Virus record (IMG/VR): IMGVR_UViG_3300025010_000004 | Coordinates: 1 to 64,000 of that record | DNA length: 64,000 nucleotides | Reading direction: 5' to 3' (one strand) | From: a virus | Part shown: positions 1 to 64,000 of the stretch, piece by piece | Layout: each line of letters opens with the position of its first letter | Numbering within the stretch: the stretch's first letter is position 1 | Position numbers and translations under genes: made by a program | Notes under the pieces: model-generated | The model's database searches: none | Seen by the model: only the letters and a program-made list of their open reading frames with translations | Told to the model about the DNA's origin: nothing

Positions 1-2
1 CT

Positions 3-3000
3 ACTGTAGACTTATCGTTTGACCCTGTAAATACTCCTATTACTGTTAAAGTGTATTTGTCTGAGTGGTTGTCATATTATAATGACCATAATCATACCAG
101 AAAAACCACGTTAGTAGTTAATGATTATACACTTAAAACCACCGCACTAGACACATTAGACAATCGGAATTCAATGTACGGGTTTAACCGGGTACAGAAC
201 TCATACACGTATAGCATGTTAGCGAGTAAGCCGGATTATCCAAACCAAGATAACCCTACTATGGGGGCGGTGGTAACAACTACTACTAGCGTTGATGCCG
301 CTAGTGTTGTAATTTCTGCACCAGTACTTTATAATAATGCCAACGACACCTTCGTAGAGTTCAAACTATTCTATAAAGAAGAGTCCGCGGTGGATTGGAT
401 AGAATATCCGGCACCACAAAATTATAAAGACTGGAACAAACTAACGGCAAAAGCTACTAAGGCGGAAGTTTCTGTAGCAAGAGAGATGGTGTTCCCTACC
501 ACTGGTACGTATAGTATTAGTTTACTAAGAGTTACTGACAACCATCATGCTGACCTTTCCATAGGCGACAATATATATCTTAAGTCAGTTGATGAGATAG
601 TTTTTAGTGAAATATCGTATGTCAACACTGCACTTCTAGGTCTGCGTATAAAAGCTACTGACCAGATTTCTGGTAGTATGCCTAATATAACCTCTGTTGT
701 CAAAGGCGTAAAAGTAAAAGTTCCTGCTGGCACAAACGGAAGCAATTATAATGGCTCTTCTAGATACATGCCTGGAGGGTACGCTAACTGGAACGGTCAG
801 CTTACCTCTACTAAAACTTGGACGGATAACCCTATATGGTGCCTTTACGATATTCTAACTAACGAGAGATACGGGCTTGGCAACTATTTCAAAATAGACC
901 CATCCAAGCACGGTTTAATGCTGGCCAACTTCTACACAATGGCAGAGTACTGCGACGTTAGAATTAAAGATGACGGCACAGTAGTAACTGACCCTGCTTC
1001 TGCGGATTGGACTGCGGCTAGGCCTAGGTTTAGTCTTAACCTTGTAATAGATGAATCTAAAAGTGCTCCTGAAATACTGACTGCAATTTGTACCGTAATG
1101 CGCGCGTCGTGGTATTACTCAGAAGGGCTTGTGTGGATTGACATAGACCGTAAGAAGAATATTTCTCAAATTTTTAACATGAGCAATATTAAAGAATTTA
1201 CGCAGGCTGGTTCTTCTTATCGGGGTATAAGCAACTCATACGAGATACAATATCTAAATAAAGATGACGATTACAAAAGCGATATTCTTATAGTAGAGTC
1301 AGCCGGCCTAGCTAACGACCTGACTATAGAAGAGCGCAAGAAAACTATACAACTACAAGGAGTAACTAGCTATAAGCAAGCTCAATCCTTAGGAAAGTAC
1401 GTTCTTGCTGCTGGGGAAAACCTACTTACTACCGTAAGTTTTAAAACTGGCACTCACGGCATAATGTCAACAGTTGGCGATGTTATAGGAGTCCAGCACG
1501 ACGTTCCTCAGTGGGGGTATGGAGGTAAAGTTGTATCTTACAATACAGGCACTAGAGAACTAGAACTTAGTGCTGAGGCAGTCTTTATAGAAGGTTCTGT
1601 GCTAGCTGTTATGATAACTGACGGGGTGGCTGCGCCTGAAACCTATAGTTTAGTACAGTCAGCCCCTGGAGCGTATACTACAATAACGCTTTCAGAAGAT
1701 CCTAGTCCTGCTCCTAAATCGGGAGACACTTACTACGTAGGCGAAGCTACTAATCTAATTAAGCCTTTTAAAATAATAGGGCTTAAAAGAGATACAGATG
1801 AAATTGTAGAAGTAATGTGTGTCGAATACAACGAGTCTATCTATGATAGCGCAGATGATATATCTGGGCTTAGTTCAGTATACCAAGTAAACTATTCTAG
1901 GTTGCCTGATGTATTAAATGTGTCGTCTATAACAAATTTCAAAGTAGAGGAAAGAGCCTACACAGATTCATCTGGAGCAGTTAAGTTTGGCGTTGATTGT
2001 TATTACACAATCCCTACGCAGATTAACTGGAAAGGTGTAATTATATACTATGGGGTTTATGGCTCAGGGGTCTATACCGCTTTGTCAATAGATAATACTG
2101 GACATGTATTTATCCCAGAAGTCTTAACCAGCGGCAGGTATCAGTTTGTAGCGTGTGCTGTTTACAAAGAAGGAGTGCAGCAGACTCTTAATGATGCATT
2201 TTATGATTTAGTTAATCTTCCGTTTGCTGATATTACTTTAACAGCTTCGTTGTCTAACACAGTAATGCTGGGAGGAATATCCGGTCTTCAAATTGACGGG
2301 CAAGGCAACAACACTGAGTTTCTAGGTAAGGATGTTAAGTTTACTTGGCGCAAACCTCAGTTACTAGATGCTTTAACTGGGCTTTCAGCAGGTGCTGAAT
2401 CTAATGGAGCTGGCTCTGATTCTTCTGCCGATTGGTTGAAGTACTATAAGATAGAAGTTTTGAACTCTTCTGGGTCTGTTAGGCGAACTGACAAGTCTTT
2501 TACAGAAGAGTATACGTACACTTATATCCAAAATCACGCTGACGGTATTAATAGAAATATTAGGTTTAGAGCTTGCGCTGTAGATAAACTGGGTAGAGAA
2601 GGGGCTTGGGCTACTATAGATGTTAGCAATCCTTCTCCTGCTGTGGTTAGTGGCGTTACTCTTACAGCTTTTAACGATTCTGTAGCAGTAAACTTCACAC
2701 CTTCTAGTGAGATAGATGTGTCTCATTACTTGGTTTACGCAAGTCAATCTAGTGGGTTTATCCCTGCGGAAAACCTTTTGGTAAACCGAGGACCAGAGAC
2801 TTCGTTCATACTTCCCGTAACTTTGTTCGGTACGTGGAATTTCGTCGTGTGTGCAGTAGATGCATTCGGCGAGTTAGGGCTTAATTACTCACCACAGTAC
2901 TCAGTTTACGTTTCTGCCCCACAAGTTCTTCCTGACGAACTATACACAACACTTAGGACAGACTTCTGGGTTAGAGATTCTATCTTTAATTTTAGCCCTG

Positions 3001-5705
3001 CTGGTTCTGCAAGCACAACACTTACTTGGACCGCTGGTAGCATTATAAGAAACGACACAGTATACACATTAGCCCAAGGAACACTAGATAGTGCCCACAA
3101 CTCTTACATTATAGCTACTCTTTCAAGTAGTACTGCTACTATCTCTAAAGCAGCGTTTGGAGCTGTTCCTGCATTAACAGCAAGTCAAGTAATAATTGCT
3201 GTTACTTCTTCTGCGCCTAGTAACGGAACTAACAACTACCTTTGCTACATGCGGCAAGCTAATAGTATGGAGATGGATGGGGCTATTATCCGCCAAGCGA
3301 CTATAGGCAGTTTACAGGTAGCAGACGCATCAATAACTCAAGCTAAGGTTACTGGTCTTGTTGTAGGCGATGATGGTATTAGCATGGGGGCTAATGCTAC
3401 TATATCTTGGGGAAAAGTAGAAAGCAAGCCTACCACTTTAGTGCCTAGAAATAGTTGTGTTGTTGACGGTAATAAGATTTCTAAAGTAAATGGAGCTGCG
3501 GCTTGGGACTCTGATTGCTATAGTAAAGAGGGATACGCCGGGGGCTCATACTGTACTTTTACTGCTGATAGGAACGATAGAGATATTGTGGCAGGGTTAA
3601 CAACAGAGCCTACCTATAATCAATCATACGCGTCAGTTCATTACGCTATAAACATAACAGCTAGCGGAACTGTTTACGGTTATAGATTCGGTGTCCAGAC
3701 ACCTGCTTCAGGGCTGAGCACTTATGTTGCTGGGGATGTATTTTCAGTTGTTTACGACGGAGTGGTAGTTAAGCTTCTTAAGAATGGTACTGTTATTGGT
3801 ACACTTACCCCTGCGGCGGCTAATCTTAAACTGTATTTTGACTGCTCCATGCACTCCTCAAACTGTTCTATAAGCAATGTTCAGTTTGGGCCTATGACTA
3901 ATAGCCAGTGGGCTGGTAACATGAACGGGTTTTTGAAGTCAGTTGATGGAGGGCAATACAGAACTACTGACTCATCCAAGAATGGGGCGATTAGAATACG
4001 CCTGCCTGTTTTTGCAGATACTATGATTAAGTTCTTTGTGGATATTTACGAGTATCTTAACGGGTACTCATGTACTATGGAAATTGCTGGGTATGCTTAC
4101 GCAGGAGCTAGCGCCTGGTATAACGTAACAGCTAGAGTGGTAGGGTCAAGCAACGTAGAATACCCTGTAAGATTTGGGGTATCTTCTAGTTTACCTGCGG
4201 TCTGGATAGGCAATGTAGGTGATGCATGGTCGTATCCACAGATAACTATACGGGATGTGACACTCGGTTACGCTGGAATGTCTAAGGACTTGTGGGAGAC
4301 AGGATGGCAGATTACTTTTGATACAGCTGCCCCTACTTCTGTTACGGCTGAGGTTTTAGATACTCTACCTGGTGCGGATTGGTCTAAAGTTTCAGGAACT
4401 GGAAGACCCGCGAATGGGGCAACTGTGGGTGCTACATTAGGAACTGATTTTAAAGCTCCAGATGGAACGGTGCTAAGCGGGGGTTATACTACTATTGGGC
4501 CTAATTTTGTTTATACTGGAGAGTTGAACGCTGATAACATAAATTCTGGAATGATAGTAAATAAGAATTATTTAACTAGCGGTAGTTACTCACCTAATAT
4601 TATACCAGTTAACTCTTCATCTATAACACTAAGATCAGCTGAGCAGTTCCCTGCGTCTGGGTGGGCTTATTTGGTAAGTAGCGGAGGTGTAGAAACATTT
4701 TATTACACATCAAAAAGCGGTAATACATTGCAAGGTATACCTGTAGGGGTTTCTGGTAATATAGCCTATACACACCCGGCAGGAGTTACTTGTACTCCAC
4801 TTAATAAACCTAGCCTAATTGTAAATTCTGATATAGGGCAGTTTATAGCTATATGTGACGCTAATGGTAGTGGTAATTACACCGCTATGGTTAATATAGG
4901 AAACTCGGTGGACACCTGGGGAGAGTCTTTTGCTTCTTTTGGTAATTTGCTGCAAGGGTATAAAAAGGGAGTAGTAGGTTTATCAGCAGATGATGTGGCT
5001 ATATATGGTTCGTCTTTCGGTTCAGTAGCTATTTATGGGTCTGCTAATGCATCTAATGCTATAGGAGTCTCCGGGTCTGCACAAGGGGCTGGGGGCAAAG
5101 GCGTACAAGGTAACGGAATTGGGTACGATTTTTATGCAGCAGGGTCTAATAAGATAAAAGGAACTGTAGTAGCGTCGTTTACCGGAGCGCATGAAGGGTT
5201 ATATAGTAAAGATTTGGCACTTGTTACTGGAGATATACTTGTAGATGTGTCCTTAGTACATAAAAGGGATATAGCACAAAATATATTTGTACACGAAGTG
5301 GCAACTAAAGAGAAGCAACGAGATATTATAGGCGTAGCCAGTTCAGAGAGAGTATCGTTATCCGAAGAGATCCCTATGTCTCTAGTGGATAAAACCAAAG
5401 AGGGTATAGTCGATCCTAAAGGGGTCACTTCATGGCAACCTATAGACGGATACCTAGAACTAGCTGAACTGTATGATTTAATTCATATAAATGCAGTTGG
5501 TGACGGGGGAATAAACGTATGTAAAGACGGTGGCAACATTCAAGCGGGTGATTACATTTGCTCTTCTTCAAGACCTGGGAAAGGTATGAAGCAGGATGAT
5601 GACCTTCTTCACAACTATACAGTAGCTAAAGCTAGAGAAGATTGCATCTGGGCTGACGACGAAGACGATACTAGAATGATAGCTTGCAGCTACCACTGCG
5701 GCTGA
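3..5705 (+). CDS. Tail tip / central tail fibre protein (lambda J-like host-specificity protein), 5' end outside the window
   Basis: Frame is open from position 3. J-like motifs (SYVNTALLGLRIKATDQISG, WTDNPIWCLYDILTNERYGLG), FN3-like repeats, and a C-terminal FTGAH...GDYICSS...CSYHCG chaperone-like domain. Confidence 0.85.
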   Translation, partial: TVDLSFDPVNTPITVKVYLSEWLSYYNDHNHTRKTTLVVNDYTLKTTALDTLDNRNSMYGFNRVQNSYTYSMLASKPDYPNQDNPTMGAVVTTTTSVDAASVVISAPVLYNNANDTFVEFKLFYKEESAVDWIEYPAPQNYKDWNKLTAKATKAEVSVAREMVFPTTGTYSISLLRVTDNHHADLSIGDNIYLKSVDEIVFSEISYVNTALLGLRIKATDQISGSMPNITSVVKGVKVKVPAGTNGSNYNGSSRYMPGGYANWNGQLTSTKTWTDNPIWCLYDILTNERYGLGNYFKIDPSKHGLMLANFYTMAEYCDVRIKDDGTVVTDPASADWTAARPRFSLNLVIDESKSAPEILTAICTVMRASWYYSEGLVWIDIDRKKNISQIFNMSNIKEFTQAGSSYRGISNSYEIQYLNKDDDYKSDILIVESAGLANDLTIEERKKTIQLQGVTSYKQAQSLGKYVLAAGENLLTTVSFKTGTHGIMSTVGDVIGVQHDVPQWGYGGKVVSYNTGTRELELSAEAVFIEGSVLAVMITDGVAAPETYSLVQSAPGAYTTITLSEDPSPAPKSGDTYYVGEATNLIKPFKIIGLKRDTDEIVEVMCVEYNESIYDSADDISGLSSVYQVNYSRLPDVLNVSSITNFKVEERAYTDSSGAVKFGVDCYYTIPTQINWKGVIIYYGVYGSGVYTALSIDNTGHVFIPEVLTSGRYQFVACAVYKEGVQQTLNDAFYDLVNLPFADITLTASLSNTVMLGGISGLQIDGQGNNTEFLGKDVKFTWRKPQLLDALTGLSAGAESNGAGSDSSADWLKYYKIEVLNSSGSVRRTDKSFTEEYTYTYIQNHADGINRNIRFRACAVDKLGREGAWATIDVSNPSPAVVSGVTLTAFNDSVAVNFTPSSEIDVSHYLVYASQSSGFIPAENLLVNRGPETSFILPVTLFGTWNFVVCAVDAFGELGLNYSPQYSVYVSAPQVLPDELYTTLRTDFWVRDSIFNFSPAGSASTTLTWTAGSIIRNDTVYTLAQGTLDSAHNSYIIATLSSSTATISKAAFGAVPALTASQVIIAVTSSAPSNGTNNYLCYMRQANSMEMDGAIIRQATIGSLQVADASITQAKVTGLVVGDDGISMGANATISWGKVESKPTTLVPRNSCVVDGNKISKVNGAAAWDSDCYSKEGYAGGSYCTFTADRNDRDIVAGLTTEPTYNQSYASVHYAINITASGTVYGYRFGVQTPASGLSTYVAGDVFSVVYDGVVVKLLKNGTVIGTLTPAAANLKLYFDCSMHSSNCSISNVQFGPMTNSQWAGNMNGFLKSVDGGQYRTTDSSKNGAIRIRLPVFADTMIKFFVDIYEYLNGYSCTMEIAGYAYAGASAWYNVTARVVGSSNVEYPVRFGVSSSLPAVWIGNVGDAWSYPQITIRDVTLGYAGMSKDLWETGWQITFDTAAPTSVTAEVLDTLPGADWSKVSGTGRPANGATVGATLGTDFKAPDGTVLSGGYTTIGPNFVYTGELNADNINSGMIVNKNYLTSGSYSPNIIPVNSSSITLRSAEQFPASGWAYLVSSGGVETFYYTSKSGNTLQGIPVGVSGNIAYTHPAGVTCTPLNKPSLIVNSDIGQFIAICDANGSGNYTAMVNIGNSVDTWGESFASFGNLLQGYKKGVVGLSADDVAIYGSSFGSVAIYGSANASNAIGVSGSAQGAGGKGVQGNGIGYDFYAAGSNKIKGTVVASFTGAHEGLYSKDLALVTGDILVDVSLVHKRDIAQNIFVHEVATKEKQRDIIGVASSERVSLSEEIPMSLVDKTKEGIVDPKGVTSWQPIDGYLELAELYDLIHINAVGDGGINVCKDGGNIQAGDYICSSSRPGKGMKQDDDLLHNYTVAKAREDCIWADDEDDTRMIACSYHCG

Positions 5706-5735
5706 TTAACTATTTGATTTTATTGAGGTTTTATA

Positions 5736-6275
5736 GTGATAGTATATAAAGCTACGAACAATATAAACGGAAAAATTTATATAGGGTACACCACTAACTC
5801 TTTAGAGCATAGGAAAAGACAGCACATAAGTAGAGCTAAAAGCAAACACCAAGGAATATCGTTGTTTCATTTGGCTCTACGTAAATATGGACCTGCTAAT
5901 TTTTCATGGGTTGTTATAGATAGCGGGGTGAGTAGAGACGAACTTATACTTAAAGAAGAATTTTGGATAAATTTTTATAAAAGTAGCAGCGTGTTATATA
6001 ACCTGCGTAGTGGTGGAGCAGTAGGGTCAACACTATCAAATGATATTAAAAGACAAATATCAATAAAATTAAAGAATAGGCAAATAAAAGATGAATTAAA
6101 GAGGAAGGTAATGTGTGTTGATACTGGAGAAGTATTCGATTCGCTTACAGCAGCCGCCAAGTTTTTAAAAACATCAAGGTCTAACATTAGAAGAGTACTA
6201 GACTCAATAGGAACTTGTAAAGGGTTGACGTGGATTACTATTAAACTACCAGAGTACGGTTATACATATAATTAG
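5736..6275 (+). CDS. Free-standing GIY-YIG homing endonuclease with NUMOD1-like C-terminus
   Basis: MIVYKATNNINGKIYIG motif; C-terminal VMCVDTGEVFDSLTAAAKFL; AT-rich relative to flanks. Confidence 0.85.
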   Translation: MIVYKATNNINGKIYIGYTTNSLEHRKRQHISRAKSKHQGISLFHLALRKYGPANFSWVVIDSGVSRDELILKEEFWINFYKSSSVLYNLRSGGAVGSTLSNDIKRQISIKLKNRQIKDELKRKVMCVDTGEVFDSLTAAAKFLKTSRSNIRRVLDSIGTCKGLTWITIKLPEYGYTYN

Positions 6276-6285
6276 GAGGGTTCAA

Positions 6286-7080
6286 GTGGCATACATATCA
6301 AACGGAACAATCTCAATATACAAAGGAACAGCTCCTATAGGACTTTCCGCCAGCCTTACTACAGGTGGAACCATACCGCTAGCTACATATAACTATAAGT
6401 TGGCTGCTGTGTTTCCTTCTGGCGAGTCTTTGCCTTCTGCTGCGGTTAACGCAGTAGTGGCTAATTCCACTAATGACGCTGTGTACTTAACCTGGACCGC
6501 AGTTACTGGGGCAACTTCATACAGAATATATAGAAAAGCCTCAACTGATGCTAATTACACTGAATACCTAACATCTGCTACTAATTCACTTCTAGATACC
6601 AACCAAGTAAGAAGTAGTGGCTCCCCGCAGGTATCCGACACAGTTAGCAATAAAGTAGTCGGAAGCGGCACTACCTTCTTAACTGGAGTTACTGTAGGTA
6701 ACAGCTTTAAAGTACGAAGTGATTCTGTTATTTATCAAGTAGCTGCTATTACTAGCGATACTTTGCTTAGCCTTAGTGTTAATTATGAAGGTAGCGCTGT
6801 TACAGGTGGACAGTACCAAATAAGCAATTACTACACACCTAACCTTAATCTAGCTGAGATAGACATGTATACAGCCGACTGGCCTCATTGGTTGACTACT
6901 GAGGTTATACGCAGGCTAGACCAGAAATTTACAAACGGGCTTACTATTAGCCCAGCGGCTAGCTCAACTCCTACAGTAAATGGAACTATGCAGTTTGAGT
7001 TAACTAGCAATACTAGCCTTAAAGTTAAGGTAAAAGGGGCTGATGGGGTTGTAAGAAGTACCACATTAACGTTAGCATAA
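6286..7080 (+). CDS. Tail fibre/structural protein
   Basis: Thr/Ser/Gly-rich; FN3-like LTWTAVTGATSYRIYR; phage fibre-type C-terminus ELTSNTSLKVKVKGADGVVRSTTLTLA; GGAGG RBS. Confidence 0.6.
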   Translation: MAYISNGTISIYKGTAPIGLSASLTTGGTIPLATYNYKLAAVFPSGESLPSAAVNAVVANSTNDAVYLTWTAVTGATSYRIYRKASTDANYTEYLTSATNSLLDTNQVRSSGSPQVSDTVSNKVVGSGTTFLTGVTVGNSFKVRSDSVIYQVAAITSDTLLSLSVNYEGSAVTGGQYQISNYYTPNLNLAEIDMYTADWPHWLTTEVIRRLDQKFTNGLTISPAASSTPTVNGTMQFELTSNTSLKVKVKGADGVVRSTTLTLA

Positions 7081-7092
7081 AGGAAAATACTA

Positions 7093-7257
7093 ATGGCAAA
7101 AAAACCAGCCCTCAAAGCAGTACCTAAAACATCTAAAATTGACAAAGAAGTTAAGGGCAAAAGGAAAGGTAAGTCTAAAAAGACCAATCAAGGCAACTCT
7201 CGTAACACTAAACGCACCACTAAGAATAAAACAAGAGAGAAAAAGGGTAGAAAATGA
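7093..7257 (+). CDS. Small highly basic protein (54 aa), not in the ORF track
   Basis: AAGGA RBS, ATG at 7093, MAKKPALKAVPKTSK...REKKGRK; its TGA overlaps the endolysin ATG (ATGA). Confidence 0.6.
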   Translation: MAKKPALKAVPKTSKIDKEVKGKRKGKSKKTNQGNSRNTKRTTKNKTREKKGRK

Positions 7258-7727
7258 AACCTCAAATTTCTGATATGCACCCAAAGTTACAGGAATTTTT
7301 TAAAGAATTTTCAGCTAAAATGGCAGAGGCTGGAGTTCCGTTCGCCTTAACTTGCGTACTAAGAACTAAAGCAGAGCAGACTGCCTACTACGCTCAGGGC
7401 AGAAAGTCATTGGTAGAAGTAAACATACTGCGGCTTGCCGCAGGTATGTCTATGCTAGTTCCTTCTGAGAACAAATACACAGTGACTAGTACTATGAATA
7501 GTAAACACTTTCCTGACGCTAATGGTAAATCTAGAGCCTTTGATATAGTCATTTTGAAGAATGGAAAGACTTTGGTTTGGGATATTAAATGGGATGGGGA
7601 TAAGGATGGTATACCTGATTACTTAGAAGCTGCAAATATTGCTAAAGATATTGGGTTGGAGGCAGGCGCTTTTTGGAAGACGTTTAAAGACTATCCACAC
7701 GCGCAGCTACCTGCAAGTATAAAATAA
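7254..7727 (+). CDS. Endolysin, peptidase M15 family (L-Ala-D-Glu endopeptidase-like)
   Basis: LRTKAEQTAYYAQGR, SKH...AFD, and W..FKDYPHAQL Zn-binding motifs. Confidence 0.85.
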   Translation: MKPQISDMHPKLQEFFKEFSAKMAEAGVPFALTCVLRTKAEQTAYYAQGRKSLVEVNILRLAAGMSMLVPSENKYTVTSTMNSKHFPDANGKSRAFDIVILKNGKTLVWDIKWDGDKDGIPDYLEAANIAKDIGLEAGAFWKTFKDYPHAQLPASIK

Positions 7728-7740
7728 AAAGTAATAATAT

Positions 7741-7770
7741 TTGCATGTTTTAGGTATATAAATATATAGT
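7741..7770 (+). promoter_or_regulatory. Possible promoter for the 7823-14566 block
   Basis: TTGCAT-N18-TATAGT in an AT-rich intergenic gap; contains GGTATATAA, also seen upstream of nrdD and of the 62069 endonuclease. Confidence 0.35.
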
Positions 7771-7790
7771 AGGACTGTTTTTAATCTAAA

Positions 7791-7806
7791 GTAGAACATG
7801 TTCTAC
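7791..7806. promoter_or_regulatory. 16-bp palindrome site 1
   Basis: GTAGAACATGTTCTAC between the putative promoter and the RBS of 7823. Confidence 0.75.
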
Positions 7807-7822
7807 CTATACTAAGGAGTGC

Positions 7823-9424
7823 TTGATGGCCTTAAATCTAAGAACCATATCTAACAGCGGAGCTGGTCTTAAAGATCCTGCAGGTAATCTGCTGTCTAAT
7901 ATAGAAGTTTCTTTTACCTTAGTTGATAGGTACGGAAAAGCCAAAGACTTTTTCGATAGTGTAACTGGTGAAAGAGTAGCATCTGTTACAAAATCTGTAA
8001 CTACTAACAGCTCGGCTGAGTTTTCTATAGCACTTTGGCCTACTTCTAGAGCGACAGAAACAGCCTTCTACAAGTGTAGTGTCAATCACACTGGGATTAA
8101 AGATTTTATATCTCCTTTAGTTGAAGGGGAATCTGTATTATCTTGGGCTACGTTTAAAGCTTCTGGCGCTTCTATAGAGGCCAATGAGACTTCTGGTTTT
8201 GCGCAGCATTTACAAGATATGTCTCTGCATTTAACTACTGCGCAGAACATAGCTTTGGATGCTGCTAATAATCCTTCTATAGCTAACCCTTACGCGACTT
8301 TGAATGATATAGTTCTGTCTGGAGGCGGTCACGTAGTACAGGACGAAGGTAATAATGCGCCTGCACAGGGGAAGCTTAATTTTGTAGGAGCAGGAGTAAC
8401 TGTTTCTGATGACCCTGATAACGGGGCTACTGTAGTCACTATCGTGACCGGCGAAACAAGCGCCGCTACTAATTTAGTAGCTGGGGCTGTTAAGCTGTCT
8501 GTAGCTGCGGTTGATGCTGAGAATCCTATAGCAGTTGGCACTAACGACTCTAGGCTTAGTGATTCACGAACTCCTCTTAGCCATACACAGCCTCTTTCAA
8601 CTATAAACGATGTAACTATATCTGCCGCTAATCTCAATAGTTTAGATGATGGAATTAACTCTACACTCCATTTTCACAATGCTGATAGAGATAGGGCTAA
8701 CCACACAGGAACTCAGGGGTGGGCTACTGTAACAAAGACAGGATCTTTCTTAACTGACATAGCAGATATACCAACTCCGGTAGCTAGTAAAGCTCTTAAA
8801 AGAAACGCCACTAACACAGGCTACGAGTGGGCAGATATTTCTGGGTTAACTGACCATGAGGGATTGACTGGTTTGCTAGGTGGTGCTGCAAACGACCACC
8901 ATCACATAACTAGTGCTCAACGAACAGATTTAACGGACGGCGGTGATAGCACTCTCCATTATCATGCTAGTGACCGACTTGTTGATAACCATGTATCAGG
9001 AACTACGAATAAGCTTTTTACTGCTACAGAGAAAACTAAATTAGCAGGCATATCTGATGCTGCAAATAATTATACTCATCCTTCAACACACTCTGCTGAT
9101 ATAGTAACTGATGGCACAACTAATAAAGCATTTACTGCAACTGAAAAAACAAAGCTAAGTGGTATCGCAGATAGCGCCAATAATTATGCTCACCCATCAA
9201 CTCATACAGCAAGTATTATCTCTGTAGCTACTACTGGGTTTGCTGGTAATTTAACTTCAGCAGAAGATACTGTGCAAAAGGCGCTAGATAAGATTGACGA
9301 TTTAGTTTTAGGAGCCACGCAAGTAGTATTGGAGCATGAAGACACGCAAATAACCACGCAATATACGTTAGTGGTTGGATTAGACGAAGAAGGAAATACT
9401 GTACTAAAAATAGTGGAGTTATAA
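7823..9424 (+). CDS. Tail fibre-like protein with His-rich internal repeats
   Basis: Duplicated GTTNKxFTATEKTKLxGIxDxANNYxHPSTH and L(D/T)DGxxSTLH(F/Y)H repeats, typical of phage fibre shafts. Confidence 0.6.
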   Translation: MMALNLRTISNSGAGLKDPAGNLLSNIEVSFTLVDRYGKAKDFFDSVTGERVASVTKSVTTNSSAEFSIALWPTSRATETAFYKCSVNHTGIKDFISPLVEGESVLSWATFKASGASIEANETSGFAQHLQDMSLHLTTAQNIALDAANNPSIANPYATLNDIVLSGGGHVVQDEGNNAPAQGKLNFVGAGVTVSDDPDNGATVVTIVTGETSAATNLVAGAVKLSVAAVDAENPIAVGTNDSRLSDSRTPLSHTQPLSTINDVTISAANLNSLDDGINSTLHFHNADRDRANHTGTQGWATVTKTGSFLTDIADIPTPVASKALKRNATNTGYEWADISGLTDHEGLTGLLGGAANDHHHITSAQRTDLTDGGDSTLHYHASDRLVDNHVSGTTNKLFTATEKTKLAGISDAANNYTHPSTHSADIVTDGTTNKAFTATEKTKLSGIADSANNYAHPSTHTASIISVATTGFAGNLTSAEDTVQKALDKIDDLVLGATQVVLEHEDTQITTQYTLVVGLDEEGNTVLKIVEL

Positions 9425-10276
9425 ATGAACTTTCGAATTAAAAATAAAGCTACTATACTTTTCACTGCGACTATTGGCGCTTTCTTTGTAGCCCAGATAT
9501 ATGCGGCTCCTGGGGATAAAACTGACGTTGGAAGTGTTTCTGCTGTGAGGCATAAGCGGTTATCTAGCGCTACGTTAGACTACAATAGGATGCCTAACCG
9601 AGTAGTTGTTCAGGATAGTCTAACCTCCGCTTCATCTACTGAGGCTCTCTCAGCAAAGCAAGGTAAGAATCTTAAAGCGATCCAGGACAACTACAGCACG
9701 GCGCAAGCCGCAAAGGATGAAGCACAAGACTCCAATATTAACGCGCGCCTTGCAACCTCAACGGCAGCAGCAACCTACAAAACCCTCGAAGGTTTCAACG
9801 ACTACTCCGCCGCACAACACGCCAAGCGCATCGCCCACAAAACCGCCGACGATCACCCCCAGTACCACAACGACACGCGGGGGGATGCGCGGTATCAGAA
9901 AAGCACATTAACCGGGCTTTCCGGCGATGCCACGTTACGCACCAACAACACCTACATTGCCAACGCCACCGGCAGATTGACGTTAGCCAATTACTCCACA
10001 GGCAGAATCGTTTTGTTCACGAATTACAGCGCCCGGCTCATCCCAGGTCAATCATCCATGCAGGTTAAGTGGACGCATCCTTCCACTTTCACAGGCTACA
10101 CAACATCGGCAGGATGGTCGGTAAAAATACCGGTCAATACCTACCTGGAACTGGTATCGCTAGGCTCCCCAATGTGGCAGGCGATCATGACAACGCAGCA
10201 CCTGGTTAAAACTGGAATAGATGAATTTAACGCACTGCCGAGTGCAACCATAGTTATTACCAACTTAGTACCATAG
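9425..10276 (+). CDS. Hypothetical protein with signal-peptide-like N-terminus; compositionally chimeric
   Basis: Basic-hydrophobic N-terminus ending IYA/AP; DDHPQYHNDTRGDARY fibre-like motif; base composition shifts near 9680. Confidence 0.55.
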   Translation: MNFRIKNKATILFTATIGAFFVAQIYAAPGDKTDVGSVSAVRHKRLSSATLDYNRMPNRVVVQDSLTSASSTEALSAKQGKNLKAIQDNYSTAQAAKDEAQDSNINARLATSTAAATYKTLEGFNDYSAAQHAKRIAHKTADDHPQYHNDTRGDARYQKSTLTGLSGDATLRTNNTYIANATGRLTLANYSTGRIVLFTNYSARLIPGQSSMQVKWTHPSTFTGYTTSAGWSVKIPVNTYLELVSLGSPMWQAIMTTQHLVKTGIDEFNALPSATIVITNLVP

Positions 10277-10285
10277 GAGGTCGGG

Positions 10286-13200
10286 ATGAGATTATTCTTT
10301 ATAAGTATATTTTTGCTCCTCCTAACCAGCAACGCCTGGGGAGCATCTATTACCAACGCCACCGGCCAGGCCGCAGGCACCTATAACTGGTCAGATTCGG
10401 CCACATGGCAGGGCGGCGTTATTCCGGGTCACGACAGCAACGCAAACAGCGACACCGTTATCATCAACGCCCCGGCCAGCGGCGTCATCACTCTTATCAT
10501 CGACCAAAATCTGACCATCGGCAATCCGGCAGACAACACCACGTTCGGGGTTTTGGTTAAAGGGGTTTCAGCAACCAATTACGTGCGGCTGCAGGTTGCC
10601 GACGGCGTGACGGTAACGTTTACCGGGCTCACCAATTACGGACTCAATCAGGGCTATCCTCTGAAAGTTGAGCGGTACGGCCGATTCGAGCCACAACCGG
10701 GCAGCGCGGTAGCGATGGACTCGGCCAGTGAAATGCAAAACATGGCGCTGATACAGGGCACCGTCTACGCCGTCGGCACGGCTGACAAAAAAATAACCTT
10801 TACCTCCCCGGCTGCCCGCGTCAATTGGAACAACAGCGGCACCACTACCCTGACAACCGCCCACGAAAAACAGTATTGGGTGGATAAAAACATCATCAAC
10901 ATCAAACTCGACCGCGACTGGATAGCCAATGCAGACGGCACCGGTCCCGGCGACGACTCGGCTACCGGCAGCACGTCAATAAACGTCTCGGCGATGGCCC
11001 CGGCGGGTTTATTCACAACCCGCAAAAATTACCAATTGGACGCCAACGGTTTGCCCGATCCGACCAACCTTACCGAGGTCGGGGATTATTCCATTAATCA
11101 CGACATGGGACAGATATTTGTCAAAGTAACCGATCAGAACTATGCCGCCATCTCCGCGACTATCGCCTATAAATACCTCACCTATACCGGCTGGGGCATC
11201 AAGCTGCTGGAGAATACCACCTACAACGAAGGCTTTTTTGAACACTGCAATTTTGAGTACATGGGTTTTTACACCACAGCGTTAGGTTCCAACTATGGCG
11301 GAATTACTGTCAGATATAAAAACAGCGCAGCCAGCGCAGCCGACCGTCTATTCAGGTTTGCTAACAACCGGGTAAGGTACTCGGCCTCGTTCCTCGGCCT
11401 TCGGGCGCTGACCGGCACGGCTGCCGACCCGATACTGATTGCCAACAATGATTTTGGTGCCGTCTATGCCGTATCGAGCGCGTTTGCCACTCTTAATTTT
11501 TACGCTGAGGCCAGCGCTTACGTAGCCTTGCGCGACAATCTGGTTAAGACATACCGCTATTTTGTCTCTTCCGGAGGTTACAGCGCGATTCCTATACCGT
11601 TGTCAAATTTTACATTTACCGGCAACAAAATTGCCGCGGCGCAATTGTGGGAGGCAAAGCAGTATGGCGGCGCTCCGATGCCGGATCTGGACATGTCTGG
11701 CAACTATCTGCACGGTTTCGGCTCGTCCGCCATTGCCTCGTCTCTCGTGTATATCAAACATATTTACGGAACTGCCGGCCACCCGGTGCTGATTCATCAC
11801 AACGAGTTCGCCCATAATTACCGGACGATTCTGCACGAGTCGCATATAAAAATTTATGGCAACAATTTTAGGAACTGCAACAAACACTCAAATATGATGG
11901 CCGCATCTAGCCTGGACGAGTACTTATCCGACGTTGATTTTTACAATAACGTGGCGTGGGGTCACGGCATCAGCATCAACACCTCCGGGTTATTCCAGCT
12001 TGGTTATAACAATCGCGTATGGGTGGACAATATCAGGTGTAAAAACAATACGCTGTATAACGCAATCAACGGCTTGGAGTTGTCAGACCTCGACATAGGC
12101 GGCTCTGGCACCACCAACATCGTAACCGTGGGCACCAATATCGAGTATGACAACAACATTGTCCACTCCATGACCACCAACGGCGTGCAGGTGGGGCTGG
12201 GCTGGAACTCCCGTTACAACCGTACCCGGCTGCACCTGGTCAGCCTCGACAACAATATTGTGTACAACTCCGGCTCTGCAGCCTATCTCAATGTTACCCC
12301 CGGCACGTTTACGTGGGGCGGGGAACGGTACAATCTGGCGGCAACGCGCAATGTTGAAGGGGTCGCACTTCATTCGGCCAGCTACAGCAGTCCGCAAACC
12401 AACAAAGCCCTGGCGTTGACAGTAACCACACCCGGCAGTGACGAAACACTGGCATGGGATGGCGGCACGGCTATCCAATTGGTGCAGGGCACCGGCTCGT
12501 TCACCAGCGCCGGAACTAATCCGGCTGACGGTTCCAGTGGTCGAACTCCGTTCGGCACGGTCACCGACGCCGCAAAAACCTGGCAGGTTGACGATTTTCG
12601 GGATACTGACATCAACACCGTAACCAGCCCGTCGGCAATGTGGATCAAAATCACCTCTGGCACCGGCGCGGGGCAGATCCGCATGATTGCCCACACAGCC
12701 AGTGCTACCACATTGAGGATTGTCCCAGCCTGGGACACGCTGCCGCAGGTGGGCGACACCTACACCATTTACAAATCAATGGTGCAGTTGACCGACGGGG
12801 CTGGGACAAATACTATTATGGCCGGTATTGATCTCCGTACCTTACCTACCACCTCACAGACCGACACCGGTATCTCGTGGGCCAACAACAGCCTGACCAG
12901 TGACCCACTGCTGGCGAATCCTGCATCGCTGTCCACCAGCGTTAATGACTACAAAATCACCGCAGGCTCACCGGCCATTGACGCGGGAACGTCACTCAAT
13001 GCCCCTGCCACCGACTATTTTGACACTTCACGCACTACTGCTGATATTGGGTTTTTTGAGTTTGTGTCGGCAGCAAACACCACCTTCGCCGCCTCCGGTA
13101 CGGTTTCAGGCATCGGTACCAGTGACACAATCAGCACTATCCAGATCATCTGGCAACTAAGTGGGACCGATGCAAACGAATCTGCCGCTATATCAGCGGG

Positions 13201-13384
13201 CAGGACAGTATCGTTAACTGAGTCCTCAGATGTATCAGCTTTTCAGGGGTCAGGTTACAACGTATCCATCTCTAAATTGGGGGCGGGAACCTACACGCCA
13301 AAAGTAAGAGTTATCGAAAATAGAGGCGCAGGCGGCAACGTTACCGGGGGCTGGACCGCTGGCAGCAATTTTGTAATTCCGTAA
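10286..13384 (+). CDS. Large secreted parallel beta-helix protein (pectin-lyase-like fold, G8-like N-terminus)
   Basis: Signal peptide MRLFFISIFLLLLTSNAWGA; WSDSATWQGGVIP; N-x-[FI]-x-NN beta-helix repeats; SPAIDAG...ADIGFFE C-terminal motif. Confidence 0.65.
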   Translation: MRLFFISIFLLLLTSNAWGASITNATGQAAGTYNWSDSATWQGGVIPGHDSNANSDTVIINAPASGVITLIIDQNLTIGNPADNTTFGVLVKGVSATNYVRLQVADGVTVTFTGLTNYGLNQGYPLKVERYGRFEPQPGSAVAMDSASEMQNMALIQGTVYAVGTADKKITFTSPAARVNWNNSGTTTLTTAHEKQYWVDKNIINIKLDRDWIANADGTGPGDDSATGSTSINVSAMAPAGLFTTRKNYQLDANGLPDPTNLTEVGDYSINHDMGQIFVKVTDQNYAAISATIAYKYLTYTGWGIKLLENTTYNEGFFEHCNFEYMGFYTTALGSNYGGITVRYKNSAASAADRLFRFANNRVRYSASFLGLRALTGTAADPILIANNDFGAVYAVSSAFATLNFYAEASAYVALRDNLVKTYRYFVSSGGYSAIPIPLSNFTFTGNKIAAAQLWEAKQYGGAPMPDLDMSGNYLHGFGSSAIASSLVYIKHIYGTAGHPVLIHHNEFAHNYRTILHESHIKIYGNNFRNCNKHSNMMAASSLDEYLSDVDFYNNVAWGHGISINTSGLFQLGYNNRVWVDNIRCKNNTLYNAINGLELSDLDIGGSGTTNIVTVGTNIEYDNNIVHSMTTNGVQVGLGWNSRYNRTRLHLVSLDNNIVYNSGSAAYLNVTPGTFTWGGERYNLAATRNVEGVALHSASYSSPQTNKALALTVTTPGSDETLAWDGGTAIQLVQGTGSFTSAGTNPADGSSGRTPFGTVTDAAKTWQVDDFRDTDINTVTSPSAMWIKITSGTGAGQIRMIAHTASATTLRIVPAWDTLPQVGDTYTIYKSMVQLTDGAGTNTIMAGIDLRTLPTTSQTDTGISWANNSLTSDPLLANPASLSTSVNDYKITAGSPAIDAGTSLNAPATDYFDTSRTTADIGFFEFVSAANTTFAASGTVSGIGTSDTISTIQIIWQLSGTDANESAAISAGRTVSLTESSDVSAFQGSGYNVSISKLGAGTYTPKVRVIENRGAGGNVTGGWTAGSNFVIP

Positions 13385-13537
13385 TGGTCATCAGGCTGGA
13401 ATGGTCAAACGAGGGGAGAGTTTAAAGCCTACTCGTTCGATGGTGGATTTGGAAATCTGTTGACGGGCTATTTTGAAGTTTCTGTCGGCACCCACGAACG
13501 CAAAAGCATCCTGGCAAACGAACTTCAAACACTGTGA
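13384..13537 (+). pseudogene. Small ORF broken by one extra base
   Basis: ATG overlaps the upstream TAA. The span to TGA at 13537 is 154 nt (3n+1); removing one G from GAGGGGAG gives a 50-aa ORF. Confidence 0.35.
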
Positions 13538-13549
13538 ATGGAGGTGACT

Positions 13550-13756
13550 GTGCAGGAAGAATATAGAGGACCGGAGCGGCGGAGAATAATAATGTGTACG
13601 CTGCTGATGGTTATTGCATCAGGCTGCTCAAGGCACCAGCTAGACTCCTACGATGTTAGCCTATCAGCTAACGATACAAAGTATCAGAGTGATAGATCAG
13701 ACACGGCAACTACAGTTGGTGGAAAGATTGATTTCCACTTTAAGGTGAAGAGATGA
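13550..13756 (+). CDS. Small lipoprotein (possible spanin component)
   Basis: GGAGG-5nt-GTG start; hydrophobic stretch ending in lipobox-like IASGC. Confidence 0.5.
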   Translation: MQEEYRGPERRRIIMCTLLMVIASGCSRHQLDSYDVSLSANDTKYQSDRSDTATTVGGKIDFHFKVKR

Positions 13757-14337
13757 ACACTATAAAATCAGCAGTAGACGCTTGCTATAATAGCTACGAT
13801 GATGCACAAGCTATTCAAGTAGATGATATGTACTATCATGTATGCGAGATAGATGGTACTACCTATTTAGCTATTAGAGGCACTGATAATAAAATGAACG
13901 TGCGTAGAAACCTTAGGTTTTGGCCAGCGCCCAGTCCCAAAGGTCACATAGCACATAAAGGGTTCGTTGGCGCTAGCAACGTCCTAGTGCAAGAAGCTAA
14001 AAGAATAAAAGAAGAATCAAAAAATTTTATCATAACAGGCCACTCTCTAGGCGGAGCTACCGCTATTATACTAGCGGAAGCTTTGGAGTGTCAGGTAATT
14101 AGCTTTGGGTCTCCTAGAGTATACTTTAAATGGGGCAGCAGCCCTACCTTGAATCATCTTAGGGTAATATGCGACGATGACCCTGTGCCTATGATTCCTA
14201 GGCTTCTTTACAAGCACGTAGAATCCCAATCACTTGTGCTTCACGACAATGATGGGGGCATAGATACAAAAGATCACGACATTGATGTGTACCGTAGTAG
14301 AGTATACGCTTATTTCAACGGAGTCTATAATGGGTAA
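13753..14337 (+). CDS. Lipase, class 3 (alpha/beta hydrolase)
   Basis: AIRGT, HKGF, GHSLGG nucleophile elbow, FGSPR, DPVPMIP, C-terminal DH. Confidence 0.85.
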   Translation: MNTIKSAVDACYNSYDDAQAIQVDDMYYHVCEIDGTTYLAIRGTDNKMNVRRNLRFWPAPSPKGHIAHKGFVGASNVLVQEAKRIKEESKNFIITGHSLGGATAIILAEALECQVISFGSPRVYFKWGSSPTLNHLRVICDDDPVPMIPRLLYKHVESQSLVLHDNDGGIDTKDHDIDVYRSRVYAYFNGVYNG

Positions 14338-14566
14338 GAAACTAAAAGATATACTTGCCGGGTTTATTGAGGATAAGAAAACATCAACTGCAGGAGTAGT
14401 CCCATTGGCCGGAGCAGCGGCTATGGCCTATGGTATGTATACAGGGGCAGTTCCTATTACGTACGAGAACGTCGGTATAGTTGCAACTGGAGCTTCTACT
14501 GGTATAGGACTTTTATTTGCAAAAGATTCAGCAAAGAAGAAGAGAGTGCCAAGGAAGAAGAAATAA
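14330..14566 (+). CDS. Putative holin
   Basis: Two hydrophobic segments, GLLFAKD motif, strongly basic C-terminus; last gene of the late operon. Confidence 0.6.
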   Translation: MGKKLKDILAGFIEDKKTSTAGVVPLAGAAAMAYGMYTGAVPITYENVGIVATGASTGIGLLFAKDSAKKKRVPRKKK

Positions 14567-14567
14567 G

Positions 14568-14600
14568 AAAAGCCCCTCAACTAAAGTTGAGGGGCTTTTT
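14568..14600. terminator. Bidirectional rho-independent terminator
   Basis: AAAAGCCCCTCAAC-TAAA-GTTGAGGGGCTTTTT between convergent operons. Confidence 0.9.
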
Positions 14601-14631
14601 AGTTATCGCTACGGGAATTAACGTAGCGTTA

Positions 14632-15093
14632 CTAGTAATCTTTTCCTTTTTTAAGTATCTTTTGGTTTGAGCTTGCTAAGGTAACTCCATATACTGTATC
14701 GAAATTTCCTTTAAGCTCGTCTATGTATCTACCAGTTTTAATATAGTCGAATTGGTTTCTAATACTAAAGTCAATCTCTGCTATAATCTTACGCGTAAAC
14801 AGCCACGTCTTAAGCCCTGCATTTTTAAGTTTTTCAGCCAATTCAAGCAGCTCTTTAGTAGGCTGCTCTGTAGGCTCGCCGCCCATAAACATAACTTGAG
14901 TAACTAGCCTAGGGTTTTCTTTTGATTTACTTATTAAGTACGCGCTTAGTTCTTCTACTGATACCTCGTCACCTTTAGTAGGGTCATGCGTTTCTGGGTT
15001 GTGACAATTAAAACAATGTGGGCCTGAGCAGCCTGCGAAATAAATGTCAATAGATAGTGAGGATAAGGAGTATTGGGTAGTAAGTATCCTCAT
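14632..15093 (-). CDS. nrdG: Anaerobic ribonucleotide reductase activating enzyme
   Basis: Radical SAM GCSGPHCFNCHNP, GGEP, YIKTGRY, LASSNQ; adjacent to nrdD. Confidence 0.9.
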   Translation of the reverse strand: MRILTTQYSLSSLSIDIYFAGCSGPHCFNCHNPETHDPTKGDEVSVEELSAYLISKSKENPRLVTQVMFMGGEPTEQPTKELLELAEKLKNAGLKTWLFTRKIIAEIDFSIRNQFDYIKTGRYIDELKGNFDTVYGVTLASSNQKILKKGKDY

Positions 15094-17021
15094 TATAGTT
15101 TAACCTTCTCTGCTTTGTAGAACTGTCTATTTGGGTAGTCTTCTTCTCGCCTTACCTGATTCCAGTATTTAACGTTGGTAAGAAACCCAACAACCCTCGT
15201 AAAGTTATCTGCAACATCAGCCCCACATATTGAACACTTCGTATCTTTACCTATACTCATATGGTCATTTACACATCGCTGTATATTGTAGTTAATAGCA
15301 AAATAAACAACCCCCTGCTTGGCACACGTCTTAATAAGATCTACTATCTTATTGTGGTCATTTATCCTTTCTTCTACATTTAGGTGACATATAGCACCGC
15401 CTGAAAAGTGACTGTCAAACAACCCCTGAAGCTTGATTCTATCTAACAAATCAGCCTTAGTAACTAGAGGAATAAACTGATTGCTGTAGATATCGTACTT
15501 ATCATTAAACCCTAGAAGTCTGTCTTTAGCAGCCAATTTAATCGAACTGCTTTCTCCTGGGATTTGTTCACAGTTATGTGGAGTCTTGTACAACTTCTGG
15601 TATTTGTCATTTTCAAGGTTAATAGTTTCTAGAAGAGCTACTACAAAATCTTGCCCGTCACTTTCTAGAATATTGTACCCCATAATTTCACAGCATTCAT
15701 TAAGCCCGTTAACTCCTAAAGTGGAGTATTGTCTTGATAACTCCATAAAACCTAGTGAGTAGAGCGGTAAATTTCCACTTTCAATCCTCTTCTTAATTAT
15801 GGTTCTTTTAGTGTGGTTAACTTTAGCAGCCACCCCTACTAGTTCTTTTAACTCACTAAAGAAGTGTGTTTCTCTTTCTACGCTGTTACTTATTTTAGCT
15901 GCTCTCGTAGCCAGCTTGGGTAAATTTACAGAAACCACCCCAAGAGACCCTATCTTGGAACTACCGCTTCCGAATGAGTTGAAGTACTCATTATCCATTT
16001 CGGATCTTAAACGGCAGCATGAGCTAAGCATCGAGGATTTGCCTATGTAGATGTTGATAAACCCATAGGCCATGTTTTTCTTTGCAATGAACTCGGCAAA
16101 GGTATTGTCTAGTAGTTCCTTCTGGTCGTTTATTGTAAAGCAGGCAGTCACTATAGGAAAAGTAATCGGGGTGCGCTCCATTTCTTTATTCATTACATCT
16201 AGAAACAACTCTTGTAGTTGCTCGACCACATATATAGTAGGGGTGCTCCCATCCGGGAATACGTAGTTCGGGCAAAGGCTTTCTAAGAAAGGCCTGTCGA
16301 ATATAGACACATTTGTAAAGCACGATTGGGAACCTCTTGAGGGTTGTCCAAGAGTGTAAATTAGACTTACTATAGTCTCTTTTACGTATTTCCAGCATGA
16401 GGCTTCATCCTTGAATTCAAAGCCTGCATCTTTTTTATCAGTCAGAATTTTCTCTACATAATAACTCATAACTATGAACAAATCCGCCAGGCCGGTGGCC
16501 CCTAGGGTTGAGTTCGCCGCAATTATAGTGAATTGTTCCACCTGGCTTTTGAAGCTGTACAGGTATTTAGGAGCAATTGATTTAATCTTATCGACCATCG
16601 GGAGACCTAAAAGTGAAATATCGTAAGTGCTGTAATTAAAACAATAGGGACTCCCTGCAGCGATGCCGTGAGCATCATGAAAATAAACATTACCTGATAT
16701 TTGATCTTCCATAGCTGAGTTAGCTATAGCAGCCCCATAAAGCTTCTTCATATTTTTCCATAGCATATAGTAACTATTTAGTTTTAAAAAAGGCTTTGGC
16801 AACTCCAAGCTGTATGCTATATTGCTGTTGTCAGACATATTAGCGTTGGAGTCTATACTGGCATCGGCAGTAGTAGCTGCAGCGAAGAACTCTTTTGAAA
16901 ATTTTGACATGTCAAGTTGCTTGCCGATACCGTCGATATCAAACAACTTTTGCCCGTATTTAGATTTTAGGTACATCATTAAGTCTACAAATTCTTGGTC
17001 GTACGTTTGGTGAATATACAT
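15093..17021 (-). CDS. nrdD: Class III anaerobic ribonucleoside-triphosphate reductase (no ATP cone)
   Basis: YFHD...YC, SSCCRL, QIPGES, FSGGAI, C-terminal Zn site and glycyl loop TRVVGFL. Confidence 0.92.
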   Translation of the reverse strand: MYIHQTYDQEFVDLMMYLKSKYGQKLFDIDGIGKQLDMSKFSKEFFAAATTADASIDSNANMSDNSNIAYSLELPKPFLKLNSYYMLWKNMKKLYGAAIANSAMEDQISGNVYFHDAHGIAAGSPYCFNYSTYDISLLGLPMVDKIKSIAPKYLYSFKSQVEQFTIIAANSTLGATGLADLFIVMSYYVEKILTDKKDAGFEFKDEASCWKYVKETIVSLIYTLGQPSRGSQSCFTNVSIFDRPFLESLCPNYVFPDGSTPTIYVVEQLQELFLDVMNKEMERTPITFPIVTACFTINDQKELLDNTFAEFIAKKNMAYGFINIYIGKSSMLSSCCRLRSEMDNEYFNSFGSGSSKIGSLGVVSVNLPKLATRAAKISNSVERETHFFSELKELVGVAAKVNHTKRTIIKKRIESGNLPLYSLGFMELSRQYSTLGVNGLNECCEIMGYNILESDGQDFVVALLETINLENDKYQKLYKTPHNCEQIPGESSSIKLAAKDRLLGFNDKYDIYSNQFIPLVTKADLLDRIKLQGLFDSHFSGGAICHLNVEERINDHNKIVDLIKTCAKQGVVYFAINYNIQRCVNDHMSIGKDTKCSICGADVADNFTRVVGFLTNVKYWNQVRREEDYPNRQFYKAEKVKL

Positions 17022-17114
17022 GCTTTGTTCTCCTTCTTAAAGAATAGAAAGGAGAGTGTACAACAATACACTCTCCTATGGGTATCTATATTATATACCT
17101 AATTCCAACCTTTT

Positions 17115-17864
17115 TTATTTAACTTTTGTGGCAACTTTCTTAGCTACTTTGCGCTTGCTTATCGGGGTTACATCGAGCCCCCTAGGAACTACCGCGTCAA
17201 CAAGACCCCATTTAACCGCTTCTTCTGCTGTAATATACCAGTCTTGTTTTTTAGCATGTAGTTCATCAAGTCTCTTTTGGGTGACTCTACTCTTCTCTAC
17301 AATGATACTATCAATAACCTTCTGGTCTTTTGCCAGTTGGTCTGCGTTATCCTTATGGTCTTGCAGCTTTCCATAGCCTGGAAAATTTGCTATACTGTGG
17401 GCCATAAGTGCGCAAAAAGAATATGCGTACCGGGCGTGCCCAGATATTAGAATTAGAAATGCCATTGACGCGGCCTGCCCTTGTGCTACAGTTACCACAG
17501 GGGTTTTTGATTGGTAGATCGCGCTCACTACTGCAAGGCCGTCTGTAACGTAACCTCCGGGGCTATTTATAAATAAAGTTATAGGGTTGTATAATCTGTT
17601 ATACCCTACTTCCCTAGCAGTCAGTTCTTCATCTTCACTATTGAAACGCTCTATCGCCATAACAGCTTTTTCAATCCATGTTTCATCTACAGGGCCATTT
17701 AGAATTATTTGCCTGTTAGCTAGATGCTCTTTGTAAACATCAGTGGCTATATTGCCTGTGCTTAAAAGCTCCTGCGGGTTACACCCCTGTGCTACCGAAA
17801 CCTCCTTTACGTTCGGTTTCGTCAAGTTCATCAACTGCCACAAATTTTGCTTGTATATATTCAT
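17115..17864 (-). CDS. clpP: ClpP-family serine protease (start uncertain)
   Basis: [16 protein letters not shown] (Ser), LMAHS (His), [16 protein letters not shown]. Confidence 0.85.
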
Positions 17865-18243
17865 TAAATACCCCCTGCGCGATTCTGTCTCCGTCGGCTA
17901 TTACGACTGGTTCCGTTCCGTGGTTAATTACAATAGCCCCAATTTCATTTCTATAGTCAGAATCTATAGTCCCTGGAGTGTTAACTAGAGTGATGCCGTG
18001 CTTAAGAGCTAGGCCAGACCTAGGCCTAAGTTGAAGCTCATATCCTTTGGGTATAGCCATAGCAATCCCAAGAGGTATAAGCTTCCTCTCTCCGACATTA
18101 AGTATCAGTGGCTCGTCGAGGTATGCATAAAAGTCTACACCAGATGAGCCGACGGTAGCGTCTTTAGGTAGAGGGTGCCTCCCATCCCTAACGTTTTTAA
18201 TTTTAACGTAAAACATATATTTCTTTAAAGCAGAAAACATCAA
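17779..18243 (-). CDS. dut: Trimeric dUTPase
   Basis: [35 protein letters not shown]. Confidence 0.95.
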
Positions 18244-18248
18244 ACCTC

Positions 18249-18818
18249 CTATCCAATTAAATTTTCTTGTAAAAATTCAAGATTAACTTCTTTACCAGCA
18301 CTACACATGTCTGCTAGGTGAACTATAAGTTCAGCGGTTGCGTATTCCTCAGGAAACTTTTTAGCTCTATTATGGGAAGTCCACCGACCTGTATGGTAGG
18401 CAACCGCATTACATATCTCAGAAACGTCCTTCTTAGCTATGCCCTCAAAGTCAATAGCAAGCTTAGCCAAGAATCCAGCTCCGTCTCTATCGTGAGTTTT
18501 GGTTGTGTATTTCTCCATCACTAGCCCGTATTTAACTATGTCGTGCAGGATAACGGAAGAAATAACTATGTCTTTTTCTCTACCTTCTAAATTATAAGCT
18601 CGACACAGAATGCCTGCAAAATATGTGGCAGACCTTGTATGTCGTACTAACCCACCTGTGCCATTACTTTGAGCCGGGTGGTATTTTCCAGTAGATGAAC
18701 TGGGCACCAGCCAGAAATAAGCTGGTGCCTTGTCCAACGCGAACTTTGTAAATTCACGTATGTTATCATCCTCAATCTGCCTAAGCTCATTGCCTAGTAG
18801 ATCCTCTGCTCTGCTCAT
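18249..18818 (-). CDS. HD-domain phosphohydrolase
   Basis: [34 protein letters not shown]. Confidence 0.8.
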
Positions 18819-19612
18819 TAGATAATATCCTCATAGGTGTTGCGAAGTCTTTCTATTGAAATTTCTTCTACGTCGAATCGTCCTTCTGCCCAGTGTGTTA
18901 GAATATTGACTCCGCGCCAATAAGCATTCAACCCTCCGTAGGCGTAATCATCAACATGCTCGAAAAACGCTCCACACATCAATATCTGTAGGATATTGTC
19001 AGCTCCATGCCTGTAGTAGTTGACGTTCTCACGTCTATGAGAATGTGCGAACACCAGACTTTTAGCAGTCATTTCAGCTGCCCGGTGGATTGCGTAGCGA
19101 CCTGAAACGGCCTGGTTTGCCATATTCATTAAAGAGTGCGTGAAATTAACTCCGTCGAACTCAATACCTTGTCGGTATGGAATTATGTCATGGAACCCGT
19201 GGTCTAATAGGTTAAGGTCATCGTCAAGGTTAAGGTGCTCTTTAAGTTCTGCACGGGTTTCGAGATAGCGTACAAGTCTGTCTTCGTGATTACCGTAGAT
19301 ATAAACAATACGAGGTTTGTATACTCGCTCTTTAAGTCTACGTTGCTTGTCTTGAAGTGTTCGTAGTTGGAAGAACAGAAGATCAAGCGCCATATTACCT
19401 GCGGCTATGTCGTTCTGGTATCTCCGCCCTTCCATTACTCCTGACTTGTTGAGATCCCAGTTAGATAAGCTTTCAAGAGATACGAAATCCCCCATAGTTA
19501 TAATCCGGTCAGGCCTGCGGTCAACAATTAGTTGACCTAGTATAGCGAATCTAGATAGGTCTTGCTCGGGGCCTACGTGTGCGTCAGGTATTACTAGTGT
19601 AGTATTATTTAA
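18818..19612 (-). CDS. Calcineurin-like metallophosphoesterase; appears to need a non-canonical start
   Basis: Frame extends upstream of the track start (19495) through IPDAH (motif I); then MGDF, GNHE, AHSH. In-frame TGA at 19628-19630; GGAGG 5 nt before TTA at 19612. Confidence 0.75.
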   Translation of the reverse strand, partial: LNNTTLVIPDAHVGPEQDLSRFAILGQLIVDRRPDRIITMGDFVSLESLSNWDLNKSGVMEGRRYQNDIAAGNMALDLLFFQLRTLQDKQRRLKERVYKPRIVYIYGNHEDRLVRYLETRAELKEHLNLDDDLNLLDHGFHDIIPYRQGIEFDGVNFTHSLMNMANQAVSGRYAIHRAAEMTAKSLVFAHSHRRENVNYYRHGADNILQILMCGAFFEHVDDYAYGGLNAYWRGVNILTHWAEGRFDVEEISIERLRNTYEDII

Positions 19613-19635
19613 TATTTCCTCCGTGGTTCAGTGAA

Positions 19636-19651
19636 GTAGAACATGTTCTAC
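19636..19651. promoter_or_regulatory. 16-bp palindrome site 2
   Basis: GTAGAACATGTTCTAC; supplies the TAG stop of 19648..20190. Confidence 0.8.
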
Positions 19652-20190
19652 TTATTGTCAGTTAACCCATGTAGTGCCAAAAAGTGCGCATCCGCCAAAT
19701 CATAAATACTAGAGGGCTTTAAACTTCGATTAATAATGTAGTCCTCAAATCTTACTTTAACCTCGAATGGAAGTTCAGCAACTGTCGCCTTCTTAAGCCC
19801 GTCTTTAAGTTTCAGTCGTTTAATTTCCCTCCTTTCCTCTATCGGAATAACCTTGGCTCTCCAACTTGTCACTGGAACGGTGGTAACTTTAATACCTGGG
19901 TATAACACATATAATCTAGTTTTTATATACCATAAAAGGCCAGCTAGAATATCTTTACTAGAAGACACAGACCCAAAGCTTAAACCTTCTATGAATACAT
20001 CTGGAAGTACGTTCTCGTAATTTATGGCATCATCTACAACCTTCAATAGTCTATCCCATTGGTAGACTATTAGCTCTTCGTTATCAATCTCTTTCGGGGC
20101 ACATATTAGTTCGTATGATACCAATGAGCCGGTGTCAGTTACGGATACTACAGCGGTGCTCCTTTTAGATTGATCTATCCCTATTCGCAT
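19648..20190 (-). CDS. RuvC-like Holliday junction resolvase
   Basis: IGIDQS, VFIEGLSF, VTSWR, DLADA (RNase H-fold acidic residues). Confidence 0.75.
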   Translation of the reverse strand: MRIGIDQSKRSTAVVSVTDTGSLVSYELICAPKEIDNEELIVYQWDRLLKVVDDAINYENVLPDVFIEGLSFGSVSSSKDILAGLLWYIKTRLYVLYPGIKVTTVPVTSWRAKVIPIEERREIKRLKLKDGLKKATVAELPFEVKVRFEDYIINRSLKPSSIYDLADAHFLALHGLTDNK

Positions 20191-20583
20191 TTAAAGTCCT
20201 TTTCTTCGCTGCTCCTCAAGGATAATACCTTTGGCAAGAATTAAGTAATTAATTACGTCGTCTATAGCGTCAAATACTCCCTCACCTTCTACGGCCAACT
20301 TGCCATGCTTAAGGTATGATTTGATACGCATAAACTTATCCTGGCTTCTTAGCAGTATTCCGAGCACAGGGTGAACCCCAAGGGAATTAGAGGCTTTGAA
20401 GTTATCAAAAACTCCGCCACCTGCTGTGTAGTCTTGATTTTTAGCTTTCATGACCTCTAACGTGGCTGCACAAGTTGCTCTATGCAACTCAATAAGTTCG
20501 TCCCTAGACATGTTATACTTAGGCCCTATGCCCTCTTTAGGTACAAATTCTATTTCTACTTCTTTTGCAACTTTCTTACTCAA
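20191..20583 (-). CDS. DUF1599 / nucleotide-modification-associated helical domain protein
   Basis: KNQDY...FDNF...GILLRSQDKFMRI...EGVFDAIDDVINY pattern. Confidence 0.65.
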   Translation of the reverse strand: MSKKVAKEVEIEFVPKEGIGPKYNMSRDELIELHRATCAATLEVMKAKNQDYTAGGGVFDNFKASNSLGVHPVLGILLRSQDKFMRIKSYLKHGKLAVEGEGVFDAIDDVINYLILAKGIILEEQRRKGL

Positions 20584-20585
20584 AG

Positions 20586-22088
20586 CTATACCTCCTTCTT
20601 AAACATCCATTCTCCAGACTCTTTGGCTTCTAGGATGGTTCCTTTATGTTTATATCCTACTTTGTTTAGCACGCTATATTTCCAAGATGAACGCCAACGC
20701 TTACGCTTCATTTGCAGGCTAGGCTCTATCCAAACATTAGGCCCGTACTTGTTAAAGTAGTAAGGCATGTTACTTTCACAAGACTTACAAATTCCCCTGT
20801 TAGCGTGGCTCCACCTAACGTCTCCACAAAGAGCGCACCCAAGTATTTCTATGTCAGTGCCTCTAAGTTTCCTTGTTCTCCAACCCTGAGCACCCCACAG
20901 CAAGCTCTTGCCTATGAAATACTCTTTCTCTCCTATTACTATGTAGTACATATCCATGAGCAGCCCTTTAATGATAGATAGGTTGCTTAAGATAGCATTT
21001 TCTTTTTCATCGAAAGAATAAATGCACTTTATTCTTTCTCCATTAAACCAAGCTATAAATCCCATAGGCTCGTCATTTTCTAACCAAATGGAATCTATTT
21101 TACATAAAGACACCCTACAAGTTACCCTAAATACTTTTCCGGTAGCTAAACTTTGCGCGTCTGAAATTAGAAGCTCTGATAGCTTCATACTTCCTACAAC
21201 CTTAATTAGAGCATCACGTAAATCATCTTCGTCTCGTATAACTACTATAGGTGACGAATCCACATTTATAGTAAGGTTGCGTTTGGTAAAGTTTAAAATG
21301 TTATAGACCCTAATAGGGTACGGTGTTTCTATTTCTTCCTTGGATAAATACTTATTGCATTCAGCCCAACTGTTGAAAAAATCAAACGGGTATATGTTAT
21401 GCCCATCACTTACACCAGCTATAGTGTATCTAGGGTTTATAGATATGCCCATATCAAGTTTTATTTCTTCTGTTAATTTTGCTGGTTTTAGCTCATAGTC
21501 GTCTCTGTATTTAACAGCACAATAATTAGGCTCTTTGCTGACCACACAGATTGTCGAAGCTCCTTCTGGTATAGCCCTTATAGCTACCGGGTAGCTTAAC
21601 TCTGAAAATGAAGTTTTAATGTACTCTATATCACCGTACACAATGTCTGAGGATATGTCGTCTATTGAAAGTAAGGTTTGAACTTCCAGCATCGGGAAAA
21701 TCTTTATCCAGTCTTTTGAAAGAACATCTAGAAAAAGATCTCTATGTGGCTTGTCACACGCAGAAATAAATCTAACTAGTGCAGCTTCTCTAGACCTAGT
21801 TATGTTTACGTCTTCGTACCTGCGTATTAGTTTTAGAAAAGAATCAAAAGTTGCATTATTTTCGTCTGCTACAGGAACGTAGTGGTATCTAGAAGGATCT
21901 ATTGATCTGAACTTAGAGTTCCACAAACAGAACCATGCAAAGAAGGATAGAAGCCAAAGCTCAGAGGCATTTAGTTCGCTTACTATATCCGTAAACGCTG
22001 ATTTTCTTGCAGGCATATACCTAACTTCGTGCATGACGGAGGTGACATACATAACTTTTGAAATGTCTGCGTCAGTTATTTTTATCAT
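20586..22088 (-). CDS. Degenerate ATP-dependent DNA ligase paralogue with C-terminal Zn-finger
   Basis: Collinear similarity by eye to 41475..42827; KxDG motif replaced by IPEG; CALC...CKSC at the C-terminus. Confidence 0.45.
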   Translation of the reverse strand: MIKITDADISKVMYVTSVMHEVRYMPARKSAFTDIVSELNASELWLLSFFAWFCLWNSKFRSIDPSRYHYVPVADENNATFDSFLKLIRRYEDVNITRSREAALVRFISACDKPHRDLFLDVLSKDWIKIFPMLEVQTLLSIDDISSDIVYGDIEYIKTSFSELSYPVAIRAIPEGASTICVVSKEPNYCAVKYRDDYELKPAKLTEEIKLDMGISINPRYTIAGVSDGHNIYPFDFFNSWAECNKYLSKEEIETPYPIRVYNILNFTKRNLTINVDSSPIVVIRDEDDLRDALIKVVGSMKLSELLISDAQSLATGKVFRVTCRVSLCKIDSIWLENDEPMGFIAWFNGERIKCIYSFDEKENAILSNLSIIKGLLMDMYYIVIGEKEYFIGKSLLWGAQGWRTRKLRGTDIEILGCALCGDVRWSHANRGICKSCESNMPYYFNKYGPNVWIEPSLQMKRKRWRSSWKYSVLNKVGYKHKGTILEAKESGEWMFKKEV

Positions 22089-22096
22089 GTTCCTCC

Positions 22097-23977
22097 TTAT
22101 AATATTCTAGATATTCCGTCTTCTTTAACAACTTCTATTGAACTATCAAAAACCACTTGGTTTACTAACGGAGTGTGGCTAATTGTGTATATGCATTTAC
22201 CCTTGTTTCTTAGGTAAGATAAAACTTCAAATAACCCCTCTTTTCCTTCGTCATCAAGGGCGCTAAATATTTCGTCAAGCACCAGCACATTGTAGCAAGC
22301 AGACCCCATTGCCTCTAGCATCTCAATAACAGAGAATAGGCAGGCCATTTTAATTCTTGCGCGTTCCCCGCCACTGTAGTTAGCGAACGGCATATTTTTA
22401 TCTGGGTCTACTACAGAAAACTCAATTTTTCCTTCCGCTGAAATATAGAAGGAGCACTTAATCTTGCCGTTAGTTATTATGGAGGAATACTTATCCATCG
22501 TAGCGTTAAGGGTTTGAAGAAACCTATTCATCTTATGAACTCTGTACCCGTTGCCGCCAAGTATCCTTGTCCAGTTATCTAGAAGATCAATTCTACTGTA
22601 CAATTCTGAAAGCTCTTTTTTAGCTACTTCTATTTTTTCTGAAATTTTAATGTTGTTGGCTATAGCGTCTTGGTTTATTTTTTTGTATGTCCTAGAGCGT
22701 GTGTTGTTTTCTCTTATATCCTTTAGTTTGTGTTCCAGCCTTTGCTTATAAAGCTGCTGTGCAAGTATCTTCTCACGCTGCTTAACTATTTCATTATTGA
22801 TTACTTCTTCGTCCTCTACTGTTGGAGGTATGAAGTTATCCGTCAGGCTTTTAAGAGCTTCTACTGACACACGTAGCTCATTATAGTTTTTCCATGCAGC
22901 TACCCTAGCTTCTGAGTTGTCTAATTGTAAGGCTAAGTCTGCGAGTTTACTATTGCATTCGTCTATGGTTTCTACCAACGAGGCTTTGCGCTGTTCGTAT
23001 TGCATAAGTGCGTCGTTGCTATTGACGCTCTGGCCGCACCTAGAACATACACTTTCAGGGGCTACCATGCCAGTTAACGATTCTCTAGCAACTTTACGAG
23101 TCAACTTGACCTCTGTACAAAGTTTGGTTATGCGTGCTAGCTCGTTTATGTCTAGTTGCTCAGTAGATGAATGTAGGTAGTCTAGTGCGGACAGCCTAAG
23201 GGTCTTAGTCTCTAAGTTGGCCTTATTTATACTATATTTAGCTAATTCGCCTTTCTTAGTCGCCAACACTTCTGCTTTTGCCCACACAGCATTGAACGCT
23301 TTATTTAGCCCGTCCAGTTCGTTAGAGGCTTCCACTATAGCTCTTTCTACAGGTTCTTCATCTAGCTCGTCTGGAATGTTGGGTATAATACTTGTAACGC
23401 TATCCTCTAGTGACGCTATAAGTATTTCCTTGTTCTTAATCTCAGCCTTTACTTGTTTATTTTTAGCTTTTACTTCCACCAGCATAGCGTCGAGTTCATC
23501 TAGCTTTAGTACCTTGTTTATAAACCCTTTCCTAGCTGTGTCTGTGGAATCTTCTACCAAGTCTAAAGTGCTATCTGTTGATTGGTAGGTCATGTTTGCA
23601 AATGTTTCGTATTGATCTTCTAGAATTTCTCTAATTAGCTCAAGATTTTGAGGAATAGTTTTCCTAGATATATTCTTACCGTCTACGTGTACACTTATAG
23701 TTCCAGTCTTACGAGAGTTTACTACAGTGTATTCTTGCTTTCCTTTGGTGAAAACTACCGTGATTACGTAGGGCTGTTTTGTAACTGTATTAGACACATC
23801 ATCAATCTTAGTGCCTTTAGGATTACGGTTAAACAGTCCTTGGGCTAGTGCTAAATAGATAGACGTTTTACTAGCTCCGTTTACCCCTCCTATACTGTGT
23901 ATCCCAGAATTGAAGTCGAACTCTAAGTAGGAGTAGGCAAAGCAGTTTTGAAGTATTATCTTTTTAAACACTATCAC
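22097..23977 (-). CDS. SbcC/Rad50-like recombination ATPase (T5 D13-like)
   Basis: GVNGASKT Walker A, coiled coil with CSRC Zn-hook, YSGGE signature, LVLDE. Confidence 0.9.
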   Translation of the reverse strand: MIVFKKIILQNCFAYSYLEFDFNSGIHSIGGVNGASKTSIYLALAQGLFNRNPKGTKIDDVSNTVTKQPYVITVVFTKGKQEYTVVNSRKTGTISVHVDGKNISRKTIPQNLELIREILEDQYETFANMTYQSTDSTLDLVEDSTDTARKGFINKVLKLDELDAMLVEVKAKNKQVKAEIKNKEILIASLEDSVTSIIPNIPDELDEEPVERAIVEASNELDGLNKAFNAVWAKAEVLATKKGELAKYSINKANLETKTLRLSALDYLHSSTEQLDINELARITKLCTEVKLTRKVARESLTGMVAPESVCSRCGQSVNSNDALMQYEQRKASLVETIDECNSKLADLALQLDNSEARVAAWKNYNELRVSVEALKSLTDNFIPPTVEDEEVINNEIVKQREKILAQQLYKQRLEHKLKDIRENNTRSRTYKKINQDAIANNIKISEKIEVAKKELSELYSRIDLLDNWTRILGGNGYRVHKMNRFLQTLNATMDKYSSIITNGKIKCSFYISAEGKIEFSVVDPDKNMPFANYSGGERARIKMACLFSVIEMLEAMGSACYNVLVLDEIFSALDDEGKEGLFEVLSYLRNKGKCIYTISHTPLVNQVVFDSSIEVVKEDGISRIL

Positions 23978-24942
23978 AATTCTCTCCTAAGCTCTGCCAT
24001 CATATCTGCTATTAGGCTGTCGGAATACCCTAGGCTTTTCATATAGCTTTGTAGATCATCCGGCGTATCCACAGCTTCTTCTGCTAATGATTCTTCAACT
24101 TTAACTTCTAGGTGTTTTTCCAGTTTGGGTATCTTGCACACCCTTACATTTTCCGGTATATCTTTTATAGCTCTTAGCTCTTCTGGGGTTCCTTCTACAT
24201 CAATTTTAAAGAAGTCCTTATACCCTTCAAAGCTCGCCAGATAAACATCATCTGCGTTACGTTTCCTATAAACTAGATGCGGGTAGTCCAGCGTCTTTCT
24301 TGTAGTCGTTATACCGCCATCAATTTCAATCTCTACGTAACCACATTCGGGCGCGTACTCAAACTCTTTGTTGACTGGGTTGTTAGTGTAGATGACATTT
24401 CCAAAGGCCATAGGCATATGTATATCTCCTAATACACATAGGTCATAGCCTTTAGTGAATTTTTTAAAATCTATTTCTTCCTTAATGTGCGGCGGCACTT
24501 CACATCTTGCATGAGATATCAGTATGTTTGTGCCTTCTGTAAAATTAGGCGTATAGTAGTGTATAGAATCATGGTTAACCAGATGAAAAGTTACTCCTAG
24601 AAATGTAGGACTTGTCCGGTAGAACACGTTATCGAACCTGTCCACCTCTAAGTAATCAATTATACTTTCGCCATCTTTTAATTTTTCATGATTCCCTGCT
24701 ACTAACAAAGTGGTTACGCCGGTCTTATTAAGCTCATGCATTAAATACATAAACAACCTTAACTCTTCTTTCTTGGGATCTATAGAGTCCAGCGTATCAC
24801 CGCATAAAGCTAGGATAGCACGTTTATCTACACAGTCAGATATAAGATTGTCTATAAACTCTTCGTACCTATCTATTTGCCACTGCTTAGGTACGTTTGG
24901 CACCATTTTAAGGTGTAAGTCTCCTACTGCTATAACTTTCAT
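23974..24942 (-). CDS. SbcD/Mre11-like nuclease (T5 D12-like)
   Basis: GDLH, GDTLD, GNHE, GDIH; coupled to SbcC. Confidence 0.88.
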   Translation of the reverse strand: MKVIAVGDLHLKMVPNVPKQWQIDRYEEFIDNLISDCVDKRAILALCGDTLDSIDPKKEELRLFMYLMHELNKTGVTTLLVAGNHEKLKDGESIIDYLEVDRFDNVFYRTSPTFLGVTFHLVNHDSIHYYTPNFTEGTNILISHARCEVPPHIKEEIDFKKFTKGYDLCVLGDIHMPMAFGNVIYTNNPVNKEFEYAPECGYVEIEIDGGITTTRKTLDYPHLVYRKRNADDVYLASFEGYKDFFKIDVEGTPEELRAIKDIPENVRVCKIPKLEKHLEVKVEESLAEEAVDTPDDLQSYMKSLGYSDSLIADMMAELRREL

Positions 24943-24954
24943 AATCCTCCTATG

Positions 24955-25048
24955 TGGAAGAGGGTGAGAGGATCGAACTCTCAGAGCGTGGTCTTAGCAC
25001 GCCCGGACTGATTAGCAATCAGCTTCCCTACCATTAGGCCAACCCTCC
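24955..25048 (-). tRNA. tRNA-Ser(GCT)
   Basis: Cloverleaf: GGAGGGT/ACCCTCT acceptor, anticodon arm GCTGA-TTGCTAA-TCAGT, long variable arm, GAGAG-TTCGATC-CTCTC, encoded CCA. Confidence 0.9.
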
Positions 25049-25055
25049 GCATTGA

Positions 25056-25385
25056 TTATCTAGAGTACATCCTACGAAAGTTCTCAACAGTAGTTGAAGC
25101 TTTAGTAACTACATCAGCCAGCACCTTCTTGCGATCTTCTACAAACGAAACAGCTTTTTCAGTCTTCTCGTTGTATTTAATCTCTGCCTTCATATACTCA
25201 GCGTAGGCATCTTCAATAGCTTTTGCAAACTTATCTACGTCCTTAGAAAGTGTAGTCTCTATGGACTCAATTTCTTTGCTTGCCATAGTAGCTGCGGCTT
25301 CAAATTTGTTAATGAACTTATCGAACCCTGCCACTGCTGATGCCAACTGCTGCTCCGGTGAAAATATCTTGAATTTGAAATTCAT
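25056..25385 (-). CDS. Hypothetical coiled-coil protein
   Basis: AGGAGG RBS; heptad-rich 109-aa ORF. Confidence 0.6.
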   Translation of the reverse strand: MNFKFKIFSPEQQLASAVAGFDKFINKFEAAATMASKEIESIETTLSKDVDKFAKAIEDAYAEYMKAEIKYNEKTEKAVSFVEDRKKVLADVVTKASTTVENFRRMYSR

Positions 25386-25400
25386 AAATCCTCCTTTAAA

Positions 25401-25422
25401 GAGGGAGGCTTGCGCCTCCCTT
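25401..25422 (-). terminator. Hairpin/terminator downstream of SSB
   Basis: AGGGAGGC-GCAA-GCCTCCCT followed by CTTT on the minus strand. Confidence 0.55.
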
Positions 25423-25432
25423 AATTGCTAGG

Positions 25433-25448
25433 GTAGAACAAGTTCTAC
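25433..25448. promoter_or_regulatory. 16-bp palindrome site 3
   Basis: GTAGAACAAGTTCTAC, 1 nt after the SSB stop. Confidence 0.8.
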
Positions 25449-25449
25449 C

Positions 25450-26325
25450 TTACCATTCTACATCGTCAGCACCGCCGCCGTTGTCAACAACGATGGTAGT
25501 TTTTTCACCAGTTTGGGTGGACGAGCTATCAGGTTTAGCAGTAAGCTTCTTCTGCTGCTCATTTTTGAACTCCAGCAGTTGTTTGTTTACGCCGGTAACA
25601 AGCTGGAAGTTTTCTTTAAAAACTGCTGCAGGTACAGGCTCGCCTTTGTCAGACTTAAGACGATAGAACACGGTTGCTCCCTGCTCGTCTTCTTCCGTAC
25701 TGAACTTAGTAGTTACAGCAATAGTCGGAATGCCTTTAAGCCCTTCGTTGATGTAGTCCTGAAATGCTTTGTAGCTAGTGCCTTTGACATAGAACATTGC
25801 GATAGGGCAGTCAGTTCCATCAGGAAGTTTGGTTCCCGCCGGGAGGCGGAGGTAAACTACGTGCTGATTGATACAGCGATCTCCCTTTTCAAGCCCATCT
25901 TTCCTACGAGCACACGACTTGTCGTTACAAACAGACTTGTAGTTATAGCCGGTAGGTACTTCGCCGCGCTCGCAGATGATCTGGCTAGAACACCGCTTTT
26001 TGGGGTCTTCGGACCAGAAGGAATACTGAGTTCCGACTTTAAGGATAACACAGTTAAGTTTTTCGCCGAGGTCTGTTCCTGCGTGCTCAAGCACTTTTTT
26101 ACCATCGACGGTTTTGCTGGACTGGCCTAGAACGAAGTTGCCTTTAGGCACTTTGTTTCCGCTAAGGTCAGCACGTTCTTTGTAGTTGATTTTTACGATT
26201 GGAGTTTTAGTACCACCACCGTTGCCCTGTCCTGTAAGACGGGCGAGGTTTTCTTTTTCCTCGTCAGTAAGTAAGTCTAGAAGTTCTTGGTAAGCATCGG
26301 TTTCGGTGGGTTTGGTTTTAGCCAT
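25450..26325 (-). CDS. Single-stranded DNA-binding protein (T5 D11-like)
   Basis: Located upstream of SbcD/SbcC; acidic aromatic tail ADDVEW; own strong promoter. Confidence 0.65.
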   Translation of the reverse strand: MAKTKPTETDAYQELLDLLTDEEKENLARLTGQGNGGGTKTPIVKINYKERADLSGNKVPKGNFVLGQSSKTVDGKKVLEHAGTDLGEKLNCVILKVGTQYSFWSEDPKKRCSSQIICERGEVPTGYNYKSVCNDKSCARRKDGLEKGDRCINQHVVYLRLPAGTKLPDGTDCPIAMFYVKGTSYKAFQDYINEGLKGIPTIAVTTKFSTEEDEQGATVFYRLKSDKGEPVPAAVFKENFQLVTGVNKQLLEFKNEQQKKLTAKPDSSSTQTGEKTTIVVDNGGGADDVEW

Positions 26326-26354
26326 TGAGTAGTTCTCCTTCTTTTGAGTGTTGG

Positions 26355-26408
26355 TTAGAGTTGGTCGAATAGAGTGATTAGGAATGATATGAAATCGTAA
26401 TCTTTCAT
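26355..26408 (-). CDS. 17-aa peptide between the promoter and SSB
   Basis: AAGGAGGT RBS then MKDYDFISFLITLFDQL*. Confidence 0.35.
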   Translation of the reverse strand: MKDYDFISFLITLFDQL

Positions 26409-26438
26409 TACCACCTCCTTTCTTTAAAAGTGTCGCAT

Positions 26439-26467
26439 ATTATACCACACTTTTTGTGATTTGTCAA
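26439..26467 (-). promoter_or_regulatory. Consensus sigma70 promoter
   Basis: TTGACA-N17-TATAAT with TGTGG extended -10. Confidence 0.85.
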
Positions 26468-26476
26468 GCATTATTT

Positions 26477-26749
26477 TCACTTTTTGTTATCTTTATTTCT
26501 GTAGCCTTCTATTAATTTTTCCAGAACATCGTTAGCGTTAAGCCCGTCCAACACCATTACTGGGAACACTTTTCCATTAGCACCTAAGAGTTCCATCTTA
26601 TTGTACGTATGGTACTCCGGCTCAAAGTAGTTGGCAGGCTTAGACCCGCAATATTCCATAAACCTAATAGGGAAAGGTATGGTAAATCTGTCACCTTTCC
26701 ATTGCACAGGTATATCAAGTGTATCAGCAGCACCTCCTATGAATAACAT
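26477..26749 (-). CDS. Hypothetical protein
   Basis: GGAGG RBS; fits operon packing. Confidence 0.55.
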   Translation of the reverse strand: MLFIGGAADTLDIPVQWKGDRFTIPFPIRFMEYCGSKPANYFEPEYHTYNKMELLGANGKVFPVMVLDGLNANDVLEKLIEGYRNKDNKK

Positions 26750-26752
26750 ATA

Positions 26753-27715
26753 TTACCTCCCCCTAAAAGGTGCAGTCCACTCGTCGTAACTATTATATAT
26801 GTTGACCTTCCCTCTCTCGAATAACATCTCCTTAACTTTTTTGTCGTCCAATACAGGAGGCTCATCTATACGTGCTTTTATGTCTTCAAGCATGTTGATT
26901 CCTTCTCCCAATATTTTGTTGTATGTTTCTGCATCATGCAGCAAATTTACTAAAGGCACATTTCTATGCACTAGATGAAAATTTTCTTTAAGATTAGCCC
27001 TAGCCTTTTCAGAAAATCTAGGTATATCCAAATTGTCTACGTTCTTTTCTATTTCAGATATAGAGCCGTATTTTCTAATTAACTTAAGTGCCGTTCCAGG
27101 CCCCATACCTTCAGGTGAATATATGGAGTCACTAGTATCTCCGGCTAGCGCCTTATATTCAACAAACTGCTGTGGGGTTATCTGGTATACTTCTTTAAAC
27201 CTAGGCTCAGTGACCCACACATTCTGGGGAAGCTCTACGTCTAATAGCTTCATTTTAGGGCCATAAGCCCTCTGCATAACTCCTGGCCTAAGCAACTGAA
27301 ACAAGTCTGTATCAGAGCTTAAAATTGCAGCACGATAATTATCACCTTTGGTTGTAGCTAGATAGGAAATAATGTCGTCAGCCTCACATCCCCCAACACC
27401 AACAACTTCGAATCCAAACAAAGGAGCCAGTTTAATGAACTCGTCTACTTGCTTGAAGAACTTAGACAAGGCTTCCTTTTCGGCGGGTGTAGCAAGTTCT
27501 CTCCTAGCTCTCCTAGCTTCTTTGTATTGCGGGTACATAGCAAGCCTAAAGGCCGACTGGCCTCTATCACAGGCCAAGACTACCTTGTGTATCTTCCAAT
27601 CCCTAACTATGTTCTTAATGTCAGCAATGAACCTCCAAACAGGATCGCTTTCATTGCAGTGGTATAAATTGAACATTGAATTTAGGGTATCTAATAAAAG
27701 CACGTTTTTCGTCAC
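26753..27715 (-). CDS. 5'-3' exonuclease / flap endonuclease (T5 D15-like)
   Basis: LLLD, FRLAMYPQYK, EADDII, SSDTDLFQL, LAGDTSD, GMGPGTA H3TH motif. Confidence 0.92.
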   Translation of the reverse strand: MTKNVLLLDTLNSMFNLYHCNESDPVWRFIADIKNIVRDWKIHKVVLACDRGQSAFRLAMYPQYKEARRARRELATPAEKEALSKFFKQVDEFIKLAPLFGFEVVGVGGCEADDIISYLATTKGDNYRAAILSSDTDLFQLLRPGVMQRAYGPKMKLLDVELPQNVWVTEPRFKEVYQITPQQFVEYKALAGDTSDSIYSPEGMGPGTALKLIRKYGSISEIEKNVDNLDIPRFSEKARANLKENFHLVHRNVPLVNLLHDAETYNKILGEGINMLEDIKARIDEPPVLDDKKVKEMLFERGKVNIYNSYDEWTAPFRGR

Positions 27716-27939
27716 AGTACTTTAACTCCCTTCTCTGCTTGATCTTTAATGATCTTTTCCATACGTTTAGCACACTCTTCACAAAAGCAACTGTGTTCAC
27801 CGTGCTTAACCTTCCCTACGTGTCGATGTTTCTTATTATTCCATTTAATTTCCATAGTAGCTATAGTAAGCATAGTACCAGCGTAGTCTTCTGGAATAAG
27901 CTTTCTACATGCTACGCATGTTCTGCTGAGTGTGACCAT
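27712..27939 (-). CDS. Small Zn-finger protein
   Basis: CVAC...CEEC. Confidence 0.55.
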   Translation of the reverse strand: MVTLSRTCVACRKLIPEDYAGTMLTIATMEIKWNNKKHRHVGKVKHGEHSCFCEECAKRMEKIIKDQAEKGVKVL

Positions 27940-27947
27940 GTTAGCTC

Positions 27948-28514
27948 CTATATCAACTCGTAGAATCTTTCTAAAAATGCTTTTTCTGCATCAACCCGAC
28001 TAAGCCCTTTAATAGGATAGATTACAGGAATTTCGCCAGCAGCCTTATTAGGCTTTGTGACAAATGGCTTTATTCCTTCTGTGGATTCCCATTTCCTAGT
28101 ACAGTTATCAAGCAGCACCTGAGCCTTTTCAGTTACAAGCATTCGTAAATCTGCTAGTTTTATTTCTTCCATTATTTCTTTACTAGGCGTTGGTATTCTA
28201 AATTTCTCGTCTATAACGTTTCTTATTTTATGCTCTAGTTCACTAAACCCTTTTACTAGATGTTTAAAAGGCCTAGGCATATCGGGAAGGTATGCCTCTG
28301 CGCTATCATGCATTAGGGCGTAAATTTCTGCCTCTTTGGAAACGTTATAAGACATAATTATAGAATGCTCAGACACACTGTAGTGAAATTTAGTGTGTGC
28401 ATTGTACCTGCAAACGCCAGCTAGCGCATGGGCTATATCCCGTAAAGATATAGCCTCTGTGGTTAAATTATCAATATCAAATACTTTTCCAGAAAAAGTC
28501 TGTATCCAACTCAT
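27948..28514 (-). CDS. HD-family 5'-deoxynucleotidase-like protein (YfdR/YfbR type)
   Basis: WIQTFSG, DIAHAL..CRY, YSVSEHS, LMHDSAEAY. Confidence 0.85.
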   Translation of the reverse strand: MSWIQTFSGKVFDIDNLTTEAISLRDIAHALAGVCRYNAHTKFHYSVSEHSIIMSYNVSKEAEIYALMHDSAEAYLPDMPRPFKHLVKGFSELEHKIRNVIDEKFRIPTPSKEIMEEIKLADLRMLVTEKAQVLLDNCTRKWESTEGIKPFVTKPNKAAGEIPVIYPIKGLSRVDAEKAFLERFYELI

Positions 28515-28524
28515 AGTTACCTCC

Positions 28525-28821
28525 CTAAACTACCTTCAGGCTATGCCCGTTCTTAGCCCATGATTTTAAAACAGCTGACACTTTACGAGAGTATTCATGC
28601 GCCTCCTTCTCCGAAGGAGTATTTAAGTCTACGGCCATAAGCTCATCGTATAATGTTTCTACGTAACGAGCTAGGGCATAGTTCTCTAGCACAGTACCAG
28701 ACTCAAGATAGTAAACCGTGTCGCTTATACTGAGCCTGTTCAAACACAGAAAGAACAGATTACTCGAAACCCAACTCTTCGAGTCCGACCTTAGAAATCC
28801 CGACTTTTCGCTTTGGCTCAT
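28525..28821 (-). CDS. Hypothetical protein
   Basis: ORF fits operon packing. Confidence 0.5.
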   Translation of the reverse strand: MSQSEKSGFLRSDSKSWVSSNLFFLCLNRLSISDTVYYLESGTVLENYALARYVETLYDELMAVDLNTPSEKEAHEYSRKVSAVLKSWAKNGHSLKVV

Positions 28822-28924
28822 AGTCCTCGCACTCTCCTTCCTGGTCTATAGTGATAGTTGCTTTGTAGCATTCTCCGTCAGTGTTATGGATGCACTTCTC
28901 TCTGTCACAAATTATGTCTGTCAT
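28760..28924 (-). CDS. Small Cys-rich protein (54 aa), not in the ORF track
   Basis: ATGA-coupled to Pol; MTDIICDREKCIHNTDGECYKATITIDQEGECEDYE... Confidence 0.5.
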   Translation of the reverse strand: MTDIICDREKCIHNTDGECYKATITIDQEGECEDYEPKRKVGISKVGLEELGFE

Positions 28925-31437
28925 TGGTCCTCCTCTTCGTCGTCCTCTGTTTCCTGATACTGCAGCGACTCGTACTTTTCCGCGTCAAATTTAGCAACGT
29001 CATTCCAGTTCTTACCTACTTCTGCGTCAGCTTTCATAGGAAAAGGGGCGTTATCTATTCCTTTAGGCCAAATACTCATGTGCCTGAGAATAAAGTCGTG
29101 GGCTTCCTTAACACAACTGTCGGGGACTTCCATTTCACAACTGTCATGGATAACGTTAATTATTCTGTACGGCAGATTCTTTTCATCAATCTCAGTCAGC
29201 ATATTCACAACTGCTTGCAGAAGTGTATCAGAAGACACGCTTTGTATCTGGAAGTTGTTAGCCTGCCGCGCTGCCCTAGAAGATAACGCTCTATCCTCAG
29301 AGGTTATGTAAGGCACTCTCCTACGTCTTCCGTTTACGGCTACAACATATCCATTCTCCACCGCGAATTTAATGTTATCTGCGAAAAACCTAGCAACACC
29401 GCTATGTCTTTCGAAATAAGTATCAAGCATTTCTTGTGCCGCTTCATTCGAAATACCAGCCCTCTTTGCTACCGTAGAAGCCCCTGCTCCGTAAAGCGCA
29501 CTGAAGCCTAAGGTTTTACCATTCTGTCTAGCCTCTGGGTACATATGCTTGACTTCATGTACTTCGCAAGGGAGATTAAATACTTCCTTGGCTGTGTTAG
29601 AATGTGGGTCTAGTCCATTTATGAAGCCATCACACATAACTTTATCTTTTGATATGGCTGCCGTAACCCTAAGCTCTGCGTTGCTAAGGTCAGCTATTAC
29701 TAGGCTGTAGCCTTCCTCAGCAATAAAGCATCTTTTGAGGTTGACACTTTCGGCTGAATGCATCACGACATTTTGCAGGCTGGGTTTTGTTGAGGAAATA
29801 CGCCCAGTTGCAGCACCACATACTCTAAAAGAACAGTGTAGGCGTCCGTTAACGTTCATGTTTATAATAGCGTTAACGTAGGTACTTAACATCTTTTGCA
29901 ACTCTTCAACTTCTTTAATTAATTTGATACTTGCTACATTCGGGAATCTTTCTGCCCAGACTGCAAAGCACTCCTTGTCTACAGCAAAAAATCCTTTCTT
30001 AGTTTTTTTAATCTCAGGGAACCGAAGAATATCTTTAAAAAGGAGGCGCTTATGGTTAGGACTGCTGCACAGAAAGGTAAGTGGTTCTGGTAAGGCTTTG
30101 AGTTTGTTCTTTCGTTGTAGATTGATTTGGTCTAGCTTCAGCCCAGACAGAACTTTAATAGCTACCTTTATTTCTGGAAGCTGTTGAATTTTATCATTAA
30201 GCGATTTTATTCTACCTTCCAACTCTTCCTTGTACCTAGCCGCTTCCTCAACATCTACCTTCCACCCGTTCTGCTCTATCCGAGCCAGCGCCCATGCATA
30301 ACTACTAACATCCTTAAACACCTCTTCCTGCTCTTCAACTATCAACTGTTTTTTAAAGTAATCAGCGAGTTGAAAACAATAGTCTACGTCCATACAGCCG
30401 TACGGAAACATAATTTCTAGAGGTATCATGTCATAGGTTAGCTCTGATTTTTTTAACTTTTTTTCCTTGCAAAGTTGTGTCTTAAATTCTTCTAGTGGCT
30501 TGTCGTAGTCACCAGCATCATCTAACAGAGTGGCCGCACAGAACTTTAATGAATGGGATTCTCTGTCTTCTAATGTCAAAAAGGAAGCTATCAATACGTC
30601 GAATACGTTATGCTTTGGCAGTTGTATTCCATATTTATGGCAAAGATGTTTGAAGTCGAAGTATCCATTAGCAACTATTTTTTCTCTAGAATCATCTTCA
30701 ACTAGGTATTTTATTCCACTAATAATTTCATCCCATTCTTCTGTACTCCAATTACCACCGTAGTCAGGAGTCTGTATGAACGCTCCAAAATCTTTTTTAT
30801 GGGATAACTGGATTGATAAAACTTTTCCGGTGTTAAACTGCAATGAAGTAGTTTCAATATCTATAGAAAAACTAAACACATTTTCAACATAAAATTTATA
30901 CATTGATCGAAATTTTTCTATAGTGTCAATAAGCACGTACTTCTTTTCAGCTTTTTCTTTAACAATTATCTGCGGATACTCCATTTCTTGCTTGACTAAT
31001 TTAAGGCTGTTAGTTATCACCGTTTGCATGTCAGGCTTGTACGCCAGCATACTATACGGCGGCGAAACTACAGCCTTGCATTTGTACTTATCGCAATAGA
31101 TAACCTTACCATAAAACTTACTTGCTCCTTTATTTCCAGTCATAACTTCGTAAGCTTTGGCGGTAGGAATTAATAGGACGCTCGGAGCGTTAACTTCTAT
31201 AAACTCGATTATCTCTGCCTCTTTGTTTTTAAAATCCTGTGCTTTTGGTTCTTTAACATCGGATAAAGTCAGCACTGAAACTTCCTCGAACGATATGCCG
31301 AGAGCCTTAAGCTCTACAACTAACTTGGTTATACCGTCTGGGGTTATCATCCCTCTTTCTATCCATGAAGCATGCTGCGGTGAATCGTATACTACTACTA
31401 ATTTTGTATTGGTTGCTACCCTTGGCTTAATTCCCAT
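28921..31437 (-). CDS. polA: Family A DNA polymerase with N-terminal UDG-like and 3'-5' exonuclease domains
   Basis: Exo motifs DIET, NGYFD, YGCMD; Pol motifs TGRISS, DLSNAELR, RQNGKTLGFSALYG, IHDS. Confidence 0.95.
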   Translation of the reverse strand: MGIKPRVATNTKLVVVYDSPQHASWIERGMITPDGITKLVVELKALGISFEEVSVLTLSDVKEPKAQDFKNKEAEIIEFIEVNAPSVLLIPTAKAYEVMTGNKGASKFYGKVIYCDKYKCKAVVSPPYSMLAYKPDMQTVITNSLKLVKQEMEYPQIIVKEKAEKKYVLIDTIEKFRSMYKFYVENVFSFSIDIETTSLQFNTGKVLSIQLSHKKDFGAFIQTPDYGGNWSTEEWDEIISGIKYLVEDDSREKIVANGYFDFKHLCHKYGIQLPKHNVFDVLIASFLTLEDRESHSLKFCAATLLDDAGDYDKPLEEFKTQLCKEKKLKKSELTYDMIPLEIMFPYGCMDVDYCFQLADYFKKQLIVEEQEEVFKDVSSYAWALARIEQNGWKVDVEEAARYKEELEGRIKSLNDKIQQLPEIKVAIKVLSGLKLDQINLQRKNKLKALPEPLTFLCSSPNHKRLLFKDILRFPEIKKTKKGFFAVDKECFAVWAERFPNVASIKLIKEVEELQKMLSTYVNAIINMNVNGRLHCSFRVCGAATGRISSTKPSLQNVVMHSAESVNLKRCFIAEEGYSLVIADLSNAELRVTAAISKDKVMCDGFINGLDPHSNTAKEVFNLPCEVHEVKHMYPEARQNGKTLGFSALYGAGASTVAKRAGISNEAAQEMLDTYFERHSGVARFFADNIKFAVENGYVVAVNGRRRRVPYITSEDRALSSRAARQANNFQIQSVSSDTLLQAVVNMLTEIDEKNLPYRIINVIHDSCEMEVPDSCVKEAHDFILRHMSIWPKGIDNAPFPMKADAEVGKNWNDVAKFDAEKYESLQYQETEDDEEEDQ

Positions 31438-31446
31438 AATCAGCTC

Positions 31447-31815
31447 CTACCTCCAATTGTCACCAACCTCCTTGTGGTATTCTATCATAGTGCTGGACGA
31501 AAAAGCCCACGCCGCTATTTCTTCTTTGTTTCCAATTTTTGAATGTGGTACGCCTTCGAGGACTACTTGACGTATGTGCTTGTATTCGTGCCCTACACTC
31601 TGGACTACGTGATTAACAGGTCTAGCAGCGGCTACTTCGATCTTGTATTCTTCTCCGTTGTAAAGAAGCCGCGCCGTCACATACTTATTAAGGATGGATT
31701 TAACCGGGGGATATTCTGTGTGAATCTTTGTATTTGCTACTGGATACTTGTCTCTGAGCCACGCTAGAAACTTATCTGCTGCCCTTGCTTTTTCAGCTAT
31801 TGTTAGATCGTGCAT
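31447..31815 (-). CDS. HExxH metallopeptidase-like protein
   Basis: GHEYKHIRQ...EEIAA; AGGAGG RBS supports a start at 31815. Confidence 0.55.
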   Translation of the reverse strand: MHDLTIAEKARAADKFLAWLRDKYPVANTKIHTEYPPVKSILNKYVTARLLYNGEEYKIEVAAARPVNHVVQSVGHEYKHIRQVVLEGVPHSKIGNKEEIAAWAFSSSTMIEYHKEVGDNWR

Positions 31816-31828
31816 AATCCTCCTGTAG

Positions 31829-31848
31829 GTAGAACATGCATGTTCTAC
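31829..31848. promoter_or_regulatory. Palindrome site 4 (20-bp variant)
   Basis: GTAGAACATGCATGTTCTAC; central CATG duplicated; 1 nt after the primase stop. Confidence 0.7.
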
Positions 31849-31849
31849 C

Positions 31850-32854
31850 TTACCAGTACACATTCTGACATTTCCCTTTCTCTATAAAGTTACACCTATG
31901 CATAGAACACCGTGAACCTAACTCAGGTTTTCTGTCAGGTAAGCATAAAGGTACGCTTGCTTTGACTTTGTTTTCGATAGCCCAACTTATTTCATCCTTA
32001 CTTAAGTCTCCTAGGTCTTTTCCCTCAGGAACTCTTGAAGTGTTGGTTGAATAAACTGGGAGCCAATTACTAATCATACTGCATATTTCTTGTTCTGCTT
32101 TTATTCCAGCTTTGTCGTTATCAGCAAACATCACTACGTAATCTACATTCAAAGCCAAGACCATCCTAAGCTTGGTCCGAGACCAGTTGTTTGCTCCAAA
32201 GAAGCAAAGCGTAGGAAACCCATGCCCGACCCCATTTACAGAATGAAAAATCCCTTCGCCTAATATCACATAGTTAGGCTTCATTTCCTTAACTATGTCA
32301 TACGGGTAAAGCCAATCTACCCCGCAACTACTCCCCTTATTACGTAGATACTTAGGCTTCATATCATCTTTTAAAGCCCGTGCATCCACCCCAATAAGCT
32401 CGCCTCCTAAGTAAATAGGAAACACTATTCGGTTATCGTACCAGCCTCTGTTGCAGCGTATAGCTCCTAGTTTTCTGTAGGTGTCTATTGAAATTCCTCT
32501 GAACCCATCTTCATCCCAAGGGTCTCCCGGAGGTATCAGCACCTGCCTTGCTTCGCTAAGAGGAACGTCGAACGTATGCTCTATTTGCTTTATCTTAGCT
32601 CGTATAGCCATAGTCCTAAAGTCAAGTTCCTCTAGTGCCCCTCCAGTTAACCATTGTAGTAGATCGTCACCTTTTAGTGAAAATCCACACGCGAAGCAAT
32701 GTGAAACTAGCCTGTCAGCGTTAATGTTAAAACTTGGCCTTGCGTCAACCCCGCCTTGATGGTTGGCTGCGTGTGGGCATACTATGGCTATTTCACCGTC
32801 CGGCTTTATAACGTAGTGTATTCCTTTAGCCTCAATTAGTTCTATAATTTCCAC
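31850..32854 (-). CDS. DNA primase (Zn-finger + TOPRIM)
   Basis: CPH...PSFNI...HCFAC, RIVFPI, PKYL, GEG, FADNDKAG, KDLGD. Confidence 0.9.
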   Translation of the reverse strand: MEIIELIEAKGIHYVIKPDGEIAIVCPHAANHQGGVDARPSFNINADRLVSHCFACGFSLKGDDLLQWLTGGALEELDFRTMAIRAKIKQIEHTFDVPLSEARQVLIPPGDPWDEDGFRGISIDTYRKLGAIRCNRGWYDNRIVFPIYLGGELIGVDARALKDDMKPKYLRNKGSSCGVDWLYPYDIVKEMKPNYVILGEGIFHSVNGVGHGFPTLCFFGANNWSRTKLRMVLALNVDYVVMFADNDKAGIKAEQEICSMISNWLPVYSTNTSRVPEGKDLGDLSKDEISWAIENKVKASVPLCLPDRKPELGSRCSMHRCNFIEKGKCQNVYW

Positions 32855-32873
32855 ACGCCCTCCTTTCTATACG

Positions 32874-33146
32874 TCACACCTTTCGTAGGTGTTCCACAAA
32901 TGCGCCTACCACATCACGCAGCGTTTCCATTTTCGCAATGAAATCGTCCAGTGAATCAGTTTCAGCCTTATGCAGCCTAATCTTGCTATGGCAATCGGAT
33001 ATTTCCAAAATAGTCATAACTTCTTTCTTACCTTTACGGGTCCAAGGTGCCACACCATGATAAGCCACAACTGCACCAGTAGATGGATGCCCGTGAGGGT
33101 TTAACCACTGCCTATTTGAGTACCCGGCTCCTTTATCTTTTGCCAC
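32874..33146 (-). CDS. Hypothetical protein
   Basis: GAGG RBS with GTG start; ISDCHSKIRLH. Confidence 0.55.
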   Translation of the reverse strand: MAKDKGAGYSNRQWLNPHGHPSTGAVVAYHGVAPWTRKGKKEVMTILEISDCHSKIRLHKAETDSLDDFIAKMETLRDVVGAFVEHLRKV

Positions 33147-33252
33147 GATTTAACCTCATCACTTCCTGCTTCGTTTTTGGCCACGAATTAACTATTTTAG
33201 ACGCGGCCTCAAGTTGACGAACAAGCCAACCCGCCTTAAAATTGACTACCAT
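33133..33252 (-). CDS. 39-aa hypothetical protein, not in the ORF track
   Basis: AAGGAGG RBS; MVVNFKAGWLVRQLEAASKIVNSWPK... Confidence 0.45.
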   Translation of the reverse strand: MVVNFKAGWLVRQLEAASKIVNSWPKTKQEVMRLNRGKR

Positions 33253-33265
33253 TTCAGCTCCCTCC

Positions 33266-34084
33266 TTATACCTTTTTAAGCGCAGCTAGCTCCTTCGCCA
33301 GATCGGCTACTGTTGCTTTTATAGTGGCGTCTTTTAGTCTTATAGGTATAGCCCCATACCTATCCAAACTAACTTTGTACCTCTCTTTGAACTCTTCTGG
33401 TGTAAGGTGAGAGGATAGAATTGTAGACTTGCCCCTTAGCCTGCGCTGGTCTATGAACGCAGAACAGGTAGCCTCAGTGAATCCTGAGTTCGCCTTGTAC
33501 ACAGTTCCAAGCATACTAAGGCAAGCTATATCTGCGGCTTCCATAGCATCTATAAGCGCAGAGTCTTGGAATGTCTTAACTTCCTCCATGAATGTAGTAA
33601 GTGGGACCATGCAACATTTCAACTTACTTCTAACCGCCGATTTAAGAATGTTTGAAGCAGCCAGCATAGCTCCGTCTTCGAATTCACTGTAGAAATAAAG
33701 CACTCTGCCTAAGCTGGAAAATCCTATAGGATCTTCCAGTATTTGTGAATACAGGTTTAGGTTTTCTCCTGTAGTAGCAGGCAGCTCATTCCTGTCGATA
33801 TACATAGGCGGTATTCTGGCTATTGTATAATGTATTGCCCTAAGCTTTTCTTCGTGACTGTGTTCTGTCAATTTATATTTCCTCCAATACGCCTCATGGC
33901 ACCTACTAACTATGCTAGGCAAGTCCAAGGCCACTCTATCCAGTTGGTCGCTTCCGTACAGCTGAAATATACCTTTAAGATATGGTTTCGGTATCGTAAG
34001 GTATTTTCTAAATATCATGCTGTCCTTAAGTGTGTAGTTGGCGTTAAGCGGCCTTAGTAAGTTTCTTACTGGAACATTATCCAC
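33266..34084 (-). CDS. DnaC/IstB-like helicase-loader-like protein with degenerate Walker motifs
   Basis: IPPMY, FIDQRRLRGKSTILSSHL pattern; lies between DnaB and primase. Confidence 0.5.
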   Translation of the reverse strand: MDNVPVRNLLRPLNANYTLKDSMIFRKYLTIPKPYLKGIFQLYGSDQLDRVALDLPSIVSRCHEAYWRKYKLTEHSHEEKLRAIHYTIARIPPMYIDRNELPATTGENLNLYSQILEDPIGFSSLGRVLYFYSEFEDGAMLAASNILKSAVRSKLKCCMVPLTTFMEEVKTFQDSALIDAMEAADIACLSMLGTVYKANSGFTEATCSAFIDQRRLRGKSTILSSHLTPEEFKERYKVSLDRYGAIPIRLKDATIKATVADLAKELAALKKV

Positions 34085-34449
34085 TATTTTCCCCTAGCAG
34101 CTTCCATCTCAGCTTTTGTTCTTCGCTTGCGCTTCTGCTTTTGGTTTACCGGAACGGCCACAGGCTTTTCTTCAACCTTTACAGCTTCAACTTCTTCTTT
34201 AGGTGTTCTGGTCTTTTTCGGTCCTTCCTTAGCAGGTGCCTTCTTTTTCTTTCTAATGCTTTTAGGTTCTACGAAATTAGGTATGCCGTACTTAGTCAGA
34301 TACTTCTGCTCTATAAGCAGGGCTTTAATCTTTTCGTAGTTCTCAGTGTAGGTTTTGCACAATTCTTTCACCTTTATCGCACAGCTATAAACACAAATTA
34401 GGGCATTTATCTGGCACTGCCCTCCGTCCTTCTCGCACCATACTATCAT
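34084..34449 (-). CDS. Hypothetical Cys-containing protein with basic tail
   Basis: ORF coupled to its neighbours; RKRRTKAEME motif. Confidence 0.55.
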   Translation of the reverse strand: MIVWCEKDGGQCQINALICVYSCAIKVKELCKTYTENYEKIKALLIEQKYLTKYGIPNFVEPKSIRKKKKAPAKEGPKKTRTPKEEVEAVKVEEKPVAVPVNQKQKRKRRTKAEMEAARGK

Positions 34450-34640
34450 TTTGCCTCCAATGGCTCATAAATGCGCTCAAAATTATCTGGATTTCCACCA
34501 CCTCTCCAGTAGTCATTCCCTCCATCTATAAAAATGGAGCCACAGCTACACGAAACCCAGTCATGTCTATGTACTGAGACTATAATACCTCCGCACTTCA
34601 AACACTTTGCTTTATTTTTGTACTTTTTATCTTCTTCCAT
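34446..34640 (-). CDS. Small Zn-binding phage protein
   Basis: KCLKC...HRHDWVSCSCG..FIDGG pattern common in phages. Confidence 0.65.
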   Translation of the reverse strand: MEEDKKYKNKAKCLKCGGIIVSVHRHDWVSCSCGSIFIDGGNDYWRGGGNPDNFERIYEPLEAK

Positions 34641-34658
34641 TTTGTCACCTCCTTGTGG

Positions 34659-34674
34659 GTAGAACTTGTTCTAC
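34659..34674. promoter_or_regulatory. 16-bp palindrome site 5
   Basis: GTAGAACTTGTTCTAC, 2 nt after the DnaB stop. Confidence 0.8.
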
Positions 34675-34676
34675 TT

Positions 34677-36032
34677 CTAGAATGCCAGATCTTCAAATTT
34701 ACAAACATCAAACCTTCTCAACAATTTAAACGGTTTAAGGGCCGGCTCGTTAGGTACTGACTGAAAATTCCTAAAAGCTTTGTATGCCACTGTAGACGTT
34801 CCTGCTTCCTTGTCGCCATTTTCCTGTTTGAGGATAAGGCATAGATCGCAGTCCGCAATTATTCCTCCACCCCACCTAATCTTATCTTCTTTTTCGTCTA
34901 ACTGCACTGGTGTTATAATCCTGCAGTCGTTGTTTCTGGCGAACGTTTTAAGGTCTCTACTTCTAGCCAGAAGGTATTCCCATGATGCTAATGTTTTGTC
35001 TCCACCTCCCCTCGGAACTAACGAGATATAGTCTAGTACAAACGTTCGGACATTCTTCATGTCCACCATCATCTGCATGTAAAGGAATAATTTGTCCCAA
35101 GACCCAGGCTTGTCTGGTATAAAGAATCTATTTTTCTTAGGGGCAAAATGATCCCAGAACAAAGGCCACCACTTGTCGGCATCTTCATTCTTAGTCTGCT
35201 CAATGAAATCTTTCATGTTAGGATTAAAATCACACAAATGACGGACTTCGGCCTCTCGCAGGGCTAGCCGCTGTTCATTTGTTAGCATATTACTGGTTAT
35301 TAGCCCAACATTAATTTCACTTTTAGATGCAAGTATCCTCATCTTAACTTCTGTCTGACTCATCTCGTAAGAGATGTAACAAGAAGACCCTTCATAATTT
35401 TCATGCCCGTAGGTTAGAAACTGTAGAGCTAGTAGCGATTTACCAGCTTTACTAGGAGCACCTACTAATGTTAAACTTTTTTCTGCAAAAGGACCATGCA
35501 TATCTAGCGAAGTCAGCCCAGACTTTCTGAAATTGTACTGGACGCTCTTACCAGCAAGGCGGACCATATCACCAGAATCTAGGTTATCTCCAGCCCCATG
35601 TTGGAACATACTTTCGTACATCTCTTTCATAACAGCCACCGCGTTGTCTTCGTCCCGCTTGTCCACTGAGTCTACTAGCTTTCCAGCGCCGTCTAGTATG
35701 CACCTAAACTGATACTGAGTATGTAGTTTTTTAATTAGATCATCCGTGGTGATGCCTGATGTGTCCTTGGCTTTTATGTCTGAAATAAGATCTACGTAGA
35801 ATCTCTGCTTGTCTGGGTTGGCTACCCTGTTTGTAATCTCCATCTTTAGAACGTCCCACCCAGGAAGTTGATAATGGGTAGTAAAATGAGTGCCTATGAT
35901 GGTGTATATGTTCTGAAGCTCTTTGTTTCCGAATAGCTCTGTAGGAACTGCCATCAATAATTCTGGAGATTTCGATTCTACTATTTTTTTCAGTATCAGC
36001 ATCTCTGCTTGTGTATTTACTATTTTTGACAT
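34677..36032 (-). CDS. DnaB-like replicative helicase
   Basis: GAPSKAGKS, SYEM, VLDYI, LKTFAR...PVQL. Confidence 0.88.
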   Translation of the reverse strand: MSKIVNTQAEMLILKKIVESKSPELLMAVPTELFGNKELQNIYTIIGTHFTTHYQLPGWDVLKMEITNRVANPDKQRFYVDLISDIKAKDTSGITTDDLIKKLHTQYQFRCILDGAGKLVDSVDKRDEDNAVAVMKEMYESMFQHGAGDNLDSGDMVRLAGKSVQYNFRKSGLTSLDMHGPFAEKSLTLVGAPSKAGKSLLALQFLTYGHENYEGSSCYISYEMSQTEVKMRILASKSEINVGLITSNMLTNEQRLALREAEVRHLCDFNPNMKDFIEQTKNEDADKWWPLFWDHFAPKKNRFFIPDKPGSWDKLFLYMQMMVDMKNVRTFVLDYISLVPRGGGDKTLASWEYLLARSRDLKTFARNNDCRIITPVQLDEKEDKIRWGGGIIADCDLCLILKQENGDKEAGTSTVAYKAFRNFQSVPNEPALKPFKLLRRFDVCKFEDLAF

Positions 36033-36137
36033 AGTTGCTCCTTACTGGCGTTTTTATGAGTTGTATATTTGATTGTGGAATAAGTTGTAGTTAATTAACA
36101 GAATGGAGATGCAAGTGAATCATCAAAATGAAGGCGT

Positions 36138-36166
36138 ATTATACCACAGCAATTGATAAATGTCAA
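36138..36166 (-). promoter_or_regulatory. Consensus sigma70 promoter for the replication operon
   Basis: TTGACA-N17-TATAAT with TGTGG. Confidence 0.85.
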
Positions 36167-36248
36167 GCTTTATTTTTAACTTTTTTGTGGTCAATACCAC
36201 TTATTTTCGGGGAATATAAAATTATTTTTCAAAAAGTGAAAATAAAGC

Positions 36249-36405
36249 TTGACAAAATCGCAAAAGTGTGGTATAATACAATCTTCGAGCCAAAGCGAAG
36301 AAGATTGCTAATAGGTTGGTTTTAAGGTTTACTGTTTATAGCCTTTTCTTTTACCTTTACCCTGTGTCTACCCCGCCCGAAGGGCGGGAGGCGTTTTAAT
36401 GAGAA
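36249..36405 (+). ncRNA. Promoter-driven structured non-coding element, copy 1 (sRNA or R-loop origin)
   Basis: TTGACA-N17-TATAAT at 36249-36277; three hairpins; 47 nt identical to 55438-55484. Confidence 0.65.
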
Positions 36406-36628
36406 ATTTATCAATCTTAGCTTTATTCTCAAGTGTATCTATCAAGTCTTCACGGTCTTCTATAATACTACAAAGGTCGTAATTCTCTTCTTCAAGGTCT
36501 TCTATCTCTTCCCTCAACCTATCATTCTCATTTTCATTAAACTTTGAACGTTCATACTCACAAGTAACGCACATACTTCTAGGGCTTAGCTCATGTACTT
36601 CTCTATCGCATTGGTAGCATCGTTTCAT
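36368..36628 (-). CDS. Hypothetical Zn-finger/coiled-coil protein
   Basis: CYQC...CVTC; its last codons read through the conserved non-coding block. Confidence 0.55.
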   Translation of the reverse strand: MKRCYQCDREVHELSPRSMCVTCEYERSKFNENENDRLREEIEDLEEENYDLCSIIEDREDLIDTLENKAKIDKFLIKTPPALRAG

Positions 36629-36641
36629 TTTACCTCCTTCG

Positions 36642-36657
36642 GTAGAACATGTTCTAC
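36642..36657. promoter_or_regulatory. 16-bp palindrome site 6
   Basis: GTAGAACATGTTCTAC; supplies the TAG of 36654..37094. Confidence 0.8.
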
Positions 36658-37094
36658 CCTGCCAATAGTTCCTTAGTTATTTTAGCGGCAACCGCTCCGT
36701 CGTATAGACCAGCGTAGTTTTCTTTAAGGAACTTCATAACATCTTTAAGTTCCACCTGGCCCTCTCCAGCGTCACGCGTAACTTTTATGTACTTATGCGC
36801 AAGGGCTGTCAACTCATCTGTGCTAAGCTGCTTAGGAAGATATCCATTCAGGATAGCTATCTCAGCTTCCCTAGCATCAATATACGATTTAACGTCAGGT
36901 AGCCTATCAGAATACCTTATGCACTCGTTAGCATTATTTATAAACTTTTTAACTACGGCCACAAATTCGGCGTCTGAGGGGTTTTTATTTACCTTAGTGG
37001 CCTCACCTATTAGCGTGCCTAATAAGTCCTTTCTGAGGCCATCCTTGGCCCTCAGAGCACCTATTCTGTCAGCCCTAACATCGTCTATTAACAT
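36654..37094 (-). CDS. GatB/YqeY domain protein
   Basis: ALRAKD..RKDLLGTLIGE, EIAILNGYLPKQLS, VMKFLK..YAGLYDG. Confidence 0.85.
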   Translation of the reverse strand: MLIDDVRADRIGALRAKDGLRKDLLGTLIGEATKVNKNPSDAEFVAVVKKFINNANECIRYSDRLPDVKSYIDAREAEIAILNGYLPKQLSTDELTALAHKYIKVTRDAGEGQVELKDVMKFLKENYAGLYDGAVAAKITKELLAG

Positions 37095-37492
37095 TACGCA
37101 GCCTCCTTAGGAGGCATACAATTGTCGCATAGGCAATATACCCACCCATCTATGTTTTTAATGCAGTCATATTGTAGCTCTCCACACTTTTCGCAGGTGA
37201 TGCTACACTTTCCCTCAAAAGCCCCCAAAGCAGTCTCAACGCCATACCCTACTTTATCGGGGTAGGTTACGTAGCACCTAGCCTGCCCGAACTTTTCCTT
37301 TATCTGGAAAATTTTAATTTCGTGAGGCCCACCGTTATGTGTGCGTTGCCATTCAAGGCTCTTTAGAAAATCTTCTACGTGCCTGGCCCAGCCTACTCCG
37401 CATTCAATTCCGCGCACAGGTTTACCTTCTTTGTCAGTTTCAAAGAGGTGAATATACTTCTGCTCCAATTCATCGTACCAATGTTTTAGCAT
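37094..37492 (-). CDS. Conserved phage protein with Zn-ribbon
   Basis: ECGVGW, QIKEKFG, CEKC...CDNC. Confidence 0.65.
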   Translation of the reverse strand: MLKHWYDELEQKYIHLFETDKEGKPVRGIECGVGWARHVEDFLKSLEWQRTHNGGPHEIKIFQIKEKFGQARCYVTYPDKVGYGVETALGAFEGKCSITCEKCGELQYDCIKNIDGWVYCLCDNCMPPKEAA

Positions 37493-37698
37493 AGTTGTGC
37501 CTCCACTACTGCCCTAGCGCAGTTAATAGCGTCTTTGTGTCTGCCCAGTCTGCTAAGCTCGCCTTTGCGTATCTGCCGTATTAGCATACGCAGGGTATTC
37601 CTAGCATGGTGCTCATTCATGTCACCGACAGCGATAACCTCCATATCCTTAGTTACCCACAGTTCTTCGTCCTTGTAGTTGTTGTCTCTAATTGGCAT
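37486..37698 (-). CDS. Hypothetical protein
   Basis: AAGGAGG RBS; WVTKD...DMNEHHARNTL. Confidence 0.55.
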   Translation of the reverse strand: MPIRDNNYKDEELWVTKDMEVIAVGDMNEHHARNTLRMLIRQIRKGELSRLGRHKDAINCARAVVEAQLC

Positions 37699-37716
37699 TT
37701 TTACCTCCTTGTAGTG

Positions 37717-37950
37717 TTAGCAATTTCCGTCTTCTTTTATTTCGAATTTAACTTTTCTCTGTTCTCCTACGAAGAACCAGTACTCGGTTTGTTCCAGTCT
37801 CCACCTACCAACGGCCTTCTCGACAGACTTGCATCCACAGTTGGGGCAGCAGGCGTATGAATTAGTCCATATAACAGTCCCAAAAGTCCAGTCGCAATTA
37901 GTACACCTATGCCCTATCTCGTAGCGCCCATACTCCACTAGTGTTTTCAT
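37717..37950 (-). CDS. Zn-ribbon protein
   Basis: CTNC...CPNC. Confidence 0.55.
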   Translation of the reverse strand: MKTLVEYGRYEIGHRCTNCDWTFGTVIWTNSYACCPNCGCKSVEKAVGRWRLEQTEYWFFVGEQRKVKFEIKEDGNC

Positions 37951-38222
37951 TTAGACGTACCTCCCGGATATTTAGTATAGTATATAGCTAGGGCTGTCCA
38001 TGTCCCATTGCCTAGCATTACAGATAGGTTCCCTAAGAATGATAGAGGTTGACACAGCGCAGTGTAGTAGACTATGTTCCATACACCTATTAGTGTGAAG
38101 AATGCTTGTGGACCCCAAGATATACCAGCCACCATTTTATCTCTTCTTAACTTGAACACATTAACCCACACTATAATTCCTGCTATGGCGACTAGTATTG
38201 CGTTTATTGCGTCTACATTCAT
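37947..38222 (-). CDS. Three-TM SemiSWEET/PQ-loop-like membrane protein
   Basis: Three hydrophobic helices; KLRRDKMVAGISW loop; W..YY and N in helix 3. Confidence 0.55.
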   Translation of the reverse strand: MNVDAINAILVAIAGIIVWVNVFKLRRDKMVAGISWGPQAFFTLIGVWNIVYYTALCQPLSFLGNLSVMLGNGTWTALAIYYTKYPGGTSK

Positions 38223-39547
38223 TAAGAGCTTACCTCATACTTTAACTTTCTATAGAATTTGTCTCTGTTGTTAGCAAAAATTTCAGCAAGATACCCCTTA
38301 TCCCTGAAATCTATGACCCAAGGTTTCGGCTTACCATCAACTTTTCTAACAACCCTACCAGTTATTTGCTGTGTATCCTTCAAATTGTTGTTAGGTTTAG
38401 TCATTACAACACAATCAGCCGATGGGAAGTCTACCCCTTTGTCCATTTTTTTAGATACAAACACAAAATCAAGCTGGCCAGTTTCAAACAGGTGCTTGAC
38501 TTCTCTATCTCTTTTAGCTGAAGTTGTGCCTACATAGACTATGGTTCTAGCACCACTCCGAGTCATAACAGTGCTTAGTAGTTTTGCTTGGTCTACTTTA
38601 ATACATACTACAATTGTTCTTCGTTTTTCTGCTAAACACTTTTTAAGTACGCCGTATATAACGGCCATTCGTTTCGCAGATTTAGCCAACGACGGTAGTA
38701 TCTTGCTTCCAAAGTCATTAGGAACCTCGGACTCCCAAGCGACTCCTGTATCGACCCACTCAACTGTAGGAATAAGTGCGTTATTATCAACCATTGTAAC
38801 ACATACCGGCGCTATAAGATCTTCCAGGATTCCTGTTGATAGGTTTTTGCTAAAGAAAGTTGCGCTGCACCCTATGCGGTATTTTGTGTCAAGGCGCATC
38901 ATGACTTCTTTGAAGGTGGCTGCTTTAACAACGTGCGCTTCGTCTATCAGAACGCACCCAAACTTAGAACGCATAGCTGCAAGCAGCGCTGGGTTTCGGT
39001 GCAGAAGCTGGAATGTTGTTAAACAAACATCTCCAAACTTGTTTGATTTTGCGTTTAGAATGTCAATTTTTTTGTTGTAGATAAGATTGTAAGCGTCGGC
39101 CCAGTTGGCTGCGATATTGACTTGATCCGTCAAGAGGAGCGTCTTATTTCCAAGCTGCCCAGCTACGTAAGACATTACAACGGTCTTACCAGTGCCACAC
39201 CCCGCGCTCAAGGTTCCTGAGAATCTTTCTCTGACGTGGTTAAGAAGATTGTTGGCAGGTTCTACCTGATAATCTCTGAATTTAAATTCAGGGTTTAAAA
39301 CAAAAGGAGCAGCGATAGGCTCACCGCTACTCCTGCAATCTACTATCGTGCTCCCCAGCAAACTAGCCACTACTTCTAACTTATGCATACTAGGAGGAAG
39401 ATAAGCAACTCCATCTTTGTACACGTAGTTATAAAATACTTCACCTGTTCTTGAGACGTAGGAAAACATGTTAAGTATCACACCCTTAAGTGCTTCGTCG
39501 TCTGGCAGAACTACTTTGGCCGCATTGCGAACCTCAATTATACTCAT
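38222..39547 (-). CDS. SF2 DEAH helicase (T5 D10/UvsW-like)
   Basis: RDYQ, GTGKT, DEAH, SAT, GVDFP, QITGRVVR. Confidence 0.92.
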   Translation of the reverse strand: MSIIEVRNAAKVVLPDDEALKGVILNMFSYVSRTGEVFYNYVYKDGVAYLPPSMHKLEVVASLLGSTIVDCRSSGEPIAAPFVLNPEFKFRDYQVEPANNLLNHVRERFSGTLSAGCGTGKTVVMSYVAGQLGNKTLLLTDQVNIAANWADAYNLIYNKKIDILNAKSNKFGDVCLTTFQLLHRNPALLAAMRSKFGCVLIDEAHVVKAATFKEVMMRLDTKYRIGCSATFFSKNLSTGILEDLIAPVCVTMVDNNALIPTVEWVDTGVAWESEVPNDFGSKILPSLAKSAKRMAVIYGVLKKCLAEKRRTIVVCIKVDQAKLLSTVMTRSGARTIVYVGTTSAKRDREVKHLFETGQLDFVFVSKKMDKGVDFPSADCVVMTKPNNNLKDTQQITGRVVRKVDGKPKPWVIDFRDKGYLAEIFANNRDKFYRKLKYEVSS

Positions 39548-39556
39548 AAAGCTCCT

Positions 39557-39862
39557 TTATAAGATCCCTTCTTCCTTAGTTCTGAGGTAGTCGAATATGG
39601 CCGAAGCAAAAGTCTCAGGGTCTATGTAGTCTTCCAATATAGGCCACAACAGCGGTCCACTAAGGCCGTCGTCGCTGGCTATAAAGTCTTCTTTGATGTG
39701 GCCCCACCAAGGTTGCTTCTTAGCCCATTTAAGAAGCTCACCGTAGTATTCCCAATCGCTCCAGAATCCTATGGACGATGTTACGCTGTAGTTATTAAGT
39801 CTCTGGAATTTTCCTCCCATTTTTTCAATGAGATAGGTTTCTCTTTCCTCTTTAAATTGCAT
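39557..39862 (-). CDS. Hypothetical protein
   Basis: AAGGAGG RBS. Confidence 0.55.
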   Translation of the reverse strand: MQFKEERETYLIEKMGGKFQRLNNYSVTSSIGFWSDWEYYGELLKWAKKQPWWGHIKEDFIASDDGLSGPLLWPILEDYIDPETFASAIFDYLRTKEEGIL

Positions 39863-39879
39863 ATAGCCTCCTTTGGTGG

Positions 39880-39895
39880 GTAGAACATGTTCTAC
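39880..39895. promoter_or_regulatory. 16-bp palindrome site 7
   Basis: GTAGAACATGTTCTAC; supplies the TAG of 39892..40563. Confidence 0.8.
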
Positions 39896-40563
39896 CTTCT
39901 TTTGTACCCATCAACCTCGTAGAAGATGGCGTTGGTAACATCGCACATAGTAAACTTACCACCGAACACTCCGGCAGTGTCTAGATTAATCCTGTTTTCG
40001 CGTATTTCTGGGCCATACTCGTTAGCTGAGTGCCCGTGGATTACCTTCTTACCGAAGTCATGAAATGAGTATAAGAATTCTCCTCTTATCCATGTCATAT
40101 CTTCTTCAGTTTGCTCTTCTAAAGGAATGCCAGGACGGAGCCCAGCGTGAACAAATAGGTACTCTTCAGTCTCGTACCTATACGGTAGGTCGTTTAGAAA
40201 TTTGTAGTGCTCTTTAGGGAAGTCCTCTATAAACGGCCTTTTAAGCATGCCTGCATTGTAATCTCCTAGGTAGCTTTTAATTGTTGTGTTACCACCATTG
40301 AACAGAAATATGTGGTGGGACAGTCTTCCTTTCAAATATTCTAGTAATAGGTCTTCGTGGTTTCCCCTCAACACTATAGTTTTTGGGAACAACTCTTGTA
40401 TTTTTATCAGAATATCTATCATCTTTTTACTATCAGGCCCTCTGTCGATGAAGTCTCCTAGGACTATTAGCCTGTCTTCTTTGGTAAGCTTAGCCTTTTG
40501 GAGAAGTTGTATGAATTGGTTGTAACACCCGTGTATGTCCGATACTACTAGTAGTCTCTCCAT
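39892..40563 (-). CDS. Ser/Thr protein phosphatase (PPP family, lambda NinI/PphA-like)
   Basis: DIHG, GDFIDRG, RGNHE, HAG, HGH, LDT. Confidence 0.9.
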   Translation of the reverse strand: MERLLVVSDIHGCYNQFIQLLQKAKLTKEDRLIVLGDFIDRGPDSKKMIDILIKIQELFPKTIVLRGNHEDLLLEYLKGRLSHHIFLFNGGNTTIKSYLGDYNAGMLKRPFIEDFPKEHYKFLNDLPYRYETEEYLFVHAGLRPGIPLEEQTEEDMTWIRGEFLYSFHDFGKKVIHGHSANEYGPEIRENRINLDTAGVFGGKFTMCDVTNAIFYEVDGYKRR

Positions 40564-40574
40564 TTTATGCTCCT

Positions 40575-40937
40575 TTAGCTATTTGCATGGTTATATGCAA
40601 TAACTGCTGCTTTTATGTCTTGCCATTGTTTTAGAGTTACTATTGTTGAAGCAGCCTTTGTGCCTTTAAGCTCCGGCTTTTGTAGCACGTAAAAGGTAAA
40701 GGTAGCCCCTAAATAAGATCTTGGATCTATACCATCCATCTGGCTTGTTCCTACCAGTGGGTTATGCGATACCATTCTCACATTCCCGAAACAGAAATCC
40801 TTAGTGTAGCGCAGAGTTCTGGGAGGAGTAGTATCACCAAATTCGTCTTTAAAATGGATCTGCTCTAGCACAGTAACCTTAACCATCTTTCTTTTGTCCT
40901 TGTCTATAAGCTCACCCTTAATCTTGATATGTCTCAT
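40575..40937 (-). CDS. EQTH-family paralogue 1
   Basis: MRHIKIKG...VLEQIHF..EFG...WQDIKAAVIAYN. Confidence 0.7.
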   Translation of the reverse strand: MRHIKIKGELIDKDKRKMVKVTVLEQIHFKDEFGDTTPPRTLRYTKDFCFGNVRMVSHNPLVGTSQMDGIDPRSYLGATFTFYVLQKPELKGTKAASTIVTLKQWQDIKAAVIAYNHANS

Positions 40938-41076
40938 CGTCATCCTCCTCATATAAGTCAGATAGTTCTTCCTCTATTACAGACTTTTCATTTCTACGAT
41001 CATAGTCTTTTATAGAATTCATTCTATGCCCAGGTCTTGGAATAGGCACTCTAATTTGTTTGAAAGGAAGTGCCAT
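40918..41076 (-). CDS. 52-aa protein with acidic tail, not in the ORF track
   Basis: MALPFKQIRVPIPRPG...EEDDDETYQD; start overlaps the upstream stop. Confidence 0.45.
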   Translation of the reverse strand: MALPFKQIRVPIPRPGHRMNSIKDYDRRNEKSVIEEELSDLYEEDDDETYQD

Positions 41077-41264
41077 TATTTATCCTTTACGTATTTTGGG
41101 AGACAGTAAACGTCCCTTATCCCATACATATAGTCCAATTTTTGAAACCTATCCCATGTAATCTTAGCGGACTGCTCGCACGCAGCTCTAGTGGTAAACT
41201 CTTGAGTAGTTACACTAGCTCCGCCATATACAGACATAACTATAAAAAGAATCCAAGTTCCCAT
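41076..41264 (-). CDS. Small membrane/secreted protein
   Basis: Hydrophobic N-terminus; EFTTRAACEQ...YCLPK. Confidence 0.55.
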   Translation of the reverse strand: MGTWILFIVMSVYGGASVTTQEFTTRAACEQSAKITWDRFQKLDYMYGIRDVYCLPKYVKDK

Positions 41265-41286
41265 TTAAATATCCTCCTCTATAAGG

Positions 41287-41490
41287 TCACCTACTAGGCG
41301 GCACGTCCTCCACACCTACTAACCACCAGAAATTTTCGTTTGGGTCATATCTTTCAATTAACGCTACTGTTTCTAACCAATAAATAGTATTTTTGAATGT
41401 GCGCGGAAACCATAAAAATTTTATCCGTGTCCGCTCTTCCCAATCCAGCGGTTTCCCTAGGTTAAATCTCATTTTCACCCCCAACTGCAC
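41287..41490 (-). CDS. Hypothetical protein
   Basis: KFLWFP...YWLE phage-type motif. Confidence 0.5.
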   Translation of the reverse strand: MQLGVKMRFNLGKPLDWEERTRIKFLWFPRTFKNTIYWLETVALIERYDPNENFWWLVGVEDVPPSR

Positions 41491-42827
41491 TCGCTTTTGT
41501 CAAATCTTTCCCTAACAAAAACGCAATGTCTCATGTTATTATCCGCCGTAATCTCTTTGTATATGACTTCAACAATAACCCCCACCATTTTCCCGCGTTT
41601 ATGCCTTAGCCACATATCAAGACCAAGATCATCACCCCACCCACCCATTACTTTACCGGAGATGGTTCCATCTCCTACAAGCATGGTTCCTAGTGAGCCT
41701 TCGTTCTTCGTGCCTTTGGTTCCTTCAAAGCAATCTTCAACTCTAAGATCGGCGGTGTAGAATTCTTTAACTTTTATGTTAGAGTAGCTACGTTTAAACT
41801 GGTAAACATCTTCCTTATCTTTTACCATTATACCTTCTTCATTAGCAGCAACAGCTTCCTTGAACATTCTAACAATATCCTCTTTGTTGTATGCCAGCCT
41901 AGTCACTGACATTTGTATGCTTGGCAAGGGCCTGTCTAGTCTTTCGAATAACCCTGTCAGCTCAGTCTTCCTATACTTAAGAGGCTTGCATGTGCCATTA
42001 GTACCTTGTGTAAGAAAATAGTCATAGTCAATTATATCCCATACCTTGTAGCCCAAGCAGTCACGCATCTCTTTGTCGGGATAGGTTCCTTGTTTGGATT
42101 TAGCCATAGACAGCCCCTGAGCAAACTGCCAATTTTTACCGGCGTCGTAGTTCTTTTTTGCAGTTTTGCAGTTAGGGTTGTATTTAATACCTATCGCCTC
42201 ACCGTCAAGAACAAACTTAGTTCCGGGGCGGAGTTGCATAATCTGAGGAATAAGGTGATCTAGTGTAAGTATTTCAAGACCTTCTCTAGAAAAGAATCGA
42301 ACAGTCTCTCCGTCGCATATCGCAATTACCCTGAAACCGTCGAACTTAATCTCAACTATAGCCGGATATTTAACTTTATCCCAATGCTGTTCTCCAGATT
42401 TAGGCTCAACCATAGGATGGGCCAGCATAACATCAAACACAGGAATTAGATTAGGAAAGGCTTTATTTATAGTGCTGGAGCTTACTCCGGCTTTAAGATC
42501 ACGTTTGATTACTTTCGCTACCCACTCAGCTGATTCTTTAGTGCATTTAGCTAAGAGGCGTTTAATCATACCTCTAGCCTCTGTTGGGGTAGTTGTGTGC
42601 TTGGCTAACAGATCAAGCAGAAGGAAAAGCTCCTGTGATATGTCAGGCTGCACTACGTTGTACGCCACAGGCTCGTCCAACTGCTGAACTCTATACGTCA
42701 AGTAAGGATTGTAGGTGTACCAGAGAAGCTTCTTTAGCGTCTCAGTTTCGTTCTTCCTTAATATTTCTTCTTTTCCATTCTTTGAGGCTTCTTTTGCCAG
42801 CAAAGATAATGTATTAAATTCTTTCAT
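41475..42827 (-). CDS. ATP-dependent DNA ligase
   Basis: EIKFDGFR, VLDGE, VWDI, EGIMVKD, KVKE; OB-fold C-terminus. Confidence 0.93.
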   Translation of the reverse strand: MKEFNTLSLLAKEASKNGKEEILRKNETETLKKLLWYTYNPYLTYRVQQLDEPVAYNVVQPDISQELFLLLDLLAKHTTTPTEARGMIKRLLAKCTKESAEWVAKVIKRDLKAGVSSSTINKAFPNLIPVFDVMLAHPMVEPKSGEQHWDKVKYPAIVEIKFDGFRVIAICDGETVRFFSREGLEILTLDHLIPQIMQLRPGTKFVLDGEAIGIKYNPNCKTAKKNYDAGKNWQFAQGLSMAKSKQGTYPDKEMRDCLGYKVWDIIDYDYFLTQGTNGTCKPLKYRKTELTGLFERLDRPLPSIQMSVTRLAYNKEDIVRMFKEAVAANEEGIMVKDKEDVYQFKRSYSNIKVKEFYTADLRVEDCFEGTKGTKNEGSLGTMLVGDGTISGKVMGGWGDDLGLDMWLRHKRGKMVGVIVEVIYKEITADNNMRHCVFVRERFDKSECSWG

Positions 42828-43177
42828 TATTTCTCCTTGAAGTACTCGTTGTATTGCTCAACTGCTTCTTTTATGGCTGGCCAGAACTCTTGTGGTATAG
42901 GGTACTCTACGCGCTTATCCCAATCTGAGATTCCATTAACGTATAGCTCTGCTCCGTTACTACGCTCAATGAAATGGTCTAGAGGGCCTTCCAGTTCCTC
43001 GTCATAAGGAGAGTCTATTCCATCAGATACTAAATCTATAACCCCCTTATACGTGGCACAAGAGAACCTACTAATACCGTCACCAAAAGTAGCCCCTATA
43101 TTAGTTTGCTCCAGCACTGTAACATAGGCCAGGTTTTTGTCATCAGACAGCCTAGCCCTAACCTTTAAATGCTTCAT
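42827..43177 (-). CDS. EQTH-family paralogue 2
   Basis: MKHLKV...VLEQTNIG..FG...FWPAIKEAVEQYNEYFKE. Confidence 0.75.
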   Translation of the reverse strand: MKHLKVRARLSDDKNLAYVTVLEQTNIGATFGDGISRFSCATYKGVIDLVSDGIDSPYDEELEGPLDHFIERSNGAELYVNGISDWDKRVEYPIPQEFWPAIKEAVEQYNEYFKEK

Positions 43178-43311
43178 CTATCACCTCTTGTGCCGTAATT
43201 AGGATTGATGATTGTGGCTACGCATCTAGGGCAATGCAATACCCGACATACGGTGCAATCATCTTTATTGAAGCTAGTTTCCTTACCGCAGCAAGGGCAT
43301 TTAATAGTCAC
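43174..43311 (-). CDS. Small Zn-ribbon protein
   Basis: AGGAGG RBS, GTG at 43311; CPCC...CPRC. Confidence 0.5.
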   Translation of the reverse strand: MTIKCPCCGKETSFNKDDCTVCRVLHCPRCVATIINPNYGTRGDR

Positions 43312-43327
43312 TTTACACCTCCTAAAG

Positions 43328-43343
43328 GTAGAATATGTTCTAC
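43328..43343. promoter_or_regulatory. 16-bp palindrome site 8
   Basis: GTAGAATATGTTCTAC (1 mismatch); supplies the TAG of the ThyX-like gene. Confidence 0.75.
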
Positions 43344-43831
43344 TTCTTAAATAAATTTCCGCAGCATTTAAGCTCTGGGCACACCCCGTTTCTGAACTCA
43401 CATTCCCTAACCATGTACTTGGGTAGGTAAGGGTCTACTAAAGCAACAGCTTCCTTAATAGCTTGCATCACTTCTTGTGTTTCTTTAGATGCTTGTCCGC
43501 ACAGCCTCTTTCGGGACATATTGATAAGTGCTTCGGCGTTAATTAACATTGAATGATTTATCTTAGTTAGTCGGTTAGCTAACTCACCGCCTCTATCTTC
43601 GCGGTTAGTGCCTACAAAATGCTCAACCCCAAATTTATGACGCACGAGATGAACGGAAATGAAGGTCATTATGTTCGTAATAGAACACCAGAACCACTGG
43701 GTCCGTATTGGGCTATGCATATTTCGATATATCTTATCTAGAGTCATTTTACTTTCTCTACCCCGCATGGTGGCAGAGCAAGCGGCTCTTAAAATTCGTT
43801 CGTCAGTCAACTTTGTAACTGTTACTTCCAT
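43340..43831 (-). CDS. thyX: ThyX-like flavin-dependent thymidylate synthase (short phage type)
   Basis: HSPIR, HLVRH, NAEALI...RLC..A..E, C...G.CPE..CCG. Confidence 0.7.
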   Translation of the reverse strand: MEVTVTKLTDERILRAACSATMRGRESKMTLDKIYRNMHSPIRTQWFWCSITNIMTFISVHLVRHKFGVEHFVGTNREDRGGELANRLTKINHSMLINAEALINMSRKRLCGQASKETQEVMQAIKEAVALVDPYLPKYMVRECEFRNGVCPELKCCGNLFKK

Positions 43832-44148
43832 GCAACAGCCTCTTCATTTTCTATAGAGGCTCCGCCGTCTTCAAGTTCCCCGGACCAATCAATTTGCGCG
43901 CGTATCCATTCCCTAAAATCCTTCGATAAAAACTCTCCCCAACGGTGGGACAGCATCGCTTTGGCCGTAATGTCATTACTGAACTTCCGCAACACAACAG
44001 GCAACTCCTCCACCAGTTCATCGAACATAAAATCTCTACTGTTTACGTAGCCGGTTTGTCGTTTGTAGTCAACGTAATCCAACACGCTGAAAGACGGAGG
44101 TGACGGGAATCCTACGTGTATTAGTGCTTTGACTTCAACTTCTTTCAT
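43822..44148 (-). CDS. Hypothetical protein
   Basis: AAGGAGG RBS. Confidence 0.55.
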   Translation of the reverse strand: MKEVEVKALIHVGFPSPPSFSVLDYVDYKRQTGYVNSRDFMFDELVEELPVVLRKFSNDITAKAMLSHRWGEFLSKDFREWIRAQIDWSGELEDGGASIENEEAVAWK

Positions 44149-44326
44149 GGGCTACCTCCTTGGCTTTTTGGTTATCTCTAGCTAAGGAAAGTAGCAAGTC
44201 TCTGATAACGGTTGATCGGTTGACCTTCTGTGGGGTGAAAGATTTCTTTTTAGCTTCTTCCACCAGTTCGTCAAGCAGAGTGATTTCAGGTGGATAAAGA
44301 GACAGGCTTATTAGTTTGTGGGCCAT
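44135..44326 (-). CDS. Ribbon-helix-helix (CopG/Arc-like) DNA-binding protein
   Basis: MAHKLISLSL strand, LLDELVEE helix, NRSTVIRDLL helix; first gene after a consensus promoter. Confidence 0.7.
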   Translation of the reverse strand: MAHKLISLSLYPPEITLLDELVEEAKKKSFTPQKVNRSTVIRDLLLSLARDNQKAKEVAHERS

Positions 44327-44351
44327 TGGCACCTCCTTGGTTAATTTTTGT

Positions 44352-44380
44352 ATTATATCACAAAATATCAACCAAGTCAA
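44352..44380 (-). promoter_or_regulatory. Sigma70 promoter
   Basis: TTGACT-N17-TATAAT with TG extension. Confidence 0.8.
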
Positions 44381-44733
44381 GCATAAAATGCGTTATATGC
44401 TAAAATGGCGTCCTTTATTTGTGGCCAGGCTTTTACGGGTATTCTTAAAACGAAGGTGTCACGTTCTAGGTCATCATGTCCTTTTAGAAAAACAAGGTAA
44501 CGAGCCGGTGAGGCGAACTTTACCCCTCTAGAGTAGGTTTCAAGTTTGCCTAAATCTACAAACTCCATAAAACTCCATGATAGTAGCACTACTTCGCCAT
44601 ACTGGAAGTACGATGCATACGTGGCGCCTTTTGTAGCAAAATCTGCCCCTATGTGACTCTGCTCTACTATTCTTAACTCAGCTACATTAGTGTTTTTTTC
44701 AAGAATAGAAGCAACAACCTTTATATGTTTCAT
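44377..44733 (-). CDS. EQTH-family paralogue 3
   Basis: MKHIKV...IVEQSHIG.DF...FLKG...WPQIKDAILAYN. Confidence 0.75.
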   Translation of the reverse strand: MKHIKVVASILEKNTNVAELRIVEQSHIGADFATKGATYASYFQYGEVVLLSWSFMEFVDLGKLETYSRGVKFASPARYLVFLKGHDDLERDTFVLRIPVKAWPQIKDAILAYNAFYA

Positions 44734-44736
44734 AAG

Positions 44737-45033
44737 TCACTCCTTGAAGTGTTCGTTGTATGCCAGTACGGCTTCTTTAAATCTAGCGTACTCGCCAATA
44801 GGAAGTAGTATGGGGTTTAGGTCACTTGCTCTTTGCCTTCCGCGCACCCATACCTGGTTGTCACGGCCTTTACAAGGAAGCACAGAACTGCTTAGCACAC
44901 ACCCATTGTGGATAAAGTCCCTGTTTTCTGTGCCAAACTCCTCCTCAATGTGAGTCTGTTCAGTTATTACTACACTAACCTCTTTGTACGAGGGCGGAAT
45001 TAATTCCGCCCTATACTTGATATGCTTGTACAT
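44737..45033 (-). CDS. EQTH-family paralogue 4
   Basis: KHIKY...ITEQTHI..EFG...WVRG...FKEAVLAYNEHFKE. Confidence 0.75.
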   Translation of the reverse strand: MYKHIKYRAELIPPSYKEVSVVITEQTHIEEEFGTENRDFIHNGCVLSSSVLPCKGRDNQVWVRGRQRASDLNPILLPIGEYARFKEAVLAYNEHFKE

Positions 45034-45035
45034 AC

Positions 45036-45770
45036 CTATACTCCTTTTAGAAGCTTCAATGATTTTCCAAGGTTCCTGTTGCCTATATACGGGCGAACAT
45101 ACTGGCTAAAGAACTTGCTGTGCTTGGCCTGTTCTTTTATTTCAGGCGGCATTTTCAAGAACTCCAGTTTGATGGCCCTACGTATGCACTTGGCTCTATC
45201 CAAACTGGTTGTGCCACTGAATATAGCCCATTTGTGCAATAGCACTGGAGGGTCTATGTTTGGAGGACGCCGCTCACATGTACCGTCAGTTTTAACATAT
45301 ACAGAATCAAGCAGCCTCGGCTCCATTTCGGTATAGAGTTCACGGGTCTTAATGAACTCAACAGACTGGTCCTTCGTATTGTATTTAACTATTGGGTAGT
45401 CGTACAAATACGGAGTTATCCTTTTAACTATGGTTTCTGCCTTGTTCATTATGTCCCTCGGCACAACCTTGTATGCCTCCAGCCAGAACACATAAACACT
45501 ATCCCCTTCTACGTACCCTACATTAGCAGGTTTGTAAATGAGTTTTTCCTTCATTTCCTCAAATATCTGCCGCTTCTCCAGACATAAATCTCTATGCCAC
45601 ATGTAGTTTACTGCTGTTGCCAGCTCTCGCTTTACGGCCATATCGTATGCCAGCTGGTAGAAATTTATAGCACCGGCAAAATTAAGCTCCTTCTCCGCTT
45701 CTTTCCCTTTAAGGAAATATACGCGAGATGGGCTTATTCTAAATAGTTTATCTTCTTCTGCTTTTGTCAT
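45036..45770 (-). CDS. Hypothetical protein; C-half resembles the repeat domain of dnd-associated methyltransferases
   Basis: IVKY...VEF...EP.L..SV.V...R...DPPVLLHKW pattern (recalled, not searched). Confidence 0.45.
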   Translation of the reverse strand: MTKAEEDKLFRISPSRVYFLKGKEAEKELNFAGAINFYQLAYDMAVKRELATAVNYMWHRDLCLEKRQIFEEMKEKLIYKPANVGYVEGDSVYVFWLEAYKVVPRDIMNKAETIVKRITPYLYDYPIVKYNTKDQSVEFIKTRELYTEMEPRLLDSVYVKTDGTCERRPPNIDPPVLLHKWAIFSGTTSLDRAKCIRRAIKLEFLKMPPEIKEQAKHSKFFSQYVRPYIGNRNLGKSLKLLKGV

Positions 45771-45805
45771 TGTATCTCCTTCACCTATAGTAGGCTTCTT
45801 AGAAT

Positions 45806-46351
45806 TTACATACTATCTTTGTACAGATCACCTTTGTAAGCAATGTCCAGCATGATAGTAACAAGCATCCTCTCGTCAGGATACTCCTTTACCAGACGTT
45901 CTTCTAGGGTTCCTTCGGACAAACGTTTCGGCCTGTGCCTAGTCATAGATGCGTCTATGTAGTCAGCTATAGCCACTAGTATAGATATATCAAATAGTTT
46001 CTTAATCGTAGGAAAAGAAAACTCTCTGGGTATATCTCTAACATCTATTCCATACCCTCCACCGGATATCATCCTGTGATGCATACCTGAGCATAGCCCT
46101 GTAAATAGCATTCGCTTCTTTAGCTCTAAGTACCCACCTATAGCATGACCTTTAATTAACTCGTACTCTTCCTTAGTTATTTCCCTGTCAGAAAACAGTT
46201 CGTCAGGAAGTTTAAATTTGCCGGTGTCATGGAACAGCCCAGCTAGGAAAGCTGCGTGATGATCTTTTCCAGTCTCTCTCGCAGCTTCCCTAGCAAGTCT
46301 AGCTACACGTACTTCATGTGCAATTATACCGTCAGCACAGGCCTTGTCCAA
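45806..46351 (-). CDS. HD-GYP-like phosphodiesterase
   Basis: HEVRVA, GLFHDTGK..LP..L, EEYELIKGH..GG, HH....G.GYG, IADYIDASMT. Confidence 0.7.
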   Translation of the reverse strand: MDKACADGIIAHEVRVARLAREAARETGKDHHAAFLAGLFHDTGKFKLPDELFSDREITKEEYELIKGHAIGGYLELKKRMLFTGLCSGMHHRMISGGGYGIDVRDIPREFSFPTIKKLFDISILVAIADYIDASMTRHRPKRLSEGTLEERLVKEYPDERMLVTIMLDIAYKGDLYKDSM

Positions 46352-46365
46352 AATAAGCCTCCTTG

Positions 46366-46905
46366 TTAGAAAAAATCGTCTAATACGTACATGTCGTACT
46401 GCGGTGCTGCTTTTTTCTTTTTGACCTTTTCTGCAGCCGGAGGCTTACTAACAGAAGCCTCAACCTTTTCCTTCTTCTCAGGTTTAGGTTGCACCGCAGA
46501 TTCTTTTTTTGCTCTATCAGGGTCCACATGTTCCACGCCTATAACTATAATAGGCGCATCTTTATCTGGAATCTTAACCCAAGGAAGCTCCTTTAAGCTA
46601 CGACCTATTACGTCAGACCTAGCTCCAGCTAGCAGCCTACCAGCCTCACTCAACGCCTCGGTCTTTGTGGCGGCTGGTAGATATGTCTCCACTACGCCAC
46701 AGCCAAGCGCAGATATTACTGTTCTGTAGGCATTCTGTATGTTGCGGTAGTAGTCTTCATTAAGCCCCAGATATCCTCCGTCAACGTCGCACATAACCCG
46801 GCCCCCGTGGCCAGATATACGCCCTACAATGTAGTCGCGGTATTCTTTACCCCCGCGGTGGAAACCAACAGGCTTCGTAGTTATAACCAAATCGCCGTTT
46901 GCCAT
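46366..46905 (-). CDS. Hypothetical protein with K/P/A-rich tail
   Basis: ORF coupled to the upstream gene. Confidence 0.55.
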   Translation of the reverse strand: MANGDLVITTKPVGFHRGGKEYRDYIVGRISGHGGRVMCDVDGGYLGLNEDYYRNIQNAYRTVISALGCGVVETYLPAATKTEALSEAGRLLAGARSDVIGRSLKELPWVKIPDKDAPIIVIGVEHVDPDRAKKESAVQPKPEKKEKVEASVSKPPAAEKVKKKKAAPQYDMYVLDDFF

Positions 46906-48125
46906 TACTTATCGTCCTCCTTGGTTGATTTTGTTTCTTCCGTTACAGTAACAGGATCGCCCTCTTTGCCGACATGGAAGGGGTCTTTTGTATCTGTAGT
47001 TTTGGTCTCACCTATAAGTTTGAAATACACTTCGATCTGCTTGTGTATCTCATCGTCAGCGTCAAGGTAAACGTCACGAAGATATTTTAAATCTTCGTCG
47101 GTTAGTAGCTCCATAAGTCCGTTCATTATCTCGCCGCAAGTGTCATCGCAGTCACTCCACTGGTAGCCGCAAGACATACAGAACCCTCCCTGCGTAACGA
47201 ACTTAAGCGCAAGATCTATGGTTGACCGTCCTACGGAGTCAATCCATAAAGTATCCGAACTCTGCGTAGTAGTCGTAGTCGTAGGGAGGTTGTTCTTTTT
47301 TCCGTTGTCAGTCCCTTTATACTCATACGGCTTGTAGTTGTTGACATACTTCACCTTAGCAGTAGCCGGGTATAGCTTGTCGATAGGAGCCTTAAGCATG
47401 CCCATCACCCTGCCTATGGTCATGTACATTTCGTCAATGTGCATGTACTCATTTGCTGAATGCTGCTGGTAGTATCCGATTGACAAGTTTACCGCAGGAA
47501 TCAAATACTCTTCCTGCAGATCAGCAATGTCAGAGTACGAGCCGTGGCTGCTCCTGAACCCGAAACTTTCAACGTAATTTATAACTTCGGTTGGTAACTT
47601 AGTTCCGTAAGTAACCCAATCATTACAGCCTTGGCGGTCCATTTCAACAAACAATCTGGTGTTCCTGTTGTCGTACTTCTTGAACACTTCAGTTGCAACG
47701 AACACCCGCACGCCTTTGCCTCCGCTTTCTTCGCCGTTTGTAAGAATGACGCTAGGCATCGGGAGCTTTTCTTTTCGGCATCTTCGCACAAGGTCGATGC
47801 AAGCAAAAACACCAGCGCGATCATCTCCACCAAGAACGCCTGTGGAATTTCGAAGAACGTTCCTGTTCTGCACAAGATTGTAGACCTTTCCTGCATGGAA
47901 TTCATGACGAGGTTTTTCACCCACTTGGAGTTGCGGGTCGCGAACGGTGTCCATGTGAGCAACTATGCATATCGGGCTGTCGCCAACTGCGTACACGAAG
48001 TTATCGCTGTGTATGTATACGTTTTTATATTCACTGCCTAAGAATTTTGTAGCAGCGGTTACTACTTCAAGTGTTGTCATGCTCAGAACTTCCTGAACGG
48101 TACTCATCAGCTTTGTAGGCTTCAT
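46905..48125 (-). CDS. M20/M28-family Zn peptidase-like protein
   Basis: VAHMDTV, GGDDRAG, GEESG, EMDR, YSDI, NLSIGYYQQHS..E. Confidence 0.8.
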   Translation of the reverse strand: MKPTKLMSTVQEVLSMTTLEVVTAATKFLGSEYKNVYIHSDNFVYAVGDSPICIVAHMDTVRDPQLQVGEKPRHEFHAGKVYNLVQNRNVLRNSTGVLGGDDRAGVFACIDLVRRCRKEKLPMPSVILTNGEESGGKGVRVFVATEVFKKYDNRNTRLFVEMDRQGCNDWVTYGTKLPTEVINYVESFGFRSSHGSYSDIADLQEEYLIPAVNLSIGYYQQHSANEYMHIDEMYMTIGRVMGMLKAPIDKLYPATAKVKYVNNYKPYEYKGTDNGKKNNLPTTTTTTQSSDTLWIDSVGRSTIDLALKFVTQGGFCMSCGYQWSDCDDTCGEIMNGLMELLTDEDLKYLRDVYLDADDEIHKQIEVYFKLIGETKTTDTKDPFHVGKEGDPVTVTEETKSTKEDDK

Positions 48126-48159
48126 ATGAAATATCCTCCTTGTGTATTGCTAGGTTGAA

Positions 48160-48175
48160 GTAGAACTTGTTCTAC
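48160..48175. promoter_or_regulatory. 16-bp palindrome site 9
   Basis: GTAGAACTTGTTCTAC, 5 nt after the stop of 48181..49761. Confidence 0.8.
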
Positions 48176-48180
48176 CCTTG

Positions 48181-49761
48181 TTACCCTACCTCTTCCGTGA
48201 AGTCCTCCCACCCAGCCGGAAGATCGGCGTAGCGAGGCTTGACCTTAGCGCCTACCTCTTTACCTTTGCGCTTGGCGTCGCATGCCGTACAAAGTTCTTC
48301 CCCATCAGCTCTGTACTTATTGTGGTACATTTCTCCACAATCTTGGCACTTGAACGCAACACCCCCAAGACAGTTATTGCAAACCCTGCCGACGTATTTG
48401 TGGTAAGTTACGTTATCCGTTAGATGGTACAGGCCACACACAGAACAATGCATAAACTTAGGTACGCATTCACCGCACACTTTACCGACACCGGCAAGCT
48501 CTTTTAGTTTACGTGTGTCTTCTTTAAGGCCACAATGTGAGCACAAAGTAAAGTGTTTTTTGTCGCATGCTGTACAAACGTTTCTGCCTTTAATAACAGT
48601 AACATTTCCTTTTTCGTGCCACTCACCACAATACGAGCAGTTACTGTACTTAGCATCAGTGCAGCGCTTGCATATAAGCTGGTTATGTACAGTGTTCATG
48701 GTGTCCATGTTATGGCGCTCTCCGCACACTTCACACGTTCCCCTAGCCTTACCGTAGTGGCCTCGGCAGGTTCCGCCTTGTTTGTATGTGGTTGTAATTC
48801 CACACTCAAGGCACATAGCTGGGGCAAACTGTAAAACTGGCATTTCGTACGCCACCTTAGCCGGGTAAGAAAGATCTATCCCATAGTTGTCAAAATAGAG
48901 TGCTGCGGTGTAGTGGTGATCTTCTGCCGTTGCGTACTTAATTTTACCAGGCGTAAAAGTAATACCGTGCTTAGTAAGGAATTCATTTTCAATCCCAAAT
49001 TTTGCCGATACCTTTTCTTCAAGGAATGCTCTGGCGGCATCACGCTCAAACCCGAAATATGCACCATAAGATTTTGGCTGCACGATGTACCCTTTGTCCG
49101 TAATAGCCATCCAGGTTCTTCCGAGCTTGTATATCTCGGCGTCTGTCATTTTAGCCGTCTCCTTAGCTATAAATGAGATCAGCGATATGCCGTCAGAGGC
49201 GTAGGCAATGTTTCCGTTGTAGTTTTCATGCCCAAAACTGTGGCACGAGCTAAAGGCGGCGTTGTCGGAAGCTGTAAGAAAATCTAGCAGATTGGTAGAA
49301 ACTACGAGCTTCCTGCCAGATTTTATAACGTCTCCTAGCCTCGGCAGAAACTGCTTGCGGTTACTGAGCTTAAGTTCAGGGGCGCAATATTCGATTATCT
49401 CGTCATTGTCCTCAAGCTGCTTGGCAAGAATTTTAGATATCTTACCCGGCTGGCCTTTCATAATAATCTCATTTTTAACCAGAGATATAGTAGAAAGGTC
49501 AATCTGATTACCCTTTTGCACAGCCTGATGCAGTAGATGCGCAACAACAGAGTAAGCAACAGGGTAATCCTTCCGCAGCATCTGTTCAGATTTGACCATA
49601 GGGATCTCAACGCGAAACATGTTGTCTTCGTTAAGCCCAACCATAGCGTCGATTTCAGCCTTAGCCTTGCGCATTGTGGCATACACTTTGTCAAGCGCGC
49701 CTGTAGGAATCCTGCGCTTTCGCAAAACCAATTCAATAGTTTTCAGCATTTCTTTGTTCAT
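48181..49761 (-). CDS. Phage protein with SC-motif domain and tandem CxxC Zn-finger repeats
   Basis: DFLTAS...FSSCH...YASD; about ten CxxC pairs in the C-terminal third. Confidence 0.65.
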   Translation of the reverse strand: MNKEMLKTIELVLRKRRIPTGALDKVYATMRKAKAEIDAMVGLNEDNMFRVEIPMVKSEQMLRKDYPVAYSVVAHLLHQAVQKGNQIDLSTISLVKNEIIMKGQPGKISKILAKQLEDNDEIIEYCAPELKLSNRKQFLPRLGDVIKSGRKLVVSTNLLDFLTASDNAAFSSCHSFGHENYNGNIAYASDGISLISFIAKETAKMTDAEIYKLGRTWMAITDKGYIVQPKSYGAYFGFERDAARAFLEEKVSAKFGIENEFLTKHGITFTPGKIKYATAEDHHYTAALYFDNYGIDLSYPAKVAYEMPVLQFAPAMCLECGITTTYKQGGTCRGHYGKARGTCEVCGERHNMDTMNTVHNQLICKRCTDAKYSNCSYCGEWHEKGNVTVIKGRNVCTACDKKHFTLCSHCGLKEDTRKLKELAGVGKVCGECVPKFMHCSVCGLYHLTDNVTYHKYVGRVCNNCLGGVAFKCQDCGEMYHNKYRADGEELCTACDAKRKGKEVGAKVKPRYADLPAGWEDFTEEVG

Positions 49762-49782
49762 TAAGGCCCTCCTTGCCGTTTT

Positions 49783-49971
49783 TTATTTCTTCTGAGCTGC
49801 CTCGATAAGCTTGGTAAGCTTTGCTCTCTCCTTCTTTGCACCTACACCTGCACCCAACCGCTTATCCAGCCGGTCGATTTGCTGCTGCGGCGTAAGAAGG
49901 CCCCTCTGTTCGGCCCTAACCTGGGCGTCTTTACGTCTCTGGTCTTTTCTTTCAGGTGAATTAACAATCAT
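49783..49971 (-). CDS. Small basic phage protein
   Basis: LTPQQQIDRLDKRLG..GAKKERAKL; AAGGAGG RBS. Confidence 0.6.
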   Translation of the reverse strand: MIVNSPERKDQRRKDAQVRAEQRGLLTPQQQIDRLDKRLGAGVGAKKERAKLTKLIEAAQKK

Positions 49972-50007
49972 GGTAGACCTCCTTGTGCTTGGTAGTGTTT
50001 CGTTTGG

Positions 50008-50433
50008 TTACTTCCACCCCTTCTCTTCAAGTAGCCGTCTGAAGCGCGCTGCTTGTTCTTTTGCTTCAATAACTAGCTTGGCTTCTTCTACTTCCCGCGC
50101 AGCAATCGCTTCGTCGGTAAAGTAGGTGTTGTACTTTTTTACTGCTATTTTTAGCTTCTTCCAGCCATCTGCGTGAATAACACAGGACCTAGACGGATGC
50201 CCTACTGGTGCGTTTAGTAAGTCTCTAGACAGCACCCTAAACTCAGCACCAGTAGTTGGGCCTGGTCGGCCATACGAAGAGCTGGCAAGTCTGAACTTTG
50301 TAGTAGATATAAATCTTCGACTTTTATCTCCGAAATCTACGTAAGCGTGCGTCTGCTCCAGTATAGTTACTCTACAAAGTTCGAAATTATGCTCCGGGAG
50401 TAATTCTCCTTTAATCTTAATGTGCTTTGCCAT
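50008..50433 (-). CDS. EQTH-family paralogue 5 (helical C-extension)
   Basis: KHIKIKG...ILEQTH..DFG...WKKLKIAVKKYNTYF. Confidence 0.75.
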   Translation of the reverse strand: MAKHIKIKGELLPEHNFELCRVTILEQTHAYVDFGDKSRRFISTTKFRLASSSYGRPGPTTGAEFRVLSRDLLNAPVGHPSRSCVIHADGWKKLKIAVKKYNTYFTDEAIAAREVEEAKLVIEAKEQAARFRRLLEEKGWK

Positions 50434-50452
50434 GAACCTCCCTTCTTAGAAT

Positions 50453-50477
50453 AGGCTGCGCTTAATAAGCGCAGCCT
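50453..50477. terminator. Hairpin after paralogue 6
   Basis: AGGCTGCGCTTA-A-TAAGCGCAGCCT. Confidence 0.55.
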
Positions 50478-50493
50478 TTACTCATCCGTAGTA

Positions 50494-50838
50494 TTACCCG
50501 ATAATTACCGTGCATACATCCGCTTTTTTCGGAGCCGGTGCAGGCACACATGCGAAGTACTTGTTATAGGCTTCGACAGCGGCTTTGAATTTGGCGTAGG
50601 TGGTTATGGGCATGGTGAGGGTGTAGTTGTTGCGGTAGGCGTTGTGGCCGCGAACAAAAACTTTATTGGCACCATCTACCTCAGGGTAAGCTGCGCTAGC
50701 AATGGTAAACCCACAGTGGGTAAACCTATCACTGCAGTCCCCGAAGTTGCTGTTAATATGAGTTTGCGAAAGGATCTGAACTTTTACAGTCTGGAAATCA
50801 GGAGCCACCGGGGTTACTTTACACGTAATTTTTTTCAT
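50494..50838 (-). CDS. EQTH-family paralogue 6 with C-terminal ADVCTVIIG tail
   Basis: ILSQTHI..NFG...FVRG...FKAAVEAYNKYF-PAPAPKK-ADVCTVIIG*. Confidence 0.8.
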   Translation of the reverse strand: MKKITCKVTPVAPDFQTVKVQILSQTHINSNFGDCSDRFTHCGFTIASAAYPEVDGANKVFVRGHNAYRNNYTLTMPITTYAKFKAAVEAYNKYFACVPAPAPKKADVCTVIIG

Positions 50839-50862
50839 TAATTTTCCTCCTTGGAATGTTGT

Positions 50863-50882
50863 GGGGCCGCTTAGGCGGCCCC
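50863..50882. terminator. Hairpin after paralogue 7
   Basis: GGGGCCGC-TTAG-GCGGCCCC. Confidence 0.55.
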
Positions 50883-50896
50883 TGTGTGAAATAGAA

Positions 50897-51247
50897 TTAG
50901 CCGACGATTACAGCACACGCATCAGCTTTGGGAGCCGGTGGAGCACAGACAGCGTTTACACGGTTGTACTCTTTGACCGCCTCAACAACTTTCGCCCACA
51001 GCTTTTTGCCAACAACGACGGTGTTTCCGTTTTTGGCAGCGTCGGACCCACGGAGCCAGATGGTGTTATTGTCATCTTTGTCACGGGCGGGGTGCTTGTT
51101 GGAACCGAGGACGATTCCGTTGGAAGCGCGGAACTTGTTGCTGTAGCCCTTACCGAAGGCGTATCCGGTGTGGGTCTGCTCGGTAACATTAAACATGACC
51201 TTATTGTAGTTCGGGTTCACCACGGCCTGAAGTATAACTTTTTTCAT
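50897..51247 (-). CDS. EQTH-family paralogue 7 with C-terminal ADACAVIVG tail
   Basis: VTEQTH...FG...FRASNG...WLRG...VEAVKEYN-PPAPK-ADACAVIVG*. Confidence 0.8.
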   Translation of the reverse strand: MKKVILQAVVNPNYNKVMFNVTEQTHTGYAFGKGYSNKFRASNGIVLGSNKHPARDKDDNNTIWLRGSDAAKNGNTVVVGKKLWAKVVEAVKEYNRVNAVCAPPAPKADACAVIVG

Positions 51248-51295
51248 GAGAATTCCTCCTTTGTCTTTCGGGCATAGCCCTACAGTTAACTTGGT

Positions 51296-51327
51296 AGGAG
51301 GCTAACCGACTCCGCCGGAAGCCTCCT
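51296..51327. terminator. Hairpin after paralogue 8
   Basis: AGGAGGCT-N16-AGCCTCCT. Confidence 0.4.
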
Positions 51328-51367
51328 TGTATATAAATTTATTCAGTTGTTCGCTACTGTGTTAATA

Positions 51368-51769
51368 TTAGCCGATGATTACAGCGCAGAAATCAGCAGG
51401 CTGTGCCGCAGGCTTACGCGGTGCCGGAGCCTTGGGAGCTGCATAGCAGCGAGGATCTGCGAAATCGAAGGCATTGTACTCTTTAACAGCAGCGACGATT
51501 TTTTCCCACTCAGCTTTGGTACATTCAACTGCGGAATCGTTGCTTTTCGCCTTGGAGCCACGCAGCCAGATAACGTTCTTCTCATCTGTGTCGCGTGCCG
51601 GGTGGCTGTTGGAAGCAAGAACGATGCCGTTGCTGGCAACGAACTTACGGGGGTCAAGGCTCCGCACGTCACCGAAGTCGCGTCCTTTGTGTGTCTGCTC
51701 CAGCACTTTAAAGAGCACCTTCGTAAAGTTGGGAACGACTTGTGCGGTAATCTTGATGTGTTTTCTCAT
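51368..51769 (-). CDS. EQTH-family paralogue 8 with C-terminal ADFCAVIIG tail
   Basis: AAGGAGG RBS, MRKHIKI...VLEQTH...FVASNG...WLRG...VAAVKEYN...ADFCAVIIG*. Confidence 0.8.
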   Translation of the reverse strand: MRKHIKITAQVVPNFTKVLFKVLEQTHKGRDFGDVRSLDPRKFVASNGIVLASNSHPARDTDEKNVIWLRGSKAKSNDSAVECTKAEWEKIVAAVKEYNAFDFADPRCYAAPKAPAPRKPAAQPADFCAVIIG

Positions 51770-51802
51770 GGTAAATCCTCCTTTTGTTTGTATGCTGTTT
51801 AG

Positions 51803-51818
51803 GTAGAACAAGTTCTAC
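51803..51818. promoter_or_regulatory. 16-bp palindrome site 10
   Basis: GTAGAACAAGTTCTAC. Confidence 0.8.
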
Positions 51819-51832
51819 CTTCCCAACAGTGG

Positions 51833-52402
51833 TTAATGTTTATTCCTGTTTCCTCCGAAGTAGACCTTTTGATAGGCACGCTCCGCGCGCCAAGGCTCTA
51901 CTTTTTCTTTAGCCGGTCTTTCCTTAACAGGAACACCAACCTTTTTGACTGCTGCGCTTATGGAACTCTTTTCTTTTTCTGGTTCTTTTACATCATGAAA
52001 CTCGTTGTACGCTTTTACCGCCTGCTTGAACCGATCATAGGTTTCTTTGCCAAGCTCGAACGATACTTTTCCTACATCGCTAGGACGAAACAAAAGAACT
52101 ACACAGGTTCGATAGTGCAGACCTGGCTCATATTCACTAATTCTACCAAGCTCCAGAGAATACAAGTTAAGAGCATCTTCACCCTCAACTTTGTGGTTGA
52201 ACACCTTAGACTTGTCGTTAAAATTTTCACCAAAATGAGTCTGTTCGGTTATAGTCACCTTAACGGTTTCAAATAACGGAGGTGTTATTTCCGCCTTATA
52301 TTTTATGTGTCTTCTAACTTTTTTAGTAACAAAAGCACCTGTAACCCATTCGTACCGTTCAGGGTAAGTCTCTCCCTCATGGTAGGTGTAGTATTTATAC
52401 AT
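51833..52402 (-). CDS. EQTH-family paralogue 9 (N- and C-extensions)
   Basis: RHIKYKA...ITEQTHFG.NF...FKQAVKAYNEF. Confidence 0.75.
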   Translation of the reverse strand: MYKYYTYHEGETYPERYEWVTGAFVTKKVRRHIKYKAEITPPLFETVKVTITEQTHFGENFNDKSKVFNHKVEGEDALNLYSLELGRISEYEPGLHYRTCVVLLFRPSDVGKVSFELGKETYDRFKQAVKAYNEFHDVKEPEKEKSSISAAVKKVGVPVKERPAKEKVEPWRAERAYQKVYFGGNRNKH

Positions 52403-52413
52403 TTTAGCCCTCC

Positions 52414-52677
52414 CTATGTAAAGATGTAGCCACTAATTTTCAACAGCGCCCTACAGGATTTACATAGGTCCGAAAAAGAAGATACCTCTTCTCCATTTTC
52501 GTCTGCGTCGCCGACAGTGGCTCCATCGTCTGAATAGTAACTTCCTTTACAGCACCAACATCCTTTCTTGTCGGAGTGCTCTCTGCCATTAACCCTTTCA
52601 ACGAATGGGTCTTCTGATGTTTCTCCTACTTCTAGGATTGGGTTTTCCTTGTTAAATTTATTAAGATCAAAGTCCAT
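52414..52677 (-). CDS. Small Cys-containing protein
   Basis: CWCC...CKSC. Confidence 0.5.
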   Translation of the reverse strand: MDFDLNKFNKENPILEVGETSEDPFVERVNGREHSDKKGCWCCKGSYYSDDGATVGDADENGEEVSSFSDLCKSCRALLKISGYIFT

Positions 52678-52717
52678 TTTACCCCCGTAGAAACGTTTTA
52701 AGTTAGTTAAGGCTACC

Positions 52718-53311
52718 TTACCCTTTATCTGAAAATAAGTCCAGTTGTAGCTCAGATTTGGGCTCCTCAGCTATGGTTTCTTTTTCTATGACAGGGGCAA
52801 TATAGTCCTCTATCTTAAATTTCTTAGCTGCGGTCTTTAGAGGAGGCGAATATCCCCAACTTAACGGTTTTTCCTGCGCCAGAAATTTGGACAATTTGAG
52901 CTTAGGCATGCGGGGCACGGTCAAATCTTTTTTGTCGTACATGTAAATTTTACATGCGTTAGCTATGCTGTCCTCCATAGAGCCTCTAGTAACCAGGAGA
53001 TTTAGCCTCTCTGCTTCTATGAAAATGGCCCACATATCACGCTTGAAATCAGCGCGTATTGCTTCAGGCACGTAATCGTAACTGCATACCCACAATTTAC
53101 ACTGCAGTGCCTTTACAGTGCATCCCCCAATCCCAAGGTATTTACAGTTAACGCAGCAGAAGTTTTCTCCTTCCCTTCTACGATGACGCTCGCAAGCTCC
53201 GCCGCTAATATGGCATGGATCGTAGTCAACCAGAAGTTGCAAAGTTCTATCATACAGATTGTTGAAAATAGGGATGAGCTTTTTAGCGTAGTCGTATTCT
53301 CCTACTGGCAT
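52718..53311 (-). CDS. Cys-cluster (Zn/Fe-S chelating) protein
   Basis: C...C...CC..CKYL...GC...L.CKLW.C. Confidence 0.55.
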   Translation of the reverse strand: MPVGEYDYAKKLIPIFNNLYDRTLQLLVDYDPCHISGGACERHRRREGENFCCVNCKYLGIGGCTVKALQCKLWVCSYDYVPEAIRADFKRDMWAIFIEAERLNLLVTRGSMEDSIANACKIYMYDKKDLTVPRMPKLKLSKFLAQEKPLSWGYSPPLKTAAKKFKIEDYIAPVIEKETIAEEPKSELQLDLFSDKG

Positions 53312-53323
53312 GTAACACCTCCT

Positions 53324-53645
53324 TTAATCTTTGAAATACTCGTTGTATTCGTTAACCGCAGCTACTACCTCAGGCCAACGCGCAAATGGAATTGACAGTT
53401 CGAAGTTATCTTCGTTTTTGTTATCTCCTTTGAGGAAAACATAATAGTGCTCACCTTCAAGAAAAGCCTCCGGCCTTCCCAAATCACTCATTAATATGAC
53501 TAGATTCGATGCCTTAAATTGATCTTCATATGCTCGGTCTTCGTAGGCACACCCGAACTCTTTATACACATGGGTCTGCTCTATTATTCTGACGCGCATT
53601 CTATCACCTTCGTCAGGCTTAGCTATCAGGCTTAATGTGCTTCAT
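53324..53645 (-). pseudogene. EQTH-family paralogue 10, frameshifted near the 5' end (in-frame restart possible at 53599)
   Basis: GGAGG-ATG AAG CAC ATT AAG (MKHIK), then one extra C; +1 frame continues LIAKPDEGDRMRVRIIEQTH...VAAVNEYNEYFKD. Confidence 0.7.
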
Positions 53646-53655
53646 TCATGACCTC

Positions 53656-55032
53656 CTACTCGATGGTTATAAGGTACGTTCCAGTATCCTTTGCATTATC
53701 TTTTTTGGTTGTCTTTGCCGGCGTGTTCTCGTAAGTTACAGCAGACACTTTTTCTTCGACTTTTCGCACAAGATCAACCTCGACCACACCTTTAGGCTTC
53801 ACTCCCCTTCTAGCCTTCGGTTTAACCTCAGCCACTACTGCCGCTTCTTCTACCTTCTTTTTAGCTGCTGGCTTCTTAGTCACAACAGGCGGAGGTAGAA
53901 CTTCTTCTACCTTTGGAGGCTCTACTACAGGTGCTTCAATTTTGTTTATATGTACAATCTTATTTCCAGGTATGTACCCCTTGTAGTTGTACGTGCTTCC
54001 TACACGGGTCCAATCTGCATGCTTACTGGCCAGCCCAAACACGAAGTCTCCAGCAGTTTCGTCGTAGCAAACAGAAAAGTCTTTACGTTGATTATCACAA
54101 TTAGGTAACGGGCACCAAGGAACTTTAACGTCACCAAGGGCTTCATGATAAACCGCAGGAACTCTGTAGTCGCAGAGAGTATCCATAGAGTATAATTCAG
54201 TCTTTCCCTGTTTCTTCATGGCTTCGATTACCTGGGTTCTATATGCAGCCGATACGCATTTAACATCCCCATAATACGGGTATTCATCTTTGGCCATATT
54301 TTTACGGTATATCATCCACCTTGCGACTGGCTTTCCATCTACCATGAGATAGCAACCTTTAGCGTAGGGCTGGTAGTGATACCACGCAGAAGGGTAAACC
54401 CCAGTATCATCAGCCACTTTAGGCCAAACCTTTCGGCTAATGTCTCCCCAATAGTCGTTTCCGACTCCCATGCAAGAGCCAGGAACTTTGGTCTTGTACA
54501 TTGTGTAGTAGTCTCTGACGGAGTTACATACCACTATCGCAGAAGGTAAGAAGCTGTCGGACACCATTTTGGCTAAATCTCTCACTTGTGCGTCTCCATA
54601 ACCAAGCTCCTTTAAATTTGTGTAGTCAGCCACAAGTTTGGCGAATGTGGTAATCTCCCACTTTAACGCTAGCTTAACTGCTCGCTCTGGAGTTGCAAAC
54701 CTAACCTCCGTCTTTGGGTCTTTCAGAATTTTGGTTATATATTCAAGCACGTCTTCTGCTTTGAAGTTAGCTTTAATGTTAGGGTATACCCTAACCTTGT
54801 CGGGATCGGATTTTACAGGGAGGGCAAGGGGCATTTCCGGCTTTACTTTGTAGCCGTAGCCTGCTCCTTCAATAACACCTTTTATCTTCTTGGTGACATT
54901 TGCCTTTATCTTCGGCAATGTTATTGCAAGCCGGAGGAACTTTTCAGCAGGCTTACCCACAACTTCTTTTGACTTCTCTGCTGTCTCAGGTTTGAGTTTG
55001 CCGAGTGCGTCCTTGTAAAATTTAAGTGCCAC
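53656..55032 (-). CDS. Phage protein with SCM-motif domain and K/P/A/V-rich tail
   Basis: GSCMG...AWY...DGKPVARWMIY; AGGAGG RBS. Confidence 0.6.
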   Translation of the reverse strand: MALKFYKDALGKLKPETAEKSKEVVGKPAEKFLRLAITLPKIKANVTKKIKGVIEGAGYGYKVKPEMPLALPVKSDPDKVRVYPNIKANFKAEDVLEYITKILKDPKTEVRFATPERAVKLALKWEITTFAKLVADYTNLKELGYGDAQVRDLAKMVSDSFLPSAIVVCNSVRDYYTMYKTKVPGSCMGVGNDYWGDISRKVWPKVADDTGVYPSAWYHYQPYAKGCYLMVDGKPVARWMIYRKNMAKDEYPYYGDVKCVSAAYRTQVIEAMKKQGKTELYSMDTLCDYRVPAVYHEALGDVKVPWCPLPNCDNQRKDFSVCYDETAGDFVFGLASKHADWTRVGSTYNYKGYIPGNKIVHINKIEAPVVEPPKVEEVLPPPVVTKKPAAKKKVEEAAVVAEVKPKARRGVKPKGVVEVDLVRKVEEKVSAVTYENTPAKTTKKDNAKDTGTYLITIE

Positions 55033-55075
55033 TGTTGTAATCCTCCTTAAAAGTAAAAAGTATACTTCTAGTTCT

Positions 55076-55264
55076 TTAGATAACCCATACTATAAGCGCT
55101 TCAATTCTAGCCAAGCATACTTCTAACGTAGGGGCAAACCTTATGTCTGCGTTGTCAATGTTGAACGCCATACAGAAGGCGGTTCCGAAATTCCACAAGG
55201 GGTAAGGGTCGCTGAGGTATTTATTCTTGAATTCCGCGAAATCACGGTAGCTCAGTTCGATCAT
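55076..55264 (-). CDS. Hypothetical protein
   Basis: AAGGAG RBS; FGTAFCMAF. Confidence 0.5.
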   Translation of the reverse strand: MIELSYRDFAEFKNKYLSDPYPLWNFGTAFCMAFNIDNADIRFAPTLEVCLARIEALIVWVI

Positions 55265-55314
55265 GTGTTTTCTCCTTCATTAAAAAATTATAATGTTTGA
55301 CATGCATTTTTTAC

Positions 55315-55484
55315 TTGACAAAATCAACTTTTTGTGGTATAATGCATTCATCGAGCCGTTAGGCGAAGATGAATGCTATAGGGTTTTAAGGTTATGCCTT
55401 GCTGTATGCCTTGCTGTATGCTTTGCTTATGACCTTAACCCTGTGTCTACCCCGCCCGAAGGGCGGGAGGCGTTTTAATGAGAA
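55315..55484 (+). ncRNA. Promoter-driven structured non-coding element, copy 2
   Basis: TTGACA-N17-TATAAT at 55315-55343; three hairpins; loop with TATGCCTTGCTG repeats; 47 nt identical to 36359-36405. Confidence 0.65.
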
Positions 55485-55485
55485 T

Positions 55486-55501
55486 GTAGAACATGTTCTA
55501 C
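55486..55501. promoter_or_regulatory. 16-bp palindrome site 11
   Basis: GTAGAACATGTTCTAC; supplies the TAG of the NAMPT-like gene. Confidence 0.8.
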
Positions 55502-57033
55502 CGGCCAAGTAACCTTGCACGTATATCTGATAGGTTACCGTCAACCAACAGCACCCCGTCCTTAAATATTGGACGCAGTAGGTCAGTGCCAGCTGCCGCT
55601 ATCATGTTTTGGTTGGCTATTGACAATCCATCAATAGCCTCAATACCTTCAGCAGTCTGGACTACAACAACCCTACCGGTCAATGACTTTTTGATCTTGT
55701 CTGTATCAGTGGCAGGATCTTTGAAGATATTAACTTCCTTTCCTTTAATTACGCAGTGCGTTGACTTCATAGCGAAACCAAAGGTATCCCTAGTATTGTA
55801 TTGGTAGGTGTACGAACCTATACCAAATACAATATTTGTGGAAGCGAATCCTTTGCGCTTTAGGCGCTCGCAGATGTCTTTAGCCCTCTCAATGGTTATA
55901 GAGTCGCCGTAGATAGCGCCTATGTGGGGGTCAAGCTGCTTGTATCCTTTGCTGTTGATAGTGCCTCCGAAGGTATCCCACAGGATTTCTATGAGTCCTT
56001 TATAGGCGCTTTCACTACACTCCGGGTCAAACCTCTCAACATATACCTCGTAAGTGGAATAGTCAATCGTAGTGTTTAGCCCACAAATAATATCAGCAGG
56101 ATCTCCAGAATCAGGACGGATTACAACTTTACCATCCCTAGCCATGATAATATCTTTGAGCTTAGGAAGAATATTGCTGGTAACATGCCACAAATCCCAA
56201 GTATCAGATACGAGAGATACAATTCCCGTAGGATATACGTCTTGGATTAATCTACGAAATGTTTCATACTCATCTACTTTTCCTCCAGCGCAGACTACGC
56301 TGTGCTCAGTCGCCGGAACGCTACAGCCCACCAATTCTTTTTCGATATTGGCGTTGTATTTATCCTCAAGATAAAGTATAGCCGGAATAGTGTCTGTTCC
56401 TACAAACGATAGCAAGTGCCCTGCCCCACTTACACAAGCTGCTTCTACGGCCCCCATACCCCGCATTGAGAAATCGTGCCCCTGGAACTGCACGAAGTCT
56501 GGCATATCAGAAGTTTCCTCAGCGTATCTAGAAAGAATTTTGTGATATTCATACGCGATAGTGGCACTTGTGGAACCCTGCCACATCTCACACGAGGCCA
56601 AGGTTTCAATGTAGTTGGTAAGCCAGCCGAATCGTGGGTCGGTATTCTCAACAGTAAGCATAGGAACCCTTAGTGGAACAAGCGTTCCCTCCGGGACCGC
56701 TTTTATCAACAAAGGAAGATGCCCAAGTTCATGTAGCGCTCTTATATGTGTAGTATCAGGTTCCGCCACGCCTAACGTGAATTTAATCACCCTGCCGTAC
56801 TCTCCAGCAACTTCATCAACAGGACGGCTGAAGAAGTTTTCGTTAAAGAAGTCGATAAGCCAGTCTTTAACGAACCCCTGGAAGGAAAACGCCACCACTT
56901 TGTCAACGAACTTAATCCTTGACGTGCGAGGAATCCATGTGCTGTACACAATCTCAGTTCCGTCAGGATACTGGTCCTTGTGTCCGATTTTGTAGAAATC
57001 ACACAGTAACGTTGCAATTAGTCCTTTACGCAT
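55498..57033 (-). CDS. Nicotinamide phosphoribosyltransferase family (NadV-like; Namat of NARP1 by context)
   Basis: DFYKIGH..QYP, HDFSMRG, SVPATEHSV, SDTWD, VIRPDSG, IYGDSIT, FGIGS, RDTFGFAMK. Confidence 0.9.
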   Translation of the reverse strand: MRKGLIATLLCDFYKIGHKDQYPDGTEIVYSTWIPRTSRIKFVDKVVAFSFQGFVKDWLIDFFNENFFSRPVDEVAGEYGRVIKFTLGVAEPDTTHIRALHELGHLPLLIKAVPEGTLVPLRVPMLTVENTDPRFGWLTNYIETLASCEMWQGSTSATIAYEYHKILSRYAEETSDMPDFVQFQGHDFSMRGMGAVEAACVSGAGHLLSFVGTDTIPAILYLEDKYNANIEKELVGCSVPATEHSVVCAGGKVDEYETFRRLIQDVYPTGIVSLVSDTWDLWHVTSNILPKLKDIIMARDGKVVIRPDSGDPADIICGLNTTIDYSTYEVYVERFDPECSESAYKGLIEILWDTFGGTINSKGYKQLDPHIGAIYGDSITIERAKDICERLKRKGFASTNIVFGIGSYTYQYNTRDTFGFAMKSTHCVIKGKEVNIFKDPATDTDKIKKSLTGRVVVVQTAEGIEAIDGLSIANQNMIAAAGTDLLRPIFKDGVLLVDGNLSDIRARLLGR

Positions 57034-57844
57034 CTCTTTTTACCTCCGTATAAAGTTGGTGTATGATAAGATTTTCTAGAGCAGTTGAATTACACATTAT
57101 GCTGTTTGTAGTATATACTTCGTCTATTAACTTTGATGTAAATATTTTCCCTGAGAATATAGTGTGCTCACAATGAGCAACCATAAGGTAAATATTCGCA
57201 GCGCCATGGGATTTAAGCGCCTCGGCTGCCGCAATAAAAGTTCCGCCTTTGGAGCATAGATCGTCTACTATCAGAACTTTTTTACCTTTTACACCTGTGC
57301 CTGACACAGAGTATTTTATGATATCACCAGTCTTGAAATCCCTTTCCTTGCTACCTACAGCGGAAGGATACCTTGCAACGTGACTATATCTCTTCTCAGC
57401 TCCTGCATCTGGGTAGAAAAGTATGGTGTTGTCCATTCCGTGCTTATCAACAAAGAGGGCCATGAGGGCTGGTATAATACTAATGTTTGTACACCGGTTT
57501 AGAAGAGCAGTAGAAACGTCGGAATGTGCGTCAACTACTTTAACTCTCGCAAAGTGCATTGCGTTAATCATATCGCATATGTACTTTAAGTTGAAAGTGT
57601 ATGTGTTGTTGGCTCTGTCCATTCTGCTGTACGGCATGTACAGAATCTTCAACGTCATTATGTTGTTCGGAATAACGTCATTCATGTAACTGCGAAGTAT
57701 GTACAAGTCCATAAGGTCTTGATCGGTTTCGAACTTTAGTACAACAACTGAGCTGTTGTGAAAAGTTATCTTATTGTAGTTCAGGTATCTTTCGTTGTTA
57801 GGAAAAACACCGAACTCAACTTTTACATTGTCAATTAAAATCAC
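57026..57844 (-). CDS. Ribose-phosphate pyrophosphokinase family (Adps of NARP1 by context)
   Basis: FPNNE, YMPYSRMDR, DAHS, PDAGAEKRY, IVDDLCSKGGTF. Confidence 0.88.
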   Translation of the reverse strand: MILIDNVKVEFGVFPNNERYLNYNKITFHNSSVVVLKFETDQDLMDLYILRSYMNDVIPNNIMTLKILYMPYSRMDRANNTYTFNLKYICDMINAMHFARVKVVDAHSDVSTALLNRCTNISIIPALMALFVDKHGMDNTILFYPDAGAEKRYSHVARYPSAVGSKERDFKTGDIIKYSVSGTGVKGKKVLIVDDLCSKGGTFIAAAEALKSHGAANIYLMVAHCEHTIFSGKIFTSKLIDEVYTTNSIMCNSTALENLIIHQLYTEVKRDA

Positions 57845-57867
57845 TGGATGTTACCTCCTTTATTTAG

Positions 57868-57883
57868 GTAGAACATGTTCTAC
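57868..57883. promoter_or_regulatory. 16-bp palindrome site 12
   Basis: GTAGAACATGTTCTAC; supplies the TAG of 57880..58173. Confidence 0.8.
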
Positions 57884-58173
57884 TTATGCATTTCTTCGTA
57901 GTATCCTATGATTGGAGTGGTTATCGCAACGAACACTAGCCCAAAGATAGCTGAGCAGAACCCTAGAGACACGACTTCCTTTACGGTAGATATATCCATT
58001 ACGAAGTAGGCCACTAGCAGGCCTATCCAGAAACACTGGCAGAACGCGCAGTTATTTAGGAACCTTGTAGGAGTGGTTTTACTCATTAGTTTAGTCAGCC
58101 AACGCATGTGCTTGTGCTGAAACAGGAAGAACTGAACCCCTAATACGGTTAGTAGGAAAATACAGAATAACAT
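57880..58173 (-). CDS. Small membrane protein with CxxC..FW motif
   Basis: Three hydrophobic segments; CAFCQCFW. Confidence 0.6.
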   Translation of the reverse strand: MLFCIFLLTVLGVQFFLFQHKHMRWLTKLMSKTTPTRFLNNCAFCQCFWIGLLVAYFVMDISTVKEVVSLGFCSAIFGLVFVAITTPIIGYYEEMHK

Positions 58174-58182
58174 TTTGCCTCC

Positions 58183-59271
58183 TTATTCTTTCGCTTTTAT
58201 ATTTAGCACAGGTTTTATGAAATCAACTACATCAATAGTAATACCCTCCTGCGCCTTCATGACGTAGTTAATGTCTTTGTATGCCTCTGGAGCCTCATCT
58301 AGTATGCTCCTATCTGTGGAACAAACAACGCCTTCCATCTGGCCTACGAATTTATCGTAGTCAAGATTCTTCTTGGCGGCGTTTCTGCCCATAGTTCGTC
58401 CACACCCGTGAGACGCCGATGAAAGAAACTTTTCATTACCAAGTCCTTTGGTGATGTACACACCATCCCTCATATTAGCAGGAATTATGCCAAGTTGATG
58501 TGCGTCGGCTGGCGTAGCACCTTTTCGGTGCAGCACTCCTTCTTTTGTAATAATTGCGTGGTTATGGTTTTCGTTAATTAGAAGATTGCTCTTGTATGTG
58601 ACACCGAGAATCTTACATATTTTGTTTATCATTTTTAACCTGTTATATAACGCCCACTCTAACGCAAAATTCATATCCCCTAAGTAGGACAACCCAAGGT
58701 CTGATAATAAAGGAAACATTCTTCCTTGTTTCATGTACCACCCGCCTATTGTATGCCCAACGTTACGACTTCCTGAATGAATAGTCACACAATACGTGCC
58801 AGTATTTTGGCTTATCCCTATCTCTATGAAGTGATTGCCCCCTCCTAGAGTACCTAGCTGCATAACAGATTTTTCTTTTACTCTCTGTTTCACTTCTTTA
58901 GGCATGTGAGAGTGGATAACATATTCAAAATGATAGTCTGACTTATCAAGAGATGAAAATCCAGTAGGGATGGTTTTAACTATATCATCGTATAACTGTT
59001 TAAGGTTATCCTTTGATAGCTCATACTGAGGTATGTTTGTGTCAACCGAGCACATACCACATCCCACGTCGAAGCCTACGAAGCTAGGAGAGATCATGCC
59101 GTCAAGCAAGGCCACTCCGCCGATTGGAAGATCATAACCAGCGTGAACGTCAGGCATAATAGCCAATTTTTTAAGACATTCCAATGAAAGAACGTCATAA
59201 ATCTGCTGCTGCGCTGACTGCTCTATTTCTTCCATCGGCACCATAGACTGTAGTTTGTCAAGCTTGCTCAT
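58183..59271 (-). CDS. rtcB: RtcB-family RNA ligase
   Basis: MPDVHAG..LPIG, DVGCGM, GTLGGGNHFIE, HSGSR, HRKGA, SASHGCGR, DEAPEAYK. Confidence 0.93.
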   Translation of the reverse strand: MSKLDKLQSMVPMEEIEQSAQQQIYDVLSLECLKKLAIMPDVHAGYDLPIGGVALLDGMISPSFVGFDVGCGMCSVDTNIPQYELSKDNLKQLYDDIVKTIPTGFSSLDKSDYHFEYVIHSHMPKEVKQRVKEKSVMQLGTLGGGNHFIEIGISQNTGTYCVTIHSGSRNVGHTIGGWYMKQGRMFPLLSDLGLSYLGDMNFALEWALYNRLKMINKICKILGVTYKSNLLINENHNHAIITKEGVLHRKGATPADAHQLGIIPANMRDGVYITKGLGNEKFLSSASHGCGRTMGRNAAKKNLDYDKFVGQMEGVVCSTDRSILDEAPEAYKDINYVMKAQEGITIDVVDFIKPVLNIKAKE

Positions 59272-59281
59272 ATAATCTCCT

Positions 59282-59632
59282 TTACTCCTTGAAATATTCG
59301 TTGTATGCTTCTACTGCGGCTTTGATTCTGGGCCAGTCTTCCGAATAAATATCGAAAGTATGATAGTTTTGTATTGCAGACCCTCGCAGGTAGCATGTTA
59401 AAGTTGTTCGCCTAGCATGACTTACTACTTTTTGGGTGTGCGGAATATTCCCAGCGTGTGATACTAGGCGCACTCCGTTATGACAGAAGTCTACCGCTTG
59501 TTGTATTTGTACTACCTTTGGCAACTTTAAATCCCCAAAATCAGTATGAAAATGAGTTTGCTCAAGTATAGTTACAGCAGCCGCAGTCCTATCCTCAGAC
59601 AAAACACATTTAAGTTTTATATGTTTAGGCAT
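59282..59632 (-). CDS. EQTH-family paralogue 11
   Basis: KHIKL...ILEQTHF..DFG...YLRG...WPRIKAAVEAYNEYFKE. Confidence 0.78.
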   Translation of the reverse strand: MPKHIKLKCVLSEDRTAAAVTILEQTHFHTDFGDLKLPKVVQIQQAVDFCHNGVRLVSHAGNIPHTQKVVSHARRTTLTCYLRGSAIQNYHTFDIYSEDWPRIKAAVEAYNEYFKE

Positions 59633-59634
59633 AG

Positions 59635-59964
59635 TTACTCCTTGAAATATTCGTTGTAGGCTTTAACGGCCTCCTTAATTAAAGGCCACATGTCGGCAGG
59701 TACGTCGAACGCTACGTTTTTTCTACTACTGGATATTAACCTAACATCAACTTGCCCGTCAGTCTTGTTTCGTCCGTCAAAGTTAGGATAATTATGCGTA
59801 GCAGAGAACAGGTCAATAACTCCGTGTCTGAATACTCTGCTATGCATTCTACCGGAAATATTTCCTCCAAACTCATCATCAAAATGTGTCTGTTCAAGTA
59901 TAGTCACGGATGCGGTTTGTTTGTTTTTAGATAGTATGGCGGATAATTTAAGGTGTTTATGCAT
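59635..59964 (-). CDS. EQTH-family paralogue 12
   Basis: KHLKL...ILEQTHF..EFG...WPLIKEAVKAYNEYFKE. Confidence 0.78.
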   Translation of the reverse strand: MHKHLKLSAILSKNKQTASVTILEQTHFDDEFGGNISGRMHSRVFRHGVIDLFSATHNYPNFDGRNKTDGQVDVRLISSSRKNVAFDVPADMWPLIKEAVKAYNEYFKE

Positions 59965-59966
59965 AT

Positions 59967-60146
59967 TCACCCCTTCAACACATCTTTGTCATCAACCCAC
60001 ACGTAGCCGGTAGCCAACTTGACTAAAGTTTTTCTGGCTACCCGCTCATAGACCGCGCCTTTAACCCCAAGCGTAGGAATGAACACCTCTTCGCGTTGCT
60101 TGATTATATTGGCAGATTTCCTATATCTTTTGGTTTCGGATTTCAT
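59967..60146 (-). CDS. 59-aa hypothetical protein, not in the ORF track
   Basis: GGAGG RBS; ATGA coupling; MKSETKRYRK...VLKG. Confidence 0.45.
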   Translation of the reverse strand: MKSETKRYRKSANIIKQREEVFIPTLGVKGAVYERVARKTLVKLATGYVWVDDKDVLKG

Positions 60147-60286
60147 TTATCGTACCTCCCGAATCCCTTGCCTTTACGGGCCTGTTTCCGGTCTATCTTA
60201 AAGCCCTTGTCTTTTTCAACCTTCACGCCCTTTGTAGGAATCTTGCCGGACTTGATCTTCTCGAAGTTATTAGCGGATTGAGCCAT
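60143..60286 (-). CDS. 47-aa basic protein, not in the ORF track
   Basis: AAGGAG RBS; MAQSANNFEKIKSGK...GRYDK. Confidence 0.45.
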   Translation of the reverse strand: MAQSANNFEKIKSGKIPTKGVKVEKDKGFKIDRKQARKGKGFGRYDK

Positions 60287-60298
60287 TCGTAGTCTCCT

Positions 60299-60487
60299 TT
60301 ACTTGGTAGCTTTCAGTAAGGTGTTGGTGTGGAGTCTTCTGCAGTAGCCGTAAGTCTCTCTGCGGCTGTATGAAACCCAAGCTAAACAAAACTTGGTCGC
60401 ACAAAGGTTTCTATTTCCGTCTTCGTTTGATATTCCTACTCCGAAAGGACAGCGTAGTTTTACAGCTTCTTCTTCCAGAATTCGCAT
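60299..60487 (-). CDS. Small Cys-containing protein
   Basis: EEEA...CPF...C...CLAW...GYC. Confidence 0.55.
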   Translation of the reverse strand: MRILEEEAVKLRCPFGVGISNEDGNRNLCATKFCLAWVSYSRRETYGYCRRLHTNTLLKATK

Positions 60488-60586
60488 TATTAATGTCTCC
60501 TTTGAATGCGGTTGATATTACTTTGGCGTAGTATAAAGCATTTTTAAATGAGTCACCTAGCAGCCAATATTTTATAGTCAGTAGTA

Positions 60587-61933
60587 TCACTTTAACGCCG
60601 CCTTCATTCTTGCGACGGCCTCTTTCTTTCCAAGGACGTGCATTACATTTACTACAGGAGGCGAAGCTGTTTTACCTGTGAGAGCCATGCGTATTTGCGG
60701 TCCGAGTTCTTTTAGCGTTACGTTATGTTTTTTACAGCCGTGGCTAATGGCCTCTTCTATATCTTCTATAGAATAGGTCTTTTTCTTCTCAAGTATTTCC
60801 ACTATGGAACCTACTGAATGATCGGCCCTTACCGCTTTAGGCTTTTTGTAATACACCTCAGCCATTTCTGCAATCTCAATTAAAGTCTTTGCCCTCGGCT
60901 GCAACAACTTCACAACCTCAATAATATCAGGGCCTTTGTCAGTTTTGTAGTGCATGAACGGCTTGGCTTGTTCCGCTATTCTCTTGGGATCGCCGTTCTT
61001 AATCCAATGCGCGTTAATGTGCAGCATTTTGTTCGGATCAAGACACCCTGGCGCTCTACCTACCGAATTAAGCGAGAACTTTTGTATCAGGTCGTCCATT
61101 GAGAATATTTCTTCATTCTTGTAGCTCCAGCCTACACGGGCAAGCCCATTGACAACAGCCTCCGGAAGAAAACCTTTATCCCTGTAGTCAAGGACAGAAG
61201 CATCACCGTTTCTCTTACTGAGTTTTTCGCCTTTATCATTAAGGATGAACGGGGTGTGGGCATATTCAGGAACCGGAAAGCCAAGCGCCTGATACAGCAT
61301 AGTCTGGGCTGGCACGTTGCCTACTCCGTCAACGCCTCGGACAATATGTGTAACACCCTGTAGGGCATCATCAACCATATTTGCAAGGAGGTATCCTACG
61401 CTTCCGTCCTGCCGTTGGATTACGAAGTCGCTGATCTCGCTGTTCTTCACGCTGATCTTTCCGAGAACATGATCTTTCCATTCTACGCGGCCCTGGTCTT
61501 GGGTCTTAAACCGTATGACGAATGGCTTTCCTTCTTGCTCTGGCTTTTCATAGCAGGTTCTATCGTAGAGGGGCTTTTGCTTGTTCCTCAGCATTTCATC
61601 CCTTTTTGCTGTGAGTTCTTCTGCCGTGCAGTAACACTTGTAGGCTTTTTTCTCTTTCAGGAGTTTATCTACGTATTCCTTGTAGATGTGACCTCGTTCG
61701 CTTTGGTAGATTATTTCTACGTCACTTTTGATGCCAAGCCAGTTGAGCCCTTCTAAAATGTTGTCTGCGAACTCTTGGGTAGATCTTGAAAAATCGGTAT
61801 TCTCAATACGCACGATAAAAGTTCCTTTATGTTGCCTAGCAAAAATATAATTATGCAAACTCTGGCGGGCCATCCCACAGTGCCCTGGGCCGGTGTTAGA
61901 TGGTGCTACGCGGCATACAATAGGTTTAGTCAT
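60587..61933 (-). CDS. gltX: Glutamyl-tRNA synthetase (class Ib) with divergent HIGH region
   Basis: RVAPSNTG..HCG, RIENTD..RS, YQSER, CYC...YDRTC, THIVRG, KLSKR, anticodon domain IRMALTG..SPP. Confidence 0.9.
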   Translation of the reverse strand: MTKPIVCRVAPSNTGPGHCGMARQSLHNYIFARQHKGTFIVRIENTDFSRSTQEFADNILEGLNWLGIKSDVEIIYQSERGHIYKEYVDKLLKEKKAYKCYCTAEELTAKRDEMLRNKQKPLYDRTCYEKPEQEGKPFVIRFKTQDQGRVEWKDHVLGKISVKNSEISDFVIQRQDGSVGYLLANMVDDALQGVTHIVRGVDGVGNVPAQTMLYQALGFPVPEYAHTPFILNDKGEKLSKRNGDASVLDYRDKGFLPEAVVNGLARVGWSYKNEEIFSMDDLIQKFSLNSVGRAPGCLDPNKMLHINAHWIKNGDPKRIAEQAKPFMHYKTDKGPDIIEVVKLLQPRAKTLIEIAEMAEVYYKKPKAVRADHSVGSIVEILEKKKTYSIEDIEEAISHGCKKHNVTLKELGPQIRMALTGKTASPPVVNVMHVLGKKEAVARMKAALK

Positions 61934-61963
61934 AATTAAATTCTCCTTTGTGTTAGTTTGTAA

Positions 61964-61979
61964 GTAGAACATTTTCTAC
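61964..61979. promoter_or_regulatory. 16-bp palindrome site 13
   Basis: GTAGAACATTTTCTAC (1 mismatch) between the divergent gltX and endonuclease genes. Confidence 0.7.
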
Positions 61980-62068
61980 TTTTTAGTTAATAAAAAATGC
62001 TTATATTCGGTATATAATACATATAGGAGCAGTTGGATTCGGCTCAAATAACTTATACTGGAGACGCG

Positions 62069-63325
62069 ATGAACCATTTTTACGTTTACTGCTACACAAA
62101 CCCAACAAAACCTGGAAGGTTCACTTTCCCTAATACAAATCTTTCTTTTCTATATGAACCTTTTTACATCGGTAAAGGTGCTTTAGATAGGATGTATAAT
62201 CATGTTAATGAGTCAATTAAAAAGAAAAATAAAACATGGAAAAATAAAACAATTTTATCTATATTAGAATCTGGGTACAATCCTAAAGACTTTGCATTTA
62301 AGCTGGCTGTACAATTAACAGAGGAGGAGGCATACTCAGTAGAGGAAACGTTAATAGCCACTATCGGCAGGCTGTCTACTAGAAAAGGCCCACTACTTAA
62401 TATACGAACTGGCGGGTTAGGGAGTAGTAATAAAAGTTATTGGAAAACAACTAATAAACTAACCCCAATACAAGAATACGAATGTGTATCTTTATACTTA
62501 AATGGTGAATCTATTAGTACATTATCAGCTAGGTTTGGGTTATTTAAAACCGCCATCCGAGGTATATTACTACGGCACGATGTAACAATAGTACGTAAAC
62601 CCACAGAAAAAAGAAGCAAGACTTTAAGTCTCATCCCAAATATTCTAGAAGACTACGAAAACGGTATGTCATCTATAAAAATAGGACAAAAATACTGTAT
62701 ATCAAAACGCACTGTATTATCAGAGCTTAGGAAAGCAGGAGTAACTATGAAAGAGCCTGCTTTCTATAAGACTATAAAAGATGAAGATGTACCTAATATA
62801 AGAGCCGCCTTTTTACGTGGAGAACGTGTAGAAGCTTTGGCCAAAAAATATAAAGTATCCACTAATACTATAAATAGGGCTATTCGTTATAATGAAGTAG
62901 TAACAGCAACTGGAAAATTAAAAATTAAAACTAACATTACCAGGCATAACCTGCTTAAAAAACTAACCGAAGACCAAGAATATCAACTAGGTCAAGACTA
63001 CATAGCTGGTATGTCATCTAGTGAATTAGCAGCAAAGTATAACGTTTTCTACACAACAGCCCTAGCAATTTTGAAACGACTCAACATACAAACTAGGCCT
63101 AGTTCAACACCAGACAAAACAACAATTGACCTAACACCAGAAGTTATAGAAATGTACCAGTCAGGACTAAGCTCTCTCGATATATTCAGAAAGTTGCCAG
63201 TAAGTCGCAACACAATTTTACGCATTCTTCACAGAAATAATGTACCACTTAGGCAAAGTGGAAAGCAGCCTACTAAGGTTATAGGTAGTAGTGATGCAGA
63301 AGAACTTGATGCTATGATGCAATAG
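62069..63325 (+). CDS. GIY-YIG (LEM3-like) homing endonuclease with about five tandem HTH repeats
   Basis: FYVY...PFYIGKG..R..H, E..LI..IGR..GPLLN; repeated Y..G.S...LA.KY; AT-rich and opposite strand to its neighbours. Confidence 0.75.
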   Translation: MNHFYVYCYTNPTKPGRFTFPNTNLSFLYEPFYIGKGALDRMYNHVNESIKKKNKTWKNKTILSILESGYNPKDFAFKLAVQLTEEEAYSVEETLIATIGRLSTRKGPLLNIRTGGLGSSNKSYWKTTNKLTPIQEYECVSLYLNGESISTLSARFGLFKTAIRGILLRHDVTIVRKPTEKRSKTLSLIPNILEDYENGMSSIKIGQKYCISKRTVLSELRKAGVTMKEPAFYKTIKDEDVPNIRAAFLRGERVEALAKKYKVSTNTINRAIRYNEVVTATGKLKIKTNITRHNLLKKLTEDQEYQLGQDYIAGMSSSELAAKYNVFYTTALAILKRLNIQTRPSSTPDKTTIDLTPEVIEMYQSGLSSLDIFRKLPVSRNTILRILHRNNVPLRQSGKQPTKVIGSSDAEELDAMMQ

Positions 63326-63344
63326 TAATAGCCTGTATTGAAAC

Positions 63345-63377
63345 AGGGAAGGCTAGCCATAAACACAAGCCTTCCCT
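63345..63377. terminator. Hairpin between convergent genes
   Basis: AGGGAAGGCT-N13-AGCCTTCCCT. Confidence 0.5.
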
Positions 63378-63409
63378 TCTTCTAACAGTCTACAACGGTA
63401 GTTACATTT

Positions 63410-64000
63410 TTATCCGATCACAACAGCACAGGCGTCCACCGGTACTTCTATTGCTTTTGCAGGCGCAGCACATTTCTTCGATGCAGCGTAAACTTCGTTG
63501 TATTCTTTGACTGCATCTGCGAGCTTCTTGAAAGTGGCCGCAGGAACACGCATGACGTTGTTGTCCGAGCGGTTATCGGTTCCTCGCAGATATAGTTCGT
63601 TATGACCTATGCTGTAAAACGCTGGAGATGTATCGCTCAAAAGCTTGAACCCATTCGAGGCCACAAAATAGTTTGCATTTTCAGAAAAATCTTTTCGAAT
63701 GTGCGTCTGCTCAAGAACCTGAACATCCACAAACTGAAAGTCGGGGCCAACCGGAGTGCCGGAGATCTTGATGTGGCGCGGGTCGAAGGAGAAGAAGGCG
63801 TTGTAGGCTTCGACGGCAGCTTTGATCTTGACGTATGTAGCAACTGGTACGGCTATGGTTCGGTGGTCCAGATCGCGCCGAGTTCCACGTACATACAGAA
63901 GACCCCCATAGAGAGCCAAAGCCCCTTGACTACTAAGAGTGAACCCATCGTGCTTGAATTCCTCACCACAAGTACCGAATTCAGCTCCCCTGTGGCTCTG
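63410..64000 (-). CDS. EQTH-family paralogue 13: at least two tandem domains plus VDACAVVIG tail; 5' end outside the window
   Basis: Frame open to 64000: QSH..EFG...YVRG...IKAAVEAYNAFF, then RHIKI...VLEQTH...YLRG...AVKEYN...VDACAVVIG*. Confidence 0.8.
   Translation of the reverse strand, partial: QSHRGAEFGTCGEEFKHDGFTLSSQGALALYGGLLYVRGTRRDLDHRTIAVPVATYVKIKAAVEAYNAFFSFDPRHIKISGTPVGPDFQFVDVQVLEQTHIRKDFSENANYFVASNGFKLLSDTSPAFYSIGHNELYLRGTDNRSDNNVMRVPAATFKKLADAVKEYNEVYAASKKCAAPAKAIEVPVDACAVVIG

Follow-up and report, generated by a model that had tools for sequence, protein, structure and literature searches.

The short conserved tail that ends four EQTH-domain proteins of the phage studied here is, on sequence comparison, a selected and discrete module with a strictly C-terminal position. 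The best explanation, to which we give about an even chance, is that it is a docking peptide with a free C-terminus, by which an abundant subset of the EQTH proteins would be tethered to one putative shared receptor. The peptide, with the consensus [A/P]-C-[A/S/T]-[V/Y/T]-[I/V]-[I/V]-G-COOH, has to form the free end of the chain, and it is kept away from the EQTH domain of about 100 aa by a spacer that may have any length and sequence. Its four hydrophobic residues and the terminal carboxylate would bind a groove of the receptor as an extended or beta strand. If every tagged paralogue of a phage used this same putative receptor, the highly expressed EQTH subset would be tethered there, and the diverse domains would be what is delivered or displayed. 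We infer that binding occurs in trans; the candidate receptor may be a protein of the phage or of its host, or else an EQTH domain.

The tail marks an apparently strongly expressed sub-class of a large, unannotated phage family, and a six-residue terminal peptide that is kept across deep divergence offers a tractable handle on the role of this family in infection. Should its partner turn out to be a protease or a site of assembly, a small tag for targeting in the host could be made of it as well.

Four tagged genes and their expression signals

The window, that is, the whole stretch of 64,000 nucleotides that was analyzed, is part of a complete virus record of 113,294 bp, and the phage is here called G000. 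Its capsid protein is about 25% identical to Demerecviridae capsid proteins; going by sequence, it is a distant T5-like virus. The tagged EQTH genes, T1-T4, lie in its minus-strand arm among replication and nucleotide-metabolism genes, alongside ORFs that, read by eye, we take to encode a ligase, NAMPT, PRPP synthetase, RtcB and GluRS. T1, T2 and T3 are adjacent genes, and Cys-rich ORFs flank this tagged cluster both here and in a related phage, G001, described below. The four genes are as follows:

50494..50838, minus strand: T1, a tagged EQTH gene (114 aa) with the tail CTVIIG at 50497-50514, preceded by the linker ACVPAPAPKKADV
50897..51247, minus strand: T2, a tagged EQTH gene (116 aa) with the tail CAVIVG at 50900-50917
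51368..51769, minus strand: T3, a tagged EQTH gene (133 aa, ATG at 51769) with the tail CAVIIG at 51371-51388
63410..64075, minus strand: T4, a tagged, tandem two-domain EQTH gene (221 aa) with the tail CAVVIG at 63413-63430

An earlier note made from the sequence had called attention to the C-termini of these genes, and they read exactly as it gave them: ADVCTVIIG in T1, ADACAVIVG in T2, ADFCAVIIG in T3 and VDACAVVIG in T4. A regular expression for endings of the form DxC[AT]V[IV][IV]G, applied stop-to-stop to the complete genome of 113,294 bp in each of its six frames, returned these four genes only. The description of the fourth gene was right about the tail and is to be corrected for the remainder: the gene continues to a start at 64075, beyond the end of the window at 64000, and encodes two tandem EQTH domains, with the linker and tail following only the second of them. 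All four tails are preceded by a Pro/Ala/Lys-rich linker, as had been described, that of T3 being AP-rich and the longest; the second Cys at the start of the linker, at first ascribed to several of the genes, is present in all four.

The tail is better conserved than the domain to which it is attached, which agrees with the initial impression. Relative to T2, the EQTH domains of the other three tagged proteins are 55%, 33% and 35% identical, whereas 6, 5 and 6 of their last 8 residues are the same. Their codons vary synonymously along the tail (Cys TGC/TGT, Val GTA/GTT, Gly GGG/GGC/GGA, Asp GAT/GAC). Because the synonymous codons differ while the residues match, it is the peptide that is conserved, and the tail is, by this codon comparison, under selection at the protein level. 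A DNA-level repeat was also considered as the origin of the tails and is ruled out by these same synonymous differences.

The tagged genes further stand out in codon usage. Against a genome mean C3 of 0.21 (sd 0.06), three of the tagged G000 genes have C3 values of 0.37-0.44 and rank 1, 5 and 6 among its 149 genes, with T2 having the highest value of all. T4, in comparison with these three, has a C3 of 0.28, a value which is also that of the capsid gene. The synonymous sites of these genes had been described as GC-richer; the bias is real but specific to C, as G3 is not raised in the tagged genes. The ribosome-binding sites and downstream structures of the tagged genes are listed here:

50846..50852, minus strand: AAGGAGG ribosome-binding site of T1, read from the sequence
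51255-51261, minus strand: AAGGAGG ribosome-binding site of T2, read from the sequence
51777-51783, minus strand: AAGGAGG ribosome-binding site of T3, read from the sequence
50453..50477, minus strand: GC-rich stem-loop of 11 bp, 3' of T1 (folding z -3.4; no U-tract)
50863..50882, minus strand: GC-rich stem-loop of 8 bp, 3' of T2 (folding z -5.2)
51296..51327, minus strand: stem-loop 3' of T3 (folding z -2.5)
63345..63377, minus strand: stem-loop 3' of T4 (folding z -3.6)

The AAGGAGG sites, first seen before the three complete genes, extend to T4, so that all four tagged genes have one, as do 25 of the 149 genes of G000 overall; the sequence is absent before all nine untagged paralogues examined in the window. 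Likewise, the hairpin previously placed 3' of each tagged gene was recovered at all four sites. These stem-loops are GC-rich and stable, with folding energies of -21 to -32 kcal/mol and z of -2.5 to -5.2; none of the four has a U-tract and terminator calling gave none of them. In G001, the three tagged genes have C3 values of 0.40-0.60 as against 0.11-0.24 for its 25 untagged paralogues, and a strong hairpin is found 3' of two of the three. Thus, the C-ending codon bias is confined to the tagged paralogues in both phages, and the features that co-segregate with the tail are this codon bias in both phages and the ribosome-binding site and 3' hairpin in G000. The proposed division of the family into tagged and untagged members is supported, and the two classes differ in these same features as well. 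To judge from these signals, expression of the tagged genes would rank with the strongest in these phages.

The terminal motif in a second phage and across the family

G001 is a relative from IMG/VR of 113,142 bp that is collinear with G000, with a median identity of 48% over 39 long orthologues. It has 28 EQTH genes, three of which are tagged, with the tails CSFILG (in a tandem protein), CSYIIG and CSYVIG. All three are at syntenic positions: the tandem gene matches the T4 locus, and the other two are flanked by the orthologues of 52414-52677 and 50008-50433. The linkers of the three bear no relation to the G000 linkers, and the Ser codons of their tails are TCC, TCG and AGC. On the comparison of these two genomes, the tail is kept across about 50% proteome divergence.

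The tails are alike within each genome although the domains that carry them fall in different clades. All four G000 tails have D at -8, A or T at -5, V at -4 and the second Cys, whereas all three G001 tails have S at -5 and Y or F at -4, with no second Cys. At equal domain distance, 3.4 of 6 variable tail positions are shared within a genome against 1.65 of 6 between different sources, with a nominal P of 0.001 that derives from two genomes and few, non-independent pairs. Such likeness within a genome is the pattern expected if the tagged paralogues of a phage had one receptor in common.

A profile of the paralogues retrieved 1,164 representative clusters (E<=1e-3) among 1.84 billion proteins, including EQTH proteins with up to five repeats; there are 14-28 EQTH genes per genome, and the family is phage-specific and without annotation. 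We inspected 154 proteins, comprising those of the window itself, four relatives from a word search and the best profile matches out of the 1,164 clusters. An ending of the form C-x4-G is present in 36 of the 154, C-x4-Q in two more, and a hydrophobic-Gly ending without Cys at -6 in four. Among the best 150 metagenomic relatives, the ending C-[AST]-[VYT]-[IV]-[IV]-G is found in about a quarter. A logo of 43 unique tails has A, P or S at -7, C at -6, A, S or T at -5, V (or Y, T, E) at -4, I, V or T at -3, I, V or L at -2 and G at -1 (41 of 43, the other two ending in Gln); counted over 47 tails, Cys occupies -6 in 43. The form in which the motif was first written, D-x-C-[AT]-V-[IV]-[IV]-G, holds for G000 but is too narrow as a general definition, since Asp is found at -8 in only 11 of the 43 tails and the other positions are looser. 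Asp at -8 is, on this distribution, lineage-specific. Five columns are invariant in an alignment of 33 tagged proteins, the Cys of the tail among them, and 90% or more of these proteins keep the terminal Gly.

The position of the motif is as constrained as its sequence, with 39 terminal copies and no internal one in 32,464 residues of the family. It is separated from the YN motif of the domain by a spacer of 15-60 aa, which is either Ala/Pro-rich or a long Ala/Arg/Gln helical segment. Tandem proteins carry it on the last domain only, and about 70% of the family members are without a tail. The genome-specific tail variants, the strict terminal position and the variable spacer are together counted for the docking of the tail to a shared receptor. 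Most untagged members stop right after the helix (YNEYFKE). In a few of them the chain closes with an acidic tip of the form ...E[IV]IE, or with other extensions, which are conserved between orthologues.

On the family tree the tail is clustered, requiring 18 parsimony changes as against 42 with shuffled labels, and is found in at least three clades; it persists in relatives with domains that are 27-58% identical. These observations bear on the possibility that the shared ending is a mere leftover of recent duplication or gene conversion with no separate function. The adjacency of T1-T3 and the identity of four of the last six tail codons of T2 and T3 would accord with such an origin, but the domains are 33-55% identical against 5-6 of 8 residues in the tails, synonymous differences run all along the tails, and the motif is kept in these relatives, in a phage at about 48% proteome identity and in at least three domain clades. 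We consequently regard a recent duplication, which the earlier note had named as the finding that would undo its proposal, as contradicted by the data and extremely improbable.

We also searched for the tail on other proteins. In the complete genomes of G000 and G001 there are no non-EQTH ORFs that carry it. Two scans of IMG/VR with degenerate DNA patterns gave 1 and 17 matches and no credible other protein, as the 17 matches are in frames of at most 51 aa and the single match is in a different frame inside a longer ORF. A pattern scan of prokaryotes (GTDB, 185,579 genomes) gave 22 matches, none with a linker or the context of the family. As these scans gave nothing credible, we found no host protein family with a tail-like ending that the phage protein might mimic. 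The tail had been proposed to be a portable signal; because it occurs on EQTH domains only, in the two genomes as in the IMG/VR and prokaryote scans, portability is unsupported, and the distribution of the tail is that of a trait particular to certain EQTH sub-lineages, with no sharing of the signal by other types of proteins.

The EQTH domain and a possible groove for the tail

Searches with the domain itself gave few leads. For tagged and untagged paralogues alike, Pfam, PHROGs and NCBIfam contained no match; a PDB profile search and a tblastn search with T2 against 50,697 isolate phage records gave none either. Foldseek against the PDB and a wide VIA-align search returned nothing significant (best Z 4.0, with weak PH-like hints only), BFVD matches were uncharacterized phage proteins only, ESM Atlas had no usable match, and the literature under the name 'EQTH' contained nothing relevant. 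When IMG/VR, the JGI metagenomes and the GTDB genomes were scanned with profiles and proteins, G001 and one distant locus were all that was recovered. A five-repeat EQTH relative has a weak match to the Cap15 receptor domain, which with an E-value of 0.009 does not reach the cut-off.

The AlphaFold model of T2 from a mixed alignment predicts a beta-sheet with a C-terminal helix for residues 1-99 (pLDDT about 90), followed by the linker and tail as coil (pLDDT 56-59). In a model of T3 built from an alignment of tagged sequences only (33 sequences), the segment AVII at 129-132 is instead a beta strand paired within the same chain, with a pLDDT of 51-61. Since the T3 model pairs the tail within its own chain, the groove may be on the EQTH domain itself. 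We therefore considered that the tail might join an EQTH domain in the form of an edge beta strand, either in cis, as a reversible latch or lid, or in trans, by a strand exchange that would link tagged paralogues into homo- or hetero-oligomers.

Beyond the paired strand of the T3 model, this possibility draws on the presence of Val at column 9 of strand beta1 in 6 of 6 proteins with aromatic -4 tails and in 0 of 33 others, and an assembly of paralogues in trans would explain both the genome-specific tails and the very high expression. The strand is however predicted with a pLDDT of 51-61 only and is absent from the mixed-alignment model, and the association of column 9 with -4 was noticed post hoc and ranks about 18th (z 2.9) in an unbiased mutual-information scan. 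A latch in cis would make helical spacers of up to about 60 aa past the YN motif unnecessary, and no tail is needed for untagged paralogues and for internal domains to fold. Hence, we consider such self-docking as unlikely, even if it is the foremost of the alternatives. That the tail could be an integral strand of the fold, the other finding by which the original proposal was to stand or fall, is contradicted by its absence from about 70% of the members and from the internal domains of tandem proteins; as the majority of the family has the domain alone, the fold does not depend on the tail for a strand.

Known terminal peptides and other roles for the tail

Several well-studied proteins combine a folded domain and a variable linker with a conserved terminal peptide, and the tagged EQTH proteins have this same architecture. 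SspB consists of a substrate-binding domain, a flexible linker and a C-terminal ClpX-binding peptide (LRVVK). SSB and FtsZ, which are essential cellular proteins, end in tips of the acidic-aromatic (DDDIPF) or DIPxFL type. With SSB and FtsZ the EQTH proteins share a low-complexity linker of variable length, a better conserved tip and the need for a terminal position; unlike these, their tip is made up of Cys, aliphatic residues and Gly and is borne by accessory phage proteins. With SspB they share a small domain rich in beta structure, a long linker of low conservation, a conserved hydrophobic terminal peptide and a Clp protease in the system, but the motif is CxVIIG in place of LRVVK, EQTH is multi-copy and phage-encoded, and SspB was not among the matches of the Foldseek and VIA-align searches. 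Like the HbYX and HslU tails, the EQTH tail is hydrophobic and strictly terminal (39 copies against 0 internal); unlike them, it has I, V or L at -2 where they have a penultimate Tyr, and its carrier is not an AAA+ unfoldase. In architecture, the tail resembles the linker-plus-tip tethers and the encapsulin targeting peptides, and it falls outside the sequence definition of each of them.

These parallels raise the possibility of a link to a Clp or another AAA+ protease, in the form of an SspB-like tether, of docking on the ring of the phage ClpP, or of a nonpolar C-terminal degron or decoy. Both G000 and G001 encode a ClpP homologue outside the head module with an intact Ser/His/Asp catalytic context, and domain searches of the complete G000 genome detected no AAA_2 unfoldase, ThiF (PF00899) or PDZ domain. 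As no unfoldase was detected in the phage, its ClpP needs a partner, and the layout of a domain, variable linker and C-terminal hydrophobic peptide is that of SspB, while HslU and HbYX tails dock on protease rings via strictly terminal hydrophobic peptides. In one version of this scenario, the tagged EQTH proteins would be degradation adaptors, with the diverse domains capturing host or phage proteins and the tail tethering them to the phage ClpP or host ClpX; if this were so, the phage would own a programmable system of targeted proteolysis. In another version the tail would act as a degron on its own protein. Parsell, Silber and Sauer reportedly described nonpolar C-termini as degrons in 1990, and each of the four G000 proteins closes with five nonpolar residues, the tail being a low-pLDDT coil in the T2 model.

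Several observations nevertheless weigh against a Clp link. The co-occurrence of ClpP and tails is in two related genomes only, the motif is unlike LAA, LRVVK, HbYX or IGF, and the invariant Cys and Gly would be left unexplained. The fold searches with Foldseek and VIA-align gave no likeness to SspB, which is not among the matches, or to ClpS (Z 2.5, with the best Z overall being 4.0), and a simple self-degron fits poorly with very high expression. We accordingly judge a link to the Clp system in any of these forms to be distinctly unlikely, and the specific proposal of degradation adaptors to have a slightly smaller chance again.

A different class of explanations turns on the chemistry of the Cys thiol, alone or together with the carboxylate of the terminal Gly; the site could be modified or reactive, as in acylation, a thioester or thiolactone, metal or Fe-S binding, or a redox swinging arm. 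The conservation of the Cys (43 of 47 tails, and invariant in 33 aligned tagged proteins) and of the terminal Gly (41 of 43), the second Cys of all four G000 linkers, and the Cys-rich ORFs beside the tagged cluster in both phages are consistent with such a role. The docking reading, for its part, leaves the invariance of the Cys unexplained, which counts against it. The second Cys, however, is missing in G001 and in most relatives, and NCBIfam models for sorting signals and precursors gave no match. Conjugation of the E1 type, one of the candidates that had been put forward, is disfavored, since the ending is not Gly-Gly, with -2 being I, V or L in 43 of 43 tails, no beta-grasp fold was matched, and the complete genome has no ThiF/E1 gene (PF00899), even if a host enzyme would be conceivable. 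Two of the tails, moreover, end in Gln. The tail recalls the CaaX box in that its C-terminus has aliphatic residues after a Cys, but here the Cys is at -6 in 43 of 43 tails and not at -4, and the setting is that of a bacteriophage, a group in which we know of no prenyltransferase. Maturation by a radical SAM enzyme, as of a RiPP precursor, was also tried as a candidate and is disfavored, as G001 has kept the tails but lacks an orthologue of the sole radical SAM gene of G000. A chemical function of the Cys and Gly is on balance improbable, and ranks below the Clp-based proposals.

Finally, the tail had been suggested to be a tag for capsid loading or ejection, which would be comparable to the cargo peptides that bind the HK97-fold shell of encapsulins. 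G000 has a plus-strand head module at 94-100 kb, with a portal, an S78 prohead protease and an HK97-type capsid protein (98314-99633), and the tagged proteins appear to be abundant. The architecture of Family 1 encapsulin cargo is also similar, with a domain, a flexible linker and a short C-terminal peptide, and with an HK97-fold shell in the same genome (PMC8346489). The consensus of the Family 1 targeting peptide is SDGSLGIGSLKRS (PMC8346489); the EQTH tail is unlike it and has no GSL core. The encapsulin pocket, moreover, needs an N-terminal helix that is missing in most phage capsid proteins (PMC8346489), and no ORF of the structural module of G000 has the tail. Encapsulin cargo is packaged, whereas packaging of the EQTH proteins is hypothetical. 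A Family 1 cargo gene would be expected within about 5 kb of the shell gene, in contrast to the tagged genes at 50.5-51.8 and 63.4 kb, which are 35-48 kb away from the head module and on the opposite strand. Because of this gene position, a capsid-loading tag is disfavored, and we regard it as very improbable.

EQTH genes and C-terminal extensions

The collinear 113-kb related phage G001 encodes 28 genes of the unannotated EQTH domain family, as against 14 in the phage of the window. G001 corresponds to loci L003-L008 (e.g. L003:2443-3165, 14445-14921 and 14963-15442), and those three of its EQTH genes that end in the C-[AST]-[VYT]-[IV]-[IV]-G tail, the tagged genes, display an extreme codon bias toward C endings, with GC3 reaching 0.85. 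A second recurrent C-terminal tip of the family, acidic-hydrophobic in character and ending in ...E[IV]IE or FIIE, is carried by the relatives P0010, P0018, P0024, P0097, P0123, P0130 and P0143. The untagged genes 50008-50433 and 51833-52402 of the window also possess extensions, which are conserved between orthologues.

Surroundings of the tagged genes

The following window features lie beside the tagged genes:

48181-49761, minus strand: Cys-rich ORF flanking the tagged cluster
52414-52677, minus strand: Cys-rich ORF flanking the tagged cluster
52718-53311, minus strand: Cys-rich ORF flanking the tagged cluster
51795-51820: 16-bp palindrome GTAGAACTTGTTCTAC, between the untagged gene 51833-52402 and the tagged gene T3
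62033-63325, plus strand: gene encoding a GIY-YIG nuclease domain and, after it, several helix-turn-helix domains

All three Cys-rich ORFs are retained at matching places in G001, and neither Pfam nor PHROGs gives a match to any of them; CxxC pairs are numerous in the largest. The palindrome folds into an 8-bp hairpin. The GIY-YIG gene, which looks like a homing endonuclease, is the sole plus-strand gene of its arm and adjoins the tandem tagged gene T4.

Protease, large ORF and radical SAM loci

Three further loci are as follows:

Window 17115-17864, minus strand: ClpP-family protease gene, replication arm
Window 10286-13384, plus strand: 1,032-aa ORF with a signal-like N-terminus
Genome of the window's phage, G000, 87463-91745 (L011:3463-7745): radical SAM ORF and neighbouring ORFs

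The ClpP-family protease, in which the Ser/His/Asp context is conserved, is separate from the S78 prohead protease (genome position 97304-98287), and no AAA+ partner for it is encoded in the genome of the window's phage. The large ORF (GC3 0.64, C3 0.42), where local GC is 0.52 relative to ~0.42 for the genome, is possibly a tail or adhesin gene that was either acquired or is highly expressed. The radical SAM block has no orthologue in G001; its neighbouring ORFs are glycosyltransferase-like on reading by eye alone.
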